Origin: an uncultured Gemmatimonadales bacterium
GTDB taxonomy: Bacteria; Gemmatimonadota; Gemmatimonadetes; Longimicrobiales; RSA9
NCBI GenBank assembly: GCA_963741945.1
Contig: CAVUKA010000005.1
Coordinates: 224,001-288,000, forward strand
DNA: 64,000 bases
Direction of reading: 5' to 3'
A program made the position numbers and the translations under genes. Positions 1 through 64,000 of the stretch are shown one piece after another. Positions within the stretch are counted from its first letter, which is position 1. Each line of letters begins with the position of its first letter. The notes under the pieces are model-generated. The model saw only the letters and a program-made list of their open reading frames with translations. It made no database searches and was not told where the DNA came from.

Positions 1-2
1 CC

Positions 3-848
3 GTCACCGTGCGCGAGGGGGACCCGGTGACCGCGGGGCAGGTCCTGGCGCGTCTGGATGCGGCGGAGCTCGATGCCCGCAAGGCGGCGGCGGAATCGCA
101 GCTGCAGGCGGCCCGGGCGGTGCTGGCGGAGATGGAGGCGGGCGGCCGGCCGGAGGAGGTGGCGCAGGGCCGGTCGGCGGTGCGGTCGGCAGCGCAGAAG
201 CTGGAGGACGCGCGCCGTGACCTGGTGCGCGCCAGGAACCTCTACGAGGGCGGCGCCATCAGCCGGGAGGCGCTGGACAAGGCCAACACGGCCGCGGAGC
301 TGGCCGACGCGTCGCTGGACCAGGCGCGCGAGCAGCTCCAGGTCCTGCAGACGGGCCCGCGAAAGGAGCGCGTGGAAGCGCAGCGTGCGTCCGTCGCGGC
401 GGCGGAAGCGCAGGTGCGGCAGGTGGAGGCTCTCGTGGACAATGCGGTGATCCGCGCGCCGTTCGACGGCATCGTGACCATCCGGCACCGCGAAGCGGGG
501 GAGGTGGTCCAGCCGGGGCTGCCCGTGGTCACGGTCATGAATCCGGCCGACCGCTGGGTCCGCATCTACATCCCCGAAGACCGGATCGGCGCGGTCCACC
601 TGGGTCAGTCCGCCCGCATCACGTCGGACACGTTCCAGGATCGGGATTACTCCGGCCGCGTCAGCTTCATCGCCGACAGGGCCGAGTTCACACCGCGCAA
701 CGTCCAGACCAAGGAGGAGCGCGTGAAGCTGGTCTATGCCGTGCACGTCCAGATCGCCGGCGATCCCGGCCTGGAGCTGAAGCCGGGCGTCCCCGCGGAC
801 GTGGCGCTCCTCGACGCGGCGCCCCGTCCGGACCAGTCGGAGGGCTGA
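3..848 (+). CDS. HlyD-family periplasmic adaptor of an ABC efflux system (5' truncated by window)
   Basis: Lipoyl-like halves (EGDPVTAGQVLARLD; IRAPFDGIV) flank a coiled coil; AEFTPRNVQT motif typical of YbhG-like adaptors; first gene of the ABC operon. Confidence 0.9.
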   Translation, partial: VTVREGDPVTAGQVLARLDAAELDARKAAAESQLQAARAVLAEMEAGGRPEEVAQGRSAVRSAAQKLEDARRDLVRARNLYEGGAISREALDKANTAAELADASLDQAREQLQVLQTGPRKERVEAQRASVAAAEAQVRQVEALVDNAVIRAPFDGIVTIRHREAGEVVQPGLPVVTVMNPADRWVRIYIPEDRIGAVHLGQSARITSDTFQDRDYSGRVSFIADRAEFTPRNVQTKEERVKLVYAVHVQIAGDPGLELKPGVPADVALLDAAPRPDQSEG

Positions 849-850
849 CG

Positions 851-1810
851 GTGGCGGCGGTCGGGGACGAGCGCGAGCGCGGCGGTTCTCCGGAGCCCGT
901 CGTCCTGGACGGCCTCTCGCGCCGATTCGGCGACCTGGTGGCGGTGGACGGGCTCACGTTCGAAGTGCACGGCGGCGAGCTGTTCGGGCTCGTGGGCCCC
1001 GACGGCGCGGGCAAGACCACCACGCTTCGCATGCTCGCCGGCGTGGTCCGTCCCACGTCGGGCGACGCCCGGGTGGTCGGCTTCTCCATCTCCCGCGAGC
1101 CGGACCGGATCCATTCCCACGTGGCGTACATGGCTCAGCGCTTCGGTCTGTACGAGGACCTGACGGTGCGGGAGAACCTCGACTTCTACGCCGACCTCTA
1201 CCGCGTCCCGAAGTCGGAGCGACCGCAGCGCCTGGAGCGCCTGTTCGCGTTCAGCAACCTCGGCGAGTTCCAGCACCGGCTGGCAGGGAAGCTGTCCGGG
1301 GGAATGAAACAGAAGCTGTCGCTCTCCTGCGCGCTCATCCACCGCCCGGACGTCCTGCTCCTGGACGAGCCCACCTTCGGCGTCGACCCGATCTCCCGCC
1401 GCGACCTGTGGCTGATCCTCCACGAGATGGTCCAGGAGGGCGTCACCATCCTGGTTTCCACGGCCTACATGGATGAGGCGGAGCGGTGCGACCGCGTGGC
1501 CTTCCTCCACCAGGGGCGCATCGTCGCGCTCGACGCGCCGGCCGCTCTCCAGCGCCGGCTGGATGGCGTTCTCGAGGTCCGGGCCGACAACCCGCGCGCC
1601 GCCCGTGACGCGCTCCGCCGCTCAAGCGCCATCCGTCGCGCGTCTCTCTTCGGCGAGACCGTGCACGCCGTCCTGGCGGAGGGCGCTTCCACGGACGCCG
1701 TGCACCGGGCCATGGAGGATGCCGGCGTGGCCATCCGTGAGATCCGCCCCGTGACCGCCTCGCTCGAAGACGTGTTCATCGAGCAGGTCCCGGAGAGCGG
1801 CGATGCATGA
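851..1810 (+). CDS. ABC transporter ATP-binding protein
   Basis: Walker A GPDGAGKTT, signature LSGGMKQ, Walker B LLLDEPT. Confidence 0.95.
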   Translation: MAAVGDERERGGSPEPVVLDGLSRRFGDLVAVDGLTFEVHGGELFGLVGPDGAGKTTTLRMLAGVVRPTSGDARVVGFSISREPDRIHSHVAYMAQRFGLYEDLTVRENLDFYADLYRVPKSERPQRLERLFAFSNLGEFQHRLAGKLSGGMKQKLSLSCALIHRPDVLLLDEPTFGVDPISRRDLWLILHEMVQEGVTILVSTAYMDEAERCDRVAFLHQGRIVALDAPAALQRRLDGVLEVRADNPRAARDALRRSSAIRRASLFGETVHAVLAEGASTDAVHRAMEDAGVAIREIRPVTASLEDVFIEQVPESGDA

Positions 1811-2738
1811 CGTGGCGGTGCGCGTCCGGGAGCTGACGCGGCGCTTCGGGGACTTCACCGCCGTGGACGCGGTCACGTTCGACGTGCGGGAGGGCGAGAT
1901 CTTCGGCTTCCTGGGACCGAACGGCGCGGGCAAGACCACCACCATCAAGATGCTGATCGGGCTGCTCGTGCCCACGTCCGGTGATGCGACGGTGGCAGGG
2001 CTGGACGTGCGATCGGGCGGCGACGAGCTCCGCCGGCGCATCGGCTACATGTCGCAGCTGTTCTCGCTCTACAACGACCTCACCGTGGGCGAGAACATCG
2101 AGCTCTTCGCCGGCCTGTACGGCGTGGTCGGCCAGCGCTACGACGAGCGGCGCCGGTGGATCCTCCGCATGGCCGGGCTCGAGGGGCAGGACCGCCGCCT
2201 GACCGGCGACCTGCCGCTCGGCTGGAAGCAGCGCCTGGCCCTCGGCTGCGCCGTGCTGCACCAGCCGCCGATCCTCTTCCTGGACGAGCCCACGTCCGGC
2301 GTGGACCCGCAGTCGCGGCGCCGCTTCTGGGATCTCATCGACGACCTTGCCGCCGGCGGGACCACGGTTCTGGTCAGCACGCACTACATGGAGGAGGCGG
2401 AGTACTGTCACCGCCTCGCCCTCATGAACCGCGGCCGCCTCGTGGCCCTGGACCGACCGGCCGCGCTCCGACAGCGCCTCGATCTCCCGCTCTATGAGGT
2501 GGTCGTCGCCGAGCCGGCAGCAGCCGTGGCCGCGCTGCGGCGCGAGTCCGTGGTGCTCGAGGCCGCCATGTTCGGCCGGCTCGTCCACGTCATGACGGAA
2601 ACCGAGGCGGAAGCGGAGATCCGGGCCGCGCTGGAATCGGCCGGTCACCCGCCGGAGCGCGTGGCGCGCGTGGCGCCGTCGCTCGAAGACGTCTTCGTCG
2701 CACTGATCCGCCGCGAGGGCGGCGCGGTGGAGGGGTAG
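1803..2738 (+). CDS. ABC transporter ATP-binding protein
   Basis: GPNGAGKTT, variant signature LPLGWKQR, LFLDEPT, STHYMEEAE; overlaps the upstream gene by 8 nt. Confidence 0.95.
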   Translation: MHDVAVRVRELTRRFGDFTAVDAVTFDVREGEIFGFLGPNGAGKTTTIKMLIGLLVPTSGDATVAGLDVRSGGDELRRRIGYMSQLFSLYNDLTVGENIELFAGLYGVVGQRYDERRRWILRMAGLEGQDRRLTGDLPLGWKQRLALGCAVLHQPPILFLDEPTSGVDPQSRRRFWDLIDDLAAGGTTVLVSTHYMEEAEYCHRLALMNRGRLVALDRPAALRQRLDLPLYEVVVAEPAAAVAALRRESVVLEAAMFGRLVHVMTETEAEAEIRAALESAGHPPERVARVAPSLEDVFVALIRREGGAVEG

Positions 2739-2742
2739 GCGG

Positions 2743-3867
2743 ATGCCGTCGCTCAGCTGGACCCGGCTGCGGGCGATCGCACGAAAGGAGTGGCTCCAGC
2801 TCCGCCGCGACCCGCGCAGCATGGCGCTGGCGTTCGCGCTGCCCATCCTCATGCTCCTCTTCTTCGGCTACGCCCTCAAGTGGGATGTCCGGGACCTCGA
2901 GCTGGTGGTCTTCGACCAGGACCACACGGCACGGAGCCGCGGACTGGTGGACGCCTTCGAGGCCAGCGGCTACTTCACCGTCACGGGGCGACTGTCCTCG
3001 TTCTCCGAGATCGACGCGGCAGTGGGGCGGGGCGACGCCACCTCCGTCCTCGTCATTCCCCCCCGCTTCGCCGCCGACCTCGCCTCCGGTCGCGGCGCGC
3101 AGCTCCAGCTGCTGCTCGATGGCGCCGATGCCAACACGGCCACCATCGCCTACAACTTCGCCGACGCCATCGTGGACCGCTGGTCACGGGATGTCGTGCT
3201 CAAGGGCCGCACCGTGACCATCCCGCTCAATGCCGAGATCCGGACGTGGTACAACCCCACGCTGGAGAGCCGGAACATGATCGTTCCGGGACTGATCGCG
3301 GTGATCATGATGACCATCGCCGCCATGCTCACGGCCCTGACCATCGCCCGCGAGTGGGAGCGCGGGACCATGGAGCAGCTCGCCGCCACCCCGGCCACGC
3401 GCCTCGAGATCATCCTCGGCAAGCTCGCGCCGTACGTGGGCATCGGCGTGGTGGACGTGGCGATGATCGTGGTGGCGGGCGTCCTCGTGTTCGGCGTCCC
3501 CTTCCGCGGTCCCGTTTTCGTGTTCTTCGTGCAGACGGTGCTCTTCCTCGTCGGTGCCCTCGGCCTGGGCGTGTTCATCTCGGCGGCGGCCCGGAGCCAG
3601 TTCCTGGCCACGCAGATCGCGCTCATCACCACGCTGCTCCCCGCCATGCTGCTGTCCGGCTTCCTGTTCGAGATCGAAGCCATGCCGCGGGTGCTCCGCT
3701 TCGTCACCTATCTGGTCCCGGCCCGCTACTTCGTGGTGGTCACACGCGGGATCATGCTCAAGGGCGTGGGGCCGTCGGTGCTCTGGGTGCAGTCCGTGTT
3801 CATGATCGTGTTCGCCGTGGTCGGGCTCGGCCTCGCCACGCGGGTGTTCAGGAAGGAGATCGCGTGA
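2743..3867 (+). CDS. ABC-2 type permease (YbhS-like)
   Basis: KEWLQLRRDPR, WYNP, AREWERGTMEQL motifs; multiple TM segments. Confidence 0.93.
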   Translation: MPSLSWTRLRAIARKEWLQLRRDPRSMALAFALPILMLLFFGYALKWDVRDLELVVFDQDHTARSRGLVDAFEASGYFTVTGRLSSFSEIDAAVGRGDATSVLVIPPRFAADLASGRGAQLQLLLDGADANTATIAYNFADAIVDRWSRDVVLKGRTVTIPLNAEIRTWYNPTLESRNMIVPGLIAVIMMTIAAMLTALTIAREWERGTMEQLAATPATRLEIILGKLAPYVGIGVVDVAMIVVAGVLVFGVPFRGPVFVFFVQTVLFLVGALGLGVFISAAARSQFLATQIALITTLLPAMLLSGFLFEIEAMPRVLRFVTYLVPARYFVVVTRGIMLKGVGPSVLWVQSVFMIVFAVVGLGLATRVFRKEIA

Positions 3868-5000
3868 AGGCCATCCTGCGGATCGACCCGCGACGCGTGC
3901 TGCGCCTGCTGAAGAAGGAGCTGCGCCAGATCTTCCGCGACCCGCGGACCAAGCGCATCGTCTTCGTGGCCCCGGTGGTCCAGCTCGTGATCTTCGGCTA
4001 CGCCGTCAACACCGACATCCGCGAGACGCCGCTCTTCGTGGTGGACCACGACGTCACCCGGGAGTCGCGCGAGCTGGTCGACGCGCTCACCGCGGCCGGC
4101 TACTTCCGCGTGGTGGGTCGCTCCGAGCGCGCCGCGGACCTGACCCGCTCAATGGACAAGGGGGAGGCGATCGTGGGGATCGAGATCCCGCCCGGGTACG
4201 CCGCCGACCTGGACGACGGCGGCGCCACCGTCCAGGTGCTGGTGGACGGAACCAACTCGAACACCGCCACCGTTGCGGAGGGCAATGCGCTCCGCATCAT
4301 CCGCCAGTTCGCCGCCCGACGGCTCTCAGAACGGGCCGGCTCGGTCCCCCGCGGCGCCGACCTGCGCATCCGCGCCTGGTACAACCCGGACCTGGCCAGC
4401 CGCGTCTACAACGTCCCCGCCGTGCTCGGGGTGATCGTCATGCTCATGAGCCTCCTCCTCACTTCCATCACGCTCGTTCGCGAGCGCGAGCTGGGCACGC
4501 TCGAGCAGCTCATGGTCACCCCGCTCCGACCCGCCGAGCTGATCCTTGGAAAAACGCTCCCCGTGGCCCTCATCGCCATGGTCCAGCTCACCCTCGTCAT
4601 GGTCGTCGCCATTGCCTGGTTCGGCATCCCGTTCCGCGGGAACCTCCTCGTCCTCCTCCTCGCCGCCGTCATCTACATCGTGGCCGGGCTCTCGTTCGGA
4701 CTCCTCATCTCCACGATCTCACGGACGCAGCAGGAGGCGCTGATGGTGATGTTCCTCTTCTTCATGCCCGCCATCGTCCTCAGCGGCTTCATGTTCCCCA
4801 TCTTCACCATGCCCCCGCTCTTCCAGTGGCTGACGCTCGCCAATCCGATCCGCCACTTCCTCGCCATCGTGCGGCCGGTCTTCCTCAAGGGAGAGGGGCT
4901 GGCGGAGCTGTGGCCGAGCTATCTCGGCCTCTGCATCCTCGCGGCGCTCGGCTTCGCCGCCGCCAGATGGCGGTTCGCGAAAACATGGCTCGCCGGATAG
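3864..5000 (+). CDS. ABC-2 type permease (YbhR-like)
   Basis: GTG start overlapping the previous TGA (GTGA); KELRQIFRD, WYNP, RERELGTLEQL; C-terminal part of track ORF 2790..5000. Confidence 0.92.
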   Translation: MKAILRIDPRRVLRLLKKELRQIFRDPRTKRIVFVAPVVQLVIFGYAVNTDIRETPLFVVDHDVTRESRELVDALTAAGYFRVVGRSERAADLTRSMDKGEAIVGIEIPPGYAADLDDGGATVQVLVDGTNSNTATVAEGNALRIIRQFAARRLSERAGSVPRGADLRIRAWYNPDLASRVYNVPAVLGVIVMLMSLLLTSITLVRERELGTLEQLMVTPLRPAELILGKTLPVALIAMVQLTLVMVVAIAWFGIPFRGNLLVLLLAAVIYIVAGLSFGLLISTISRTQQEALMVMFLFFMPAIVLSGFMFPIFTMPPLFQWLTLANPIRHFLAIVRPVFLKGEGLAELWPSYLGLCILAALGFAAARWRFAKTWLAG

Positions 5001-5073
5001 TGGCGCTCCGATCCGCCTGACACCGAAACGGTCCCAGCCGCCTGCCCGCCCGACCCCTCGGCCGCGGCGCCGC

Positions 5074-6006
5074 TTACAGCCTGAACGTCCCCGAAACGAG
5101 TCGTTTCTCCCGCTCCCCCTGGATCTCCGCCTCCAGCTCGACATAGGGCTCCAGTCCACTCCCCTTCAGCTTCTCCCGGAAGAGCTGGTCCAGCTGGAAA
5201 ACGCCCGCGGAGTTGGTCATCTCGATGAGCAGGCGGATCGGCTTGGTCTCGCCGCGGTCGATGTGGACGCGCTCGATCGCGGCCGCGGAAACGCTGTGGA
5301 TGCTGACGGAGCTCCCGCCCTCGAACGGGATGCGTGAGCGCCCTTTCGCCATGTCGAGCGCGTCGGCGATGCGGACGATTCCGGCCTCCAGGGTCAGCGG
5401 CGTGCCGCCGGAGCGGTGGGCGATGATGGCGTGGAGCACTTCGCTGCGGACGATGGTGGCCGTGGCGACGTCGTATTCCTCGGCGAGCAGCTCGCGCAGC
5501 TTCATCTGGGCGATGAACAGGGACATCTCCTCGTGTCCCGCCCTGTGGACGCTCATCCCCAGGTCGTGGCAGAGGGCGGCGAGGGCCACCACCACGCCGG
5601 CATCATCGGGCGTGAGCCCGTGGTCCTTCACGATGCTCGGCTGCACGTCGGCGTCTTCGAGCAGGTGGAGCAGGCGCACGGCGATGTTCATCACGATCTT
5701 GACGTGCACGGGCCCGTGGTCGGTCATCCCCAGCCGCGTGATGGCGTTCACGTTGGCCGCGGTCCAGAGCGCGTAGAGCTCATCGTCCCGGTTGATCCGC
5801 TGGATGATCCGTTTCAGCCGGGCGTTCCTCCGGTCCGGCACGTTGATCGCCAGCCGCCTGGCCATGCGCTCCGCCAGCGTGCGCGGGAAATCGTGCTCGG
5901 CCTCCGCCTCCGATGGAGCGCTGGACACCGGGTCGATCGCCTCCGCCTCCGATGCTCCCGCCGGACTCGTCTCCTCGCTTCCACGGGATCCGGGCTCTTC
6001 CGTCAT
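5074..6006 (-). CDS. HD-domain metal-dependent phosphohydrolase
   Basis: DHGPVH, CHDLG, IIAH, IADALD motifs; ATGA overlap with the purK stop. Confidence 0.85.
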   Translation of the reverse strand: MTEEPGSRGSEETSPAGASEAEAIDPVSSAPSEAEAEHDFPRTLAERMARRLAINVPDRRNARLKRIIQRINRDDELYALWTAANVNAITRLGMTDHGPVHVKIVMNIAVRLLHLLEDADVQPSIVKDHGLTPDDAGVVVALAALCHDLGMSVHRAGHEEMSLFIAQMKLRELLAEEYDVATATIVRSEVLHAIIAHRSGGTPLTLEAGIVRIADALDMAKGRSRIPFEGGSSVSIHSVSAAAIERVHIDRGETKPIRLLIEMTNSAGVFQLDQLFREKLKGSGLEPYVELEAEIQGEREKRLVSGTFRL

Positions 6007-7097
6007 CTCGCTCCTTCCAGCGTGCGCAGCTCTTCCACCGCCGCCCGCACCACGGCGGCCTCGTCGGCTCGCACCGTCATGTGCGCCACCTTGCGCCCGG
6101 GCCGTGGCGCTTTGCCGTACAGGTGCAGGTGCACGCCCCGGTGCCGCAGCACGTCCTCCGTGGCCGGCAGCGCACCGATGAGGTTGACCATGGCGGCGTG
6201 CCCGCGCATGGACGTCGATCCGAGCGGGAGCCCGAGCACGGCCCGCACGTGGTTCTCGAACTGGCTCGTCTCTGCGCCCTCGATCGACCAGTGACCGGAG
6301 TTGTGCACGCGCGGCGCCATCTCGTTCGCCAGCAGGTGGTCGCCGACCTGGAACAGCTCGATGGCGAGCACGCCCACATAGCCGAGCGACTCAAGGACCT
6401 GGCGCGCGTACGCCTCCGCGGCCTCCTGCAGCGCTGCCGTGAGCCCGGGCGCCGGCGCATAGGATACCCGCAGGATTCCGCTCTCGTGGTGGTTCTCCAC
6501 GACCGGATAGAACCGTTCATCCCCGTCCACACCGCGCACGGCCAGGATCGACAGCTCGCGATCGAACGCGACGAACCCCTCCAGGATCAGCGGGCTCCCG
6601 CCCAGCGTGGACCACGCGCTGTCCAGCTCGTCGCGGGACCGGATCACCACCTGGCCCTTGCCATCGTAGCCGAAGCGACGCGTCTTCAGCACGGCCGGCA
6701 GCCCCACGTCCTCCGCCGCCGCCCGCAGCTCCGCCAGCGAGCCGACCGGTGCGAACGGCGCCGTGTCGATCCCGCGGTCGCGGAAGAACGTCTTCTCGAT
6801 CAGCCGATCCTGCGACGTTTCCAGCGCTCGCCGCGTCGGCCGCACCGGGAGATGGTCTTCGAGGTAATCCAGCGCCACCGCCTCGACGTTCTCGAACTCG
6901 AAGGTCACGGCGTCCAGCCCGTCCGCGAACCGGGCCAGCGCCGCCGTGTCGTCGTACGGCTCTGCGTGCAACGCTGCCACTTCCGCCGACGAACGCGGGT
7001 CTTTCGGGTCGAGCAGCCGCGTGCTCACGCCCAGCGGATAGCCCGCCAGCGCCATCATCCTCCCCAGCTGACCACCACCCAGGATCCCCAGCCGCAT
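6003..7097 (-). CDS. purK: N5-carboxyaminoimidazole ribonucleotide synthase
   Basis: GILGGGQLGRMM, TFEFEN, GYDGKGQ, NEMAPRVHNSGH, HLYGK..RPGRK. Confidence 0.97.
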   Translation of the reverse strand: MRLGILGGGQLGRMMALAGYPLGVSTRLLDPKDPRSSAEVAALHAEPYDDTAALARFADGLDAVTFEFENVEAVALDYLEDHLPVRPTRRALETSQDRLIEKTFFRDRGIDTAPFAPVGSLAELRAAAEDVGLPAVLKTRRFGYDGKGQVVIRSRDELDSAWSTLGGSPLILEGFVAFDRELSILAVRGVDGDERFYPVVENHHESGILRVSYAPAPGLTAALQEAAEAYARQVLESLGYVGVLAIELFQVGDHLLANEMAPRVHNSGHWSIEGAETSQFENHVRAVLGLPLGSTSMRGHAAMVNLIGALPATEDVLRHRGVHLHLYGKAPRPGRKVAHMTVRADEAAVVRAAVEELRTLEGAR

Positions 7098-7591
7098 CAC
7101 GTCTCCGGGTCTGGATGCGCCAGCACCCGCTCCGTCTGCATGCTGCGGAAGCGGTCCAGCGCTTCCCGTATCTCCGCGTACTTGTTCGACAGGATCGACG
7201 CCGCCAGAAGTGCCGCGTTCACCGCCCCCGAACGCCCGATGGACAGCGTGCCCACGGGCACCCCCGCAGGCATCTGCACGATCGACAACAGCGAGTCCAT
7301 CCCGTTCAGCGCCCGGCTCTTCACCGGCACACCCAGCACCGGGAGCAATGTCTTCGCCGCCGTCATCCCGGGCAGGTGCGCGGCCCCGCCCGCGCCCGCG
7401 ACGATGACTTCCAGCCCCCGATCCCGGGCCGAACTCGCGTAGTCGAACAGGAGATCCGGCGTGCGGTGCGCAGAAACCACCCGCTTCTCGTACCAGATCC
7501 CCAGCTCATCCAGCGTCTCCGCCGCGTGGCGCATGGTCTCCCAGTCCGATGTGGAGCCCATGATCAAACCCACCAGTGGTGTCTTCGACAT
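7097..7591 (-). CDS. purE: N5-carboxyaminoimidazole ribonucleotide mutase
   Basis: [35 protein letters not shown]. Confidence 0.98.
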
Positions 7592-7707
7592 CGTCGGATC
7601 ACCCTCGGCTGCCGTGTGCGTACAGGGACCGACGCGGCCCCCCGTCCAGGTCCCGAAGCGACGCCCTCAAGCTAGGAGACCGCACCCCCCCCGGCAAAAC
7701 TCCCGCT

Positions 7708-8655
7708 TCACGCCGCGAAGAAGTCCCGCGCATCCTCAGGCGGGTCGTGCAGCGACCACGCAATCGCCACCCCCAGGATGGTCAGCACCACCCCCAGCGC
7801 CAGCCACACCGGGATGTGCACCACGTCGGACAACAGCATCTTCAGTCCGACGAACGACAGGATCACCGCCAGACCGGACGGCAGGCGCCGGAAAAGTCCG
7901 ATCATTCCCGCCAGCGCAAAGTACAGCGAGCGCAGTCCGAGAATGGCGAACACGTTCGAGGTGTAGACGATGAAGGCGTCCCGCGTGATCCCGAAGATCG
8001 CGGGGATGGAGTCCAGCGCGAACATCACGTCGCTCGCTTCCACCACCAGCAGCACCACGAACAGCGGTGTGGCCGCAATGATCCCGCCCCGCCGCACGAA
8101 GAACCTGTCTCCCTGATACCGTCTCAATACCGGCATCGCCCGACGCGCCAGCCGAACCACAGCGTTGTCCTTCAGGTTCATCGCCGGCCCCTTGTGCCGG
8201 AACATCTTCACGCCCGTGTAGATCAGGAACGCCCCGAAGATGTAGATGACGAACTCGAACCGGTGAATCAGCGCCGTCCCAACCAGGATCATCGACGCCC
8301 GCAGCACCAGTGCCCCCAGGATCCCCCAGAACAGCACCCGGTGCTGCAGCCGCCGCGGTACCCGGAAATACGAGAACGTCAGCGCGAACACGAACAGGTT
8401 GTCCACGCTCAGCGACAGCTCGATGATGTAGCCGGTCAGGTACTCCAGCGCCGGCTCACCCCCTTCGAACCGCCACAGCCCCAGTGCGAACACCATCGCC
8501 AGTGCAACCCACGTCCCCGTCCACGCCAGCGCCTCGCGCAGCCCCACCTCGTGCGTGCGCCGGTGGAACACGCCCAGGTCCAGCGCCAGCATCCCCAGCA
8601 CGAACCCGTTGAAGCCGATCCAGAACCAGAATGTTCTCGCGCACCGCCGCTCCAC
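7708..8655 (-). CDS. TerC/Alx family membrane protein (start uncertain)
   Basis: GY.IE.SLSVDNLFVF, QHRVLFWGILGALVLR, D.MFALDSIPAIF, TSNVFAILGLRSLYF. Confidence 0.93.
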   Translation of the reverse strand: MERRCARTFWFWIGFNGFVLGMLALDLGVFHRRTHEVGLREALAWTGTWVALAMVFALGLWRFEGGEPALEYLTGYIIELSLSVDNLFVFALTFSYFRVPRRLQHRVLFWGILGALVLRASMILVGTALIHRFEFVIYIFGAFLIYTGVKMFRHKGPAMNLKDNAVVRLARRAMPVLRRYQGDRFFVRRGGIIAATPLFVVLLVVEASDVMFALDSIPAIFGITRDAFIVYTSNVFAILGLRSLYFALAGMIGLFRRLPSGLAVILSFVGLKMLLSDVVHIPVWLALGVVLTILGVAIAWSLHDPPEDARDFFAA

Positions 8656-8837
8656 CCTCTCCCCCGCCCACGTCCACACCTCGGTGGTCCGCAGGCGATC
8701 CCGTTATTGTGGTTGCATCCTTTTCCCGCACGACCGCCCCGCCACCCTACCGTTGCGGCGGCGCATCGCCGTATTGCGCGGCACTGCGGAGCGGGTTCTA
8801 ATGTAGTGGCTTCCTCAACGACGCGAACCGCATACCC

Positions 8838-11800
8838 GTGTCGATCCTCGATCGCTTGCTGCCGGATTTCCCCGAAGACCAGAAGGGCCAGCGGACACGC
8901 CTGCTGGGCCTGATGGGTGCGTATTTCCTGGTTGTCACGGCCGTGGGGATCATGAAACCGGCGAAGAACGCGCTGGCGCTGTCGGGGCTGCCCGCGGGCA
9001 CGTTCTACAGGACATACCTGGTGAGCGTCGCGGTGATCCTGTTCGTCCCGGTATACAATCGCCTGTCGGACTGGATCGGCTGGCGAAGGCTCGTTCCGGC
9101 CGTGGCGTTCTTCTTCACTGCGACGCTGGTCCTGTTCCGGCTGGCGTACCGCGAGGGGAGCATGGTATACGGGCTCGCCTTCTACGGCTGGTACGATCTG
9201 TTCTCCGCGGCGCTGGTGACGCAGTTCTTTGCCGGGACCCAGCTGCTCCTGAACGCGCGCACGGCGCGGAGCGCGTATCCGCTGGTGATCGGGGGGGGCG
9301 CGATCGGCGCGGCGCTCGGGGGTGGGATTGCGGCGGTGCTGGCGCACGTCATCGGGACGCCGGACCTGCTGCTGGTGGCGGCTGCGTTCATTCTGGCGTT
9401 CGGGATTGCGATCCTGTTCGTGTGGCCTGAGGACATGTCGGTGGCGGAGCGAGCCCGGGCCAAGCAGATCCGGCGGCGCGAGCGCGTTTCCGTGAGTGAG
9501 TTCCGGCGCGTGTTCTCGAACCCGCACGTGCGGCTGATCGCGGTCACGGTGCTGCTGGCGATCATGACCAAGCAGTTCGTGGACTACGAGTTCAACACGC
9601 TGTCCGAGCAGCAGTTCGGGACCGTCGATGCCATCACGCGCTTCCAGGCGATCGTCGGCGTGATCGCTTCCACTCTGCCCATCCTCTCCGTGCTCGCGCT
9701 GCGGCCGGTGCTTCGGCGCTGGGGTGTGGGTGTGGCCGTCTTCATCCTCCCGGTCCTGATGCTCGTTTCCACGGCCGTGATGGCGGTCGCCTTCAGCATC
9801 TACACGGTCGTGGTCGCCCGTACGTCGGACTTGACGTTCCGCTACTCTGCGGAGCGCGCGGGGCGTGAGATCCTGTACGTCCCGGTGCCGGACGAGATCA
9901 AGCTGAAGGCGAAGACGTACATCGACGTGGCCATCGAGAAGGGGTTCGGCAAGGCGGTCACCGCCGTCGTGATCTACGCCCTCGTGGACCTGGTGGGAAT
10001 TCCGCCTGCGCGGCTGCGCTTCGTGGTGGTTGCCCTGGCACTGGCATGGCTGGGCGCCACCGTGGCCATCCGCCGCGAGTACGTTCGCACCCTCGCCCGC
10101 TCCATCCGGGGCCGCTTCGCCAGCTTTCAAGGACTGTCCGTGCTCGCCGACGCCAGCACTGCGGGCGTGGTCCGGGGCGCGCTGACGGGCAGCGACCCCG
10201 TGCAGACCTCGTTCGCCCTGGACCTGGTCGACCAGAGCGCTGCGACGGACACTGCCCCGATCAAGGATGCGCTGCACGGGCTGCTCGAACACGAGTCACC
10301 GGAAATTCGGGCCAAGGCGCTCCAGATCCTGGCGCGGGACGCTGCGGCCATCGACGTCGACCGGGTGCGAGAGCGGCTCCACGACCCGGCGCGCGCCGTC
10401 CGCGAGCAGGCCGTCCTGGCGATGGTCGCGGCGAACCGGGGAAACGAGCGGGACACGGTGGCGGAGCTCCTGCGCGACCCCGACACGGGCGTACGCACGG
10501 CCACGCTGGCGTGTCTGACCCGGGGCGATCTCACTGTCGAGGGGAGTGAGGTGCTGGACCCGGGATACCTGGACGGTCAGTGGGAGCGCGCCTACGAGGG
10601 CGACCGCAGCGCGCGCGTGGAGCTGGCGCTCGCTGCCGGAGCCATGCGGACGCACCCGCGGGCGCGCGAACTCCTGGAGCCCTTCCTCCACGACCCCGAC
10701 CCCGTCGTCTCGTCCGCCGCCATCCGCAGCGCGGGGCTCATCGGCGAGTCGGATTTCCACGCGGCCATAATCGCCGGGCTCAAGGCGCCAGGCACGCGCC
10801 ACGCGGCAAGGGAGGCGCTGGCGGAGCAGGGCCCGCGGGCCGTGGACATCCTGGGCAGCTACCTGCTGGACGAGTCGGCGCACCCCTCCATACGGCGGCA
10901 CATCCCGTCCGTGCTGGCCCGCGTGCCCGACCAGAAAGCGGCGAATCTCATGCTGCACAGCGTGGTGGCGCCGGAAACGGACCAGATCCTGGACTACCGC
11001 ACGCTGAAAGCGCTGAGCCAGCTCCGCGCTCGCTTCCCGGACCTCACGTTCGATCGGGAGCTGGTGACGGCGTCCATCCACCGGGAGGTGGACGCCGCCG
11101 CACGCTACGCCCAGGCGCGCGGGTGCCTCGACCGCCTCCAGGCGCGTGGCCCCGCCGCCGGCCTTCTCGCCCGCTCGCTGACAGAAGCGTGGGCGGAGCG
11201 GCAGGAGGGAGTCTTCAGGCTCCTGGGCCTGCTCTATCCCCACGACGAAGTGTATCGCTGCTTCCTTGCCATCCGCGGCGATGACCGGTCATCCAGCGCC
11301 AATGCCGTCGAGTGGCTCGAGGAAGTGCTCGACCGCCCCCTCTTCGAGCGGGTGGCCCCGGTCCTGGGAGAAGCACGGCTCCCGCGCGCCATGCCCGCGC
11401 CGGAATCCACGCTGGTGCCGCTCCTCACCGACGGCGATCCATGGATCGCCCGCCTCGCCGTGGCGGCACTGGTCGAGATCCGGGCAGGCTGGAGCCTGGA
11501 GGCCGTTCGTGGTATCATCGTCTCGTCCACCAGTGTCGATCTCCGCGACCTGGCCGAACGCCTGCTCGCGGATGGCAGCGCCGATATCGCCGGTCCCATG
11601 GATCTGATCGAGAAGGTATTCCTCCTCCAGAAGATCGATCTCCTCCGGGACGCCAGGAGCGCGCACCTCGCGCTGCTGGCGTCCATCGCGGAGGAGGTCG
11701 AGGTGGAGGCGGGCACGGTCCTGATCCATGAGGACGAGCCGACGGACGCCATGTACGTGGTGGTGGACGGACGCATCGAGATGCGAGGCGTGACGGACCA

Positions 11801-12008
11801 GCGTCTCCAGGCCGGACCCGGCCAGGCCTTCGGCACATGGGCGCTGATCGACGAGGCGCCCAGCCTGGTCACGGCCACGACGGTCATGCCGAGCCGGCTC
11901 CTCCGGATCACGCGCAACGAGTTCTACGATCTGCTGGCGGACCATTCCGAGATCGCCCTCGGGCTTCTCCAGGGACTGGCGCGCCGCGTTCGCACGCTGG
12001 TGGCCTGA
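8838..12008 (+). CDS. NTT (TLC/Npt1-like ATP/ADP translocase) domain fused to HEAT repeats and a C-terminal cyclic-nucleotide-binding domain
   Basis: About 12-TM N-terminus with IMKPAKNAL, FRYS.ERAGREILYVPV..EIKLKAK.YID; HEAT-like repeats (L.D....VR..A); cNMP domain EKVFLLQKIDLL...MYVVVDGRI...FGTWALID. Confidence 0.85.
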   Translation: MSILDRLLPDFPEDQKGQRTRLLGLMGAYFLVVTAVGIMKPAKNALALSGLPAGTFYRTYLVSVAVILFVPVYNRLSDWIGWRRLVPAVAFFFTATLVLFRLAYREGSMVYGLAFYGWYDLFSAALVTQFFAGTQLLLNARTARSAYPLVIGGGAIGAALGGGIAAVLAHVIGTPDLLLVAAAFILAFGIAILFVWPEDMSVAERARAKQIRRRERVSVSEFRRVFSNPHVRLIAVTVLLAIMTKQFVDYEFNTLSEQQFGTVDAITRFQAIVGVIASTLPILSVLALRPVLRRWGVGVAVFILPVLMLVSTAVMAVAFSIYTVVVARTSDLTFRYSAERAGREILYVPVPDEIKLKAKTYIDVAIEKGFGKAVTAVVIYALVDLVGIPPARLRFVVVALALAWLGATVAIRREYVRTLARSIRGRFASFQGLSVLADASTAGVVRGALTGSDPVQTSFALDLVDQSAATDTAPIKDALHGLLEHESPEIRAKALQILARDAAAIDVDRVRERLHDPARAVREQAVLAMVAANRGNERDTVAELLRDPDTGVRTATLACLTRGDLTVEGSEVLDPGYLDGQWERAYEGDRSARVELALAAGAMRTHPRARELLEPFLHDPDPVVSSAAIRSAGLIGESDFHAAIIAGLKAPGTRHAAREALAEQGPRAVDILGSYLLDESAHPSIRRHIPSVLARVPDQKAANLMLHSVVAPETDQILDYRTLKALSQLRARFPDLTFDRELVTASIHREVDAAARYAQARGCLDRLQARGPAAGLLARSLTEAWAERQEGVFRLLGLLYPHDEVYRCFLAIRGDDRSSSANAVEWLEEVLDRPLFERVAPVLGEARLPRAMPAPESTLVPLLTDGDPWIARLAVAALVEIRAGWSLEAVRGIIVSSTSVDLRDLAERLLADGSADIAGPMDLIEKVFLLQKIDLLRDARSAHLALLASIAEEVEVEAGTVLIHEDEPTDAMYVVVDGRIEMRGVTDQRLQAGPGQAFGTWALIDEAPSLVTATTVMPSRLLRITRNEFYDLLADHSEIALGLLQGLARRVRTLVA

Positions 12009-12036
12009 GCACCGCTCCCCTTCCCCTCCGTGAGAC

Positions 12037-12516
12037 ATGCCTGAGCCACAGACCGCCACCGTCATGATCGTGGACGACGAGGAGATGGTCGCCACCGCGC
12101 TCCGCAGCTTCCTCGAGCTGGAGACGTCGTACCGGATCCTCACCTACACCTCCCCGTTGACGGCGTTGGAGACCGTGGAGTCCGAGCCGGTGAACGTCGT
12201 CCTGGCGGACTTCATGATGCCGCAAATGGACGGGATCAGCTTCCTCCGTCACGTTCGGGACAGGAAGCCGCAGGCCACGCGGATCCTGCTCACGGGGTAC
12301 GCGGACAAGGAGAACGCGATCCGGGCGATCAACGAGGCAGGGCTCTATTACTACCTCGAGAAGCCGTGGAACAACGAGCACCTGAAGCTGGTGATCCGCA
12401 ACGGCGTGGAACGCTCGACGCTCTTCAACGAGCTGGAGAGCCGCGTCATGGCGCTCGAGGACGCCAACCAGGAGCTGTTCGAGATCCGGCGGCGCCTGGT
12501 GAAGGCGTTCCTGTGA
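12037..12516 (+). CDS. Response regulator (receiver plus short coiled coil, no DNA-binding domain)
   Basis: IVDDE, LADFMMPQMDG, LLTGY, EKPW. Confidence 0.93.
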   Translation: MPEPQTATVMIVDDEEMVATALRSFLELETSYRILTYTSPLTALETVESEPVNVVLADFMMPQMDGISFLRHVRDRKPQATRILLTGYADKENAIRAINEAGLYYYLEKPWNNEHLKLVIRNGVERSTLFNELESRVMALEDANQELFEIRRRLVKAFL

Positions 12517-13997
12517 CAGGGCGCGCGAGCCCGCTTTATCACCCGGTCCGCGCGCGTGCCGCCCTGGCGGCGTGGGCGTTCGGAGCGGGAATCCTCTTCC
12601 TGCTCGTCCTCCACCTGCCGCTCGATTTCCGCTTCTTCGGACTGACCGCCGTCTGGTTCGCGGCTTCCGCGCTCTCCCTCCACTGGCTCACGGGTCACCG
12701 CGGCAGACCGTACTTCTTCTTCTTCCGCTTCGCCATCTTCTCCGTGGAGGTGCTCGTGGCCGTGCTCCTGGCCCACTACGTGGGCGCGAGCAGCTGGCTG
12801 GCCACCCTCTTCCTCCTCTTCCCCACCATCGAGTGGAACATGCTCTACCCCGGGGGCTGGGGATTCGCCGGCTCGGTCCTCGCCATCATCGCCAGTGGTA
12901 CGCTGATCCTGGCCGAGGCCGTGGGGACCGTCCCCGCCGGTGCGCTGTTCCTGACCATCGAGCCGGAATATGCCGAGCCGCGCTACGCGCTGGCCGCCTT
13001 CTTCATCTCCCTTTCCGTCATTGCCGGGCTCTCCACGGTGGTGGGCCGCTACGCGGAGGCCGGGCGACGCCAGAGCCGGGAGCTGGCCCTGGCCAACGAT
13101 CGATTGACGGAGCTGTCCGACGACCTGCGCCGCTCCCACTCCGAAGTGGAGGAGGCCTACGCACAGCTGCGGAGCACGCAGGCAGAGCTGGTCGGCTCCG
13201 CCAAGCTGGCCACGCTCGGCAACCTGATCGCAGGCGTTGCGCACGAGATCAACACCCCGCTCGGCGCGCTGCACAGCAACCATGACACGATGCACCGCGC
13301 GCTGACGCGCCTCCAGGCGATCCTGGCGGACGAGGTGGTGGACGAGGACGAGCTCGAGGATGTCCGGCGCATCGTCAAGGCCGTGGACGGCGTGACGGAA
13401 ACCAACAACCTGGCCGTGGACAGGATGATGCGGCTGGTGACCAGCCTGCGGACGTTCGGCAGGGTGGACCGCTCGGAAGTGGATTTCGCCGACCTGCACG
13501 AGGGGCTGGAGAGCACGCTGGCGATCCTGGCCCACGAGCTCAAGGACCGGGTCCAGGTGGCGAAGGAATACGGGGAGCTGCCGCGCGTCGAGTGCTATCC
13601 CAACCAGGTGCACCAGGTGTTCATGAACCTCATCGTGAACGCGGCGCAGGCCATCCACGGCAGCGGAACCATCACCATTCGTACCCGGCACGAGGGGGAC
13701 CAGGTGGCCATCGATGTCGGGGACACGGGCGTGGGGATCACCGCCGAGAACGTCGCGCGCATCTTCGACCCCGGCTTCACCACGAAAGGGAAGCGGATGG
13801 GCATGGGGATGGGGCTGCTGATCACTCGCCAGATCGTGGATCGGCACCACGGCCACATCGACGTCCGCAGCGAGCCCGGCCGCGGCACGACCTTCACCGT
13901 CCGGCTCCCCGTCCGGCTCCCCGCGTCCGCGCGCCCGAATCGCGACCCTTCCACCCAAACCGCGCCCGCCGGCACGCCGGCCGGGGGGCGCCAGTAG
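12513..13997 (+). CDS. Membrane sensor histidine kinase (NtrB/NtrY-like HisKA-HATPase)
   Basis: GTGA overlap; about 6 TM; AGVAHEINTPL, QVFMNLIVNA, DTGVGI, FDPGFTTK, GMGMGL. Confidence 0.93.
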   Translation: MTGRASPLYHPVRARAALAAWAFGAGILFLLVLHLPLDFRFFGLTAVWFAASALSLHWLTGHRGRPYFFFFRFAIFSVEVLVAVLLAHYVGASSWLATLFLLFPTIEWNMLYPGGWGFAGSVLAIIASGTLILAEAVGTVPAGALFLTIEPEYAEPRYALAAFFISLSVIAGLSTVVGRYAEAGRRQSRELALANDRLTELSDDLRRSHSEVEEAYAQLRSTQAELVGSAKLATLGNLIAGVAHEINTPLGALHSNHDTMHRALTRLQAILADEVVDEDELEDVRRIVKAVDGVTETNNLAVDRMMRLVTSLRTFGRVDRSEVDFADLHEGLESTLAILAHELKDRVQVAKEYGELPRVECYPNQVHQVFMNLIVNAAQAIHGSGTITIRTRHEGDQVAIDVGDTGVGITAENVARIFDPGFTTKGKRMGMGMGLLITRQIVDRHHGHIDVRSEPGRGTTFTVRLPVRLPASARPNRDPSTQTAPAGTPAGGRQ

Positions 13998-14005
13998 GAG
14001 GTCCC

Positions 14006-14971
14006 ATGCCCAGGACCCGATCCGCCCGCTTCACGGCTCTCTCCGCGCTCCTGCTCATGCTCCTGGCCCCGCCGCTCCGGGCGCAGGGCAACTTCCTCGC
14101 GCCGGTGGACACGATCGAGGCCCGGTTGCGAGCCGGCACCTTCACCATCATGGACGAGCGCGGGTCCAGGTTCGAGGGCGACAGGACCAGCCGCGTGGCG
14201 CTGAATTTCGGGAATGATGCCATGCTGGTGGTCAAGTGGGCGCCCGCGGCCCAGGGTGGAGAGGCGTACAACAACAGCCCGCGCTACGAGGCGGCCGCCT
14301 ACGAGCTCCAGAAGCTCTTCCTGGACCGGCACGAGATCGTGGTGCCGCCCACCGTCCTGCGCGCGTTCCCCCTGACCTGGTACCGGACGCTGGATCCCCG
14401 GGCGCATGCCACGTTCCTGGACACGGAGTCCGTGCTCGTGGCGCTCCAGTACTGGCTGTTCAACGTGACTCCCGACGACTACTGGGATCCCGACCGCGTC
14501 GACACGGATACCGCCTACGCCAGGGGCATCGGGAACTTCAACATCTTCACCTACCTGGCCCGGCAGTCGGATGACAATCAGGGCAATTTCCTGATCTCCG
14601 GCGACTCCGCCGCATGTCGCGTGTATTCGGTGGACAACGGCGTGGCCTTTGCCAGCCAGGCCAGCGACCGGGGCGCCAACTGGCGACGCATCCGCATCAA
14701 ACGCCTCCCGCGCGCCACGATCGATCGTCTCCGCGCGCTCACCGAGGACAGCCTCACCGCCCGACTCGAGACTGTTGCGGAGTTCCGCGTCGCGCCCGAC
14801 GGGACCCTGGAGTCCGTGGACCCGGGGCCGAACATCTCCCCGGACCGCGGCATCCGCCGGGCCGAGAATCGTATTCAGCTCGGGCTCACGCGCGGCGAGA
14901 TCCACGGTGTCTGGCGCCGGGTGGAAGGACTGCTGCGCGACGTGGACCGCGGCCGCTACGAGCTCTTCTGA
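14006..14971 (+). CDS. Exported atypical kinase-fold protein (PI3/4K-, HipA-, FAM20-like)
   Basis: RBS AGGAGG; Sec signal ending PLRA|Q; VKW, RYEAAAYEL, VPPTV.R, DDNQGNFL, VDNG.AF motifs. Confidence 0.65.
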   Translation: MPRTRSARFTALSALLLMLLAPPLRAQGNFLAPVDTIEARLRAGTFTIMDERGSRFEGDRTSRVALNFGNDAMLVVKWAPAAQGGEAYNNSPRYEAAAYELQKLFLDRHEIVVPPTVLRAFPLTWYRTLDPRAHATFLDTESVLVALQYWLFNVTPDDYWDPDRVDTDTAYARGIGNFNIFTYLARQSDDNQGNFLISGDSAACRVYSVDNGVAFASQASDRGANWRRIRIKRLPRATIDRLRALTEDSLTARLETVAEFRVAPDGTLESVDPGPNISPDRGIRRAENRIQLGLTRGEIHGVWRRVEGLLRDVDRGRYELF

Positions 14972-15005
14972 GCGCGCCCTGCCCCCGTCCGGCGGCAGCG
15001 GGCGT

Positions 15006-15045
15006 GCAGAAGCGGCTGGCGGGGCGACCCGCCAGCCGCTTCTGC
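15006..15045. terminator. Hairpin between convergent genes, probable bidirectional terminator
   Basis: Perfect 18-bp stem GCAGAAGCGGCTGGCGGG / CCCGCCAGCCGCTTCTGC with a GCGA loop. Confidence 0.8.
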
Positions 15046-15072
15046 TTCACACCCGCCGGTGTCCCGGGGTTC

Positions 15073-18000
15073 CTATCTCGTGCCCTGCGGTCGCCCCGGC
15101 GTGTACGGTGCGCCCAGCTGATCGATCCGCACCGCCAGCGACCGGACGTCGCGCGCCACCGCGTCCACGGCGGGCCCGACCTCGGCCATCTGGTCACGGG
15201 CGATCTGCAGCTGATCGCGCTGTGTTCCCGTGGGCGCTGACGTGGATCCGTACGACGAGTACACCGCCGTCTGGACCCGGTCGCTGATCGACGGCGTGGT
15301 CTCGAACTGTCGGGTGGCCACGCTCCGGTCCCCGTCCAGCTGGACCTGCAGCTCCGCGATCCGCTCCTCCAGCGCGCGCGCCTGCTCCAGCACGCTGGTC
15401 GGCACCGTGGTCGAGCGCAGCGTGGCCTGCTTCAGGCTCGCCAGCGTCGTGGCCGCCTCGTCCAGGCGACGCGACGCGCGCATCACCTCGCCCAGCAGCC
15501 CGTCCGCTTCCTGCTGGAACGCCACCAGCGCGGCGCGGTCATCCGTGGCCAGCGTGGCGTTGTTCAGCGGGACCACCTGGAACTCCACCGGGGCCACCAT
15601 CTCCGTTGCCACGCCGTCCACCACCTTGGCCAGCGATACGCGGTAGGTCCCCGGGGCGGCGTACGGCCCGTCACGACCCTCGTCCAGCGGCTTGAAATCG
15701 CCCCGGGCGTCCACCGGCGTGCTCGCCGGATAGCGCAGGTTCCAGGCGATCCGGTGGATCCCCTTCGACGGCTTGGCCGCCATGCGCCGGACGATCTCGC
15801 CCGACGGCTTGGTCACCGTGAACAGGAGGTACGGGTCCTGCTCCCGGTCCTCCGCCCGCATCTCCTCGAAGCTCGGGTACCCCACGTCGCGTCCCGCCTC
15901 CGCGGTCTTCTTCTCCGCTTCGTGCCTCGCCTCTTCCCGCGTCTGGATGTCGTCTTTCAGGTAGTACGTGAACACCGCGCCGAACGGCGGGTTGTCCGCG
16001 CCGTAGTAGCTCTCCCCCTGGAAGCCCTTGCCGCTGTAAGCGAACGGGTCCTTCACGATGTAGAGGAGGGCATCGCGGGTCGGGAAGATGTGCGCGTCCT
16101 GCGACAGCGTGGCCGCGTCCGCGTGGCGCAGCGCCGAGTAGTCGTCCAGGATCCAGAAGCCGCGGCCGAAGGTGGCGAGAACGAGGTCGTTCTCCGGCTC
16201 GTGGATCTTCAGGTCGCGCACGGCGATGGTCGGGATCCCGCCCTTGAGCTGGATCCAGTGCTGTCCGCCGTCGCGGGTGAAGAACACGCCGAACTCGGTG
16301 CCCGCGAAGAGCAGCTGCGGATCCACCGGGTCCTCGGCGAGGGTGTACACCGAGCCGCGCTCGGGCAGGTCGCCCGCGATGGACGTCCAGTGCGCCCCCT
16401 TGTCCGTGCTCTTCAGCAGGTAGGGCTTGAAGTCTCCGTTCTTCTTGTTGTTGAACGCCGCGAACACGGTGCCCGCATCGTGCAGTGAAGCGAGGACCGC
16501 ATCCACGTATGTCCGCTCGGGCACGCCCGGGAACCGGTCGTACCGCGTCCACTGCCCGCCGGCGTCCTCCGTCACCTGGATGAGCCCGTCATCGGTGCCC
16601 ACGTAGAGCAGCCCCTCCTCCACCGGCGATTCCGTCAGCGCCACGGCGTTGCCATAGATCGTGGTGGAGACGTTCTTCGCCACAGCGTCCATCCCCCACA
16701 CCTTGCCCATGACCGGGAGCTTGTTCCGATCGAGCTGCCGGGAGAGGTCCGGGCTGATGGCGCGCCAGCTGTCGCCCCGGTCGTCGCTCCGGTACACCCG
16801 GTTGGCCGCGAAATAGAGCCGGGTGTGCGAGTGGGGGCTGATCAGGAGCGGCGAGTCCCAGTTCCAGCGCAGCGCTTCCCCCTTCTCCGGCTGCGGCTGG
16901 ATGTAGACCCCTTCGCCGCTCTTCCGGTCGTACCGCTGCAGACCGCCGTACTGGCTCTCCGCGTAGACGATGTTCGGGTTCTCCGGGTCCACCTGGCTCT
17001 GGAAGCCGTCGCCGCCCGCGGTCACGAACCAGTCCGCGTTCACGATGCCGGCGCTGGAGATCGTCCGCGATGGACCACCCATGGAGAAGTTGTCCTGCGT
17101 GCCGCCATAGACGTTGTAGAACGGCTTCTCATTGTCCAGGGCCACGTCGTAGAACTGCGTCACCGGGAGGTTCGGCTTGAACTGCCAGCTTGCGCCCCGG
17201 TCGTAGCTCTCGTAGAGGCCGCCGTCGGTGCCCATGAGGTAGTGGTCGGTATCGGCCGGGTCGATCCAGAGCGCGTGGTTGTCCACGTGCTTGTTCTTCT
17301 CGCCCACCCGCTCCCACGTCTTGCCGCCGTCCGTGGTGATCATGGCGTAGGTGTCCATGGCCACCACCAGGTCACGGTCCTTCGGGTCGCAGATCAGCTC
17401 GTTGTAGTAGTTGCCGCTGCCGTTGTAGCTGTCCCGCTTGCTCCACGACGCGCCGCGGTCCGTGGAGCGGTAGACGCCGCCCTGCTCACCGCTGGCCTCG
17501 ACGATGGCATAGATGTAGTCGGGGTCGGCCGGCGAGATGCAGAGCCCGTAGCGCCCCACATCACCGGACGGCAGCCCCTTGGTCAGCTTGCTCCAGCTCG
17601 CCCCGCCGTCGGTGGACCGGTAGAGCGCCGACTCGGGGCCGCCGCCGATGTAGGTCCAGACGTGCCGGCGCCGCTGCCACGCGGCCGCGATGAGCAGGTC
17701 CGGGTCGCGCGGGTCCATGACCAGGTCCGTGACGCCCGTGTTCTCGCTGATGTCGAGCACCTTCGACCAGGTCTTCCCACCGTCTTCGGTCTTGTACAGC
17801 CCGCGCTCACCACCCGCGCTCCAGACCGGGCCCTGCGCGGCGACGTAGACCACGTCCGTGTTGCGCGGGTCGATCACGATCCTGCCGATGTGCTCGCTCG
17901 ACTCCAGCCCGACGCGCTTCCAGCTCTTCCCGCCATCCTCGGACTTGTACACGCCGTCGCCGTAGGAGACGCTGCGCTGCGCGTTGTTCTCCCCCGTTCC

Positions 18001-18318
18001 GACCCACACCACGTGCGCGTTCGACGGGTCGAGCGCCACCACGCCGATGGAGTAGGATCCTTCGCCATCGAACAGCGGCCGATAGCTGATCCCGGCGTCC
18101 GTCGTCTTCCAGACACCGCCCGACGCCGTGGCCACGTAATACTCGGCCGGGTTCGAGGGATTCACTGCCAGGTCGGCGATCCGACCGGACGTCATGGCCG
18201 GTCCGATCTCCCGCAGCGCCAGGCCGCGATATGTCGATGCGCTGGTCTCCTGTGCCGCCGCGGGCATTGCCGCCGGCAGCAGGAGTGTCAGCGCCAGGAG
18301 GGAGCGTGCGATCCTCAT
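15073..18318 (-). CDS. Secreted VPS10/BNR (Asp-box) beta-propeller protein, usually annotated as glycosyl hydrolase
   Basis: Signal peptide; R.IGP..SGRI; many S.D.G.SW Asp-box repeats; GGTQDN; C-terminal coiled coil. Confidence 0.85.
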   Translation of the reverse strand: MRIARSLLALTLLLPAAMPAAAQETSASTYRGLALREIGPAMTSGRIADLAVNPSNPAEYYVATASGGVWKTTDAGISYRPLFDGEGSYSIGVVALDPSNAHVVWVGTGENNAQRSVSYGDGVYKSEDGGKSWKRVGLESSEHIGRIVIDPRNTDVVYVAAQGPVWSAGGERGLYKTEDGGKTWSKVLDISENTGVTDLVMDPRDPDLLIAAAWQRRRHVWTYIGGGPESALYRSTDGGASWSKLTKGLPSGDVGRYGLCISPADPDYIYAIVEASGEQGGVYRSTDRGASWSKRDSYNGSGNYYNELICDPKDRDLVVAMDTYAMITTDGGKTWERVGEKNKHVDNHALWIDPADTDHYLMGTDGGLYESYDRGASWQFKPNLPVTQFYDVALDNEKPFYNVYGGTQDNFSMGGPSRTISSAGIVNADWFVTAGGDGFQSQVDPENPNIVYAESQYGGLQRYDRKSGEGVYIQPQPEKGEALRWNWDSPLLISPHSHTRLYFAANRVYRSDDRGDSWRAISPDLSRQLDRNKLPVMGKVWGMDAVAKNVSTTIYGNAVALTESPVEEGLLYVGTDDGLIQVTEDAGGQWTRYDRFPGVPERTYVDAVLASLHDAGTVFAAFNNKKNGDFKPYLLKSTDKGAHWTSIAGDLPERGSVYTLAEDPVDPQLLFAGTEFGVFFTRDGGQHWIQLKGGIPTIAVRDLKIHEPENDLVLATFGRGFWILDDYSALRHADAATLSQDAHIFPTRDALLYIVKDPFAYSGKGFQGESYYGADNPPFGAVFTYYLKDDIQTREEARHEAEKKTAEAGRDVGYPSFEEMRAEDREQDPYLLFTVTKPSGEIVRRMAAKPSKGIHRIAWNLRYPASTPVDARGDFKPLDEGRDGPYAAPGTYRVSLAKVVDGVATEMVAPVEFQVVPLNNATLATDDRAALVAFQQEADGLLGEVMRASRRLDEAATTLASLKQATLRSTTVPTSVLEQARALEERIAELQVQLDGDRSVATRQFETTPSISDRVQTAVYSSYGSTSAPTGTQRDQLQIARDQMAEVGPAVDAVARDVRSLAVRIDQLGAPYTPGRPQGTR

Positions 18319-18484
18319 GGTTCCTATCCCGTCTTCGGGGTTCGAATTCGTGGCATCTGCCGTACGGGGGGGCCGGGGCGAAAGGTCGCGCGCCGGCAGT
18401 CACCGCGCCAGAGGTAGTCGGTGGTCGATCCGGGGCGCTCCCCGCGCCTTCCGGCGGTCCGGTGGTTCTGTTATCCTCCGCGCC

Positions 18485-19882
18485 ATGCGCACGCCCGTCC
18501 TGCTGCCCGCCCGCGAGTTCGCCTCGCTCATCCGCCTGGCGGTGCCCATCGTCACCGTCCAGGTGGGGCTCATGATGATGGGTGTGGTCGACACCATGAT
18601 GGTCGGCCGCGTCTCCGGAACGGCGCTCGCCGCCGTCGCCCTCGGCAACCTCTACTTCTTCGGCGTGGCGGTATTCGGGATGGGCGTGCTGTTCGCCCTC
18701 GATCCGGTGATCTCCCAGGCGGTGGGCGCCCGCGATGAGCCTGCCATCGCACGCGGGCTCCAGCGGGGGCTCGTGCTCGCCATCCTGCTCGCCCTCCTGT
18801 CCCTGGTCCCGCTGGCGCTGGCGCGCCCGGTGATGGTCCTGCTGCGCCAGCCCGAAGACGTGATCCCGCTGGCGACCGGCTATGTCGGCGCGGCCACTCC
18901 GGGCATCGTCGCCTTCTTCGGCTTCGTCGTGTTGCGGCAGACGCTCCAGTCCATGGACCGGGTGCGTCCGGTGGTCATCGCCATCGTGATGTCGAACCTG
19001 GTGAACGTGGCCCTGAACTGGACACTCGTCTTCGGCCATTTCGGGCTTCCCGCGCTCGGACCCGTCGGGACCGGGTGGGCGTCCACGATCAGCCGCTGGA
19101 CCATGTTTCTCGGGCTCGCCGCCCTCGCCTTCACCCGCCTCGGTCCGTATCTGAAGTCCGGCGGCCGGGAGATGCTGCGCCTGCGACCCCTCCTCCACAT
19201 GCTCCGGCTGGGCGCGCCGGTGGGCGCCCAGATGCAGCTCGAGGTGGGCGCGTTCGGAGCGGTGGCGCTCCTCATGGGGTGGCTCGGCACCGCGCAGATG
19301 GCCGGCCACCAGGTGGCCATCAATCTCGCTTCCCTCACGTTCATGGTCCCCCTCGGCATCGGGCAGGCGGGCTCCGTGCGCGTTGGACAGGCCGTGGGCC
19401 GGGGCGACAGCGCCGCTGCCCGCAACGCCGTCAAAGCCGCGCTCCTTGGCGGCGTGGCGTTCATGAGCTGCACCGCCGTGCTCTTCCTCACGTCGCCGGC
19501 CCTGCTCACGAACCTCTATACCGATGACCCGGCGGTCACTGCCGTGGCCCTCACCCTGATCCCGATCGCCGGCTTCTTCCAGGTCTTCGATGGGCTGCAG
19601 GTGGTGAGCGCCGGCGTGCTGCGGGGCGTGGGCGACACGACGGCGCCGTTCCTGGCCAATCTGGTCTCCTTCTGGATGCTCGGCCTCCCTGTCGGCGTGT
19701 ACCTGGCCTTCGCCACCAGCGCCGGGCCGAAGGGGCTCTGGTGGGGGCTCACACTGGGGCTCGCAGGCGTGGCCGTGTTCCTCGTGGCCCGGGTGCGCGT
19801 GCGGATGCGGCGCGAGCTGAGCCGACTCGTGATCGACCAGGACAGCGCGCCCCGCCGGCGCGTGGCCCCGGACGCCGCCTGA
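18485..19882 (+). CDS. MATE family efflux transporter (NorM-like)
   Basis: DTMMVGR, FMVPLGIG.A.SVRVG, FQVFDGLQ...GVLRG.GDT. Confidence 0.93.
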   Translation: MRTPVLLPAREFASLIRLAVPIVTVQVGLMMMGVVDTMMVGRVSGTALAAVALGNLYFFGVAVFGMGVLFALDPVISQAVGARDEPAIARGLQRGLVLAILLALLSLVPLALARPVMVLLRQPEDVIPLATGYVGAATPGIVAFFGFVVLRQTLQSMDRVRPVVIAIVMSNLVNVALNWTLVFGHFGLPALGPVGTGWASTISRWTMFLGLAALAFTRLGPYLKSGGREMLRLRPLLHMLRLGAPVGAQMQLEVGAFGAVALLMGWLGTAQMAGHQVAINLASLTFMVPLGIGQAGSVRVGQAVGRGDSAAARNAVKAALLGGVAFMSCTAVLFLTSPALLTNLYTDDPAVTAVALTLIPIAGFFQVFDGLQVVSAGVLRGVGDTTAPFLANLVSFWMLGLPVGVYLAFATSAGPKGLWWGLTLGLAGVAVFLVARVRVRMRRELSRLVIDQDSAPRRRVAPDAA

Positions 19883-20024
19883 CCGGCAGCGGACGGGGCT
19901 CGGCCGGGTCGAACCAGAGAGCGGGCACGCCCCCGACGCCGTGCTCGTGACCGTGCCCACGCGACCACGCCGCGGGTGATGGCGGGCTCTCCCGCCAGCG
20001 GTCCGCGCGCCCTACGTTCCGGCC

Positions 20025-20780
20025 ATGTTTCCGCTCTACGACGACAACCCGACCGACAGCTTCCCCTTCATCACGATCGCGCTCATCGCGATCAACGTCC
20101 TGGTGTGGGTGACGATCCAGGGTGCGGGATTCGACGCGACGGCCCTCCGGGACTCCGTATGCGCGTTCGGGGCCGTTCCCGCGGAGATCACCGGTGGCTT
20201 CTCACCGCTGCCGCATGGCATGCACGTCCTCCGCTGCCCGCCGGGCGGCCTGCGCTGGGGCACCGTGTTCACCAGCATGTTCCTGCACGGCGGATGGCTG
20301 CACCTGCTGGGCAACATGTGGTTCCTGTGGATTTTCGGGAACAACATCGAGGACAGCACGGGGCACGTGAGATTCCTGCTCTTCTACCTGATCACGGGGA
20401 CCATCGCGTCGATCGCCCACATCTACAGCAGCCCCGGCTCGCCGATCCCGACGGTGGGCGCATCAGGGGCGATCAGCGGCGTGATGGGCGCGTATCTCCT
20501 GCTCTACCCGCGCGTGCGGATCCACACACTCTTCATCATCATCATCTTCATCCGGGTGATACCGATCCCCGCCTGGCTCGTTCTGGGTGAGTGGTTCGCC
20601 ATCCAGGTGCTGGCGGGGACGGCGGCCGCCTCCGCCACGGCGGGCGTGGCCTTCTTCGCCCACATCGGCGGGTTCGTCGCGGGGGTGGCGCTGATCAAGG
20701 CATTCGAGAATCGGGGCCGCGTGGCCGCGAAGCGGTCGCGGACGCGCCTGCGGCCCCGTGAGGCCGAAGCCGGCTGGTGA
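20025..20780 (+). CDS. Rhomboid intramembrane serine protease
   Basis: SMFLHGGWLHLLGNM, GASGAISG, AHIGGF. Confidence 0.95.
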   Translation: MFPLYDDNPTDSFPFITIALIAINVLVWVTIQGAGFDATALRDSVCAFGAVPAEITGGFSPLPHGMHVLRCPPGGLRWGTVFTSMFLHGGWLHLLGNMWFLWIFGNNIEDSTGHVRFLLFYLITGTIASIAHIYSSPGSPIPTVGASGAISGVMGAYLLLYPRVRIHTLFIIIIFIRVIPIPAWLVLGEWFAIQVLAGTAAASATAGVAFFAHIGGFVAGVALIKAFENRGRVAAKRSRTRLRPREAEAGW

Positions 20781-20793
20781 ACGGACGGGCCGT

Positions 20794-22581
20794 CTAGAAC
20801 CCCACGGCGGCAGCGTCGGGGTCACGGGGGTCCGGGGCGCCCAGCCGCGCGCCGTCGGGCGCGATCTCGATGGCATGCACCGTTCCCTGCGTCCCGCCGA
20901 CTTCCAGTGAGTAGCCGCGTGCCTCGAGCTCGGCCAGGACGGTGTCGCCCCATGGCGCCCATTCCATCTGGATCCTGTCGGGCAGCCACTGCTCGTGGAT
21001 CCGCGGCGCCTCCACCGCGTCGAGCACGCCCATGCGGAAATCGACCAGGTTCAGCACCACCTGGAGCACCGAGTTGATGATGGTGCGGCCGCCCGGCGTC
21101 CCTACCACTGCGAAGAGGCTCCCGTCCGGACGCGTCAGGATGGTGGGCGCCATGCTGGACAGCATGCGCTTTCCGGGCGCGGCCAGGTTCGGCCGGGTCC
21201 CGATGAGCCCCGTGCGCGTGGTGAGGCCGGGCGCGCCGTTGAAGTCTCCCATCTCGTTGTTCAGGAGGAACCCGGCGCCCGGAACAACGATGCGGGAGCC
21301 GTAGCTGTACTCCAGCGTGTAGGTGGTGGACACCGCCATGCCGTCCCCATCCACCACGGAGTAGTGCGTCGTCTCCTTGCTCTCCCGATCCTCGACGACA
21401 TCCGCCACGGCCGACTCCGAAGCCGCGTACCCGTCGATCCCCGCGCGCTGCTCCTCCGCGTACGCCTTGCTCGTCAGCCGCTCCAGCGGCATGTCCGTGA
21501 AGTCGGGGTCACCCAGATAGCGTGCCCGATCGCGGTACCCGCGGCGCATGGACTCCGCCAGGTAGTGGAGGTAGGCAGGCCCGTTGTGGGGGAGGGCCGC
21601 CAGGTCGTAGCCCTCCAGGATGTTCAGCATCTCGACGAGCGCCACGCCGCCACTGGACGGAGGCGGCATCCCGATGACGCCGTAGCCCCGGTACGTCCCC
21701 ATCACGGGGCGTCGCTCGACGGGGCGGTAGTCGGCGAGGTCCTCCATGGTGATCAGGCCGCCGCCCCGCTCCATCTCCACGGCGATCAGCCTCGCGGTCT
21801 CCCCGCGATAGAAGCCGGCCGCCCCATGTTCCCTGATTCGCTCCAGCGTGCGGGCCAGCTCCGGCTGCCGCAGTACCTGACCGGGCTCGTAGGGGCGTCC
21901 TCCATTGGAATACGCGGCCATGCTGGCCGGGTACTTCGCCATTTCCGGCAGCACGGCCGCCAGTGACCTCGCCAGCCCGGGCGTCACTTCGAACCCGTCG
22001 CGCGCCAGCCGGATCGCCGGCTCCACGAGCCGCGCCCAGGGGAGCCGCCCATAAAGGCCGTGCACGTAGGCGAAGCCGGCCACCGTGCCGGGCACACCCA
22101 CCGCACGGTAGCTCATGTGGTGAAGCGCGCGGTCGTATTCCCCCGCCGAGTCCAGCCACATCCCCGCCGTGGCCGCCGCCGGGGCGCGCTCCCGGAAGTC
22201 CACCGTCGTGGCCCGGCCATCCGGGAGCCGAAGCACCATGAAGCCGCCGCCCCCGATGTTCCCCGCCCTCGGGTAGACAACCGCCAGCGCGAGCCCGGTC
22301 GCCACTGCCGCATCCACGGCGTTGCCGCCCTCACGCAGGATCTCCGCACCCACTTCGCCGGCCAGGACATGGGCCGACACCACCATCCCGGAGTCGGCCC
22401 GTGCAGGCGACGAGGCGGGCGCCCGCACTTCGGCCGCGAAAGGCGCCGGGCGTACCGCCGCCGACCGGGCAGCATCCGCCGTCGACGGACGCGACGGGGG
22501 CGACGCCGTCGGCGCGCACGCCGCAGAGAGGCCCGCAAGGAAGAGGGCGACGGACCGCGCCGTCGCGCGAAATGGCTTCAT
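20794..22581 (-). CDS. ggt: Gamma-glutamyltransferase (lipoprotein)
   Basis: GGNAVDAAVA, DFRERAP, ETTHYS, LNNEM.DF, KRMLSSM.PT, GTPGG; lipobox-like LSAAC. Confidence 0.96.
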   Translation of the reverse strand: MKPFRATARSVALFLAGLSAACAPTASPPSRPSTADAARSAAVRPAPFAAEVRAPASSPARADSGMVVSAHVLAGEVGAEILREGGNAVDAAVATGLALAVVYPRAGNIGGGGFMVLRLPDGRATTVDFRERAPAAATAGMWLDSAGEYDRALHHMSYRAVGVPGTVAGFAYVHGLYGRLPWARLVEPAIRLARDGFEVTPGLARSLAAVLPEMAKYPASMAAYSNGGRPYEPGQVLRQPELARTLERIREHGAAGFYRGETARLIAVEMERGGGLITMEDLADYRPVERRPVMGTYRGYGVIGMPPPSSGGVALVEMLNILEGYDLAALPHNGPAYLHYLAESMRRGYRDRARYLGDPDFTDMPLERLTSKAYAEEQRAGIDGYAASESAVADVVEDRESKETTHYSVVDGDGMAVSTTYTLEYSYGSRIVVPGAGFLLNNEMGDFNGAPGLTTRTGLIGTRPNLAAPGKRMLSSMAPTILTRPDGSLFAVVGTPGGRTIINSVLQVVLNLVDFRMGVLDAVEAPRIHEQWLPDRIQMEWAPWGDTVLAELEARGYSLEVGGTQGTVHAIEIAPDGARLGAPDPRDPDAAAVGF

Positions 22582-22659
22582 GGCATCCTCACACCCGCTG
22601 CATGATCACGTCGATCCCGGCACCAGCGCGTCCCGCTGCTCCAGCGCACCGGCGCGCGG

Positions 22660-23037
22660 TCAGTCCCGCTTCATGGTCACATCGATGGCACCGTACACGT
22701 TCCCCACGCCGAACCGGTACTGCGCCTGGGCGGCAGAGTAGTAGTGGACTTCCTCGACGTTCATGGGCGTGATCCGGGAGAGCACATCGGGTCCGCCGGC
22801 ACGGGTGCCGTTGACGTAGATGACGATCTCCGGCTCGTGCGTGAAGCTCGTGCTGCCGCGGTACCGCAGCCAGTGCGGCCGGACGGACTGGACGAAGTCG
22901 AGGAGATTGGTCTGGCTGGCGTCGGCGAGCTCCGCTTCCGTGATGACGTCTGAGCCGCCGCGTGTCCCCGTCCCGGCGGAGGCGCAAGCGCTCAACGACC
23001 CGACCAGCAGAAGGACGAGCGCGGCACGGATGATCAT
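22660..23037 (-). CDS. Small lipoprotein with a stand-alone TonB-plug-like domain
   Basis: Lipobox LSAC; DVIT..EL, VIYVNG, I...V.E..Y......A...FG.....GAI.V.. pattern resembles the end of a plug domain. Confidence 0.6.
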   Translation of the reverse strand: MIIRAALVLLLVGSLSACASAGTGTRGGSDVITEAELADASQTNLLDFVQSVRPHWLRYRGSTSFTHEPEIVIYVNGTRAGGPDVLSRITPMNVEEVHYYSAAQAQYRFGVGNVYGAIDVTMKRD

Positions 23038-23039
23038 GG

Positions 23040-23819
23040 TCAGTCTCCTGTGTCCCGGTCCACCACGTATGCGTTCCTCTGCGCAGTCGGCAGCAGAACC
23101 ATGCGCAGCACGTTGGCGTGCGGAGGGAGGTTGGCGGCGTAGAACACGGCATCCGCCACGTCGTCGCCCCTGAGCGGCTGGAAACCCTGGTAGACGCCGG
23201 CCGCCCGCGCCTCGTCCCCGTGGAAGCGGACCGTGGAGAATTCCGTCTCCACGAAGCCCGGGTCCACGCTGGACACGCGCAACGGGGTCCCGGAGAGGTC
23301 GAGGTTGATGGCTTCCGTCAGGGCGGTCACACCGAACTTGCTGGCGTTGTAGACGTTCCCGCGCGGATACACCTGATGCCCCGCGGTGCTGCCGATGTTG
23401 ATGACGTGGCCCCGTCCGGCCTCGATCATCGCCGGCAGCAGGAGCCGCGTCACGTTCAGCAGCCCCTTGACGTTCGTGTCGATCATCCGGTCCCAGTCAT
23501 CGAAGCTCCCTTCCTGGATCCGGTCGAGCCCGGCGGCGAGCCCCGCGTTGTTCACCAGCACGTGGGGCGGCCCCGCCGCTTCGAGCAGCGCGTCCACGGC
23601 GGCACGGACGGACTCGCGATCCCGGACGTCCACCGCCGCGGTGTGAACGGCCACACCGTGCTCCCGGGCCAGCTCTTCGGCCAGGCGGTCGAGCCGCTCC
23701 GCTCGCCGGGCCCACAGTGCCACGTCTGCGCCCTCCGCCGCGAACCGGCGGGCGCACGCTTCTCCGATGCCTGAGCTCGCGCCCGTGATGAGCACGAGCT
23801 TCCCCTGGATTCTGTTCAT
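23040..23819 (-). CDS. SDR oxidoreductase (YdfG-like, NADP-dependent)
   Basis: TGASSGIG, NNAG, Y.ASK, PG.VETEFS.VRF.GD. Confidence 0.93.
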   Translation of the reverse strand: MNRIQGKLVLITGASSGIGEACARRFAAEGADVALWARRAERLDRLAEELAREHGVAVHTAAVDVRDRESVRAAVDALLEAAGPPHVLVNNAGLAAGLDRIQEGSFDDWDRMIDTNVKGLLNVTRLLLPAMIEAGRGHVINIGSTAGHQVYPRGNVYNASKFGVTALTEAINLDLSGTPLRVSSVDPGFVETEFSTVRFHGDEARAAGVYQGFQPLRGDDVADAVFYAANLPPHANVLRMVLLPTAQRNAYVVDRDTGD

Positions 23820-23860
23820 GGCATGAAGGTCCGGCGCCGTCAGGAGCCTGTCAACTCCCG

Positions 23861-24763
23861 TCAACGATGGACGGTCGGTGACTCCTCGATCCCGGTATCT
23901 TCACGCCGGCAGTCGCGCAGGGGGAGCGCGCGCCGGGGATCGCGGGCCCGCGCCTCGATCCGCGCCACCACGCTGTCGCGCATGGCCACGAACCGGCGGG
24001 CGAGCCGGGGCTCGAGGAGGCCGGCCACGGCGGCCTCCAGGGAGTCGTCCGGCAGGGTGCGGTACCGGTCGAACGGGGGCCCCAGCGCGCCCGGGCGCTC
24101 GATGGAGTCCACTTCCGTCTCCCAGCACGACATCGGCTGTCTCGCGGGCGAGTAGTCGAACGCCCGGTTGTGGTCGATGGCCACGGCGTGTCCGCCCGGG
24201 GCCACGAGCCAGTTGCCGCCATGGCGGTCACTGTTCCCGATCGCCGCATCGAAGAACCGCAGCAGGTCCGGCTTCCGCTCCCCTCGCTCCGCCGGCGTCG
24301 TCGCGCCGCGAATGAAGTACATGGCCGAGCCAGCCATGGTGTCGCCGCCCGCCACGATGCGCTGCAGCACGGTCATGGGGGTGAGATCGATTCCGAGCAG
24401 CCGATCCACGCGATAGGCGGCCACTTCCCGGTTCGCGCCGCAGGGGCGGCAGAAGATGTCCGAGCCATCCACTTTGAAGATCGACTCGACACCTCCCGGA
24501 TGGGTGAGCCGGAACGTATAGGAAACGCCCTGGCTGTCGAGGGAGAGCGGGTTCGCGCGCTCGGGCGGGGCCACCAGCAGCGCCCGGAGCGCCCGCAGGA
24601 TGGAGTCGGCGCGCACGGTGTCGCCCGCGGCGCGGGCAGCCCAGGCCGCCTCCTGGTAGCGCCCGGCGGCGAGCAGCGAGTCGGCGCTGGCGACGCGCTG
24701 CGCGGATGCGGGGAGAGGGAGAGCGGCCCCGAGGACCAGCAGCGTAGCTGCACGCAGGTACAT
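23861..24763 (-). CDS. Exported atypical kinase-fold protein (FAM20/PI4K-II-like)
   Basis: Signal peptide ending ASA|Q; IFK, REVAAYRVDRLLG, FDAAIGNSDRHGGNWL, IDHNRAF. Confidence 0.7.
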   Translation of the reverse strand: MYLRAATLLVLGAALPLPASAQRVASADSLLAAGRYQEAAWAARAAGDTVRADSILRALRALLVAPPERANPLSLDSQGVSYTFRLTHPGGVESIFKVDGSDIFCRPCGANREVAAYRVDRLLGIDLTPMTVLQRIVAGGDTMAGSAMYFIRGATTPAERGERKPDLLRFFDAAIGNSDRHGGNWLVAPGGHAVAIDHNRAFDYSPARQPMSCWETEVDSIERPGALGPPFDRYRTLPDDSLEAAVAGLLEPRLARRFVAMRDSVVARIEARARDPRRALPLRDCRREDTGIEESPTVHR

Positions 24764-24883
24764 GGCCAGTCGATCTCCCGGGGAAATGGACGCCCGCATT
24801 CCGAGGCCACCATCGGAATGGCGCACTTCAACATGCGTCATCATCGGCTCCCGGTCGAGCGACCGCCCGCGGGCAGCGCGCCG

Positions 24884-25261
24884 TTACGGACCCGTGTAGC
24901 AGCCGGGCTCTTCCCGCACCACCCTCCTGCCGCTCACCCGGCCCGACTGCACGCAGGACAGCCCCACGGGATGTCGGGCCACTGCCTCCCAGCTGTCCGC
25001 GTCTCCCGTCACGACCAGATCGACGCTGTCCGCGGGCTCCAGTCTCAGCGCACTCAGCTCACCGGTGAACCTCCCGGTCGTGGCGTGATACGCTTCTTCG
25101 GCTCCGGCCACGCGCTGCAGGGTTCCCAGCACCTTGCCATGGGGAGTCTCATCCCCGTAGCCACTCCCGAACAGCACGCTGGCGGCTGCGCTCACCGCAA
25201 CCACACCCACCACCATCAGGATCAGCAGGCTCGCCGGACTCTTCCGTGCGGCCCTGCCCAT
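24884..25261 (-). CDS. Hypothetical pilin-like single-TM protein
   Basis: N-terminal hydrophobic helix, then L..V..AEEAY....GRF and a C-terminal Cys pair; no clear prepilin cleavage site. Confidence 0.5.
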   Translation of the reverse strand: MGRAARKSPASLLILMVVGVVAVSAAASVLFGSGYGDETPHGKVLGTLQRVAGAEEAYHATTGRFTGELSALRLEPADSVDLVVTGDADSWEAVARHPVGLSCVQSGRVSGRRVVREEPGCYTGP

Positions 25262-25368
25262 GGCCCCGTTCCCGTGCCGGCGCTCCGGCTCCCAACGATC
25301 TGACACTGCTCCCTCCTTCGCGCGGTCTCCGGCTTCAACCCCTCTTCAAGACTCGCGCCGGTGGGGAG

Positions 25369-25632
25369 CTACCGAGCCACCTGCTTCTTCGCCCAGCGAC
25401 GATAGAGCCAGAGCAGCAGCAGGGCGCCGAGGATGGAGCCGATCCATCCGGCGGGCGTCAGCGTCGAGCGGCCGGGCCAGATCAGGCCGATGATGAACCC
25501 GCCCACCACCGAGCCGAGTATCCCGAGCGCGATCGTGGCCAGGCAGCCACCCGGGTCCTTGCCCGGCATGATGAGCTTCGCGATCGCGCCCACCACCGCG
25601 CCGAAGAGGATCCACCACAGCAGCGTGAACAT
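25369..25632 (-). CDS. GlsB/YeaQ/YmgE (transglycosylase-associated) small membrane protein
   Basis: WILFG.VVG.IAK.IMPG..PGG...TI.LGI.GS.VGG ... SILGALLLL. Confidence 0.92.
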   Translation of the reverse strand: MFTLLWWILFGAVVGAIAKLIMPGKDPGGCLATIALGILGSVVGGFIIGLIWPGRSTLTPAGWIGSILGALLLLWLYRRWAKKQVAR

Positions 25633-25731
25633 TGCGTCACCGTCCCATGGAGATTGATCGGATGAACGTCCGCTCTCCTGGTACGCAAGATGTGGACGCG
25701 GTCGGATCCGGAAAAGGCGGGAGTGACGGTG

Positions 25732-25846
25732 AAAAAGCGCGCGAGGGTCAGCCGATCGGGTGAAGCCGTCCGCCCGAACCCCCTGAACCGGCGGCTAGCG
25801 TTCGACCCTCTCGGCTGCCCTCGCGTGACTGCAAAGCGGTCTTCTA
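25732..25846 (-). ncRNA. Candidate structured small RNA or leader (long interrupted hairpin plus U-tract)
   Basis: Nested stems across 25740-25825, a T5 run right after on the minus strand, an upstream promoter-like motif, no credible ORF. Confidence 0.45.
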
Positions 25847-25851
25847 CTCTC

Positions 25852-25880
25852 TAGATGCCGGTCGGCCCGAAAACCTTACA
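25852..25880 (-). promoter_or_regulatory. Putative ECF-sigma-type promoter TGTAAG-N16-GCATCTA
   Basis: Spacing and composition resemble ECF promoters (TG.AA. / C.TCTA); lies between a terminator and the hairpin RNA. Confidence 0.35.
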
Positions 25881-25899
25881 GCGATCTCGCCAGTCACGG

Positions 25900-25933
25900 A
25901 AACGGCCCCCGGGGCATTGCCCCGGAGGCCGTC
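25900..25933 (-). terminator. Intrinsic terminator of the DEAD-CSD gene
   Basis: Minus strand ACGGCCTCCGGGGCA-A-TGCCCCGGGGGCCGT followed by a short T run, about 40 nt after the stop. Confidence 0.7.
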
Positions 25934-25969
25934 GTTCCACCCCCGCGCGAGCCGCGCGCGGCCGGAGCG

Positions 25970-27028
25970 TCAGAGAGGCTGGACCTCCCTCGCTTCCGGG
26001 CTCTTCTCCGTCGGCACGCGGCGGAAGCGGACCCGCTGGCCATCGTCCAGCGACTTGAAGCCGTCGCCCAGGATGTTGGAATGATGGACGAACACGTCCT
26101 CGCCGCCGTCGTCCGGCTCGATGAAGCCGAAGCCCTTGCTGTTGCTAAACCAGCGGACCGTGCCCGTGATCTCGCCGTCCCCGCCGGCGGCGGCGACGCC
26201 GGCGACCACGCGCTCCGGGCTCTCGAACGCGGGCTGCCCCGGGCGCCGCGACGGCGGGAGCGGGGCAGCCGCCACCTCCACGCGCATCGGGTCGGTCATG
26301 ACGGTGCGCGCCAGGTCCTGCGCTTCGGCGGAGAGCGTACGTCCCACGAAGATCACCTGGCAGTCGTCGGGAGTCAGCTCCGCGATCCGCTGGATCTCCC
26401 CGTGCTTGCCGCGCTGGAGCAGCGCATCCACCGGATCGAAAGCGAGCACCTCTACCTGCCCGAGTCGGACGTTCCCCGCCTCGACGTGCTCGAGCAGTCG
26501 GTCGGGCGTGGCCACCAGGATGTCGAAGCCGGCCCTCAGGTCGCGGACCTGGTCCACCGCCGGCTCGCCACCGTGGATCTCGCCCACCCACAGGTCGGTC
26601 TCCCGGGCCAGGGCGCTGACCTGACTCCCGATTTCCCGGACCATGTCCTCCGTCGGCGCTACGACGAGCGTGAACAGCCCCTCGCGGTGCAGCTGGCGCT
26701 CCAGTGCCGGAACCACGTACGCCCCCGTCTTCCCCGACCCCGCCGGGGCGCTCAGAAGGATGTCCCGCCGACTGGAGAGAACGTCCGCCATGCGGGCCTG
26801 CGCCGGGCGAGGCTCCTCCCACCCCATGGCATCCAGCCCGCGCCGGAGCTCATCGTGCTCCACCAGGTCCGCGAACGTTTCCGCCTCTGCCCGCCCCGGG
26901 ACCGCCCCGGCACCGGGAGCTGCGGCGGGACGCCCCCGCCGCCGGAGGAAGACGACCGCGACCCATATCACCATGAGCACGACTGCCACTACGAGGACCG
27001 TCGTCCAGAAACCGTTGATTCCGTTCAT
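25970..27028 (-). CDS. N-terminal TM + degenerate DEAD-box RecA1 domain + cold-shock domain fusion
   Basis: [24 protein letters not shown] followed by [32 protein letters not shown]-terminal [22 protein letters not shown]. Confidence 0.85.
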
Positions 27029-27144
27029 GTTCTCAACTTCCGCGGCGTGCGCCGCAATTGTCAAGCGAACCCCTACGTGCACCGTTTCTTGCAAGAGCGC
27101 CGAACCGGATCGAGACCGTCCACCAGCAGGGGAGGCGTGCGCCC

Positions 27145-27348
27145 ATGGCACTCGGACCGATGACCCGGAAATGGCTGATCGTCGTCATCGTAGCGGTGGT
27201 CGTGCTCGTCGTGGCCGGCCTGATCTATATCGCCTTCGCCTACGAGGGCGTGCGCCCGGAGGTCGGGCGCGGCGATTCGGATCAGGTCAGTACCATTGCG
27301 CCGCCAGCCCATTCACTCCCGCAGCCCACCCGCTTCCATCGCGGCTGA
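27145..27348 (+). CDS. Small single-TM hypothetical protein
   Basis: GGAGG RBS upstream; strong hydrophobic helix [22 protein letters not shown]; 3' end overlaps the convergent gene. Confidence 0.5.
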
Positions 27349-28333
27349 ATCCGACGGCGTTGTACCCCGCACTACCCGCCGCCTTCCACGTCGCCCCGTC
27401 ATCCCGTGAGTACGCCGACCCGGAAGGGCCCACGGCCACCAGGAGCGGCGGATCGCTCCCCGGCACGTAGGCCACGCCGTACCACACGCCTGGGAGAGCG
27501 GCCGTGGAAACCGCCGACCAGCTCCGCCCTCCATCCCGAGTGGTCCCGAGGCGCACGGGCACGCTGGTGCTGTCGGTGTAGTCCCCGCCCACGATCACGC
27601 CGTGCAGCGTGTCCCGGAACGCTACGCCGAATATACCTGCGCTCGGTCCGGCCGGCAGCGGGGTGTCCGCGGCCGTCCAGGTGCGGCCGCCGTCGCGGCT
27701 CCGCAGGACCCGGGCCCGCGCGCCAGCGCCCGTGCCGATCCAGGCGTGGGTCGCGCCAGCCACGGCCACGGCCGTCCCGCTGGCCGCGAAACCACCCTCC
27801 CCATCCAGCGCGGCCGGGACCGACTCCGCCGGCACCCAGTGCTTCCCATCTTCCGTGCGTACGATCGTGAGCCGCCCCGCAACGGCATCCCCGAACGCCA
27901 CGCCGCGCCGCGCGTCCCAGAAAGCCATGCCGTCGTAGAACGCGTCCGGTCGATCGTCCTGGTAGACCACGCCCCAGCTCCGCCCGCCGTCGCCGGTCCG
28001 GTAGATCCGCGCCAGACCGCCATCGAAATGCGTTCCGAGCGCGAACGCCGCCAGAGAGTCCGCTGCGGCGACACCCACGATGAACAGCGACTCCGCGCCG
28101 GTGATCGTGTCCACGCGCCAGGGCGCGCCGGCTTCGCTCAGCCGTGCCACCACACCCCCGCGCCCGCCCAGCCAGACGCCGCCATGCCTCACCGCAGAGA
28201 CACCGCGGAACTCCGCGTCCGTGGGTGCCGGCCGCGCGTTCCAGGGGCGGGCGACCGTCACACCCGCGGCGCACGCCCACGCTGCCGCCACCACCGCGGC
28301 CAGCCCGATCGTCACTCGCATCCTGGATCGCAT
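27287..28333 (-). CDS. Secreted YCF48/BNR-repeat beta-propeller protein
   Basis: Signal peptide; T.DGG.SW repeats; FYD.MAFWD, FAASGT, VGGDY. Confidence 0.85.
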   Translation of the reverse strand: MRSRMRVTIGLAAVVAAAWACAAGVTVARPWNARPAPTDAEFRGVSAVRHGGVWLGGRGGVVARLSEAGAPWRVDTITGAESLFIVGVAAADSLAAFALGTHFDGGLARIYRTGDGGRSWGVVYQDDRPDAFYDGMAFWDARRGVAFGDAVAGRLTIVRTEDGKHWVPAESVPAALDGEGGFAASGTAVAVAGATHAWIGTGAGARARVLRSRDGGRTWTAADTPLPAGPSAGIFGVAFRDTLHGVIVGGDYTDSTSVPVRLGTTRDGGRSWSAVSTAALPGVWYGVAYVPGSDPPLLVAVGPSGSAYSRDDGATWKAAGSAGYNAVGFSRDGSGWAAGVNGLAAQWY

Positions 28334-28403
28334 GGCCGCATGATGGACTCGCCGCACGGGCCCCGCAACGGGGCGGCCGCAATCCTGCGAGAGCTGAGGG
28401 CCC

Positions 28404-29516
28404 ATGGACTGGAAGCGCGCACTCACGGAAGCCGCCTGGCTCACGGAGGAAGGCGCGGATCGACTTCGTCGCCGCGTCGATCGACTCCTCCGCCCCGGCC
28501 GCCCGGCCCGCGTGGAGCCCTACAGGAGCTACGGGACCCCGTCCCGGGTGCGTGTGCGAGGACGCGTCCTCCACGGCGAGGCGCCCGCCCCGGCCACCCC
28601 CTCCGACCCCTGGTGGCTGAACCTGGCGAACGCATACCGCCGGCTGGGGAGCGCCGAAGTGGCCGGCGCTCGACTGCGCGTCGCGTTCGCCGGCGACATC
28701 CGCGAGGCGAGATCGGACGATGAAGGGTTCTTCGCCGTCGACCTGGCCCCGACCATCCCCCTCGACCCGGACCGCCTCTGGCACCCCGCCAGCATCGAGC
28801 TTCTCGCGCCGCGGGGCACGGGAGCGCAGTCCGTGGTCGCCGTGCCGAACGGCGCGCGCTTCGGCATCATCAGCGACCTCGATGACACGGTCGTTCGCAC
28901 CGGCGCCACCAAGGTGCTCCGGATGGGGCGGGAGGTCCTGTTCGGGAATGTCCACACGCGCATGCCGTTCCCGGGCGTCGGCGCCTTCTACCGCGCGCTC
29001 CACATCGCCGCGGCCGGGGCCGGGGAGTTGAACCCCGTGTTCTACGTTTCCAGCAGCCCCTGGAACCTCTATGACCTCCTCGGCGAGTTCCTCCGCCTGC
29101 ACGGCATTCCGGCGGGGCCCATGGAGCTTCGCGACTGGGGGATCACGCGGGAGGAGATGCTGCCAGCCGGCCATCACCGCCACAAGCGCGCGGCCATCGA
29201 CCGGATCCTCGAGACCTACCCGACCCTGAGATTCCTTCTGGTGGGCGACAGCGGACAGCAGGACCCGGAGATCTACCGTGAAGTGGTGCACCAGCACCCG
29301 GGCCGGGTCCTGGCCATCTATATCCGCAGCGTGATCCCGGACGCCGACCGCATCCGCGCCGTCGATGACCTCGCCGCCGAGATGGCCCGCAACGGCGACG
29401 CCGAGCTCGTCCTCGTGCACGACACCCTCGAGGCCGCCAGCCACGCCGCCGCGCGGGGGTGGATCCGGGCAGCCGACGTCGATACCGTGGCCCGCACCCA
29501 GCGCAGTGAGCAGTGA
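28404..29516 (+). CDS. App1-family phosphatidate phosphatase (DUF2183)
   Basis: IISDLDDTV, FYVSSSPWNLY, LVGDSGQQDPEIY, AIYIR. Confidence 0.9.
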   Translation: MDWKRALTEAAWLTEEGADRLRRRVDRLLRPGRPARVEPYRSYGTPSRVRVRGRVLHGEAPAPATPSDPWWLNLANAYRRLGSAEVAGARLRVAFAGDIREARSDDEGFFAVDLAPTIPLDPDRLWHPASIELLAPRGTGAQSVVAVPNGARFGIISDLDDTVVRTGATKVLRMGREVLFGNVHTRMPFPGVGAFYRALHIAAAGAGELNPVFYVSSSPWNLYDLLGEFLRLHGIPAGPMELRDWGITREEMLPAGHHRHKRAAIDRILETYPTLRFLLVGDSGQQDPEIYREVVHQHPGRVLAIYIRSVIPDADRIRAVDDLAAEMARNGDAELVLVHDTLEAASHAAARGWIRAADVDTVARTQRSEQ

Positions 29517-29546
29517 GGGGCCCCCATCACGCCGGGGCCACGCCGG

Positions 29547-29807
29547 TCATTCCGGGGCGGATCGCCCGCCGTCCTGCTGCAGTCTCGACCGCAGCGCCTC
29601 CGCCAGCTCGTCCAGTCGGTCGGAACGGTCCTCGGCCAGCTCCACCAGCTTCTCGAGGTTGCGCCTCCCGGGGCGGCGACGACCCGTGGCCCACGAATAC
29701 AGCGCCGAATAGGACACGCCCGCTTCCTGGGCCACGTCCTCCATGCGCCCGGCGATCCCGTCCAGCAGATCGCTGATCAGGGCTGAGACGGCTTCCCCTT
29801 TGGCCAC
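29547..29807 (-). CDS. Small XRE/Cro-like helix-turn-helix protein
   Basis: GGAGG RBS and GTG; DVAQEAGVSYSALYSWATGRRRP HTH pattern. Confidence 0.7.
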   Translation of the reverse strand: MAKGEAVSALISDLLDGIAGRMEDVAQEAGVSYSALYSWATGRRRPGRRNLEKLVELAEDRSDRLDELAEALRSRLQQDGGRSAPE

Positions 29808-29976
29808 CTGTATCCTCCCCGTCCGGGCGCAGCGCGCGACCTCTCGCCCAGGACTTCGACATTGCGCTTCGTGTTCCCGCCCGGCGCGCGCGGCCCGCTG
29901 CGCCGGCAACCTTTCCCTCCCTCTCGCAAGAACTGTTCGCACCCGGCCGGAACACGGCTTCACCGGACCCCCAGCG

Positions 29977-30414
29977 CTACTCGTCGCGCTCCACCCGGCC
30001 CCGCAGCTTCTTGACGCGGCCCCGGTGCTTCTTCGCCCGGAGGCGCCGCTCCTTCGACGCCTTCGTGGGCCGCGTCGCCTTGCGCTTCTTGCGTGGCCGC
30101 AGCGCGTCCGCCACCAGCGCTGCGAACCGCTCCAGCACCTCTTCCCGGTTCCGGTGCTGGCTCCGGTGCGCGTCCGCCGACAGGTGCAGCACGCCCCCCG
30201 TGTCGATGCGGTTCCCCAGCCGCGACCGGATCAGCTGGCGACGTCGGTCCGTCAGCGACGCCGAGCCGTCCACGTCCCACGCCAGCTGCACGCGCGTCGC
30301 CGAGGTGTTCACGTGCTGCCCCCCCGGGCCGCCCGATCGTGTGGCCCGGAGCTCCAGCTCGGACGTGGGGATGCTCAGCCGCTGATTGATCCGAATCCGT
30401 CCGGGCTCATCCAT
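29977..30414 (-). CDS. arfB: Alternative ribosome rescue peptidyl-tRNA hydrolase
   Basis: RSGGPGGQHVN, RSQ.RNR, basic tail RKATRPTKASKERRL..KK. Confidence 0.95.
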   Translation of the reverse strand: MDEPGRIRINQRLSIPTSELELRATRSGGPGGQHVNTSATRVQLAWDVDGSASLTDRRRQLIRSRLGNRIDTGGVLHLSADAHRSQHRNREEVLERFAALVADALRPRKKRKATRPTKASKERRLRAKKHRGRVKKLRGRVERDE

Positions 30415-30662
30415 CGGTCCGCGGTGTGCGAGGAGTGTCTGGACGTTCGCGAGGCAAGCACCGAGCCGGCGCGCCATGGCGCGCCGGCTCGCGGACCGCC
30501 CCACAGGCGAAAATCAACTGCGGTGGGGCAAAACCCGCTCTCCGATATACGGGTCTCCCCGACAGACAGCCCGGGAAGCGCTCCGTATTATCTTACGGGG
30601 GGATTCTAACCCTGCAAATTCGGCTCGTCTCGAGCCGTCGCACCTTCCAGGAGGCCATTCAC

Positions 30663-32000
30663 ATGCCGGATACGCTCACCGTCGTTGATAATCGTACTGG
30701 GAAGCAGATCGAGCTCCCGATCACGCACGGGACCTACCCCGAGTATGGGTCCAATGCGCCCGCCGCTCCGCTTCGCCAGCTGAAGATCTCGGACGAGGAT
30801 TTCGGGCTGCTGTCCTACGACCCCGCGTTCAAGAACACGGCATCGTGCAGGAGCGCCATCACGTTCATTGATGGGGAGCGCGGCATCCTGCGGTATCGCG
30901 GCATCCCGATCGAGGAGCTGGCGGAGAACAGCAACTTCCTGGAATCGGCGTACCTGACGCTGTTCGGCGAGCTGCCCACGTCGGAGCAGCTCGAGGACTG
31001 GAACCACCACATCAAGCACCACACCTACACGCACGAGAACCTGAAGAAGTTCATCGACGGGTTCCATCACGACGCCCACCCCATGGGCATGTTCGTGAGC
31101 ACGGTGGCGGCGCTCTCCACGTTCTATCCGGAGGCGCGGAACATCCAGGATCCGGAAGTGCGGCAGAAGCAGATCGTGCGGCTCATTGCCAAGGTGCCCA
31201 CGGTCGCCGCGTTCGCGTACCGGCACAGCGTGGGACAGCCGTACGTCTATCCGGACAACGACCTCAGCTTCGCCGGCAACTTCCTGAACATGCTGTACAA
31301 GATGTCGGAGCCGAAGTACAAGCCGGATCCGATCCTGGAGAAGGTGCTCGACGTGCTCTTCATTCTGCACATCGACCACGAGCAGAACTGCAGCACCACC
31401 ACCATGCGGACCGTGGGCAGCTCCCACGCCGATCCGTACGTGGCGGTTTCGGCTGCGGCCGCGGCGCTCTACGGCCCGCTGCACGGCGGCGCGAACGAGA
31501 AGGTGCTGCGGATGCTGAACGAGATCGGCACGAAGGACCGGGTGGGCGAGTTCGTGAAGCGTGCGAAGGAGGGCGAGTTCCGCCTCATGGGCTTCGGTCA
31601 CCGCGTGTACAAGAACTACGACCCGCGCGCGAAGATCCTCCGGGAGCTGGCGCCGAAGGTGTTCGAGGTCACCGGGAAGGACCCGCTCCTCGACCTGGCG
31701 GTGGAGCTCGAGAAGATCGCCCTCGAGGACGAGTACTTCGTCAAGCGCAATCTGTATCCCAACGTGGACTTCTACTCGGGGATCATCTACAAGGCGCTCG
31801 GCTTCCCCGTGGACATGTTCCCGGTGCTGTTCGCCATCGGCCGCACCGTCGGCTGGCTGGCACAGTGGCAGGAGATGCTCATGGACCCGGAGCAGGCGAT
31901 CTCCCGTCCGCGGCAGATCTACACGGGCTACGACACGCGACCCTACGTGTCCATGGCGCAGCGCGGCCAGGAACCCGCCACGAGCGGCGCGAAGGGCTGA
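30663..32000 (+). CDS. gltA: Citrate synthase
   Basis: GGAGG RBS; ITFIDG..GILRYRG, DHEQNCST, GPLHGGANE, MGFGHRVYK, YPNVDFYSG. Confidence 0.98.
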   Translation: MPDTLTVVDNRTGKQIELPITHGTYPEYGSNAPAAPLRQLKISDEDFGLLSYDPAFKNTASCRSAITFIDGERGILRYRGIPIEELAENSNFLESAYLTLFGELPTSEQLEDWNHHIKHHTYTHENLKKFIDGFHHDAHPMGMFVSTVAALSTFYPEARNIQDPEVRQKQIVRLIAKVPTVAAFAYRHSVGQPYVYPDNDLSFAGNFLNMLYKMSEPKYKPDPILEKVLDVLFILHIDHEQNCSTTTMRTVGSSHADPYVAVSAAAAALYGPLHGGANEKVLRMLNEIGTKDRVGEFVKRAKEGEFRLMGFGHRVYKNYDPRAKILRELAPKVFEVTGKDPLLDLAVELEKIALEDEYFVKRNLYPNVDFYSGIIYKALGFPVDMFPVLFAIGRTVGWLAQWQEMLMDPEQAISRPRQIYTGYDTRPYVSMAQRGQEPATSGAKG

Positions 32001-32051
32001 GCTGCCGTTGCGGCCACGGGCGCGCTCGCGCTCGTGGCGCACGCTTCTCCG

Positions 32052-32080
32052 GAGGGGGCGCGGACGGTCCGCGCCCCCTC
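32052..32080 (+). terminator. GC hairpin after gltA
   Basis: GAGGGGGCGCGGA-CGG-TCCGCGCCCCCTC; weak U-tract. Confidence 0.55.
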
Positions 32081-32112
32081 TCTCGCGTCCGAGCCGGCGC
32101 CGCAGAACACTG

Positions 32113-32142
32113 TTGACGCCACACCTCACCCGTCCCTACTTG
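32113..32142 (+). promoter_or_regulatory. Possible sigma70-like promoter
   Basis: TTGACG-N18-TACTTG upstream of the 32230 ORF. Confidence 0.3.
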
Positions 32143-32229
32143 GAAGCACTCCCGTCCCGGCCCCTGCCCGCGCGCGCTGACGCGCCGGGCGCTCGACGGA
32201 ACCCGATTCCCCCACCAACGGAGGCTCGG

Positions 32230-32700
32230 ATGCGCGACATCAACGTCAAGCGTGTCATCGGCGGTGGACTCCTGGCGGGCCTGGTCATCAACGTCAGCGA
32301 GACCATCCTCAACGTGGGGGTCCTCGGCGACCAGATGGCGGCGGCCATGGAGCGGTTGAACATCGCCATGGCACCCTGGGCCATGCCCTATTTCCTCACC
32401 ATGGCCTTCCTTTTCGGCATCGGCATCGTCGGCCTCTACGCGGCCGTACGTCCACGCTTCGGCGCCGGGCCCCGGACCGCGATCGGCGTGGGCGCCGCCT
32501 TCTGGATCTTCGCCACCCTCCTCCCGGGGCTGGCCAACGTGGCCATGGGGATGAGCGCGGGGTTCGAAGGCGCCACGGCGCTCACCTTCGCCTGGACCCT
32601 GGTCGAGGCCATGGTGGCCGCCCTCGTCGGCGGCTGGGTCTACCAGGAAGGCGCATCCTCCGCCGCGCCCGGCCGAACGGGGGTGGCGGCCGGCTCCTGA
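32230..32700 (+). CDS. Hypothetical 4-TM membrane protein
   Basis: GGAGG RBS; IN.KRVI.GGLLAG.VIN, LYAA.RPRFGAGP.TA. Confidence 0.8.
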   Translation: MRDINVKRVIGGGLLAGLVINVSETILNVGVLGDQMAAAMERLNIAMAPWAMPYFLTMAFLFGIGIVGLYAAVRPRFGAGPRTAIGVGAAFWIFATLLPGLANVAMGMSAGFEGATALTFAWTLVEAMVAALVGGWVYQEGASSAAPGRTGVAAGS

Positions 32701-32760
32701 GCGAGCACCGCGCGACCGGGCATACGCGTCCGACCGCCCCCCGGGCCGCATCGCCCCGCA

Positions 32761-32958
32761 GCAGGGATCCCTGACGGCAGGGGGCCCGGACGGCGCAGGG
32801 GGCCCGGGCGGCGCGGGGGCCGCCGGACGGCGCCGGGGGCCCGGGCGGCGCGGGGGCCGCCGGACGGCGCAGGGATCCCGGACGGCGCAGGGATCCCGGA
32901 CGGCGCAGGGATCCCGGACGGCGCAGGGGGCCGTCGGACGGCGCAGAGATGCCGGACG
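32761..32958. repeat. Minisatellite, about 11 copies of an 18-20-nt unit (GCAGGGATCCCGGACGGC and variants)
   Basis: Directly visible tandem units with no unique spacers. Confidence 0.9.
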
Positions 32959-33014
32959 GATGGGCGTCGCCGCAGGGCCGCCGTCGTTTGCCCGGGCCGC
33001 CCCCCTGCCCGAGG

Positions 33015-33199
33015 CCAGTGAACGATTTCCGGCATCTACCGCCGTCAATCGTTCACTGGACGCCCCCGGTCTCCGTCGCCTGTACGATCACCGGCACATA
33101 CCGCCGTCGATCGTTCACTGGACGCCCCGGTCTCCATCGGCTGTACGCCCTGGCCTCCATCGGCGGACGCCCCGGTCTCCATCGGCTGTACGATCACCC
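33015..33199. repeat. About 62-nt direct repeat (2 copies plus a partial) with a 13-bp inverted copy of its core
   Basis: Units start at 33029 and 33091, partial at about 33165; CCAGTGAACGATT (33015-27) pairs with AATCGTTCACTGG (33047-59). Confidence 0.8.
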
Positions 33200-33208
33200 G
33201 AAGCCGGG

Positions 33209-33239
33209 TCTGAGACGTGGCCCGGGGCCGCGTCTCAGA
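33209..33239 (-). terminator. Hairpin overlapping the stop of the 33235..33690 gene
   Basis: TCTGAGACGTGGCC...GGCCGCGTCTCAGA. Confidence 0.5.
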
Positions 33240-33690
33240 AACGCTCCCCCTTCGCCTCCCGGAGGTGGCTCCCCACGGGGCGGATCCGCGTCCACATCGT
33301 CCAGAAATAGAAGAGCAGCCCCACCATCTGGCCCACTCCGCCGATCACGATCGCCCAGCCGAGCCACGGCCACGACAGCCACGCCCGCGCAGACTCCGTC
33401 ACCACCCGCAGACCCGTTGCCGTCACCAGGATCCAGTACGATGCCGCCGCCCGACCGGGGGTGTACCGCGTGTCTCCCTTCGCCGCCCGCGGGAAAAGCC
33501 ACAGCGCCACGCCCAGGATCAGGAACATGACGAAGCCCACCAGAACGGCGTGCACGTGGGCCGAAACCAGGTGCGGGTCCGGCCAGCGGCCCAGCAGATC
33601 CCGCTGCACCATGAGCCACACCCCCATTCCCAGCCCCAGCGCGAGGAAGACGATGCCGGTCTTGATGAACCGCCGTACGAGAGTGTACAT
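33235..33690 (-). CDS. Small 4-TM protein resembling a haem-copper oxidase subunit I / NnrS-like repeat
   Basis: SAHVH..LVGF....I.GVA.W.FPR motif; divergent from Rrf2. Confidence 0.6.
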   Translation of the reverse strand: MYTLVRRFIKTGIVFLALGLGMGVWLMVQRDLLGRWPDPHLVSAHVHAVLVGFVMFLILGVALWLFPRAAKGDTRYTPGRAAASYWILVTATGLRVVTESARAWLSWPWLGWAIVIGGVGQMVGLLFYFWTMWTRIRPVGSHLREAKGERF

Positions 33691-33761
33691 GGTGAGACAC
33701 GGAGGTGCGGGTTATTTTACGTCACCACTCTATGACAAATCCCCCCGGAATGGGAGGGGCG

Positions 33762-34211
33762 ATGCTGTCCAATACGGCGGAGTACGCACTGCGCGCCATG
33801 ATCTACCTCGGTGAGCGGGAAGGTGGCGAGCGGGTGCGGGTCGAGGAGATATCGGACGCGCTGGATGTGCCGCGCAATTACCTGTCGAAAATCCTGCACG
33901 CGCTGGTGAAGGAGGGTGTGCTGCGGTCGGTGCGGGGGCCACGCGGCGGGTTCGAGCTGGCTGTGCCCGCGGCAACGGTGTCGCTGTATGACGTCGTGCA
34001 GCCGTTCCAGGACATCGAGGCGCGCCAGACGTGCCTGCTGGGACGGAAGGAGTGCAGCGACCGCAATCCATGCTCGGTGCACCACAGGTGGCGGGACACG
34101 GCCACGCATGTGGCGGCGTTCTTCCGGGAGACGAAGCTGGCGGACGTGGTGGAGGACGCGACGCGACTCGGGGGCGTGATGGGTCGGGGGAGCGCAGCGC
34201 CCGCCGGGTGA
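33762..34211 (+). CDS. Rrf2-family transcriptional regulator with Fe-S ligands
   Basis: EYALRA, YLSKIL..L, S.RGPRGGF.L, C-x6-C-x5-C-x2-H. Confidence 0.93.
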   Translation: MLSNTAEYALRAMIYLGEREGGERVRVEEISDALDVPRNYLSKILHALVKEGVLRSVRGPRGGFELAVPAATVSLYDVVQPFQDIEARQTCLLGRKECSDRNPCSVHHRWRDTATHVAAFFRETKLADVVEDATRLGGVMGRGSAAPAG

Positions 34212-34324
34212 CACGCGCCGGAGCTCCGCGGATGGACCGTCAGGAAATCAAGGATTCCCCCACAGACGGATCGGCGGCCCGGTCGTAGGCTCAGATTTCC
34301 ACGCACAGCGACCGGAGCGCCGAC

Positions 34325-34777
34325 ATGGATGAGAAGGAATTCACGCTGACGCTGAATCTGGAAGAGGGCTTCAAGTTCGACACGGAGTTCGACGGGGAGA
34401 AGATGGCGAACCTCCTCTTCGACGAGCCTTCGCCCCTGGGCGAGGACGAAGGGCCCAACGCGGCACGGGTCCTCGGGGCGGCGGTGGGCAACTGCCTGAG
34501 CGCGAGCCTCCTGTTCTGTCTCAAGAAGGCACGCGTGGACGTGGAGGGGATGCGCACTGAAGTGAAGGGCCGGATCGTGCGGAACGAGAAGGGCCGCTTT
34601 CGGCTGGAGAACATCAGCACGCGTCTCATCACCGCGGTGCCCCCCGAGCAGCAGGAGCGGGTCGGCCGCTGCCTGGCCGTGTTCGAGGACTTCTGCATCG
34701 TGAGCGCGAGCGTGCGCCAGGGCATCGAGATCGACGTGGAAGTCGATGTGGTGAATCCGGCCCCCTCGGACGCCTGA
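34325..34777 (+). CDS. OsmC-family protein
   Basis: DEP.PLG...GPN, AAVGNCLSASL, FEDFCIVS.SVR.GI. Confidence 0.88.
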   Translation: MDEKEFTLTLNLEEGFKFDTEFDGEKMANLLFDEPSPLGEDEGPNAARVLGAAVGNCLSASLLFCLKKARVDVEGMRTEVKGRIVRNEKGRFRLENISTRLITAVPPEQQERVGRCLAVFEDFCIVSASVRQGIEIDVEVDVVNPAPSDA

Positions 34778-34812
34778 ACGAGAAGCGCTCCGGCTGGGGC
34801 GCGGCCACCTCA

Positions 34813-34925
34813 TCCAGTCAGCCGGCCGCGCGGACACCGCGTCCGGTCAGCCGGCCGGGCGGGCACCGCGTCCGAGCCGGTCGGGCGGCCATCTCGTCCG
34901 GTCAGCCGGCCGCGCGGGCGCCCTC
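34813..34925. repeat. About 29-nt tandem repeat x4, the last copy containing the ppa stop codon
   Basis: TCCGGTCAGCCGGCCG(C/G)GCGG..ACCGCG units at 34813, 34842, 34871, 34897. Confidence 0.75.
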
Positions 34926-35441
34926 TTCCTCGTAGCGCTGAATGGCGCGTCGGATGGCGACGTATGCCGCCTCTCGCCCGTGCCATCCACCCGTGGTGGT
35001 TTCCTTCCCCTCGAGCTCCTTGTAGACGGCGAAGAAATGGTCGATCTCCCGCAGCGTGTGCGGCGAGACATCGTCCAGGTCGTGGTACTCCTCCATGAAC
35101 GGATCGGAGACGGGAACGGCGAGGACCTTGTTGTCACGCCCCTTCTCGTCTCGCATCTCGAACATCCCCAGCGGCCGCACTTCCATCAGGCAGCCCGGGA
35201 ACGTGGGGGCGGTGATGAGGATCAGCACGTCCAGGGGGTCGCCATCCTCCGCCAGTGTGCGAGGCACGAACCCGTAATCGCCCGGATAGTGGACGGCGCT
35301 GTACAGGAGCCGATCGAACCGGAGCAATCCGGTGTACTCGTCCACTTCGTACTTGTTGCGGGAGCCACGCGGAATCTCCACGTAAGCGTTCACCCGCCCG
35401 GGCACGTCCGGCCCGGAGTCCAGATCGTGGATCGGGTGCAT
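34902..35441 (-). CDS. ppa: Inorganic pyrophosphatase (family I)
   Basis: EIPRGSRNKYE, YP.DYGF.P.T, DGDPLDVL, FF..YK.LEGK. Confidence 0.97.
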   Translation of the reverse strand: MHPIHDLDSGPDVPGRVNAYVEIPRGSRNKYEVDEYTGLLRFDRLLYSAVHYPGDYGFVPRTLAEDGDPLDVLILITAPTFPGCLMEVRPLGMFEMRDEKGRDNKVLAVPVSDPFMEEYHDLDDVSPHTLREIDHFFAVYKELEGKETTTGGWHGREAAYVAIRRAIQRYEEEGARAAG

Positions 35442-35445
35442 GCGC

Positions 35446-36096
35446 TCACATGACCCGTCGGAGCGCCTGCGTGGCGGCCGCCGTCACCGCGCCATACACG
35501 AGATGCGCGCCCAGAGCGGTTGCGTGCTCCTGCCATCGGTGCGCCGTGGGGCCTTCCGACAGGCCGAGCAGCGGCACCATCACTTCGTCGCCGAGGACCC
35601 AGGCGGCCGTGCCATAGCCCAACCCGCCCGTGAGGTCGGGCAGCTCCGCCTCCGGCCGCAACGCGCCGTAGACTCCGCCCAGGAGAATTCCGTAGCCCCA
35701 GTGGACCGCCTGTCCCAGCTTCTGGCGCGTCGCCTCGTCCGGATCGTGGCCCACCATCGTGTCGTACGCGATCCGGCCCACGGCCTCCGTCGCGTTCTCG
35801 TCCTCGCGCGCGGCATGGCCCACCGCGGAGATGTCGTCCAGCGCGTGGATCCGCTCGATCGGCCCTTCATCCCGCGCAGCCTCGCCCGCCTGCCCGTCCT
35901 CGCCAGTGCGTCCATGCTCGGCGCCCTGCCCAGACTCGGCGCCCCGCCCGTCCTCGCCCTGGCTGTCCCGGCCATCCGAGGCGGCGCTGAGCTTCGCGGT
36001 CGCGCGGAAGAACAGGCCCATGGCCGCTATCCCCGCAATGCTTCCGACCGCGCCGCGCAGCAATCCGTTCACGTGCTCCCGATCCATGATGTCCAT
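35446..36096 (-). CDS. Membrane protein, DUF1440-like
   Basis: VHW.YG...G..YG, H.VYG motifs with TM segments. Confidence 0.6.
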   Translation of the reverse strand: MDIMDREHVNGLLRGAVGSIAGIAAMGLFFRATAKLSAASDGRDSQGEDGRGAESGQGAEHGRTGEDGQAGEAARDEGPIERIHALDDISAVGHAAREDENATEAVGRIAYDTMVGHDPDEATRQKLGQAVHWGYGILLGGVYGALRPEAELPDLTGGLGYGTAAWVLGDEVMVPLLGLSEGPTAHRWQEHATALGAHLVYGAVTAAATQALRRVM

Positions 36097-36207
36097 ACGA
36101 CCGTGCTCCCTCCGGTAGCGTGGCGACTGGTCTCGCGGACGGAAGGGATTGGATAATCCGTGCCAGGGGGCTCGGCGCCGGCGAGGCCGCGGAGCCGAGC
36201 CCGCCGC

Positions 36208-38442
36208 TCACACTGCCAGCCTCCAGACCTGCGCCACCAGGAAACACACCACGAACCCCATGATGAGCGGCATGAACGTGGCCACGGCCGTCCACCTGGC
36301 GCTCCCCGTCTCACGGTAGATCGTGTAGATCGTGGTGGAGCACGGGTTGTGGAGGAGGCTGAAGAGCATCAGGCAGACGCCGGTCAGGATCGTCCAGCCA
36401 CCGGCGTGGAGCAGGCCCCCGATGGCCATGCTCGAGCCGGGGTCGAACATCACGCCGGCCCCCTGCCCCGCCCCGGCGATTCCGGCCGTCATCACCGTGA
36501 GCATGAGCACGGTGGGGATCACGATCTCGTTCGCCGGGATCGCCACCACGTACGCCAGGAGCACGACGCCGTTTAGGCCGATGAGCACGCCGAGCGGGTG
36601 CAGCGCGCTGATGGCGTGCTCGGCCAGACTGCTGTCGCCCAGGTGGATATTGGCGATGAGCCAGATCGCGGCGCCGGCGGGCATGGCGAAGACCACGGCC
36701 CGCCAGAGCACGATCAGGGTCCGATCGATGATCGACCTGTAGAGTGTCTGCAGGATCCGCGGGGGCCGATAGGGCGGCAGCTCCAGGCTGAACGTGGTGG
36801 CCTCCCCGCGAAGCACCGTGTTGGACAGGAGCCAGGACGAGAAGAACATGAACATCACGCCCAGCAGCGCGATTCCCACAACCGCGCTGGCCGAGATGAT
36901 CCCCGCCCAGCCGGCGGGCGCGAGCGCCCCGATGAAGATGGTGGCGATCAGGATCTGCGTGGGCCAGCGGCCGTTGCACAGGGAGAAGTTGTTGGTGATG
37001 ATGGCGATCAGCCGCTCCCGGGGGCTATCGATGACCCGCGTGGCCACCACTCCGGCCGCGTTGCAGCCGAATCCCATGGCCATGGTGAGCGCCTGCTTCC
37101 CGTGCGCCCCCGCCTTCCGGAAGAGGGAATCCAGGTTGAACGCCACGCGAGGCAGGTAGCCGAAATCCTCCAGCAGCGTGAACAGCGGGAAGAAGATGGC
37201 CATGGGCGGAAGCATGACGCTGACCACCCACGCGGTGGAAAGGTAGACGCCGTCAATGAGAAATCCGGCGAGCCACCCGGGCGCGCCGACGCCCGACGCC
37301 AGGCCGTGGAGCCACGGCACCGCACTGTCGATGAGCACGCTCGCGAGGAACTGCGACGGCACGTTGGCCCCCGAGATCGTGATCCAGAACACGACGGCCA
37401 GGACCGCGAGCATGATGGGAAAGCCGAACAGACGGCTCGTGAGAATGGAGTCCAGCTTCCGGTCCAGCTCGAAGCCCGCCCGCTTGATCCCGCGGGTCTG
37501 CGCACCCCGCGCGATGCGCTCCGCCTGGCCGTAGAGCCGCTCCATCAGCGCGTCGTGGAAGTCGGGGCGCAGCTTCCAGCGCACTCGCGAGGCCGTGGTC
37601 AGAATCGCTTCGACGGCTGCGGGGTCCGGCGGGCTCCCCGGCCCGGCGTCGCCCGCATCGATTCCCCCGCCCAGCACACCGAGCTCGCCTGCCCGCACCG
37701 CGTCGCGCACGGCATCATCCGCGTTCAGCAGGCGCAGCGCCACCCAGCGCGCGTTGGCGACGCCCGGGTACGCGCGCTCGACGGCGGGAACCAGCTCGGC
37801 CACCGCTTCCTCCACTTCCGGCGCGTGCCGCGTCAGCCGGAACGGCGACGTGGTCCGGGCACCGGACGCCACCTCCTCGATCGCGCCCAGCAGCTCGTCC
37901 ATGCCCTGGTTCTTCCGGGCGACCGCCGCCACCACGGGGACGCCCAGCTCCTCTTCCAGGCGAACGGGATCGATCAGCATGCCATGACGCCTGGCCTCGT
38001 CCACCAGGTTCAGGCACACCACCACGCGCTCCGTGATCTCCAGGACCTGCAGCACCAGGTTCAGGTTGCGCTCGAGGTGCGTCGCGTCGACCACCACCAC
38101 CGTCACATCGGGGCGCCCGAACACGATGAAGTCCCGCGCCACCTCCTCATCCGTGCTGCCCGCCTGCAGCGAATAGGTCCCGGGCAGGTCCACCACCTTC
38201 ACGCGCTTCCCCCGGTGCGCGAACGCACCCTCCGCCCGCGCCACCGTCTTCCCCGGCCAGTTCCCCGTGTGCTGCCGCAGACCCGTCAACGCGTTGAAGA
38301 CCGTGGTCTTCCCCACGTTCGGATTCCCCGCCAGCGCCACCAGGTAATCCCAGCGGTCCGGGCTCAGCCCCAGGCGCACCAGCTGCTGGCGACGCTGCCC
38401 GTCGCCGACTCCCCCCGGCGCCCGCTCCACCCGCGTCGCCAT
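36208..38442 (-). CDS. feoB: Ferrous iron transport protein B
   Basis: [40 protein letters not shown]. Confidence 0.96.
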
Positions 38443-39512
38443 CAGCTCGCTTCCTCCAGCTCCGCCGCCTCAGACGGCTCCGCCCGCGTCACGCCGATCA
38501 GCCGCGCCTGCTCCCGCCGCAGCGCGATCAGCGCCCCCCGGACCCGGTACGCCACCGGGTCGCCCGACGTGCTCACCAGCTCCGGGACCACCAGCGTCCC
38601 GGGGACCACCCCGAGATCCAGCAGCCGCCGGCGCTGCGGGCCCTGGCACGAAGGCGAGATCCCCGTCACGCGCACGCTCTCGCCCGGCTCCGCGTCCGCC
38701 AGCGTCGCGCCCCCCGACGGCGCTCCCGCCCCGGGCGGGAGCGGCACCACCGTCACGTTCGCCGCATCCACGGCGCGGAGCTCCAGATCACTTCCGTTGG
38801 CCCGGACCGATACGGCGCCAACCTCGCCGCGCCCGCCCGTCGCCCGCAGAACCTCGATGGCCGTACCCGGCGCCAGCCCCGCTCCGGCCAGCCGCGCATA
38901 GATCTCCGGCGGCTCGTCCTCGATGTGTCGGATCACCACCGCCTGCCCCTCTTCCACCCGCGTCAACGGCATCCCCTCCGGCGCCGGGATCTCGCCGGCC
39001 GCCGTCGGGATCGGGTCCCCGTGCGGATCGTACCTCGGATGACCGAGTCGCGAAGCGAGCTGCTCCGCCTCCGCCTCCGTCAGCACGTGCTCCACCCGCT
39101 CCGCTTCCGTGTGCCACTCCCCCGGCGGCACTCCCGTCCGGTCCGCCAGGTACCGCTCCCAGAGACGGTGCGTCCGCACGATCCGCAGCGCGTACACCCG
39201 CCCATCCTCCGTCAGCCCGAACCCGGATGCCCGCGACTCCGCCAGTCCATGCTCGGCCAGCCGCGTCAGCACGTCCGATCCGTCGCCCCGCGTCACCTCC
39301 AGACGTCCCGCCAGATTCTCCAGCGTGCACGCACGTCCGCTCCGCTCGCATTCCAGCAGATGCTTCAGCGCGTCCTCCAGCCGCACCCGCTCGCTCTCGC
39401 GTCGCATGCGCGACAGCCGTGGCACCATCCCCGACCGCGGCCAGAACGCCACGGCCAGCAGCACCACCACGACTGCGAATATGATCAGGCTCAACCCCGG
39501 ATCTGGCGTCAC
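38442..39512 (-). CDS. N-terminal TM + DtxR/MntR metalloregulator + two FeoA (SH3) domains
   Basis: GGAGG RBS and [55 protein letters not shown]. Confidence 0.88.
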
Positions 39513-39525
39513 GCGCCCTCCATTT

Positions 39526-39539
39526 TTAGGCAAGCCTAA
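39526..39539. promoter_or_regulatory. DtxR/MntR-family operator
   Basis: Palindrome TTAGGC-AA-GCCTAA just upstream of the regulator RBS; matches the TTAGG...CCTAA family consensus. Confidence 0.8.
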
Positions 39540-39720
39540 CATATTCAGGACATTCAGGTCCGTCAACCCCCCGCAGCAGCCCGCGGAGGCGGGGATGGGC
39601 GGACCGGGGCGTCGCAGGCGGCGGGGCTCGACGCGCCATTGACCGTGCGGCGGCCTGTTCTTGCCGATACCTTGCGAGCGGAGCGCAGAGTGAACCGCGG
39701 GATCATCGGCTGGAGGGCGC

Positions 39721-41976
39721 ATGGTGAGGAGAACGAGTCTGGCGCTGGGACTGGGACTGCTGCTGGTGGCGGGCGGTGTGCGGGCGCAGGAGCAGGAGCG
39801 GATCGGGAGCGTGCGGGAAGCACTGATGATCTCGAGCCGGCTGTCGGGCGCCGGCGGTCCGCAGAGCCTGAACTGGATCGACAGCGGGAATCGGTTCGTG
39901 TTCGCGCGGCGGGGGCAGGCGCCGACGCCCGAGGTGCGGGTGTACGATCCGAAGTCACTGACGGACCAGGAGCTGTTCGACCCGCGGAAGCTGACGCTGC
40001 CGGGCACGGCGGAGCCCATCAGCTATCGCAGCTTCCAGATCTCGCAGGATTCGAGGCACCTGGTGTTCCAGGTCAACTTCCGGCCGATCTACCGGCGTTC
40101 CGGGCTGGCGGACTTCTACCTCTACACGCTGTCGGACGGAACGCTGCAGCTGGGGGTGAAGGACGCGCGGACGGCGGACCTGTCGCCGGACGGGAAGCTG
40201 CTGGGGTTCGAGCGTGGGGGGAACATCTACGTGCGGAACCTGGCGAAGGACACGTCGGAGCAGCTCACCGACGTGGACGGGGACAGCATCTTCAATGGCG
40301 TGTTCGACTGGGTGTACGAGGAGGAGTTCGGGTTCGCGCAGGCGTGGAAGTGGAGTCCGGACAGCAAGCGGATCGCGTTCTGGCAGACGGACGAGCGCGG
40401 CGTTCCGGTGATCCAGCTGACGGACTGGTCGGGTGAGTACCCGAGCTGGTTCAAGATCAACTACCCGAAAGTGGGCGCGCACAACCCGCAGGTGAAGATC
40501 GGGGTGCTGGACGTGGCCACGGGCGAGCAGCGGTGGATGGACGTGGGGGTGCCGGAGGAGCATTACATCCCCCGGATCTACTGGACGAGCGACCCCAACA
40601 CGCTGGCCGTGGTCGTGCTCAACCGCGCGCAGAACCACCTGCAGCTCTTCTTCTTCGACGTGCGCACGGGCGCGAAGCGCCTGGTGATGGAGGAGCGCTC
40701 CGACGCGTGGATCGACGTGTACGACTTCTTCGCCCAGGTGGACGACTACTTCTACTTCCCCGAGGGCGTCCGCGAGTTCTTCTGGGTGAGCGACCGCGAC
40801 GGCCACAACCACGTGTACCGCTACAGCTACGACGGAAGGCTGCTGAACCAGGTGACGAAGGGGAGCTGGGTGGTGACGCGCGTGGAGGGGATCGACGCGA
40901 AAGCGAAGACCATCTATTACACGTCCACGGAAGCGGGTCCGCTGCAGCGGCAGCTGTACGCCATCGGGTTCGACGGTCGAAACGCGCGCCGGATCACGAA
41001 GGCGGAGGGCACGCACAACGTCGACATGGGCCCGAACGCCGCCTATTTCGTGGACAGCTGGTCGAACACGAAGACGCCCCGGCAGATCGAGCTGTGGTCG
41101 GTGGCCGGCGGTGGGAAGATGCTGAAGAAGCTGGAGGACAACGCGGGTGTTCGGGAGTACGTGGCGTCGCATGCATACTCGCCGCTGGAGCTGTTCAGCT
41201 TCACCACCTCCGACGGCCAGCGGCTGGACGGCTCCATGATCAAGCCGCCGGACTTCGACCCGTCGAGGAAGTACCCGGTGCTGCTCTCCATCTACGGCGG
41301 GCCGGGCTCGCAGGAGGTCTACAACGCGTGGACCAGCAACGGCTGGCAGCAGTACCTGGCGCAGCACGGCTACATCGTGGTGGGTCTGAACAACCGCGGG
41401 TCCGGCAACTACGGCCGTGACTTCATGGAGATCGTCTACGGCGAGCTCGGGAAGTGGGAGGCGAAGGACTTCGCCGAGGTGGGCCGCTGGCTCGCGTCGC
41501 AGCCGTACGTGGACGGCGGCCGGATGGCGATCCAGGGGACGAGCTACGGCGGCTTCATGACCCTGGCCACGCTGCTGCGCCACCCGGACGTGTTCACCCT
41601 CGGGCTGTCCAACTCCCCCGTCACCGACTGGCGGCTGTACGACTCCATCTACACGGAGCGCTACATGGGGCTGCTGGCGCAGAACGAGGATGGCTACGAG
41701 CGCACGTCGCTCATCCCGCGCGCCGACCAGCTCCAGGCCCACCTGCTCCTGGTGCACTCCGGGATGGACGAGAACGTGCACCCGCAGAACACCATGCAGA
41801 TGCTGACCGCGCTCGCGAAGGCGGGCAAGGACACGGACCTGCGCTTCTTCCCGCCGGGCGCCCATGGCGCCGCGTTCGACCTGGCCAGCTACGTGACCAT
41901 GACCGAGGTGTACACGAACGAGCTGTGCGAGCACGTCGCGCTGAGCTGCGTCCCCGATGACCTGAACAAGGACTGA
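39721..41976 (+). CDS. Dipeptidyl peptidase IV (S9B)
   Basis: Signal peptide; DWVYEEE, YPK.G..NP, YGGPGSQ, G.SYGG, YDSIYTERYMG, D.NVH. Confidence 0.95.
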   Translation: MVRRTSLALGLGLLLVAGGVRAQEQERIGSVREALMISSRLSGAGGPQSLNWIDSGNRFVFARRGQAPTPEVRVYDPKSLTDQELFDPRKLTLPGTAEPISYRSFQISQDSRHLVFQVNFRPIYRRSGLADFYLYTLSDGTLQLGVKDARTADLSPDGKLLGFERGGNIYVRNLAKDTSEQLTDVDGDSIFNGVFDWVYEEEFGFAQAWKWSPDSKRIAFWQTDERGVPVIQLTDWSGEYPSWFKINYPKVGAHNPQVKIGVLDVATGEQRWMDVGVPEEHYIPRIYWTSDPNTLAVVVLNRAQNHLQLFFFDVRTGAKRLVMEERSDAWIDVYDFFAQVDDYFYFPEGVREFFWVSDRDGHNHVYRYSYDGRLLNQVTKGSWVVTRVEGIDAKAKTIYYTSTEAGPLQRQLYAIGFDGRNARRITKAEGTHNVDMGPNAAYFVDSWSNTKTPRQIELWSVAGGGKMLKKLEDNAGVREYVASHAYSPLELFSFTTSDGQRLDGSMIKPPDFDPSRKYPVLLSIYGGPGSQEVYNAWTSNGWQQYLAQHGYIVVGLNNRGSGNYGRDFMEIVYGELGKWEAKDFAEVGRWLASQPYVDGGRMAIQGTSYGGFMTLATLLRHPDVFTLGLSNSPVTDWRLYDSIYTERYMGLLAQNEDGYERTSLIPRADQLQAHLLLVHSGMDENVHPQNTMQMLTALAKAGKDTDLRFFPPGAHGAAFDLASYVTMTEVYTNELCEHVALSCVPDDLNKD

Positions 41977-41977
41977 G

Positions 41978-42268
41978 GCGCGGAGGATACGGAAGCCGCG
42001 GAGGCCCGCGGAGGATACGGAGGCGCGGAGAACAGCGTTTCACGCGGAGACGCGAAGATCGCGGCGGGGGCTGGGCGGGGTACCCGGCTGGGGCAGGGGA
42101 TCCGGGCCGTGGCAGCATACCCGGGCGAAACCGAAATTTCGTCGTGGCGTCATGGGCATGGGAGCGGACCTGCCCCGGCAGCCCGCGCCCCCCGACTTCG
42201 CGTTCTTCGCGTCTCCGCGTGACATTGAAGTCTTCGCGTCCTTCGCCACCTTCGCGTCCTTCGCGTGA
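41978..42268. repeat. REP/MITE-like element with a 19-bp inverted repeat and 9-nt periodic CGCG(G/A)AG tracts
   Basis: TCACGCGGAGACGCGAAGA (42040-58) with its exact reverse complement at 42204-22. Confidence 0.7.
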
Positions 42269-42314
42269 TGCGTGGCGACAAGGCGCGTGACCCCGCTGGA
42301 CCTGGAGGGCAACG

Positions 42315-44363
42315 ATGCCGGACTTCCAGAACATCTACAGCCACGGCTTCGTGCGGGCCGCGGTCTGCATTCCGCACGTGCGGATCGCCGACCCCGTGGC
42401 CAATGTCGAACGGACGCTGGCTCTGGCGCGCCGCGCCCATGACCTGCACGCCGGCATCGCCCTGTTCCCCGAGCTGGGGCTCACGGCGTACTCCAACGAC
42501 GACCTGTTCCAGCAGGACGCGTTGCTGGACGCAGCATTGGACGCCGCGGGCGAGCTCGTGGCCGCGAGCGCGGAGCTCCGCCCGATCCTGCTCGTGGGCG
42601 CCCCGCTCCGCTTCGAGGGGAAGCTGTTCAACTGCGCCCTGGTGGTGCACCGGGGCCGCCTGCTGGGGATCGTCCCGAAGACGTACATCCCGAACTACCG
42701 CGAGTTCTACGAGAAGCGGCAGTTCACGTCGGGCCGTGACGCCGTGGCGCGCGAGGTGCCGCTCCTCGGCCACCGCATCCCCTTCGGCCGTGACCTGATC
42801 TTCGACGCCGAGGACATCCCCGGCCTCTCGCTCCACGTGGAGATCTGCGAGGACCTGTGGGCGCCCGTGCCGCCCAGCACCTACGCATCGCTGGCGGGCG
42901 CCACGGTGATCGCGAACCTGTCGGCCAGCAACATCATCATCGGGAAGGCGAAGTACCGTAAGGACCTGTGCGCCGCGCAGTCCGGGAAATGCATCGCGGC
43001 CTACCTGTACGCCGCCGCGGGCCCCGGCGAGTCCACCACCGACCTGGCGTGGGACGGCCACGCACTCATCTACGAGAACAACGAGCTGCTGGCGGAGGGC
43101 GAGCGCTTCAGTGACGAGGAGCAGGTGGTCTTCGCCGACCTGGACCTGGAGCGGCTGGCGCAGGACCGCATGCGCATGACCACGTTCAATGACGCCGTGG
43201 GCGACCACCTCGAGGGCGTGCAGCGCATACGACGCGTCCCGTTCACCTTCGATCCGCCGTCCGGCGCCATCCCCCTCCACCGCCCGCTCGACCGCTTCCC
43301 CTACGTGCCCAGCGAAGCGCGGGAGCGCGACGCCCGCTGCTACGAAGCGTACAACATCCAGGTGCACGGGCTCATGCAGCGGCTGCGCGCCACCGGCATC
43401 GAGAAGGTGGTCATCGGCGTCTCGGGCGGGCTGGACTCCACGCAGGCGCTCATCGTCTGCGCCCGCGCCATGGACCGCCTGGGCCTCCCGCGCGAGAACA
43501 TCCTGGGCTACACCATGCCTGGCTTCGCCACCAGCGACATCACCAGGACGAACGCGTGGAAACTGATGCGCTCCCTCGGCGTGACGGCGGAGGAGATCGA
43601 CATCCGGCCGTCCGCACGGCAGATGCTTTCGGACCTGGGGCACCCCTTCGCCGACGGCGAGGAGGTCTACGACGTCACGTTCGAGAACGTGCAGGCGGGC
43701 GAGCGCACGTCGCACCTCTTCCGGCTGGCCAACCACCGCGGCGGGCTGGTCGTGGGCACCGGCGACCTGAGCGAGGCGGCGCTCGGCTGGACCACCTACG
43801 GGGTGGGCGACCAGATGTCGCACTACAACGTCAACGCGTCCGTCCCCAAGACGCTGATCCAGTACCTGATCCGCTGGGTGGCGGCATCGGGCCAGTTCGA
43901 CGACGATACCAGCGCCACCCTCGTCGCCATCCTCAACACCGAGATCTCCCCCGAGCTCGTCCCCGGCGCCGCCGAGGAGGACGGGCCGGCGCAGAGCACG
44001 GAAGAGCGCGTCGGGCCGTACGAGCTCCAGGACTTCCACCTCTACTTCGTCTCCCGCTACGGCTTCCGCCCCAGCAAGGTGGCCTTCCTCGCCCACGCGG
44101 CATGGGGGGACCGGGATCAGGGCGGCTGGCCGGACGGGATCCCGACCGAGAAGCGGAACGAATACGACCTCGCCACCATCAAGAAGTGGCTGGAGGTCTT
44201 CCTCCACCGCTTCTTCGAGACCAGCCAGTTCAAGCGGAGCGCCATGCCCAACGGCCCCAAGGTCGGATCCGGCGGATCGCTCTCCCCGCGCGGCGACTGG
44301 CGCGCCCCCAGCGACGCCTCCGCCCGCCCCTGGATCGAGGAGCTGCGTAGCAACGTGCCGTGA
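42315..44363 (+). CDS. nadE: Glutamine-dependent NAD+ synthetase
   Basis: Nitrilase domain [53 protein letters not shown]. Confidence 0.97.
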
Positions 44364-44371
44364 GCGCCCCG

Positions 44372-44598
44372 GCCGCGGAGGTAGCGGAGAACGCGGAGAA
44401 CGTCCACACCCTCTCACGCGGAGCCGCGAAGATCGCGGAGGGGCATTCCGGGCCAGGAAGCTTCCTCGCCCGGAAGCGAGCCGGGCACTACCATTATGTT
44501 CTTGCCCGGTCACCGCAGCGGCCGTAGCGGCCCGCGCAGCCCGATGAAGCCCTCCGCGTTCTCCGCGGCTTCGCGTGGAACGGTTTTTCTCCGCCCTC
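44372..44598. repeat. Second REP/MITE-like element of the same family
   Basis: TCACGCGGAGCCGCGAAGATCGCGG (44414-38) matches 42040-64 at 24/25; imperfect inverted partner at about 44552-44578. Confidence 0.65.
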
Positions 44599-46908
44599 TC
44601 AGCGCCCCCGCGTGGAAACCGCGGAGGTGGCGGGCCTCAGCAACGCGGTCGCCTCCTCGAGGGCCCCGGAGACCGCATCCAGCGACGCCCCGATCTTCAC
44701 CGCGTACGCCTCGGCCTCGTCGTAGTTCTTCTCCTCCATACCTTCGCGCACGCCGGGGAGCGTCTTGACGCCGTAGCCGGTGTAGAAGCCGGGGGCGTAG
44801 ATCATGTGCTTGAACCACGGGCGACGGGGGAGCCCCTCGTCGCGGGTCATGAGCCGCTCCGTCCGCATCAGCAACGCGTTCAGCTCCTGCACGTTCACGC
44901 GCCCGAGCGAAACCGCCCCGGACGCCGCGTCCGTCCCGGCAGCGGCGGCGGTGGCCTCGGCAAGCGCGCGGTCGTAGGCGTGGGCGGCGGTCTTCAGCCG
45001 GGCCACCGCGTTCTCCAGCGGCGCCACATTGATGTACGGCACCGGCGCCACGGAATCGGGCGCCACGTACGTCTTCGTGGGGTCGGCGGCCAGGGTGTAG
45101 GCGTTCATGGCGACGAGCCGGTTGCGGTGGCTCGCCTCCTCCCGCAGCCGGTCCGCCAGCTTGCCCACGTCGTCCAGGTAGTCGGCCACGTGGCCCGCGA
45201 AGTTGCCGAACCGGAAGGGGAGGACGGGGGCGTCGGCCAGGCGGAGCGTCGCCCGGCCGGCCACCTGCGCCAGCGCCACGCCGTACGCGAAGTCGGTGTC
45301 GCCGAAGCGGAGGAAGTGGTCGAAGGAGTCGTACTGCGAGTGGTACTGCCCGCCGCCGCCCTCGCCGCCGAACCCGATGTTCAGCGACGGCACGCCCAGG
45401 TGCTGGAGGAAGGGGGTGTAGTCGGAGCCGGAGCCGAGGGGTGAGATCGGGAGGTCCGCGGCGTCCAGGACTTTCGCGTCGCCCGACACGGCCATGCGCG
45501 CCCGCGCGCGGTCCCACGCGCTCACGCCGGTCTCCGGGTCGGTGACGTCCTTCCCCAGCTGGTTCGCGAACCGCTCCAGCGTGTGCGACCCGCCAATCCC
45601 CAGGAAGCCGCGGCCGTTGCCGTCGCTGTTGATGTAGGCGACGGCCTTCTCCCGCAGCTCCGCCGCGTGATCCTCCACCCACTCCGTCGACCCCAGCAGC
45701 CCCGGCTCCTCGCCGTCCCACGCCGCGTAGACGATGGTCCGCCTCGGCCGCCAGCCCGCCTTCGCCAGCGCCCCCACCGCCTTCGCCTCCTCCAGCATGG
45801 CCACCTGCCCGCTGATCGGGTCCGCCGCGCCCATGGCCCAGCCGTCGCGATGATTGCCGCGAACGACCCACTCGTCCGGGAACTCGCTCCCGGGAAGCAC
45901 CGCGATGACATCCTGCACCGGCTGCAGCGACCAGTCGAACGCCAGCTTCAGGTGCACCCTGGTCGGGCCGGGGCCGATGTGGTACGTGATCGGCAGCGCC
46001 CCGCGCCACGCCTCCGGCGCCACCGGCCCGGTCAGCGCTTCCAGCAGCGGCTTCGCGTCGCCCCACGAGATCGGCAGCACCGGGATCTTCATGATCACCG
46101 GCGACTCCGCCACCGAGTACCGCTCCGCCCCCTCCTTCGCGGCGACGCCGGGCGTCAGCGGGTCACCGGGGTAGCGCGGCATGTCCTCCACCGACCCGCG
46201 CTGCACCCCCTGCTCCGGACGGTACGGGCCCTCGGGGTACGCGTCGCCCTCGTAGTAGCCGTCGTCCCGCGGGTCGCTGTAGATCAGGCAGCCGATGGCA
46301 CCGTGCTCCGCCGCCACCTTCGGCTTGATCCCGCGCCACGACCCGCCGTAGCGCGCGATCACGATCTTCCCCTTCACGTCGATGCCCCGCCGCTCCAGCG
46401 CCTCATAGTCGTCCGGGATCCCGTAGTTCACGTAGACCAGCTCGCCCGTCACGTCGCCATCCGCCGAGTACGCGTTGTACGTCGGCAGCCGCCCGGCCAC
46501 GCCCGACGTCCGGTCACCCGCCACCGCCGGCTCCGCCAGCTTCGCCCGGTATCGCCTGGGCGACGTCATCTCCAGCAGCCGCTCCTTCGGCGTGGGGAAC
46601 AGCACCTGGTACTCGTCGATCCGCGTGTCGTAGCCCCAGGAGCGGAACAGGTCCGCGATGAACCGCGCGTTCTCACGGTCGCCCGGCGAGCCCACGTAGA
46701 ACGGCTTGTCCGTCAGCTCCTGCATCCAGCCGCGCAGGTCGGCCGCGTCGAGCAGCCCGTCGAACCGCTCCTCCAGCGCCCGCTGCGCCGCGCTCGTCTC
46801 CGCCGTGAAGCCCAGAAGGACCGGGTCGCCCGCCGGCTGCGGCGACGCAGCCAGGAATGCCAGGGGGAGGATGAAAAGGGCGAGAAACGCGATTGGACCG
46901 CGTCGCAT
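44599..46908 (-). CDS. M28 glutamate carboxypeptidase II-like (PA and TfR-dimerisation domains)
   Basis: Signal peptide; VYVNYG, GNHRDGW..GAADP.SG, WDGEE.GL.GSTEW, GSGSDY. Confidence 0.93.
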   Translation of the reverse strand: MRRGPIAFLALFILPLAFLAASPQPAGDPVLLGFTAETSAAQRALEERFDGLLDAADLRGWMQELTDKPFYVGSPGDRENARFIADLFRSWGYDTRIDEYQVLFPTPKERLLEMTSPRRYRAKLAEPAVAGDRTSGVAGRLPTYNAYSADGDVTGELVYVNYGIPDDYEALERRGIDVKGKIVIARYGGSWRGIKPKVAAEHGAIGCLIYSDPRDDGYYEGDAYPEGPYRPEQGVQRGSVEDMPRYPGDPLTPGVAAKEGAERYSVAESPVIMKIPVLPISWGDAKPLLEALTGPVAPEAWRGALPITYHIGPGPTRVHLKLAFDWSLQPVQDVIAVLPGSEFPDEWVVRGNHRDGWAMGAADPISGQVAMLEEAKAVGALAKAGWRPRRTIVYAAWDGEEPGLLGSTEWVEDHAAELREKAVAYINSDGNGRGFLGIGGSHTLERFANQLGKDVTDPETGVSAWDRARARMAVSGDAKVLDAADLPISPLGSGSDYTPFLQHLGVPSLNIGFGGEGGGGQYHSQYDSFDHFLRFGDTDFAYGVALAQVAGRATLRLADAPVLPFRFGNFAGHVADYLDDVGKLADRLREEASHRNRLVAMNAYTLAADPTKTYVAPDSVAPVPYINVAPLENAVARLKTAAHAYDRALAEATAAAAGTDAASGAVSLGRVNVQELNALLMRTERLMTRDEGLPRRPWFKHMIYAPGFYTGYGVKTLPGVREGMEEKNYDEAEAYAVKIGASLDAVSGALEEATALLRPATSAVSTRGR

Positions 46909-47199
46909 GGCAGGTCTCCGGATTCGGGGGTGGCTGTCGGTGTGGGATGCCCGTGAGAATGGCGCGAGCCGATCGTCCGGCGCAAGCGGACGGGAGTCAG
47001 GGGTCAGGGGTCAGGGGTCCCCCTCGGCGGCCGCGCCATCAACTCGACCGCTCGAGCGGCGTGAAGCGGGGTCATGGCACATCGAGCGCCGAATTCGCGC
47101 TCAACTCGGTATCCGCCGACGCGGTCGGACTCGACGCGGTCGACTTCATCACGCTTTCCGCCTGCAAGGTGACCGATGCGCCCGCGGCGACCCACGAAT

Positions 47200-47292
47200 G
47201 GTCGAGTTCACCGCCGCGGGGCCACCGCCGCGACCGGTCGAGTTCACCGCCGCGGGGCCACCGCCGCGACCGTGGGAGTTCACCGCCCCGGG
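47200..47292. repeat. 36-nt tandem repeat, about 2.5 copies
   Basis: GGTCGAGTTCACCGCCGCGGGGCCACCGCCGCGACC at 47200 and 47236, partial at 47272; abuts the stop of the next gene. Confidence 0.85.
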
Positions 47293-49431
47293 CTACAGGA
47301 ACGACCAGAGCCGCGGATCGACGCTGAAGATGAGGGTGCCGGCCCGGCCATCGGCGTGGGCGCCGATGGGGACGGCGTAGTCGAGGCGCACGATCCCGTC
47401 GATGGAGCCGAGACCGACGCCCACGCTGGCCGCGATTCCGCCGGTTGCGCGGGGCGTCCAGGGTTCCAGGCCCTCCTCTGCGAGGTGCGGGGCGAACGAA
47501 GCGGATCCAGGTCCTGCCCATCCGGCGGCCGCCAGGGCGCGGAGCTGGAGCCAGTGCGGGACAACGGTGCGCCAGCCGGCCACGTCGAGCACGATCGCGC
47601 GTTCGCCCACGAACGCGTGGAAGTCATAGCCGGGCAGGGTGTTCCGACCACCGAGCAGCCACTGCTGCTGGGGTGGTGTGGCGCCGAAGGCGGCGGCGGC
47701 CGTGGCGCGCACCCGGACGGCATCGGAGTAGCGGTCGCTCCGCCAGGTGGCTTCCGCATCGACGAGGGCGCGACCGAACGCCCCCTCCTCCGGTGCGGCG
47801 TTGCTGCGCCCGGGGTCAGGGCTCCATTCCCCGGCCTCGATCCGGGGGTGGACGCGCAGCTGGAAGGGGCCGGCGTCGAGCTCCCGCTCGTAGTCGCCGG
47901 ACAGCAGCAGACGAACTCCCGGTGTCACGGGCGCCGCGGGACGGAAGCGCCCGGTGCGATCGAGCGGCGGCGTGGTGGCCGCCTGCTCGTACGGGTCCTG
48001 CCACTCGGCCCCGGCCGCCAGCGACAGACGGCCGCGGGCCGGCTGCCCCCAGCTCCGCGTGACCGTGCCGCCCGTGCTCCGCGCGATGTCCCGGTAGTCC
48101 TCGCCCGTGGCGAGCGCGGACGCGGTGGCCGTGACGCCGGCTGCGCCTGGACGCAGCCCGAGATCCAGTGGCCTGCGGCGATAGGCGTCCAGCGACCATC
48201 CGGGCACTCCGGGCGGTGCCGACCTCCACCCGATCGTGGCGATGAGCGCCTCGTCGCCCCAGGCACGGGCGCCATAGCCGTGCAGCTGCGTCCGCCCCAG
48301 CGCCACGGAAACACCGGCGCCCGTGACCAGCCCTTCGCTCCGATCGTAGCGCAGGATGGAGGAAACGGCGGGGGCGTACGGGCGGACGCGGGACAGGCCG
48401 CCCAGGTAGCGCTGCCGCAGGATGCGCCCGGCAATCGCGTGGACGTCCACGTCGTCGAGCGAGCCGGGATTGGTGCCCGGTGCCAGGCCCACATCTTCGT
48501 ACCCTTCGTACAGTCCCTTCTCGAAGGGGTACTGCGCGAGCTGCCGTGGCGTTTCGCCGAGGACCACCGGACGGCCGGTGAAGAAATCGGGCGGCAGGTC
48601 GGGGTTGAGCGTGTAGTCCTTCACCCTCAGCGCCGCCCGGATCACGGTCCCGAGGCCTATGTCGAGCTCCGGGATCTCGCGGCGCACCAGCAGACGCTGC
48701 TCCCGCGGCAGCCAGTATTTCCCTTCCCACAGCGCGTTCTCCAGCATGATCTCAACGCGCTGGTTGCGCGGATCGATGTACGCCGACGGGGTGAACGTGA
48801 ACGCGAGGCGCACGAGGTCGGAGCGGGATCGCTCGACGAAGAGTGAGCCGATGATGGCCGGGCGTCCGAAATCCTGCGGGCGCACCTGGATCTCGTACAC
48901 CCGGATCGGCTCTGGCTGGCCGGGGAGCCGGATCGTGGTGGAGTCCACGAGCCGATAGTCGTAGACGGAGTCGGCGCCGGGCGACAGCGGGTGCGGCACG
49001 TTCCGCACGTCCCGACCCTCGCCGACCCGGATGACGTCGCCGAAGCCGTTCTGGATGACGGTGTAGCGATCCAGGTAGTAGCGGAAGTCCTTGATGGGGA
49101 ACTGCTCCTCGGAGCGCATCCCCCGGATGATCTGCTTCGTCCGGTTCGGCCGGCCCCAGTACAGCAGCAGCGCCACCTGGTCCGCCCGCAGAAGCACCGG
49201 CTCCGGCTGCCCCTCCCGGTCCAGCAGGAAGTAGATGTAGCCATCCACGTCGGCGCGGTAGCTCCGGAGCGCCGTGTCGGCCATCGGCTGACGACGCCGC
49301 TCCCGGGCTCGCTCGACCAGGTCCAGTGCCCGGGCCCCGTTCCACCCGGGCTCCTGCGCGCGGGCCGCACGCGCGTGGCCGAGCCCGGCCGCGCTCAGGA
49401 TCAGGGCGAACGTGAAGGTCAGACGTCGCAT
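47293..49431 (-). CDS. Hypothetical exported protein, probably with a C-terminal outer-membrane beta-barrel
   Basis: Signal peptide ARA|Q; barrel-like motifs RYDR.EG...G, LGG..TLPGY...F.G, G.VR.D.A. Confidence 0.65.
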   Translation of the reverse strand: MRRLTFTFALILSAAGLGHARAARAQEPGWNGARALDLVERARERRRQPMADTALRSYRADVDGYIYFLLDREGQPEPVLLRADQVALLLYWGRPNRTKQIIRGMRSEEQFPIKDFRYYLDRYTVIQNGFGDVIRVGEGRDVRNVPHPLSPGADSVYDYRLVDSTTIRLPGQPEPIRVYEIQVRPQDFGRPAIIGSLFVERSRSDLVRLAFTFTPSAYIDPRNQRVEIMLENALWEGKYWLPREQRLLVRREIPELDIGLGTVIRAALRVKDYTLNPDLPPDFFTGRPVVLGETPRQLAQYPFEKGLYEGYEDVGLAPGTNPGSLDDVDVHAIAGRILRQRYLGGLSRVRPYAPAVSSILRYDRSEGLVTGAGVSVALGRTQLHGYGARAWGDEALIATIGWRSAPPGVPGWSLDAYRRRPLDLGLRPGAAGVTATASALATGEDYRDIARSTGGTVTRSWGQPARGRLSLAAGAEWQDPYEQAATTPPLDRTGRFRPAAPVTPGVRLLLSGDYERELDAGPFQLRVHPRIEAGEWSPDPGRSNAAPEEGAFGRALVDAEATWRSDRYSDAVRVRATAAAAFGATPPQQQWLLGGRNTLPGYDFHAFVGERAIVLDVAGWRTVVPHWLQLRALAAAGWAGPGSASFAPHLAEEGLEPWTPRATGGIAASVGVGLGSIDGIVRLDYAVPIGAHADGRAGTLIFSVDPRLWSFL

Positions 49432-49437
49432 GGAGCG

Positions 49438-50250
49438 CTATACCCCGCGTCGAAGCAACCGGTGTCCCGCGGCGGCGAGGAAGAAGATCACCGCCCCGAG
49501 CAGCACGATGGCGGCGCCGGAGGGGAGGTCGAAGATCCAGGCCACCCACAGCCCGCCCACCACGGCCGCGAGGGAGAAGACGGCCGAGAGAAAGAGCATC
49601 GCGCGCATGCTGGGTGCCACCAGCTGCGCCGTCGCGGCGGGGATCACGAGGAACGCGGACACGAGCACGATGCCCACCACCTTGATGGCGGACACGATGG
49701 TGACGGCGAGGAGGGTGAAGAGGATGTAACGCAGCCGCGTGGTCGGGAGCCCGGCCGCCCGGGCGGTGTCCTCGTCCACGCTCACGAACAGGAGCTCCTT
49801 GAACAGGAAGATGGTGGCCACGAGGGAACCGCCCACGAGCACGGCAGCCAGCGCGAGGTCGGCCGGCCGGACGAGCAGGATGTTGCCGAACAGGTATCCC
49901 AGCAGGCTCTGGCGGTAGTCGGGTGTTCCGGCCATGAGCGCCACACCCAGTGCCATGGCCGTGGGGAACAGGATCCCGATGGATGTCTCCTCGCTCAGCC
50001 GCCCCTTTCCGCTCATGGCCGCGATCACCCACGCCACCACGATCGAGAATCCGAGGGCCGCGAACACCGGGTCGATGCCGAGCAGAACGCCGATCGCCAC
50101 GCCGCCGAGCGCGGCATGCGCGATCCCGATGCCGACGAACGCCATTCGCCGCAGGACCACGAAGAAGCCGAGCACGGCGCACCCGAGCCCGACCAGGATT
50201 CCGGCAATGAGCGCTCGCTGCCCGAAGTCGTATGCCAGGAACTCCGTCAC
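49438..50250 (-). CDS. Metal (Zn/Mn) ABC permease, ZnuB-like
   Basis: VVLRRMAF.G.GIAH..LGG, YLFG.IL, VG..LV...LVIP.A.A. Confidence 0.92.
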   Translation of the reverse strand: MTEFLAYDFGQRALIAGILVGLGCAVLGFFVVLRRMAFVGIGIAHAALGGVAIGVLLGIDPVFAALGFSIVVAWVIAAMSGKGRLSEETSIGILFPTAMALGVALMAGTPDYRQSLLGYLFGNILLVRPADLALAAVLVGGSLVATIFLFKELLFVSVDEDTARAAGLPTTRLRYILFTLLAVTIVSAIKVVGIVLVSAFLVIPAATAQLVAPSMRAMLFLSAVFSLAAVVGGLWVAWIFDLPSGAAIVLLGAVIFFLAAAGHRLLRRGV

Positions 50251-51044
50251 GGGGCCCCCGCCGGCGGTTCGCCGGGCGCGTGCACGTGACCGTGCGGGAA
50301 GTTGTAGACGCGATCGAGGCGCTCCGATTCGAGCACGTCCTGCGGCCGCCCCACCGCCTGGACCGTCCGGTCGAGCAGGAGCACCATGTCCGCGTGGCGA
50401 GCCACCACGTCGATGTCGTGCGACGCGGCCAGCAGGGTGATCCCCTCCTCCCGCTGAAGCGTGCAGCAGGTGTCGTAGAACCGGGCCTGCGCCGCCGGGT
50501 CCAGCCCCGCCGTGGGCTCGTCCATGAGCAGGAGGCGAGGCTGCGACACCAGCGCGCGGGCAATCAGGGCACGGCGCTGCTGACCGCCGGAAAGCTCGCT
50601 GAACCGCTGGCGCGCCACGTCCGAAAGCCCCACGCGAGCCAGCGCCCGCTCCGCCGCATCGTGGTCCGCTCGCCGGGGGCGGTGCCCCCAGCCAATGGTG
50701 GCGTACCGCCCCATCAGCACCACTTCCTCCGTGCTCAGCGGGAACCCCTCGGGAACGCCCGTCCGCTGCGGAACGTACCCGATCTCCTGCTTCGAGCCCG
50801 CGGGATGGCCGAACACGAAGATTCTTCCCTGGTCGGCCTTCTCCAGCCCCAGCAGCAGGCGCAACAGCGTGGTCTTGCCCGCCCCGTTCGGACCGATCAG
50901 CGCCGTGAACGTCCCCTCCGCCAGACGGAACGTCACGCCGCGGAGGACGGCCGCGGCGCCGTAGCCGAAGCTGACCCCGGAGAACTCGATCGCCGGATCG
51001 TTTCGCTCCGCCGGCGATGCGCCTTCGACCCGCTCTGCCGTCAC
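50247..51044 (-). CDS. Metal ABC ATP-binding protein, ZnuC-like
   Basis: GPNGAGKTT, IGYVPQ, LSGGQQRR.LIARAL, DEPTAG.D; His-rich tail. Confidence 0.93.
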   Translation of the reverse strand: MTAERVEGASPAERNDPAIEFSGVSFGYGAAAVLRGVTFRLAEGTFTALIGPNGAGKTTLLRLLLGLEKADQGRIFVFGHPAGSKQEIGYVPQRTGVPEGFPLSTEEVVLMGRYATIGWGHRPRRADHDAAERALARVGLSDVARQRFSELSGGQQRRALIARALVSQPRLLLMDEPTAGLDPAAQARFYDTCCTLQREEGITLLAASHDIDVVARHADMVLLLDRTVQAVGRPQDVLESERLDRVYNFPHGHVHAPGEPPAGAP

Positions 51045-51940
51045 GGGCGCCCTCCCCGGGCGCCAGGCGCATGGCTCGCGAGCGCCCGCGCGAACGCGCG
51101 GACGTTGTACCGCATGAGCGACAGGTAATCCTCCCGGCCGTCCAGCTCCGGACCCCCCACGGGGTCGGCTACCGCCACGGGAAGCTGGAGCTCGCGCGCG
51201 AGCGCTTCCGTGCCCGCGGCCCCGAGCTGCGGTTCCGCGATGACGGCGGCCACGCCCCGGTCACGAGCGGCATTCACCAGCCGAGCGAGATCCCGCGTGC
51301 CCAGCTCGGTGCCCGGCGACGGATGCAGGGAGCCCACTTCCTCCAGGCCATAGCGCCGCGCGAAGTAGACCCACGCTGGATGGGCGGCCACGAAGCGGGC
51401 GCCCCTCACGGGGGCCAGGGTCTCGCGGATCCATGCGTCCAGCGCCGTCAGCGAGTCCGCGAACGCGGCGGCGCGGGCGCGGATCGCGGCGGAGGAGTCG
51501 GGGGCGACCGCGGTCAGCGCTGCCGCCATGCGCGGGAGGAGCGAGTCGCGGACCAGGATCGGATCCAGCCACACGTGGGGATTCCCCGTTCCGGGGCCGC
51601 GCTCGTGGATGAGCGGCATGCCGGCCGTCAGGATCAGCTCCTTCGTGCCGGCCGGCACGACCAGCCAGTCATCCGCCGGTCCGCCCACGCGCACGACGAG
51701 CGCCGCCCCGGCCAGCATTTCGCCCACGCGGGGCGTGGCCTCGTAGGTGTCGGGGTGCGCGCCAGGCGGCAGAATCGTGTGCACGTCCACGGCGCCTTCG
51801 CCCACGAACTGGAGGATGCTCGCCACCGGGTACAGCGTGGCCGCCACGGGGACACGGCCGCCCTCCGAGCGGGTGGCGTGGTCCCCCGAGCACGCGGCCA
51901 GCGCCGTGACGAGCAGGATGAGAAGAACCGACGTTCGCAT
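51041..51940 (-). CDS. Metal ABC substrate-binding lipoprotein, ZnuA-like
   Basis: Lipobox LAAC; NPHVWLDP, HPAW.YFA.RYGL. Confidence 0.9.
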   Translation of the reverse strand: MRTSVLLILLVTALAACSGDHATRSEGGRVPVAATLYPVASILQFVGEGAVDVHTILPPGAHPDTYEATPRVGEMLAGAALVVRVGGPADDWLVVPAGTKELILTAGMPLIHERGPGTGNPHVWLDPILVRDSLLPRMAAALTAVAPDSSAAIRARAAAFADSLTALDAWIRETLAPVRGARFVAAHPAWVYFARRYGLEEVGSLHPSPGTELGTRDLARLVNAARDRGVAAVIAEPQLGAAGTEALARELQLPVAVADPVGGPELDGREDYLSLMRYNVRAFARALASHAPGARGGRP

Positions 51941-52082
51941 GGGCCGTGATGATAGACACGAGCGCACTCGGATGATAGCCCCGCGGGGCCGCGTCCAAGG
52001 TTCCTCTTGCCGGAACCGGGCCGGCGTCAAACTATGTAGCGTCTAACGGGCATCCCCCAGACAAACAACCAGGAGGCGCCGT

Positions 52083-53465
52083 ATGGGTCGTACAATCGGC
52101 CGACCCGCCGCAACCGTGCTGCTGCTGGCGGCTTTCGCCGCGCCCGCAGCCGGACAGGGATTTTCCGTATACAACCAGAGTGCGTGCTCGAGCGCCCGCG
52201 GCGGAGCCGTGGCCGCCGCGCCGTGCCCGGACGCATCCAGCATCTACTTCAGCCCGGCAGCGCTGGCGTTTCAGCCGTCCACCTTCTCGCTCGGCGCCAC
52301 CGTCGTGCACAACTCCGGCGCGTTCACCTACGACCAGTCGGGGCAGACCGTGGACCGCAAGGCCGCGAATCCGGTGGTCCCGCAGGCCTACCTGTCGTAC
52401 CGGTTCGGGCCTGAGGGTCGACTCGCCGCGGGCATCGGGGTGTGGGCGCCGTTCGGACTGACCCTGAAATGGCCGGAGACCTTCGAGGGGAGATTCCTGT
52501 CCTGGAACACTTCCGTCACCGGCATCTACGTCCAGCCGACGCTGGCCTGGCAGATCGTGCCGGGCAAGTTCTCCGTCGCCGCAGGCCCGCAGATCGTGTT
52601 CGGCGGAATGGAGATCAACCAGCACCAGGACGCGTATTACCTGGGCGCTCCGGCCTACCCGTTCCGCCCGTTGCCGGAGATCGTCCCGGGAACCGATATC
52701 GTCAGCGCCAACATGAAGGGCACCGGGACCGGCTACGGGTTCCAGGTGGGCGCGTTCTGGATGGCCAGTGATCAGCTCTCGTTCGGCGCGCGTTACATGC
52801 ACCAGGTGAAGGTCGACCTGAGCGGCGACGCGACCTTCCAGCCCCTCAACCAGGACCTGCTGGTTACGGTCGCCCCCGGCGTCCGGGTCCCGTTCGGCGC
52901 CGTCATCGCGAACCAGGCTCCCTACCTCTTCGCCCCCGGTGGGCCTTTCTCCGATCAGGGCGTCGAGGCCACCATCACGTTCCCCGCGGAAGCGGTGGTC
53001 GGCGTCAACCTGAAGGTCACCCCGGAGCTCGCCCTCGAGGGTGACTTCCAGTGGAACCGGTGGAGCGTCTTCGACACGGTCACGGCCAAATTCGAGAGCG
53101 GCACGGAGCTGGAGCTGGCCATGGACTACGAGGACACCCAGACCTACCGGGCGGGGTTCACCTATACCGCAGCCCAGAACCTCGACCTCATGGGCGGGTT
53201 CAGCTATAACGGTCCGGCGGCACCCGCCCAGACCGTCACTCCGCTGCTCCCGGACGCGGCCCGGCAGATCTACGGGCTGGGGTTCGTCTACAGCTTCGGC
53301 GCCCTCAGGGCCGAGGCCTATTACAACTACGTGAACCAGGAGGACCGCGCCGGCCGCGTCCGGAACCCGGAGCCCGGCACGAACCCGCTGACGTTGAACA
53401 TCGGCACCTACTCGAACCAGGCGAGCCTGTTCGGCCTCACGCTCGCCTACGTCTTCGGCTACTGA
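52083..53465 (+). CDS. OmpP1/FadL family outer-membrane transporter
   Basis: AGGAGG RBS; signal peptide; GF...Q.A....G, DAS.IYF.PA.L, APFGL...W, TP.LPD..R. Confidence 0.88.
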   Translation: MGRTIGRPAATVLLLAAFAAPAAGQGFSVYNQSACSSARGGAVAAAPCPDASSIYFSPAALAFQPSTFSLGATVVHNSGAFTYDQSGQTVDRKAANPVVPQAYLSYRFGPEGRLAAGIGVWAPFGLTLKWPETFEGRFLSWNTSVTGIYVQPTLAWQIVPGKFSVAAGPQIVFGGMEINQHQDAYYLGAPAYPFRPLPEIVPGTDIVSANMKGTGTGYGFQVGAFWMASDQLSFGARYMHQVKVDLSGDATFQPLNQDLLVTVAPGVRVPFGAVIANQAPYLFAPGGPFSDQGVEATITFPAEAVVGVNLKVTPELALEGDFQWNRWSVFDTVTAKFESGTELELAMDYEDTQTYRAGFTYTAAQNLDLMGGFSYNGPAAPAQTVTPLLPDAARQIYGLGFVYSFGALRAEAYYNYVNQEDRAGRVRNPEPGTNPLTLNIGTYSNQASLFGLTLAYVFGY

Positions 53466-53685
53466 GCGGGGACAATCCTCCACTCGGGGCTCTCATGACC
53501 TCGGCTCGGCGATTCCAGGACCGAGCGAGGCAGGGGGGATCGCGTCCGGCCACCGGTCGGGCGCGGTCCCTTGTCCTGGAACCGGACATCGGGCCACCCG
53601 CCGCACGCCCCCCTCGTAAGGCGCCGATGCACGGACCCATCATCGACCGTGACCGCGTGTTCAACAGTCGCCGCGGAGGTGGCAC

Positions 53686-54582
53686 ATGAAAGTGATCGCT
53701 CAGAACTCCACGGGCGTCCCGCCCCAGGCGCTGCTTCTCTCCCTGCTCTGCCTGTGGATCCCCGTGCTCAGCTCGGCGTTCTTCCCCACCTGGACCTACG
53801 ACGCGGGCGCCCTGGTCTGGCTGCTGGCCCTCATTCCACCCTTCCTCCTCTCCTACTATCGCGGATGGGGCGGCGCTTCCCTCGCCCTCGCCGCCGGGAT
53901 GGCCGCCCTCACCAGCGCACAGGTGGTCGTCACCGTCTCCGGGGGAGACCTCCCTCGCACCGAGATCCTGTTCGGGTTCACGGTCATCCTGATCGCGGTC
54001 TCGCTCGGAACCGGCGCACTCTCCACCCTCTTCCGCCGCAAGCTCGAGGAGGCCAGGCAGATGGCCCTCACGGACTCCGATACCGGGCTCCCGAACCGAC
54101 GGCACGGGATGCTCCACCTCGAGCGCGCCTTCGCAGCCGCCCAGCGAGGAATCGGGGTCTCCGTGGTCCTGTTCGATCTCGACCGCTTCAAGCAGGTCAA
54201 CGACAGGCACGGGCACCGCGCCGGCGATGCCGCCCTGCGTGAGTTCGGGCGCGTGCTCCTGTCGCGCACCCGAACCATGCACCTGAGCGTTCGCTACGGC
54301 GGCGAAGAGTTCCTCTCCATCCTGGACGGGGTTCCCGCTACCGGTGCGAGAGTGATGGCCGAGCGCGTGCTCGAGGGGATCCGCAAGCAGGAGTTCCCGT
54401 GGGGGAGAGTGTCGTGCAGCGCGGGGGTGGCCGAGTACGAGCCGGGGATGAAGTCGCCTGATGACCTCATCGCCGCCGCCGACCGCGCCCTCTACCGCGC
54501 CAAGGAGGAGGGACGGGACAGGGTGGTGGTGATGGAGCGCTACGGGGCCAGGGGCGACGCGGCCGCGGTGTCCGCGAGCTGA
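53686..54582 (+). CDS. Membrane diguanylate cyclase (GGDEF)
   Basis: GGAGG RBS; 4 TM; D..TGLPNRR, DLDRFKQVND.HGH..GD, RYGGEEF, ADRALYRAK..GRD. Confidence 0.93.
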   Translation: MKVIAQNSTGVPPQALLLSLLCLWIPVLSSAFFPTWTYDAGALVWLLALIPPFLLSYYRGWGGASLALAAGMAALTSAQVVVTVSGGDLPRTEILFGFTVILIAVSLGTGALSTLFRRKLEEARQMALTDSDTGLPNRRHGMLHLERAFAAAQRGIGVSVVLFDLDRFKQVNDRHGHRAGDAALREFGRVLLSRTRTMHLSVRYGGEEFLSILDGVPATGARVMAERVLEGIRKQEFPWGRVSCSAGVAEYEPGMKSPDDLIAAADRALYRAKEEGRDRVVVMERYGARGDAAAVSAS

Positions 54583-54643
54583 CTCGCACCCGGGAGGACG
54601 ACGCGTCCACGCGTCCACCGGGCCGGCCTCCCCTGCTTCATCG

Positions 54644-55081
54644 TCAGACCGCGATCCGCCGCGGCTCCGACTCCTCTGCCCCGGGATGCTCCACGTGCAC
54701 CTGCACATCGGCACCGTGCACGAGCGTGTTGTGCGCCGGACAGCTCCGCGCCACCCGATCCAGCATCTGAGCGTACTCCGCCGGGATCGCCTCCTGGAGC
54801 ACGACCTTCACCTCGAACACGCCCACCCGCCCCGGGTTGCGCGCCCCGATCTGCTGCACTTCCACTCGCATACCTTCGTACGGCAGACCGCGCGCGTGGC
54901 AGAACTGCTGCACGTACAGCGCTACGCACGTGCCCAGCGACGCGCCGAGGAGCTCGATCGGCATCGGCCCCTCGTCCGCCCCTGCGCCCTTCGGCTGGTC
55001 CACGATCAGCCGGTGCCCCCGGATGTCGGTCGCGAACTTCAGTCCGCCCTCGTGCGTGATCACCATGGGTGGGTACGCCAT
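54644..55081 (-). CDS. OsmC-family protein
   Basis: GGAGG RBS; VDQP...G.D.GP.P.ELL.ASLG.C, CP.HNTL. Confidence 0.9.
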   Translation of the reverse strand: MAYPPMVITHEGGLKFATDIRGHRLIVDQPKGAGADEGPMPIELLGASLGTCVALYVQQFCHARGLPYEGMRVEVQQIGARNPGRVGVFEVKVVLQEAIPAEYAQMLDRVARSCPAHNTLVHGADVQVHVEHPGAEESEPRRIAV

Positions 55082-55171
55082 TCCTGTCCTCCATTACCGT
55101 ATAGTTGTTTACTTGTGTAGTCTAACCCGCCCGTCAAGGGGGGCCGCAGGCGAGGGACCGGAACTGCAGAC

Positions 55172-56272
55172 CTACTGGTACTGGATGTAGACGGGGGCGG
55201 GATCCAGCCGGATCAGCTCCTCCGGGGTGAGCATGCGCGAGCCGCCCTTGCGGTCGTTGTGGAAGAAGAGCTTGAAGCCGGTGAACTGGTCGGCTTCCGG
55301 GGCCACGATGTCGGTGTAGGCCTGGATCTTCTGCGCGGGCGGCCCCCATCCGTCCATGTTGATGACCACCTGGACGCGGGGGTCGAGCCGGATCTGGTCG
55401 GCATTGCGCAGCATGCTCTGAGTGAAGCGGTGGACCACGAGCACCTTCGGCGGGAGGTGGAACTCGTCGACGAGGTGGGCGAGGAAGCGGATGGCGAAGT
55501 TGACGTCCTCGGCGGTCATGGAGCCGATCTGGCGGCCGGGGATGCCGTCGCCGGGCATCGACCATTCGGGGTCGAGCGCCAAGTGCACGTTCGGGTCGCG
55601 CAGCCACTCGGCGAGCCTGGGGAGCTCGGCGGGGACGTCGCTTCGCCCGGGCTGGATGTCCAGGAAGAGCAGGGCGTCGCGTCGCTTGGCCCAGTCCATC
55701 ACCTGTTGGATCCGCCAGTCCGGCATGCGGACGCGGTAGAGGCTGTCCGGCCCGGGATCGCCGGCGGCCATCACGGTGATGAGCTGAAGCGCCGGACGGA
55801 CCGGGGTGCCCGGGTCGGCGGCGCGCCACGCGGCCACTTCGCGATCCAGCCGCTGGAGCATCTCCTCCGGAGGCAGCTCGCCCAGGATCCCCATTCGTTT
55901 CGACGCTGGATTCCCGTAGAACGCCACGATCCGCTCCCGGGGGAGCAGCGAACCCGGGAGCACGGGCACCGGCGACCGGCGACGTGGGGCGCGACGTGCC
56001 GGCGGAGCCGGACTCGGCTTCCGCTCGGTCGCTTCGGGTTCCTTCTCTTCAGGCGCGCGCGCAGCTTCCGCGGCCGTCCCCACCGGTTCGCCGATCACGG
56101 TGTCCGCCGCCTCCGGCTTCGCCGCCGCGCTATCCCTTCGCGGCTCGATCCGCGTCGTGTCGGGCGGGACCGGGCGGGGGGAGGGCGACGCGGGCGACGG
56201 TGCGCCGCACGCGGCGACCACCACCGTCGCCGCCACGACCCACCAACCGGATTTCCACATCGTCCGCTTCAT
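55172..56272 (-). CDS. Hypothetical lipoprotein with a Pro-rich linker and a conserved TIM-barrel-like domain
   Basis: Lipobox VAAC; VA.YG.P....MG.LG, LDIQPG, HLALDPEW, K.L.VH.FT, DGWG, GFKLF. Confidence 0.75.
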   Translation of the reverse strand: MKRTMWKSGWWVVAATVVVAACGAPSPASPSPRPVPPDTTRIEPRRDSAAAKPEAADTVIGEPVGTAAEAARAPEEKEPEATERKPSPAPPARRAPRRRSPVPVLPGSLLPRERIVAFYGNPASKRMGILGELPPEEMLQRLDREVAAWRAADPGTPVRPALQLITVMAAGDPGPDSLYRVRMPDWRIQQVMDWAKRRDALLFLDIQPGRSDVPAELPRLAEWLRDPNVHLALDPEWSMPGDGIPGRQIGSMTAEDVNFAIRFLAHLVDEFHLPPKVLVVHRFTQSMLRNADQIRLDPRVQVVINMDGWGPPAQKIQAYTDIVAPEADQFTGFKLFFHNDRKGGSRMLTPEELIRLDPAPVYIQYQ

Positions 56273-56487
56273 CCTCTGCTCACTCGCGCTCCGTGCGTCC
56301 CAGCCTTCCGTCATCCCGCGGCCCCGGTCGGCCGCCCCTCGGCCGCCCCTCGAGCGCCGTAAAGATAACGGAGATCGAAGCGGACGGGAGCACCCTCCCC
56401 GGTTTCTCCCACGTTCGCTCCCGCCGCAGTCCGGCGAACCTCCTCCACCCTCCCGAACCGCCACCGCGCCCCTCCTCTCCCTTTCGG

Positions 56488-56539
56488 TGTAGTCGGAAAC
56501 CCTACATCTTCACGGACACCTGTAGTATATTCCCCTACG
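56488..56539. promoter_or_regulatory. Two tandem palindromic sites TGTAG-N9-CTAC(A/G)
   Basis: 56488-56506 and 56521-56539, 33 bp apart, in a divergent promoter region. Confidence 0.5.
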
Positions 56540-56616
56540 GTTGTGCGACCGGGACGCGGGACGGGGTCCGCGGCTGCGGGGGCAACGGAAATCGAGCGAT
56601 TGCGGGGGAGGCGCAC

Positions 56617-57102
56617 GTGACGGATCGGGCGATGTCGAAAACCATGTCGCTGCCGAACGCGAGTGAGCCGTGGCCGGGGGTGGTATCGGCCGGCCAGCCT
56701 CATGCGGGCCAATGGGCGGGACTGCGCGAGGACGGGATCACCGCGGTGGTGGACCTGCGCGAGGAGTGGGAGCCGCGCGGGCACGAGGAGGCGGGCGCGG
56801 TGGAAGCCGCGGGTCTCTGCTATCTGGCGGTGCCGTTCGGCCACGGTCCCATCCGTGATGAGACGTTCGAGCGAGTGCGCGAGGTCATGCGGGACACGAG
56901 AGGAGCGCCCGTGGTGGTCCACTGTGCTTCCGGGAACCGGGTTGGCGCGGCGCTTCTGCCCTGGTGGATCCTGGACGAGGGGCTGACGGAGGAGCAAGCG
57001 CTCGGTGCCGCCGTGAAGGCCGGTCTCAGGAGCCGCGGCCTGGCAATGATCGCCCTGGATTACGCTCGCCGGATACAGGAGGAGCGGGAGGCGGCCGCGT
57101 GA
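56617..57102 (+). CDS. DUF442/Blh-like PTP-fold sulfur transferase
   Basis: GGAGG RBS and GTG; AGQP, VVDLR, PVVVHCASGNR. Confidence 0.8.
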   Translation: MTDRAMSKTMSLPNASEPWPGVVSAGQPHAGQWAGLREDGITAVVDLREEWEPRGHEEAGAVEAAGLCYLAVPFGHGPIRDETFERVREVMRDTRGAPVVVHCASGNRVGAALLPWWILDEGLTEEQALGAAVKAGLRSRGLAMIALDYARRIQEEREAAA

Positions 57103-57251
57103 TCCTGAAGCGGCTCGATCCTGTCTGACGACGTGGGGTGGATGACTGGTCCCGGGCCGCCGCGATTTCTACCTTGTCGGAGGCGAGCGAACGCGCGCCC
57201 GCCCACACTGGCGGCCGAGGCAGCATGACACACAGGATCCTGGAGGCGCTG

Positions 57252-57593
57252 ATGGCAGGGACAGGGGACGAGCCGCTCTCACCGGAGCTCATCGCGCTGG
57301 TCGCGCAGCGCTTCAAGGCGCTCGCGGAGCCGGCGCGCATCCAGATCCTGCAGACGCTGCGGGAGGGGGAGCGGACCGTTTCCGAGATGGTGGAAGAGAC
57401 GGAGCTCGGGCAGGCGAACGTCTCCAAGCACCTGCAGCTGCTCCACTCGCTCGGCTTCGTGAAGCGCCGCAAGGAAGGGCTGTACGTGTACTACAGCCTG
57501 GCCGGCGAGGACATCTTCCGTATGTGCGACATCATGTGCGGCCGGATCGAAGCGGAGGCCGACCATCGTGCCGCGGTGCTGCGCGACCGCTGA
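57252..57593 (+). CDS. ArsR/SmtB-family repressor
   Basis: GGAGG RBS; FKALAEP.R..IL, NVSKHL..L...G.V...KEG..VYY; C-terminal CDIMC. Confidence 0.93.
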   Translation: MAGTGDEPLSPELIALVAQRFKALAEPARIQILQTLREGERTVSEMVEETELGQANVSKHLQLLHSLGFVKRRKEGLYVYYSLAGEDIFRMCDIMCGRIEAEADHRAAVLRDR

Positions 57594-57612
57594 CGGCCGC
57601 TCCCCCTCCTCT

Positions 57613-58206
57613 TCAGCGGTCGGCCAGCGCGCCCGTCAGGCACTCCCGCCACTCGGCTTCTGCCTTGATCCGCTGCAGCGCCCGCCGCACGACCACATCG
57701 TTCCCGCGCTGGATCACTTTCCAGTACCGCACGAACTGACGCCTCGCCTCCTCGTCCGTGGCCTCCACGCGGGCTTCGTAGTGGAGAAGCGTGCGGCCGT
57801 ACCCTCCCGGCCTCGCCTCCGACGCCACCACCAGCTTGAGATAGCCCGGCTCCGAGAATGACGCGAAATCCTCCGCCGCCACCTTCCGGGGGCCATAATC
57901 CCGCCGCCAGAATCGTCCGATGGACCCCAGCGCGAGCGCCCGCCCGTCCTCTTCCGCCAGCTTCACCCACCCCGGTCCAACGTCCGGAATGTTCGTGAAC
58001 GACGCATCCCCGAGGTCGGGCCGTGCGCGCCCGAGGCGCCGGGCCACGCGGTTCGGAAGGTCCCGCACCGCGAAGAGCGTGGCGATCACGGGATCGCGAA
58101 GCTCGGTCCCCTTGATCACTGCCATCACCACTTCCGGAGCCGCGTCGACTTCCGTCTCGCGCACTTCGTTGAAGTCGGGCTCCGGTATGAATCGCTCGAT
58201 CAGCAT
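57613..58206 (-). CDS. Hypothetical protein (DUF2867-like)
   Basis: RBS GGAG; F.P..DF.E, G..GRFW, E.RV.ATD..ARR.F..YW..I. Confidence 0.65.
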   Translation of the reverse strand: MLIERFIPEPDFNEVRETEVDAAPEVVMAVIKGTELRDPVIATLFAVRDLPNRVARRLGRARPDLGDASFTNIPDVGPGWVKLAEEDGRALALGSIGRFWRRDYGPRKVAAEDFASFSEPGYLKLVVASEARPGGYGRTLLHYEARVEATDEEARRQFVRYWKVIQRGNDVVVRRALQRIKAEAEWRECLTGALADR

Positions 58207-58396
58207 CGCCGTGGCTCCTTCCCTCCTTCGGCCGCGCGCCGGCCGCGGATTCCCGCGCCCCGGCCACCCGGCCCCACATTGATGATGGACGCGCTGCACA
58301 CGGACGCCAGCAGGCAAACGCCGATGCTTCCGTGGGGGATTCCCCGCTACCCCCGCCCGCGCCGCGGTCACCCCCGCCTCACGCCCGCACGTCGCC

Positions 58397-58921
58397 TCAC
58401 GCCAGTCCACCACCGGGCGCGAGCTCGTCCAGGAAATGGGCGGCGAGCTCCGCACGACCGGCCAGCCCCGATTTCTGGTAGACGCTGACCGCATGCTGAC
58501 GGACCGTACGCTCCGAACGATCCGTCAGGCGCCCAATGGCCTTGTGCGTGTGCCCCTTCAGCAGGAAGAACGCAACTTCCCGCTCCGCGTCCGTCAGCTC
58601 CCACGCCGCGAACTCCGCTTCCATCATCCCCGCCAGCCCGTCCAGCGGCGGCCTGGCCGAGCGTCGCCCTCGGCCGTCCCCTTCCCCCCGTGCTCCCAGC
58701 GCGGCGCTCAGCACTTCACCCCGCGCCTGCGCCCGCCACCATCCCAGCCACAGCCCCACCGCGAGCAGGAGCGCGCCCCCATAGGTCAGCAGCTCGAATA
58801 CCACGTGCCCCGTCGTGCCCCCGGCCACATCCAGCCCCACGTTCACTGCCGCCACAGTCACGATCAGCACTACCACCAGGTGGAGCACGGTCCGCAGCGT
58901 TCGTGCGCTGATCTCGCCCAT
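58397..58921 (-). CDS. Membrane-anchored LuxR-type HTH regulator
   Basis: 2 TM then F..W.LT.AEREVA..LLKG...K.I......ERTVRQH...VY.K. Confidence 0.85.
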   Translation of the reverse strand: MGEISARTLRTVLHLVVVLIVTVAAVNVGLDVAGGTTGHVVFELLTYGGALLLAVGLWLGWWRAQARGEVLSAALGARGEGDGRGRRSARPPLDGLAGMMEAEFAAWELTDAEREVAFFLLKGHTHKAIGRLTDRSERTVRQHAVSVYQKSGLAGRAELAAHFLDELAPGGGLA

Positions 58922-58963
58922 GCCAGCCCCCCTTCTGCCCGTGCCCTGGCGCCCGGCAGCCGT

Positions 58964-58981
58964 ATCCGTCATTTGCCGGAT
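58964..58981. promoter_or_regulatory. Imperfect 18-bp palindrome, candidate LuxR-type operator
   Basis: ATCCGTCATTTGCCGGAT, 14/18 symmetric, between the divergent regulator and ccp. Confidence 0.45.
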
Positions 58982-59085
58982 CGTCGCGCCGGGCGCGGAA
59001 CACCAATTCTCCAACCAATCTCGACCGTCGCTCGCGCGGGCACAATGCGCGAGGCCCGCGACTCAATCGAACATCCGGGGGGAGC

Positions 59086-60150
59086 ATGAGGAGAATGGGA
59101 CAGCTCACGGCAATGGCGATCCTGGTGGCGGGCGCGGCGGCCGCCTGCGGCGGGAGCACGGGGGGTGACGAGGCGACGGCCAGCGTCGATCCGGATCTCA
59201 TTTCTGCGTTCGCCCCACTCCCGTCCGTCATGGCATCGGAGTCGAACCCGATCACGGCCGAGAAGGTCGCGCTGGGTCGGATGCTGTACTACGACACCCG
59301 CTTCTCGGTGAGTGGCGACGTTTCCTGCTACGTGTGCCATCCGCTCCACGATTACGGCACGAGCCACCGGTCCACGGGCGTGGGGCACAACGGGAAGCTC
59401 GGGCCCCGGAACGAGCCGACGGTCTACAATGCGGCGGGCCACGTGGCCCAGTTCTGGGACGGCCGTGCAGAGGACGTGGAGGCGCAGGCCCTCGGCCCGG
59501 TGTTGAACCCTGTCGAGATGGGGATCTCCCAGGAGTCGGACGTGGTGAGTATCCTGCGCTCGATGCCCGGATACGTGAATGCGTTCGAAGCGGCGTTCCC
59601 CGGTGACGCAGACCCGGTGACGTTCCGCAACTTCGGTCTGGCGGTCGGCGCGTTCGAGCGAGGGCTGGTCACGCCGTCGCGGTGGGATGCTTTCCTGGGC
59701 GGCGACGCGAGCGCGCTCACGGCGGAGGAGCAGGCCGGCCTCGAGCGGTTCGTGAGCGCAGGCTGCGTCGCCTGCCACGCCGGTGCGTACGTGGGCGGTG
59801 CCAGCTACCAGAAGGCCGGCCTGGTGCACGCGTGGTTCGACCTGAGCGACACCGGGCGCCAGCAGGTGACGGGGCAGGAGGCGGACCGGATGATGTTCAA
59901 GGTCCCGTCGCTCCGGAACGTCGAAGAGACCTGGCCGTACTTCCACAACGGCTCCGTTCAGCGCCTCGCCGACGCCGTCCGCCTTATGGGCTGGCATCAG
60001 GTCGGCGCGCAGCTCTCGGACGACGACGTGGCGGCGATCACCTCATGGCTGCGCACGCTGACCGGGCCCGTCGACTTCGACTACATCAACGAGCCCGTCC
60101 TGCCCTCCGGTCCCGAGCCCGCACTCCAGGAGGGCGTGGCGCTGCGGTAG
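59086..60150 (+). CDS. Di-haem cytochrome c peroxidase (lipoprotein)
   Basis: Lipobox AAAC; CYVCH and CVACH; QFWDGRA, NP.EM, FKVPSLRNV..T.PYFH.G. Confidence 0.95.
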   Translation: MRRMGQLTAMAILVAGAAAACGGSTGGDEATASVDPDLISAFAPLPSVMASESNPITAEKVALGRMLYYDTRFSVSGDVSCYVCHPLHDYGTSHRSTGVGHNGKLGPRNEPTVYNAAGHVAQFWDGRAEDVEAQALGPVLNPVEMGISQESDVVSILRSMPGYVNAFEAAFPGDADPVTFRNFGLAVGAFERGLVTPSRWDAFLGGDASALTAEEQAGLERFVSAGCVACHAGAYVGGASYQKAGLVHAWFDLSDTGRQQVTGQEADRMMFKVPSLRNVEETWPYFHNGSVQRLADAVRLMGWHQVGAQLSDDDVAAITSWLRTLTGPVDFDYINEPVLPSGPEPALQEGVALR

Positions 60151-60351
60151 GGGACGCGCAGGGTCGAAGCCCGCCGCGTTCGGCGGTACCAACGGCGCTC
60201 CTGGCATGGTCGGGAGCGCCGTTCTTCGCGCCATCGGCCCCTGCCCGTGATGCCCTTGCGGCCTGCCCGGGCCCGCCCGAACTTCGCACCCACGCGCGCG
60301 GCGCGGCGGAGGCGCGGGGCCTTCGTGTCACCTGGTGGAGCGAGAGATGTC

Positions 60352-61545
60352 ATGGATACGCAAGCATACCTGGAGCAGGCCGAGCGATACAGCGCACACA
60401 ACTACCACCCCCTGCCCGTGGTCCTCACGCGCGGTGAGGGGGTCTGGGTCTGGGACGTGGATGGCCGGAAGTACATGGACATGCTGTCGGCCTACTCCGC
60501 GGTGAACCAGGGCCATGCGCATCCGCGTATCGTGCAGGCGCTCATCGATCAGGCGCGGCGGCTCCCCCTCACTTCGCGCGCGTTCCAGAACGATCGGATG
60601 GGGCCGTTCCTGGAGCGCCTCTGTGAGATCTCCGGCTACGACAAGGCGCTCCCCATGAACACCGGGGCGGAGGCCGTGGAGACGGCCATCAAGGCCGTGC
60701 GCAAGTGGGGCTACGAAGTGAAGGGCGTTCCGGCCGACCAGGCGGAGATCCTGGTGTTCGAAGGCAATTTCCACGGCCGGACCACCACCATCATCAGCTT
60801 TTCATCGGAAGATCTCTACAAGCAGGGGTTCGGCCCGCTCACGCCGGGATTCCGGATCCTCCCGTACGGCGACCTGGAGGCCCTCTCGGAAGCCATGTCG
60901 GAGCGCACGGTGGGCGTGCTGGTCGAGCCGATCCAGGGGGAGGCCGGCGTGGTGGTGCCGCCCGACGGATTCCTCCAGGGGGCGCGCGAGCTGTGCGACC
61001 GCCACGGCGCGCTGCTGATCGCCGACGAGATCCAGACCGGCCTCGGCCGCACCGGCCGCATGTTCGCCAGCGACTGGGAGAACGTCCGCCCGGACGTGAT
61101 GATCGTGGGGAAGGCGCTCGGCGGAGGCGTGTATCCCGTGTCCGCCATCCTCGCGGACGACGAGGTCATGGAGGTGTTCACGCCCGGGAGCCACGGCTCC
61201 ACGTTCGGCGGCAACCCCCTGGGCGCGGCCGTGGGGCTCGCCGCCCTGAACGTGATCGTGGAGGAGCGCCTGCCGGAGCGGGCCGCGGAGCTCGGCGACT
61301 GGTTCATGGGCGAGCTGCGGGCCATGAACTCGCCCAGCATCCGACAGGTGCGCGGCCGGGGGCTGCTCATCGGCGTCGTCATGACCGGTCCCGCGCGACC
61401 GTATTGTGAAGCGCTGAAGGAGCGAGGGATCCTGGCCAAGGAAACCCACGAGGAGGTGGTCCGCTTCGCTCCGCCGCTCATCGTCACGAAGGAGCAGCTC
61501 GAGGCCGTGCTCCCGGAGATCCGCGAAGTGCTCGGGGCCGCCTGA
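60352..61545 (+). CDS. rocD: Ornithine--oxo-acid aminotransferase
   Basis: AHNYHPLPVV, SAYSAVNQGH.HP, PMNTGAEAVETAIK, DEIQTGLGRTG, HGSTFGGNP. Confidence 0.96.
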   Translation: MDTQAYLEQAERYSAHNYHPLPVVLTRGEGVWVWDVDGRKYMDMLSAYSAVNQGHAHPRIVQALIDQARRLPLTSRAFQNDRMGPFLERLCEISGYDKALPMNTGAEAVETAIKAVRKWGYEVKGVPADQAEILVFEGNFHGRTTTIISFSSEDLYKQGFGPLTPGFRILPYGDLEALSEAMSERTVGVLVEPIQGEAGVVVPPDGFLQGARELCDRHGALLIADEIQTGLGRTGRMFASDWENVRPDVMIVGKALGGGVYPVSAILADDEVMEVFTPGSHGSTFGGNPLGAAVGLAALNVIVEERLPERAAELGDWFMGELRAMNSPSIRQVRGRGLLIGVVMTGPARPYCEALKERGILAKETHEEVVRFAPPLIVTKEQLEAVLPEIREVLGAA

Positions 61546-61564
61546 GCCCGGGATCGAGCGCTCG

Positions 61565-61606
61565 CACGGAGCCGCGAAGGGCAGCCCCACTCTTCGCGGC
61601 TTCGTG
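61565..61606. terminator. Hairpin between convergent rocD and glnA, built from the REP-like motif
   Basis: CACGGAGCCGCGAAG ... CTTCGCGGCTTCGTG. Confidence 0.6.
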
Positions 61607-61664
61607 TGAACGTTCGATTGCGTGACCGCGCACCGGCCGCCGTCGCGTCTGTCTCCTGCGCGGC

Positions 61665-63095
61665 CTACACGTCGAAGTAGAGCATGACCTCGTACGGGTG
61701 CGGCCGCGCGCGCACCGGCTGGACCTCCTTCTCCCGCTTCACCCGGATCCACCGCTCGATGAGCGTGCGGCTGAAGACGCCGCCCTCCAGCAGGAACTCG
61801 TGGTCGCCGGCCAGCGCCTCCAGTGCTTCTTCCAGCGACGTGGGGAGCTGGCCGATGGCGGCACTGCGCTCGGCCGACAGCGAGAACACGTCCTCGTCGA
61901 CAGGTCCGAAGCCGTGGTCCGACGGCTCGATCTTCCGTTTCACGCCATCGATTCCGGCCATGAGCTGCGCGGCCATGGAAAGGTAGATGTTCCCGCTGGC
62001 ATCCGGCGGACGGAACTCCATCCGGACCGCGTCGCGTGCCGTGGCGTACTTCGGGATCCGCACGGCCGCGCTGCGGTTGGCGAGGGAGAAGAACGTCCGG
62101 ACGGGGGCCTCGAACCCCGGCACCAGGCGTCGGTACGAGTTCGTGCTCGGATTGGTCAGCCCGAGCAGCGCGGGTGCGTGCACGAGCAGCCCGCCGATGT
62201 ACCAGCGCGCCTCCTGGCTCAGGTAGGCGTAGCCGTCGGCGCTGTAGAAGAGGTTGTCGCCGCCCCGTCGCAGCTGCTGATGGAAGTGCATGCCGCTGCC
62301 CGCTTCACCGAACAGCGGCTTCGGCATGAAGGTGCTGGTCTGTCCGTGCCTGGCGGCGGTCATCTTGGCCACGTACTTCACGAGCATCCCCATGTCCCCG
62401 GCCGCCACCAGTCCCGCCAGCGGGATCTCCAGCTCCACCTGTCCGGGGCCACCCACCTCGTGATGATGGTACTTGACCGGCACACCCATGCCTGCCAGGT
62501 GCATGGAGATCTCGGACCGCAGGTTGTAGAGCCGGTCCGCCGGTGGCATCGCGTGATAACCACCATGCAGCGGGATCGTGTGACCGCTGGCGCCGTTCGA
62601 GCCCTTCGACATGGCCCATTCCGCCTCCCGCGACTCCACGCAGTACGATGCGCGGTTGACGCCGTTCTCGAACCGTACGTCATCGAACACGTAGAACTCG
62701 AACTCGGGCCCCCAGCGACTCGCGTCCGCCACGCCCGACGCCCGCAGGTACGCCTCCGCGTTGGCCGCGATGTTCCGCGGGTCGTGCGGGTAGGGCGCTT
62801 TCGTGTCCGCCTCGCAGGCGAAGCAGATGAAGGAGAGCGTGGCCGAGTCCCAGAACGGGTCGGGCGCACCGGTTCCCAGATCGGGAACCAGGACCATGTC
62901 ACCGGAGGCCACCCCCCGGAATCCCACGGCCGAGCCGTCGAAGCCGATCCCCTCCTCCAGCACATCCTCGTTGAAGTGGTCCGCCGGCACGGTGACGTGG
63001 TGCCAGCGGCCCCACAGATCCACGAACTTCAGGTCCACCATCCGCGTCTCGCTCTCGGCGATATAGCGGCGGACTTCCTGGAAATCCGAAAACAT
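61665..63095 (-). CDS. glnA: Glutamine synthetase type I
   Basis: FDGS, GPE.EFY, HHHEV..GQ.E, FMPKP..G..GSGMH, NSYRRLVPGFEAP, NRSA..RIP, EFR.PD. Confidence 0.97.
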   Translation of the reverse strand: MFSDFQEVRRYIAESETRMVDLKFVDLWGRWHHVTVPADHFNEDVLEEGIGFDGSAVGFRGVASGDMVLVPDLGTGAPDPFWDSATLSFICFACEADTKAPYPHDPRNIAANAEAYLRASGVADASRWGPEFEFYVFDDVRFENGVNRASYCVESREAEWAMSKGSNGASGHTIPLHGGYHAMPPADRLYNLRSEISMHLAGMGVPVKYHHHEVGGPGQVELEIPLAGLVAAGDMGMLVKYVAKMTAARHGQTSTFMPKPLFGEAGSGMHFHQQLRRGGDNLFYSADGYAYLSQEARWYIGGLLVHAPALLGLTNPSTNSYRRLVPGFEAPVRTFFSLANRSAAVRIPKYATARDAVRMEFRPPDASGNIYLSMAAQLMAGIDGVKRKIEPSDHGFGPVDEDVFSLSAERSAAIGQLPTSLEEALEALAGDHEFLLEGGVFSRTLIERWIRVKREKEVQPVRARPHPYEVMLYFDV

Positions 63096-63300
63096 CCTCT
63101 ACCCCCCATCGGCCCCGCCTTCAGGCCCGTCGTTAGCTGCGTCGCCGGCGCCCCACAGCGGCGCCTCCGTTGAAGCTAGCGAGCCCGGCCACCCGCGTCA
63201 CGCGGAGAACGCGAGTCGCGAAGCCGAAAGAGGCGGCACTCACGCGAACCACGGGAAGGACGGTGTGAGGGGACAGCCGTGCGCCAGGGCTCCAGGGCCT

Positions 63301-63666
63301 TCAGTCCGCGGCCGCGAGCAGAGCCTCTACCCGGACCACCATGTCCATGGGAGCGGCCGGTTTTGTGATCACAAGATCGCTGACCGCTTCAGCTGCAGTA
63401 AGCTGGTCAGGCAGAGCGCGGGCGGAGAACGAGACGATCAAGGGCCTCCCGCGCCCTGCGGCTCGGGCGTTTCGGACGAACGGTGAGTAACCCGGCACGT
63501 CCATGGGGAAGTCACCCACCACCACGTCTGGCTGTTCGGATCTCACCAACGCAAGTCCGACTTCGCCTTGCGCCGTCTCGAGGACAACATGACCGCGAAA
63601 CTCGAAGGCGGCACGCAGAATCTCCCGCGTGGCGCTATCGCGATCGACAAGCAGCACAACAGCCAT
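63301..63666 (-). CDS. Single-domain, atypical response regulator receiver
   Basis: GAGGG RBS; VLLVDRD, PDVVVGD.PM, FSA, ITKP. Confidence 0.75.
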   Translation of the reverse strand: MAVVLLVDRDSATREILRAAFEFRGHVVLETAQGEVGLALVRSEQPDVVVGDFPMDVPGYSPFVRNARAAGRGRPLIVSFSARALPDQLTAAEAVSDLVITKPAAPMDMVVRVEALLAAAD

Positions 63667-63862
63667 ACCACCCTCATGGGCAAGAAAGGCTTCAACTTGG
63701 ATCCCTCGAATATAGAAACCGGCGAAACGAACAAAAAGAAGGACGTGCCGCCAGGAGGAAGAATCCATGCGCGTCTCGTCCCGACCGCCCGCTGGCGCTG
63801 ATTCTCAACACGCTGCACTACTCTCGCCCATGAACTGTCTGCGCACCCCTCCGTGCTCGTTG

Positions 63863-63915
63863 CTGTGCTGTTCTGTGCTGTCCTGTGCCGTTCTGTGCCG
63901 TTCTGTGCCGTTCCT
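63863..63915. repeat. 10-nt tandem repeat (CTGTGCCGTT-like) x5
   Basis: ctgtgctgtt ctgtgctgtc ctgtgccgtt ctgtgccgtt ctgtgccgtt. Confidence 0.85.
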
Positions 63916-63931
63916 TGCCTCCTTCGCGCCC

Positions 63932-64000
63932 TTACAACCCGAGCCAGTAGCTGACCTTGATCAGCAGCACGTTGGTTCCCGCAGCGTTCCAGAGCGCGTT
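63932..64000 (-). CDS. 3' end of a gene entering from outside the window (outer-membrane beta-barrel, DUF5916-like C-terminus)
   Basis: Reads NALWNAAGTNVLLIKVSYWLGL-stop; the N.L..K.SYW beta-signal is typical of such proteins. Confidence 0.55.
   Translation of the reverse strand, partial: NALWNAAGTNVLLIKVSYWLGL

Follow-up and report, generated by a model that had tools for sequence, protein, structure and literature searches.

Fusions of NTT carriers to HEAT repeats, alone (NTT-HEAT) or followed by a further cNBD domain (NTT-HEAT-cNBD), were published for free-living bacteria in 2017 with a function stated to be unknown, and the available text of that study places Gemmatimonadetes among the taxa sampled and proposes that cAMP controls ATP uptake (Major, Embley and Williams, PMC5381601). 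AtNTT1 and CpNTT1, plastid and chlamydial carriers of 12 helices with solved structures (9j3j, 9j3l, 9j3m, 9j3n), import ATP into an ATP-poor compartment and lack cytoplasmic HEAT and CNB domains. In the one bacterial NTT that has been dissected biochemically, import of ATP is preferred and a single orientation is functional (PMC1951785). Supplied with ADP from outside, NTT carriers expressed in cyanobacteria and in E. coli export ATP (PMC11632070). We found nothing in print that links such a carrier to an exported kinase.

The Fam20 secretory-pathway kinases (Fam20C, Fam20B, and Hydra Fam20; 5xom, 5yh3, 4kqb) are 13–17% identical to the putative kinase described here (gene 4 below), which is smaller (295 mature residues) and belongs to a bacterium. 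The type II phosphatidylinositol 4-kinases PI4KIIα and PI4KIIβ (4hne, 9hhm, 4wtv) also resemble it in fold, with all Pfam matches shown for the gene 4 family falling below the gathering score. PI4K-II, a palmitoylated lipid kinase, is cytosolic, and we saw no phosphoinositide context around gene 4. The secreted Helicobacter pylori kinase CtkA (3akk), which acts on host cells and is not carrier-linked, matches gene 4 much more weakly.

A four-gene locus closed by a hairpin

The locus lies in a 64,000-nucleotide stretch of DNA (the window) from an uncultured Gemmatimonadales bacterium. The host is a soil-type bacterium. The features are as follows, with gene 1 subdivided by residue.

8838..12008, + strand: gene 1, 1056 amino acids; NTT/TLC carrier, HEAT solenoid, and cNMP-binding-fold domain
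Gene 1 residues 1 to ~430: 12-helix NTT/TLC-type carrier
Gene 1 residues ~439–911: HEAT-like helical solenoid
Gene 1 residues ~923–1055: cNMP-binding-fold domain with a degenerate phosphate-binding cassette
12037..12516, + strand: gene 2, 159 amino acids; receiver-only response regulator
12513..13997, + strand: gene 3, 494 amino acids from a GTG at 12513; histidine kinase
14006..14971, + strand: gene 4, 321 amino acids; predicted exported atypical kinase of PI4K-II/Fam20 fold
14006..14083, + strand: predicted Sec signal peptide of gene 4 (residues 1–26, read from sequence)
15006..15045, no strand: hairpin with an 18-bp stem and GCGA loop, between convergent genes

An ORF check of the window gave intergenic gaps of 28, –4, and 8 nt, the start of gene 3 overlapping the stop of gene 2 by 4 nt. 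Downstream, between gene 4 and a convergent gene at 15073–18318 (– strand), the two 18-nt arms of the hairpin (15006–15023 and 15028–15045) are 100% complementary across a 4-nt loop, and the 66-nt hairpin stretch folds at –54.6 kcal/mol (z = –8.2), a stability equaled by 0 of 200 shuffled sequences. The hairpin has no T-run, was not called by a consensus terminator scan of the window, and is probably a two-way transcription stop that works without a U-tract. An earlier sequence-only reading of this DNA had described four co-oriented genes closed by a perfect hairpin; coordinates, gaps, and the 18-bp stem were all reproduced, confirming the observation, and the interpretation placed upon it is partly supported by the results below.

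Gene 1 belongs to the NTT/TLC family

Pfam matches to gene 1 (TLC, 1.1e-7; HEAT_2, 5.7e-16; cNMP_binding, 8e-15) and the domains of its model support the proposed NTT-HEAT-cNMP fusion, and the order of NTT, HEAT, and PF00027 domains within one protein is the three-part architecture of the published NTT-HEAT-cNBD proteins, next to which the available text of PMC5381601 names no exported kinase, phosphatase, or two-component pair. With a TLC (PF03219) cut-off of 21 bits, full-length gene 1 scored 31.5 and its isolated transmembrane (TM) domain 37.1, and TLC was matched at E ≤ 0.01 in 18 of 20 orthologues (best 1.4e-16). Twelve long helices precede residue 425 in the AF2 model (pLDDT 81.9), forming an MFS-like fold closest to the solved NTTs. 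A profile of 20 orthologous TM domains found AtNTT1 (9j3j_A) at 1e-12 and 9j3n_A at 2.9e-10, with the next MFS protein at 0.12, and Foldseek returned 9j3m_A, 9j3l_A, and 9j3n_A with TMt values of 0.71, 0.70, and 0.66, at 16% identity by structural alignment. LacY matched the fold about equally well (TMt 0.70), so fold alone cannot discriminate the carrier family and the substrate could be another nucleotide or a cofactor. Gene 1 is an NTT/TLC-family carrier and a putative nucleotide transporter.

The C-terminal domain matched PF00027 well and yet its phosphate-binding cassette, FGTWALIDEAPSLVTATT, is degenerate when aligned with that of Mycobacterium tuberculosis CRP, FGELSIFDPGPRTSSATT. In this alignment, two residues that contact the cyclic nucleotide in cAMP/cGMP-binding domains, the Glu of FGE and the Arg of PR[ST]A, are absent from gene 1, where Thr1000 and Ser1009, respectively, replace them. 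Thr1000, Trp1001, Pro1008, and Ser1009 are each at least 90% conserved among 20 orthologues. Cyclic-nucleotide gating of the carrier, as the sequence-only reading had it, is therefore doubtful, and gene 1 departs from the cAMP-controlled uptake proposed in the available text of PMC5381601 both in this cassette and in a gene context that points to export.

Genes 2 and 3 form a two-component pair

Gene 2 matched Response_reg (4.1e-25, residues 9–120) and consists of a receiver domain and a C-terminal helix with no output domain; its best NCBIfam match, far under the cut-off, was to NF053512, a model of an HD-GYP-type regulator, over the model's N-terminal 145 positions (3.5e-43). The acidic-pocket residues of a receiver (DD, the D of ADFMMP, T, and K) are present in the translation. 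Gene 3 has four hydrophobic segments by crude hydropathy and a hydrophobic N-terminal region (residues ~17–177), followed by a DHp and a catalytic ATPase domain (HATPase_c, 2.4e-27; HisKA, 8.5e-5, under the Pfam cut-off at 23.0 vs 26.9), with the H-box AHEINTP read from the translation. A histidine kinase thus adjoins a receiver protein, and the regulator carries no DNA-binding domain, as had been claimed.

Gene 4 is predicted to be an exported kinase

Gene 4 itself had no Pfam or NCBIfam match. PF00454 (PI3/PI4-kinase) was not matched at its curated threshold and gave weak matches in 26 of 39 relatives (best 6.8e-6; scores shown, 16.3–19.8 bits against a cut-off of 27.1), and PF06702 (Fam20) did not match gene 4 and reached 3 of the 39 relatives at E 0.064 or worse. 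Structure and catalytic residues support assignment to a kinase fold. The model has two lobes and scores highly over most of the domain against PI3/4K and Fam20 structures; the top matches were a glycan kinase (5xom_A and, with sugar, 5xoo_A) and PI4KIIα and β, with Z equal to that of Fam20C. Conserved motifs occur in order at Lys77 (VKW), Glu95, Asp189 to Asn194 (DDNQGN), and Asp210-Asn211-Gly212, where Asp189 and Asn194 align with the D and N of Vps34 GDRHLDN and Asp210 with the D of IDFG, the ATP-binding Lys and helix-C Glu being assigned from position and order only. Across 60 divergent family sequences, Lys77, Asp189, and Asp210 are invariant, and Glu95 and Asn194 are at least 90% conserved.

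The N-terminus, MPRTRSARFTALSALLLMLLAPPLRA followed by QG, resembles a signal peptide, for which we propose cleavage between LRA and QG; residues 1–30 of the model have low confidence, with a helix at 9–19. Judged by eye and by a crude hydropathy-and-charge script, the pattern recurs in the family: of 117 relatives whose N-terminus is complete, 113 scored as signal-like, and the remaining four also look like signal peptides. A hydrophobic stretch followed by A-x-A-Q-D/G is conserved among the relatives. Lack of a kinase fold or of export in gene 4 had been set beforehand as grounds for giving up the proposal; we found the fold with an intact catalytic set and a conserved signal-peptide-like N-terminus, which support a predicted exported kinase of the PI4K-II/Fam20 fold.

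Carrier and kinase are linked across genomes

The sequence-only reading had also named a lack of conserved linkage between NTT fusions and exported kinases in other genomes as grounds for rejection; multiple comparisons show instead that this carrier subfamily and the exported kinase are strongly linked. First, among 80 loci with a gene 4 relative, 38 had the order carrier, regulator, histidine kinase, kinase; five had the carrier directly upstream; and one had it downstream. Leaving out 20 loci too short to tell, the carrier was present in cis at 44 of 60 informative loci, and the other 16 had none within at least 5.5 kb upstream. Second, the kinase occurs in 12 of 201 genomes of the phylum, and exactly these 12 encode the carrier TM domain at E < 1e-80, always adjacent to the kinase, on the same strand, and 2.5–5.3 kb away; the next best match was 6e-41. 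Third, the pair persists in other gene orders, as in locus L030 and in the Bacteroidota-labeled L024, where kinase, NTT-HEAT protein, and phosphatase follow one another with gaps of 127 and 16 nt. Finally, one protein, P0144, fuses a TLC domain to a kinase whose hydrophobic leader follows the twelfth helix and would place the kinase outside, although this single sequence on one contig may be a gene-calling or assembly artefact.

Five genomes carry a kinase copy away from a carrier. Four of them have one strong carrier orthologue (E ≤ 1e-117), lying 74 kb to 1 Mb from the kinase in three complete genomes and beside a second kinase copy in the fourth; the fifth (G204, completeness not established) combines two kinase copies with nothing stronger than a weak TLC match (2e-27). 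G204 and the 16 loci without a carrier in cis count against a single module. Weaker TLC-type paralogues without a gene 4-type kinase occur in 77 of the 201 genomes, so such carriers have other roles too. Among distant NTT-HEAT paralogues of the phylum, 3 of 14 loci adjoin further exported proteins that carry PPDK_N, an ATP-binding domain, a point in favor of the export model below.

An exported Shelph-type PPP phosphatase, with a signal or lipoprotein-like N-terminus, lies within 3 kb downstream of the kinase at 49 of the 75 loci whose flanks are long enough, and five proteins (P0122, P0125, P0270, P0271, P0272) fuse the kinase to a Metallophos domain. Its nearest solved relative is the Shewanella cold-active protein-tyrosine phosphatase (1v73, 2z72; 2z72_A at 3.6e-39), relative to which it is extended at the N-terminus by a further domain of ~140 residues bearing a GEYGLWV motif. 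A search of the window's genome found no Shelph-type phosphatase, and its absence where most relatives have one also argues against the module. We read the four genes as one conserved functional module of Gemmatimonadota, within the model set out next, for which the odds are about even.

A model for ATP-fueled phosphorylation outside the inner membrane

In the model that we regard as the best reading, with chances for and against it evenly weighted, ATP exported through the carrier feeds the exported kinase. Gene 1 would reside in the inner membrane, with its HEAT and CNB-fold domains and both termini on the cytoplasmic side, exchanging cytoplasmic ATP for periplasmic ADP and thereby supplying the phosphate donor and taking back the product. 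Gene 4, made with a Sec signal peptide, would be active as a phosphotransferase outside the inner membrane, and the Shelph-type phosphatase, where present, would reverse the mark; the window's genome has the kinase without this counterpart. The receiver-only regulator and histidine kinase may adjust the activity of the carrier, or of the module, through protein contact and not by DNA binding. Proteins are the favored target, given the resemblance of the usual partner to a protein-tyrosine phosphatase. Against export, periplasmic ATP would leak through porins.

Alternatively, carrier and kinase might be co-regulated by one signal without metabolic coupling, the carrier importing a nucleotide or related solute and the kinase (with the phosphatase, where present) using another donor on envelope or external substrates. 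Characterized NTTs import in their natural setting (PMC1951785; PMC5381601), and the kinase-free TLC paralogues and the distances between carrier and kinase in the three complete genomes fit this arrangement. It is nevertheless unlikely, given the occurrence of strong carrier orthologues and kinase in exactly the same genomes and a linkage that survives changes in gene order and phylum label. The kinase also retains every element of the ATP-type catalytic set found in PI3/4K-like kinases, and no phosphate donor other than ATP is known for this fold.

We consider it similarly improbable that the coupling is as modeled and gene 4 is not a protein kinase, phosphorylating an envelope lipid head group or glycan or transferring AMP. 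PI4K-II acts on lipid head groups, Fam20B and Hydra Fam20 act on glycans, and some atypical kinase folds transfer AMP; consistent with such activities, glycan and lipid kinases are the top structural matches, with Z the same as for Fam20C, and some kinase copies adjoin a PMT_2-type glycosyltransferase and outer-membrane proteins. The commonest neighbor and fusion partner, a PPP enzyme nearest a protein-tyrosine phosphatase, speaks against them, weakly, because its family also holds nucleotide pyrophosphatases such as ApaH.

The tight pairing and the one direct fusion could also be explained if gene 4 were a periplasmic nucleotide-binding accessory that captures nucleotides and hands them to or from the carrier. 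This is a long shot, as near-invariance of the catalytic Asp189 and the metal-binding Asn and Asp over 60 divergent members is not needed for binding alone, and a phosphatase partner better fits a modification cycle. A chance neighborhood of four unrelated genes is contradicted by conserved synteny and co-occurrence and can be virtually dismissed.

Beyond this locus, we suggest, with somewhat less assurance than for the ATP-export model itself, that some diderm bacteria run an ATP-fueled, reversible periplasmic phosphorylation in which a regulated NTT-HEAT carrier supplies the nucleotide, the kinase writes, and the Shelph-type phosphatase erases, and that NTT-HEAT carriers of free-living bacteria may be nucleotide suppliers for exported ATP-dependent enzymes. 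If true, this arrangement would give bacteria an equivalent of the secretory-pathway kinases of eukaryotes with their ATP carriers, and it would contradict the view of a periplasm without ATP.

Organization of the gene cluster

ORF and repeat analysis of the window, whose G+C content is ~70%, bore out the sequence-only reading of four packed plus-strand genes, with intergenic gaps of 28, -4, and 8 nt, closed by a perfect 18-bp hairpin.

Features of the cluster
8838-12008, plus strand: ORF of gene 1, a carrier of the NTT/TLC type with HEAT and cNMP-type (CNB) domains
12037-12516, plus strand: ORF of gene 2, a receiver
12513-13997, plus strand: ORF of gene 3, a histidine kinase, counted from a GTG overlapping the gene 2 stop
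14006-14971, plus strand: ORF of gene 4, the candidate exported kinase
15006-15023 / 15028-15045, 3' of gene 4: perfect 18-bp inverted repeat with a 4-nt loop

The hairpin, located between gene 4 and a convergent gene for a 1081-aa Sortilin/BNR protein, stood out in folding from shuffled sequence (z = -8.2; 0 of 200 shuffles equaled it). It has no U-tract, and a consensus scan called no terminator there; across positions 8000-16000, consensus scanning found no canonical terminator or sigma-70 promoter except for one weak minus-strand site within gene 4.

The convergent gene (15073-18318, minus strand) encodes a Sortilin/VPS10-BNR repeat protein with a signal-like start and is kept downstream in the loci of the nearest relatives (L002, L003, L005, and L007). 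A DUF6941 gene intervenes before it in L002, L003, and L007 and is absent from the window. Beyond it lies a MatE exporter gene (18317-19882, plus strand). A gene for a TerC-family membrane protein (7708-8679, minus strand) is divergent from gene 1 and is not a conserved neighbor among the fetched loci.

Gene 4 and an undescribed family within the PI3/4K-Fam20 fold group

Pfam and NCBIfam gave no match for gene 4 itself, and its named relatives are all annotated as 'hypothetical protein'. Several lines of evidence bear on its identity. First, a model built from 39 relatives (pLDDT 91.0, pTM 0.87) placed PI4KIIα (9.5e-7) and Hydra Fam20 (2.1e-6) at the top of a Foldseek search, with a clear step down in the structural matches to H. 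pylori CtkA (11.7) and to Vps34 and PI4KIIIβ (about 10). Second, the ordered kinase motifs read from the sequence held up: Lys77, Asp189, and Asp210 are invariant across 60 family members, the most distant at 28% identity, Glu95, Asn194, and Asn211 are at least 90% conserved in the same set, and a wide profile (A4) aligned with Vps34 at an E value of 0.01, with Asp189 through Asn194 on GDRHLDN and Asp210 on IDFG. A close-family profile (A1) run against solved structures gave chance-level matches only (tyrosyl-tRNA synthetase, E 0.75). Third, PF00454 was weakly matched by 26 of the 39 relatives (best 6.8e-6), ABC1 was touched by five, and Fam20C by three; gene 4 falls short of the curated cut-offs for both named Pfam families and is therefore filed in neither. 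Finally, the protein begins with positively charged residues, followed by a hydrophobic core and the sequence LRA|QG, and a crude test detected a signal-like N-terminus ending in A-x-A-Q-D/G in 113 of the 117 relatives whose N-terminus is complete; those of the remaining four also resemble signal peptides. Gene 4 thus falls within the PI3/4K-Fam20 fold group as a member of a family not described before; its catalytic set is intact, it has a putative export signal, and it is quite probably an active exported kinase.

The family numbers 916 proteins in a near-length search, 664 representatives at 50% identity among 1.84 billion, and 227 confirmed stretches among species genomes. Judged by record titles it is mostly from Gemmatimonadota, with a few members labeled Bacteroidota, Calditrichota, or Deltaproteobacteria. 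Copies in four loci (L021, L028, L037, and L053) are flanked by Hanks-type Ser/Thr kinases; the idea that these neighbors are also exported was dropped, as their two N-terminal hydrophobic segments probably leave the kinase domains in the cytoplasm.

Gene 1 is an NTT-type carrier with an altered cNMP-type domain

Pfam detected TLC (31.5 bits; cut-off 21), HEAT repeats, and cNMP_binding in gene 1, and TLC was matched at E ≤ 0.01 in 18 of 20 carrier orthologs (best 1.4e-16). A profile of the 20 orthologous transmembrane domains matched two solved NTTs, the plastid ATP/ADP carrier AtNTT1 at 1e-12 and another at 2.9e-10, with the next MFS protein at only 0.12. In the AlphaFold2 model (pLDDT 81.9), 12 long helices extend to residue 425 and are followed by a helical solenoid (439-911) and a β-rich domain (923-1055). 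The transmembrane part superposes on AtNTT1 and C. pneumoniae NTT1 with TM-scores (TMt) of 0.66-0.71; because LacY superposes about equally well (0.70), the family assignment rests on the profile rather than the fold. From the 12-helix layout and a central loop rich in Lys/Arg, we infer that the two ends of the protein face the cytoplasm, which places the HEAT and CNB domains there as well. Foldseek ranked the whole model beside the sperm Na+/H+ exchanger SLC9C1 (ranks 1-5), a transporter that likewise carries a cytoplasmic cNMP-binding domain; with a global TM-score of only ~0.1, the resemblance is one of layout and implies no relationship.

The NTT-HEAT-cNBD architecture was published in 2017 by Major, Embley and Williams (PMC5381601); that paper includes Gemmatimonadetes among the sampled taxa, gives the function as unknown, and speculates about cAMP-controlled ATP uptake. 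Our literature search found no functional study of NTT-HEAT proteins.

The sequence-only reading proposed that the carrier may be gated by a cyclic nucleotide, which comparison of the nucleotide-binding cassettes did not support. When the cassette of gene 1, FGTWALIDEAPSLVTATT, is aligned with that of M. tuberculosis CRP, FGELSIFDPGPRTSSATT, the CRP Glu corresponds to Thr1000 and the CRP Arg to Ser1009, and each of these substitutions shows a conservation of at least 90% among 20 orthologs. The Glu and Arg of the cassette are the residues that we take to hold the ribose and cyclic phosphate. The domain is thus probably not a cyclic-nucleotide sensor, and it may bind another ligand or none.

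The kinase and its carrier occur together

Eighty loci with a gene 4 relative were fetched. Because a rough GC3-based gene caller missed gene 4 in 13 of them, mostly those of lower GC, the arrangements were counted from tblastn.

Arrangement of carrier, receiver (RR), histidine kinase (HK), and kinase genes in 80 loci
Carrier, RR, HK, kinase (full order): 38 of 80
Carrier directly upstream, no two-component pair: 5 of 80
Carrier downstream: 1 of 80 (L030)
No carrier within at least 5.5 kb upstream: 16 of 80
Cut by contig ends: 20 of 80

The expected linkage of carrier and exported kinase was therefore found in cis in 44 (38 + 5 + 1) of the 60 informative loci. In four of the five loci with the carrier directly upstream (L036, L042, L046, and L047), the carrier takes a shorter form (818-825 aa). 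With G073:C29 included, this form has about 815-825 aa, a weak HEAT signal, and a retained cNMP domain; no two-component pair separates it from the kinase, and the opposite strand carries a receiver gene just beyond. One of the 16 loci without a carrier (L067) still has visible CNB, RR, and HK parts.

The same linkage appeared at the level of genomes. The kinase is present in 12 of 201 genomes sampled from the phylum, and the carrier transmembrane domain was matched at E < 1e-80 in exactly these 12, on the same strand and 2.5-5.3 kb from the kinase. The next best carrier match was 6e-41, and 77 further genomes of the 201 have only weaker paralogs; this count takes in one genome flagged as unpublished (G057). 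The window's genome carries the kinase and the carrier in a single copy apiece. Among five genomes with a solitary kinase copy, four have one strong carrier ortholog. In three complete chromosomes it is 74 kb, 0.38 Mb, and 1.0 Mb from the kinase, and in the fourth genome it adjoins a second kinase copy; the fifth genome has no strong ortholog.

Two further arrangements join the same parts. A contig labeled Bacteroidota (L024) encodes the kinase, a 924-aa NTT-HEAT protein with only 27-28% identity to gene 1, and a phosphatase, separated by gaps of 127 and 16 nt. In protein P0144, a TLC carrier is fused to the kinase, whose hydrophobic leader is retained after the twelfth helix, a position that would put the kinase outside; as a single sequence on a single contig, this fusion is weak evidence. 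We are highly confident that the four genes form one functional module.

The kinase link is specific to the subfamily of the gene 1 carrier, because kinase and phosphatase profiles matched nothing within ~8 kb in 14 loci of distant NTT-HEAT paralogs in the phylum. Among these loci, L086, L087, and L089 again pair the carrier with a cNMP protein encoded separately and with two-component genes, which are for a receiver and PAS histidine kinases in L086 and L087 and for a hybrid kinase in L089; the neighbors scanned in L084 and L085 include the cNMP protein only. The carriers of L089, L091, and L095 adjoin 1000-1400-aa proteins with a PPDK_N ATP-binding domain (L089:10490-13525, L091:5660-8926, L095:8675-12808, and the genes after) and β-lactamase-like proteins. 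Of the three PPDK_N proteins, those of L089 and L091 show signal-peptide-like segments, as do the β-lactamase-like proteins of L091 and L095. These neighborhoods are consistent with NTT-HEAT carriers serving a variety of exported enzymes that use ATP, and they may be a second case of such a pairing.

Partners of the carrier and kinase

Gene 2 consists of a receiver and a C-terminal helix, with no output domain, and among models it best matches the N-terminal portion of HD-GYP-type regulators. The gene 3 histidine kinase has a hydrophobic N-terminal region, a feature present in the window's clade. In many related clusters the histidine kinase has ~250-310 aa (DHp plus ATPase) and lacks this region (L008:8985-9731, L018:8754-9548, L038:4994-5770, and similar). 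Another protein of the module may therefore provide the input.

The commonest neighbor of the kinase is a ~430-aa protein, a putative exported phosphatase of the Shelph-type PPP family, encoded immediately downstream in 49 of the 75 loci whose flank is long enough to tell (L008, L009, L014, L018, L041, and others). It carries a Metallophos domain, a conserved GEYGLWV N-domain, and a signal-peptide or lipoprotein-like N-terminus; its nearest solved relative is a cold-active protein-tyrosine phosphatase from Shewanella (3.6e-39), and ApaH-type enzymes are weaker relatives. Five proteins (P0122, P0125, P0270, P0271, and P0272) are kinase-phosphatase fusions. A one-protein search and a 17-sequence profile did not find this partner in the window's genome (96.7% complete), in a same-genus relative, or in genome G167; in the window's clade, the kinase stands without the phosphatase.

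Seven loci (L034, L045, L051, L064, L066, L069, and L072) have kinase-phosphatase pairs without a carrier in cis, beside a PMT_2-type glycosyltransferase and a small conserved unknown protein; the longer ones also encode a chemoreceptor, a periplasmic binding protein, and an outer-membrane barrel. In P0207 and P0273, the kinase is fused to a class-A β-lactamase-like domain.

A possible periplasmic ATP economy

The best reading of the module, which we hold at about an even chance, is that the carrier supplies ATP to the exported kinase. The carrier would export ATP in exchange for ADP and so fuel the kinase, the two-component pair would act on the module by protein contact, and the phosphatase, where present, would reverse the mark of the kinase. 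Support for ATP export comes from NTT carriers in cyanobacteria and E. coli, which release ATP upon addition of external ADP according to one study (PMC11632070). Against it, the best-studied bacterial NTT is reported to prefer import and to have one functional orientation only (PMC1951785), the identity of gene 1 to characterized NTTs is low, and many TLC paralogs have no kinase nearby.

The folds of the parts and the carrier fusion were already known. Our literature search found nothing in print on the gene 4 kinase family or its pairing with a dedicated NTT carrier, nor on the exported phosphatase partner or the implied periplasmic ATP economy. The parts of the module are small and expressible, which makes the idea directly testable.

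Textbooks assume a periplasm devoid of ATP and account for envelope machines on that assumption. If the reading of ATP supply is true, some bacteria would energize extracytoplasmic chemistry directly, by pairing a dedicated, regulated ATP/ADP exchanger with an exported kinase and, in most cases, a phosphatase. A first function would also be assigned to the NTT-HEAT(-cNBD) carriers, which are widespread and have lacked an explanation since 2017, and phosphorylation of the secretory-pathway type would not be exclusively eukaryotic.
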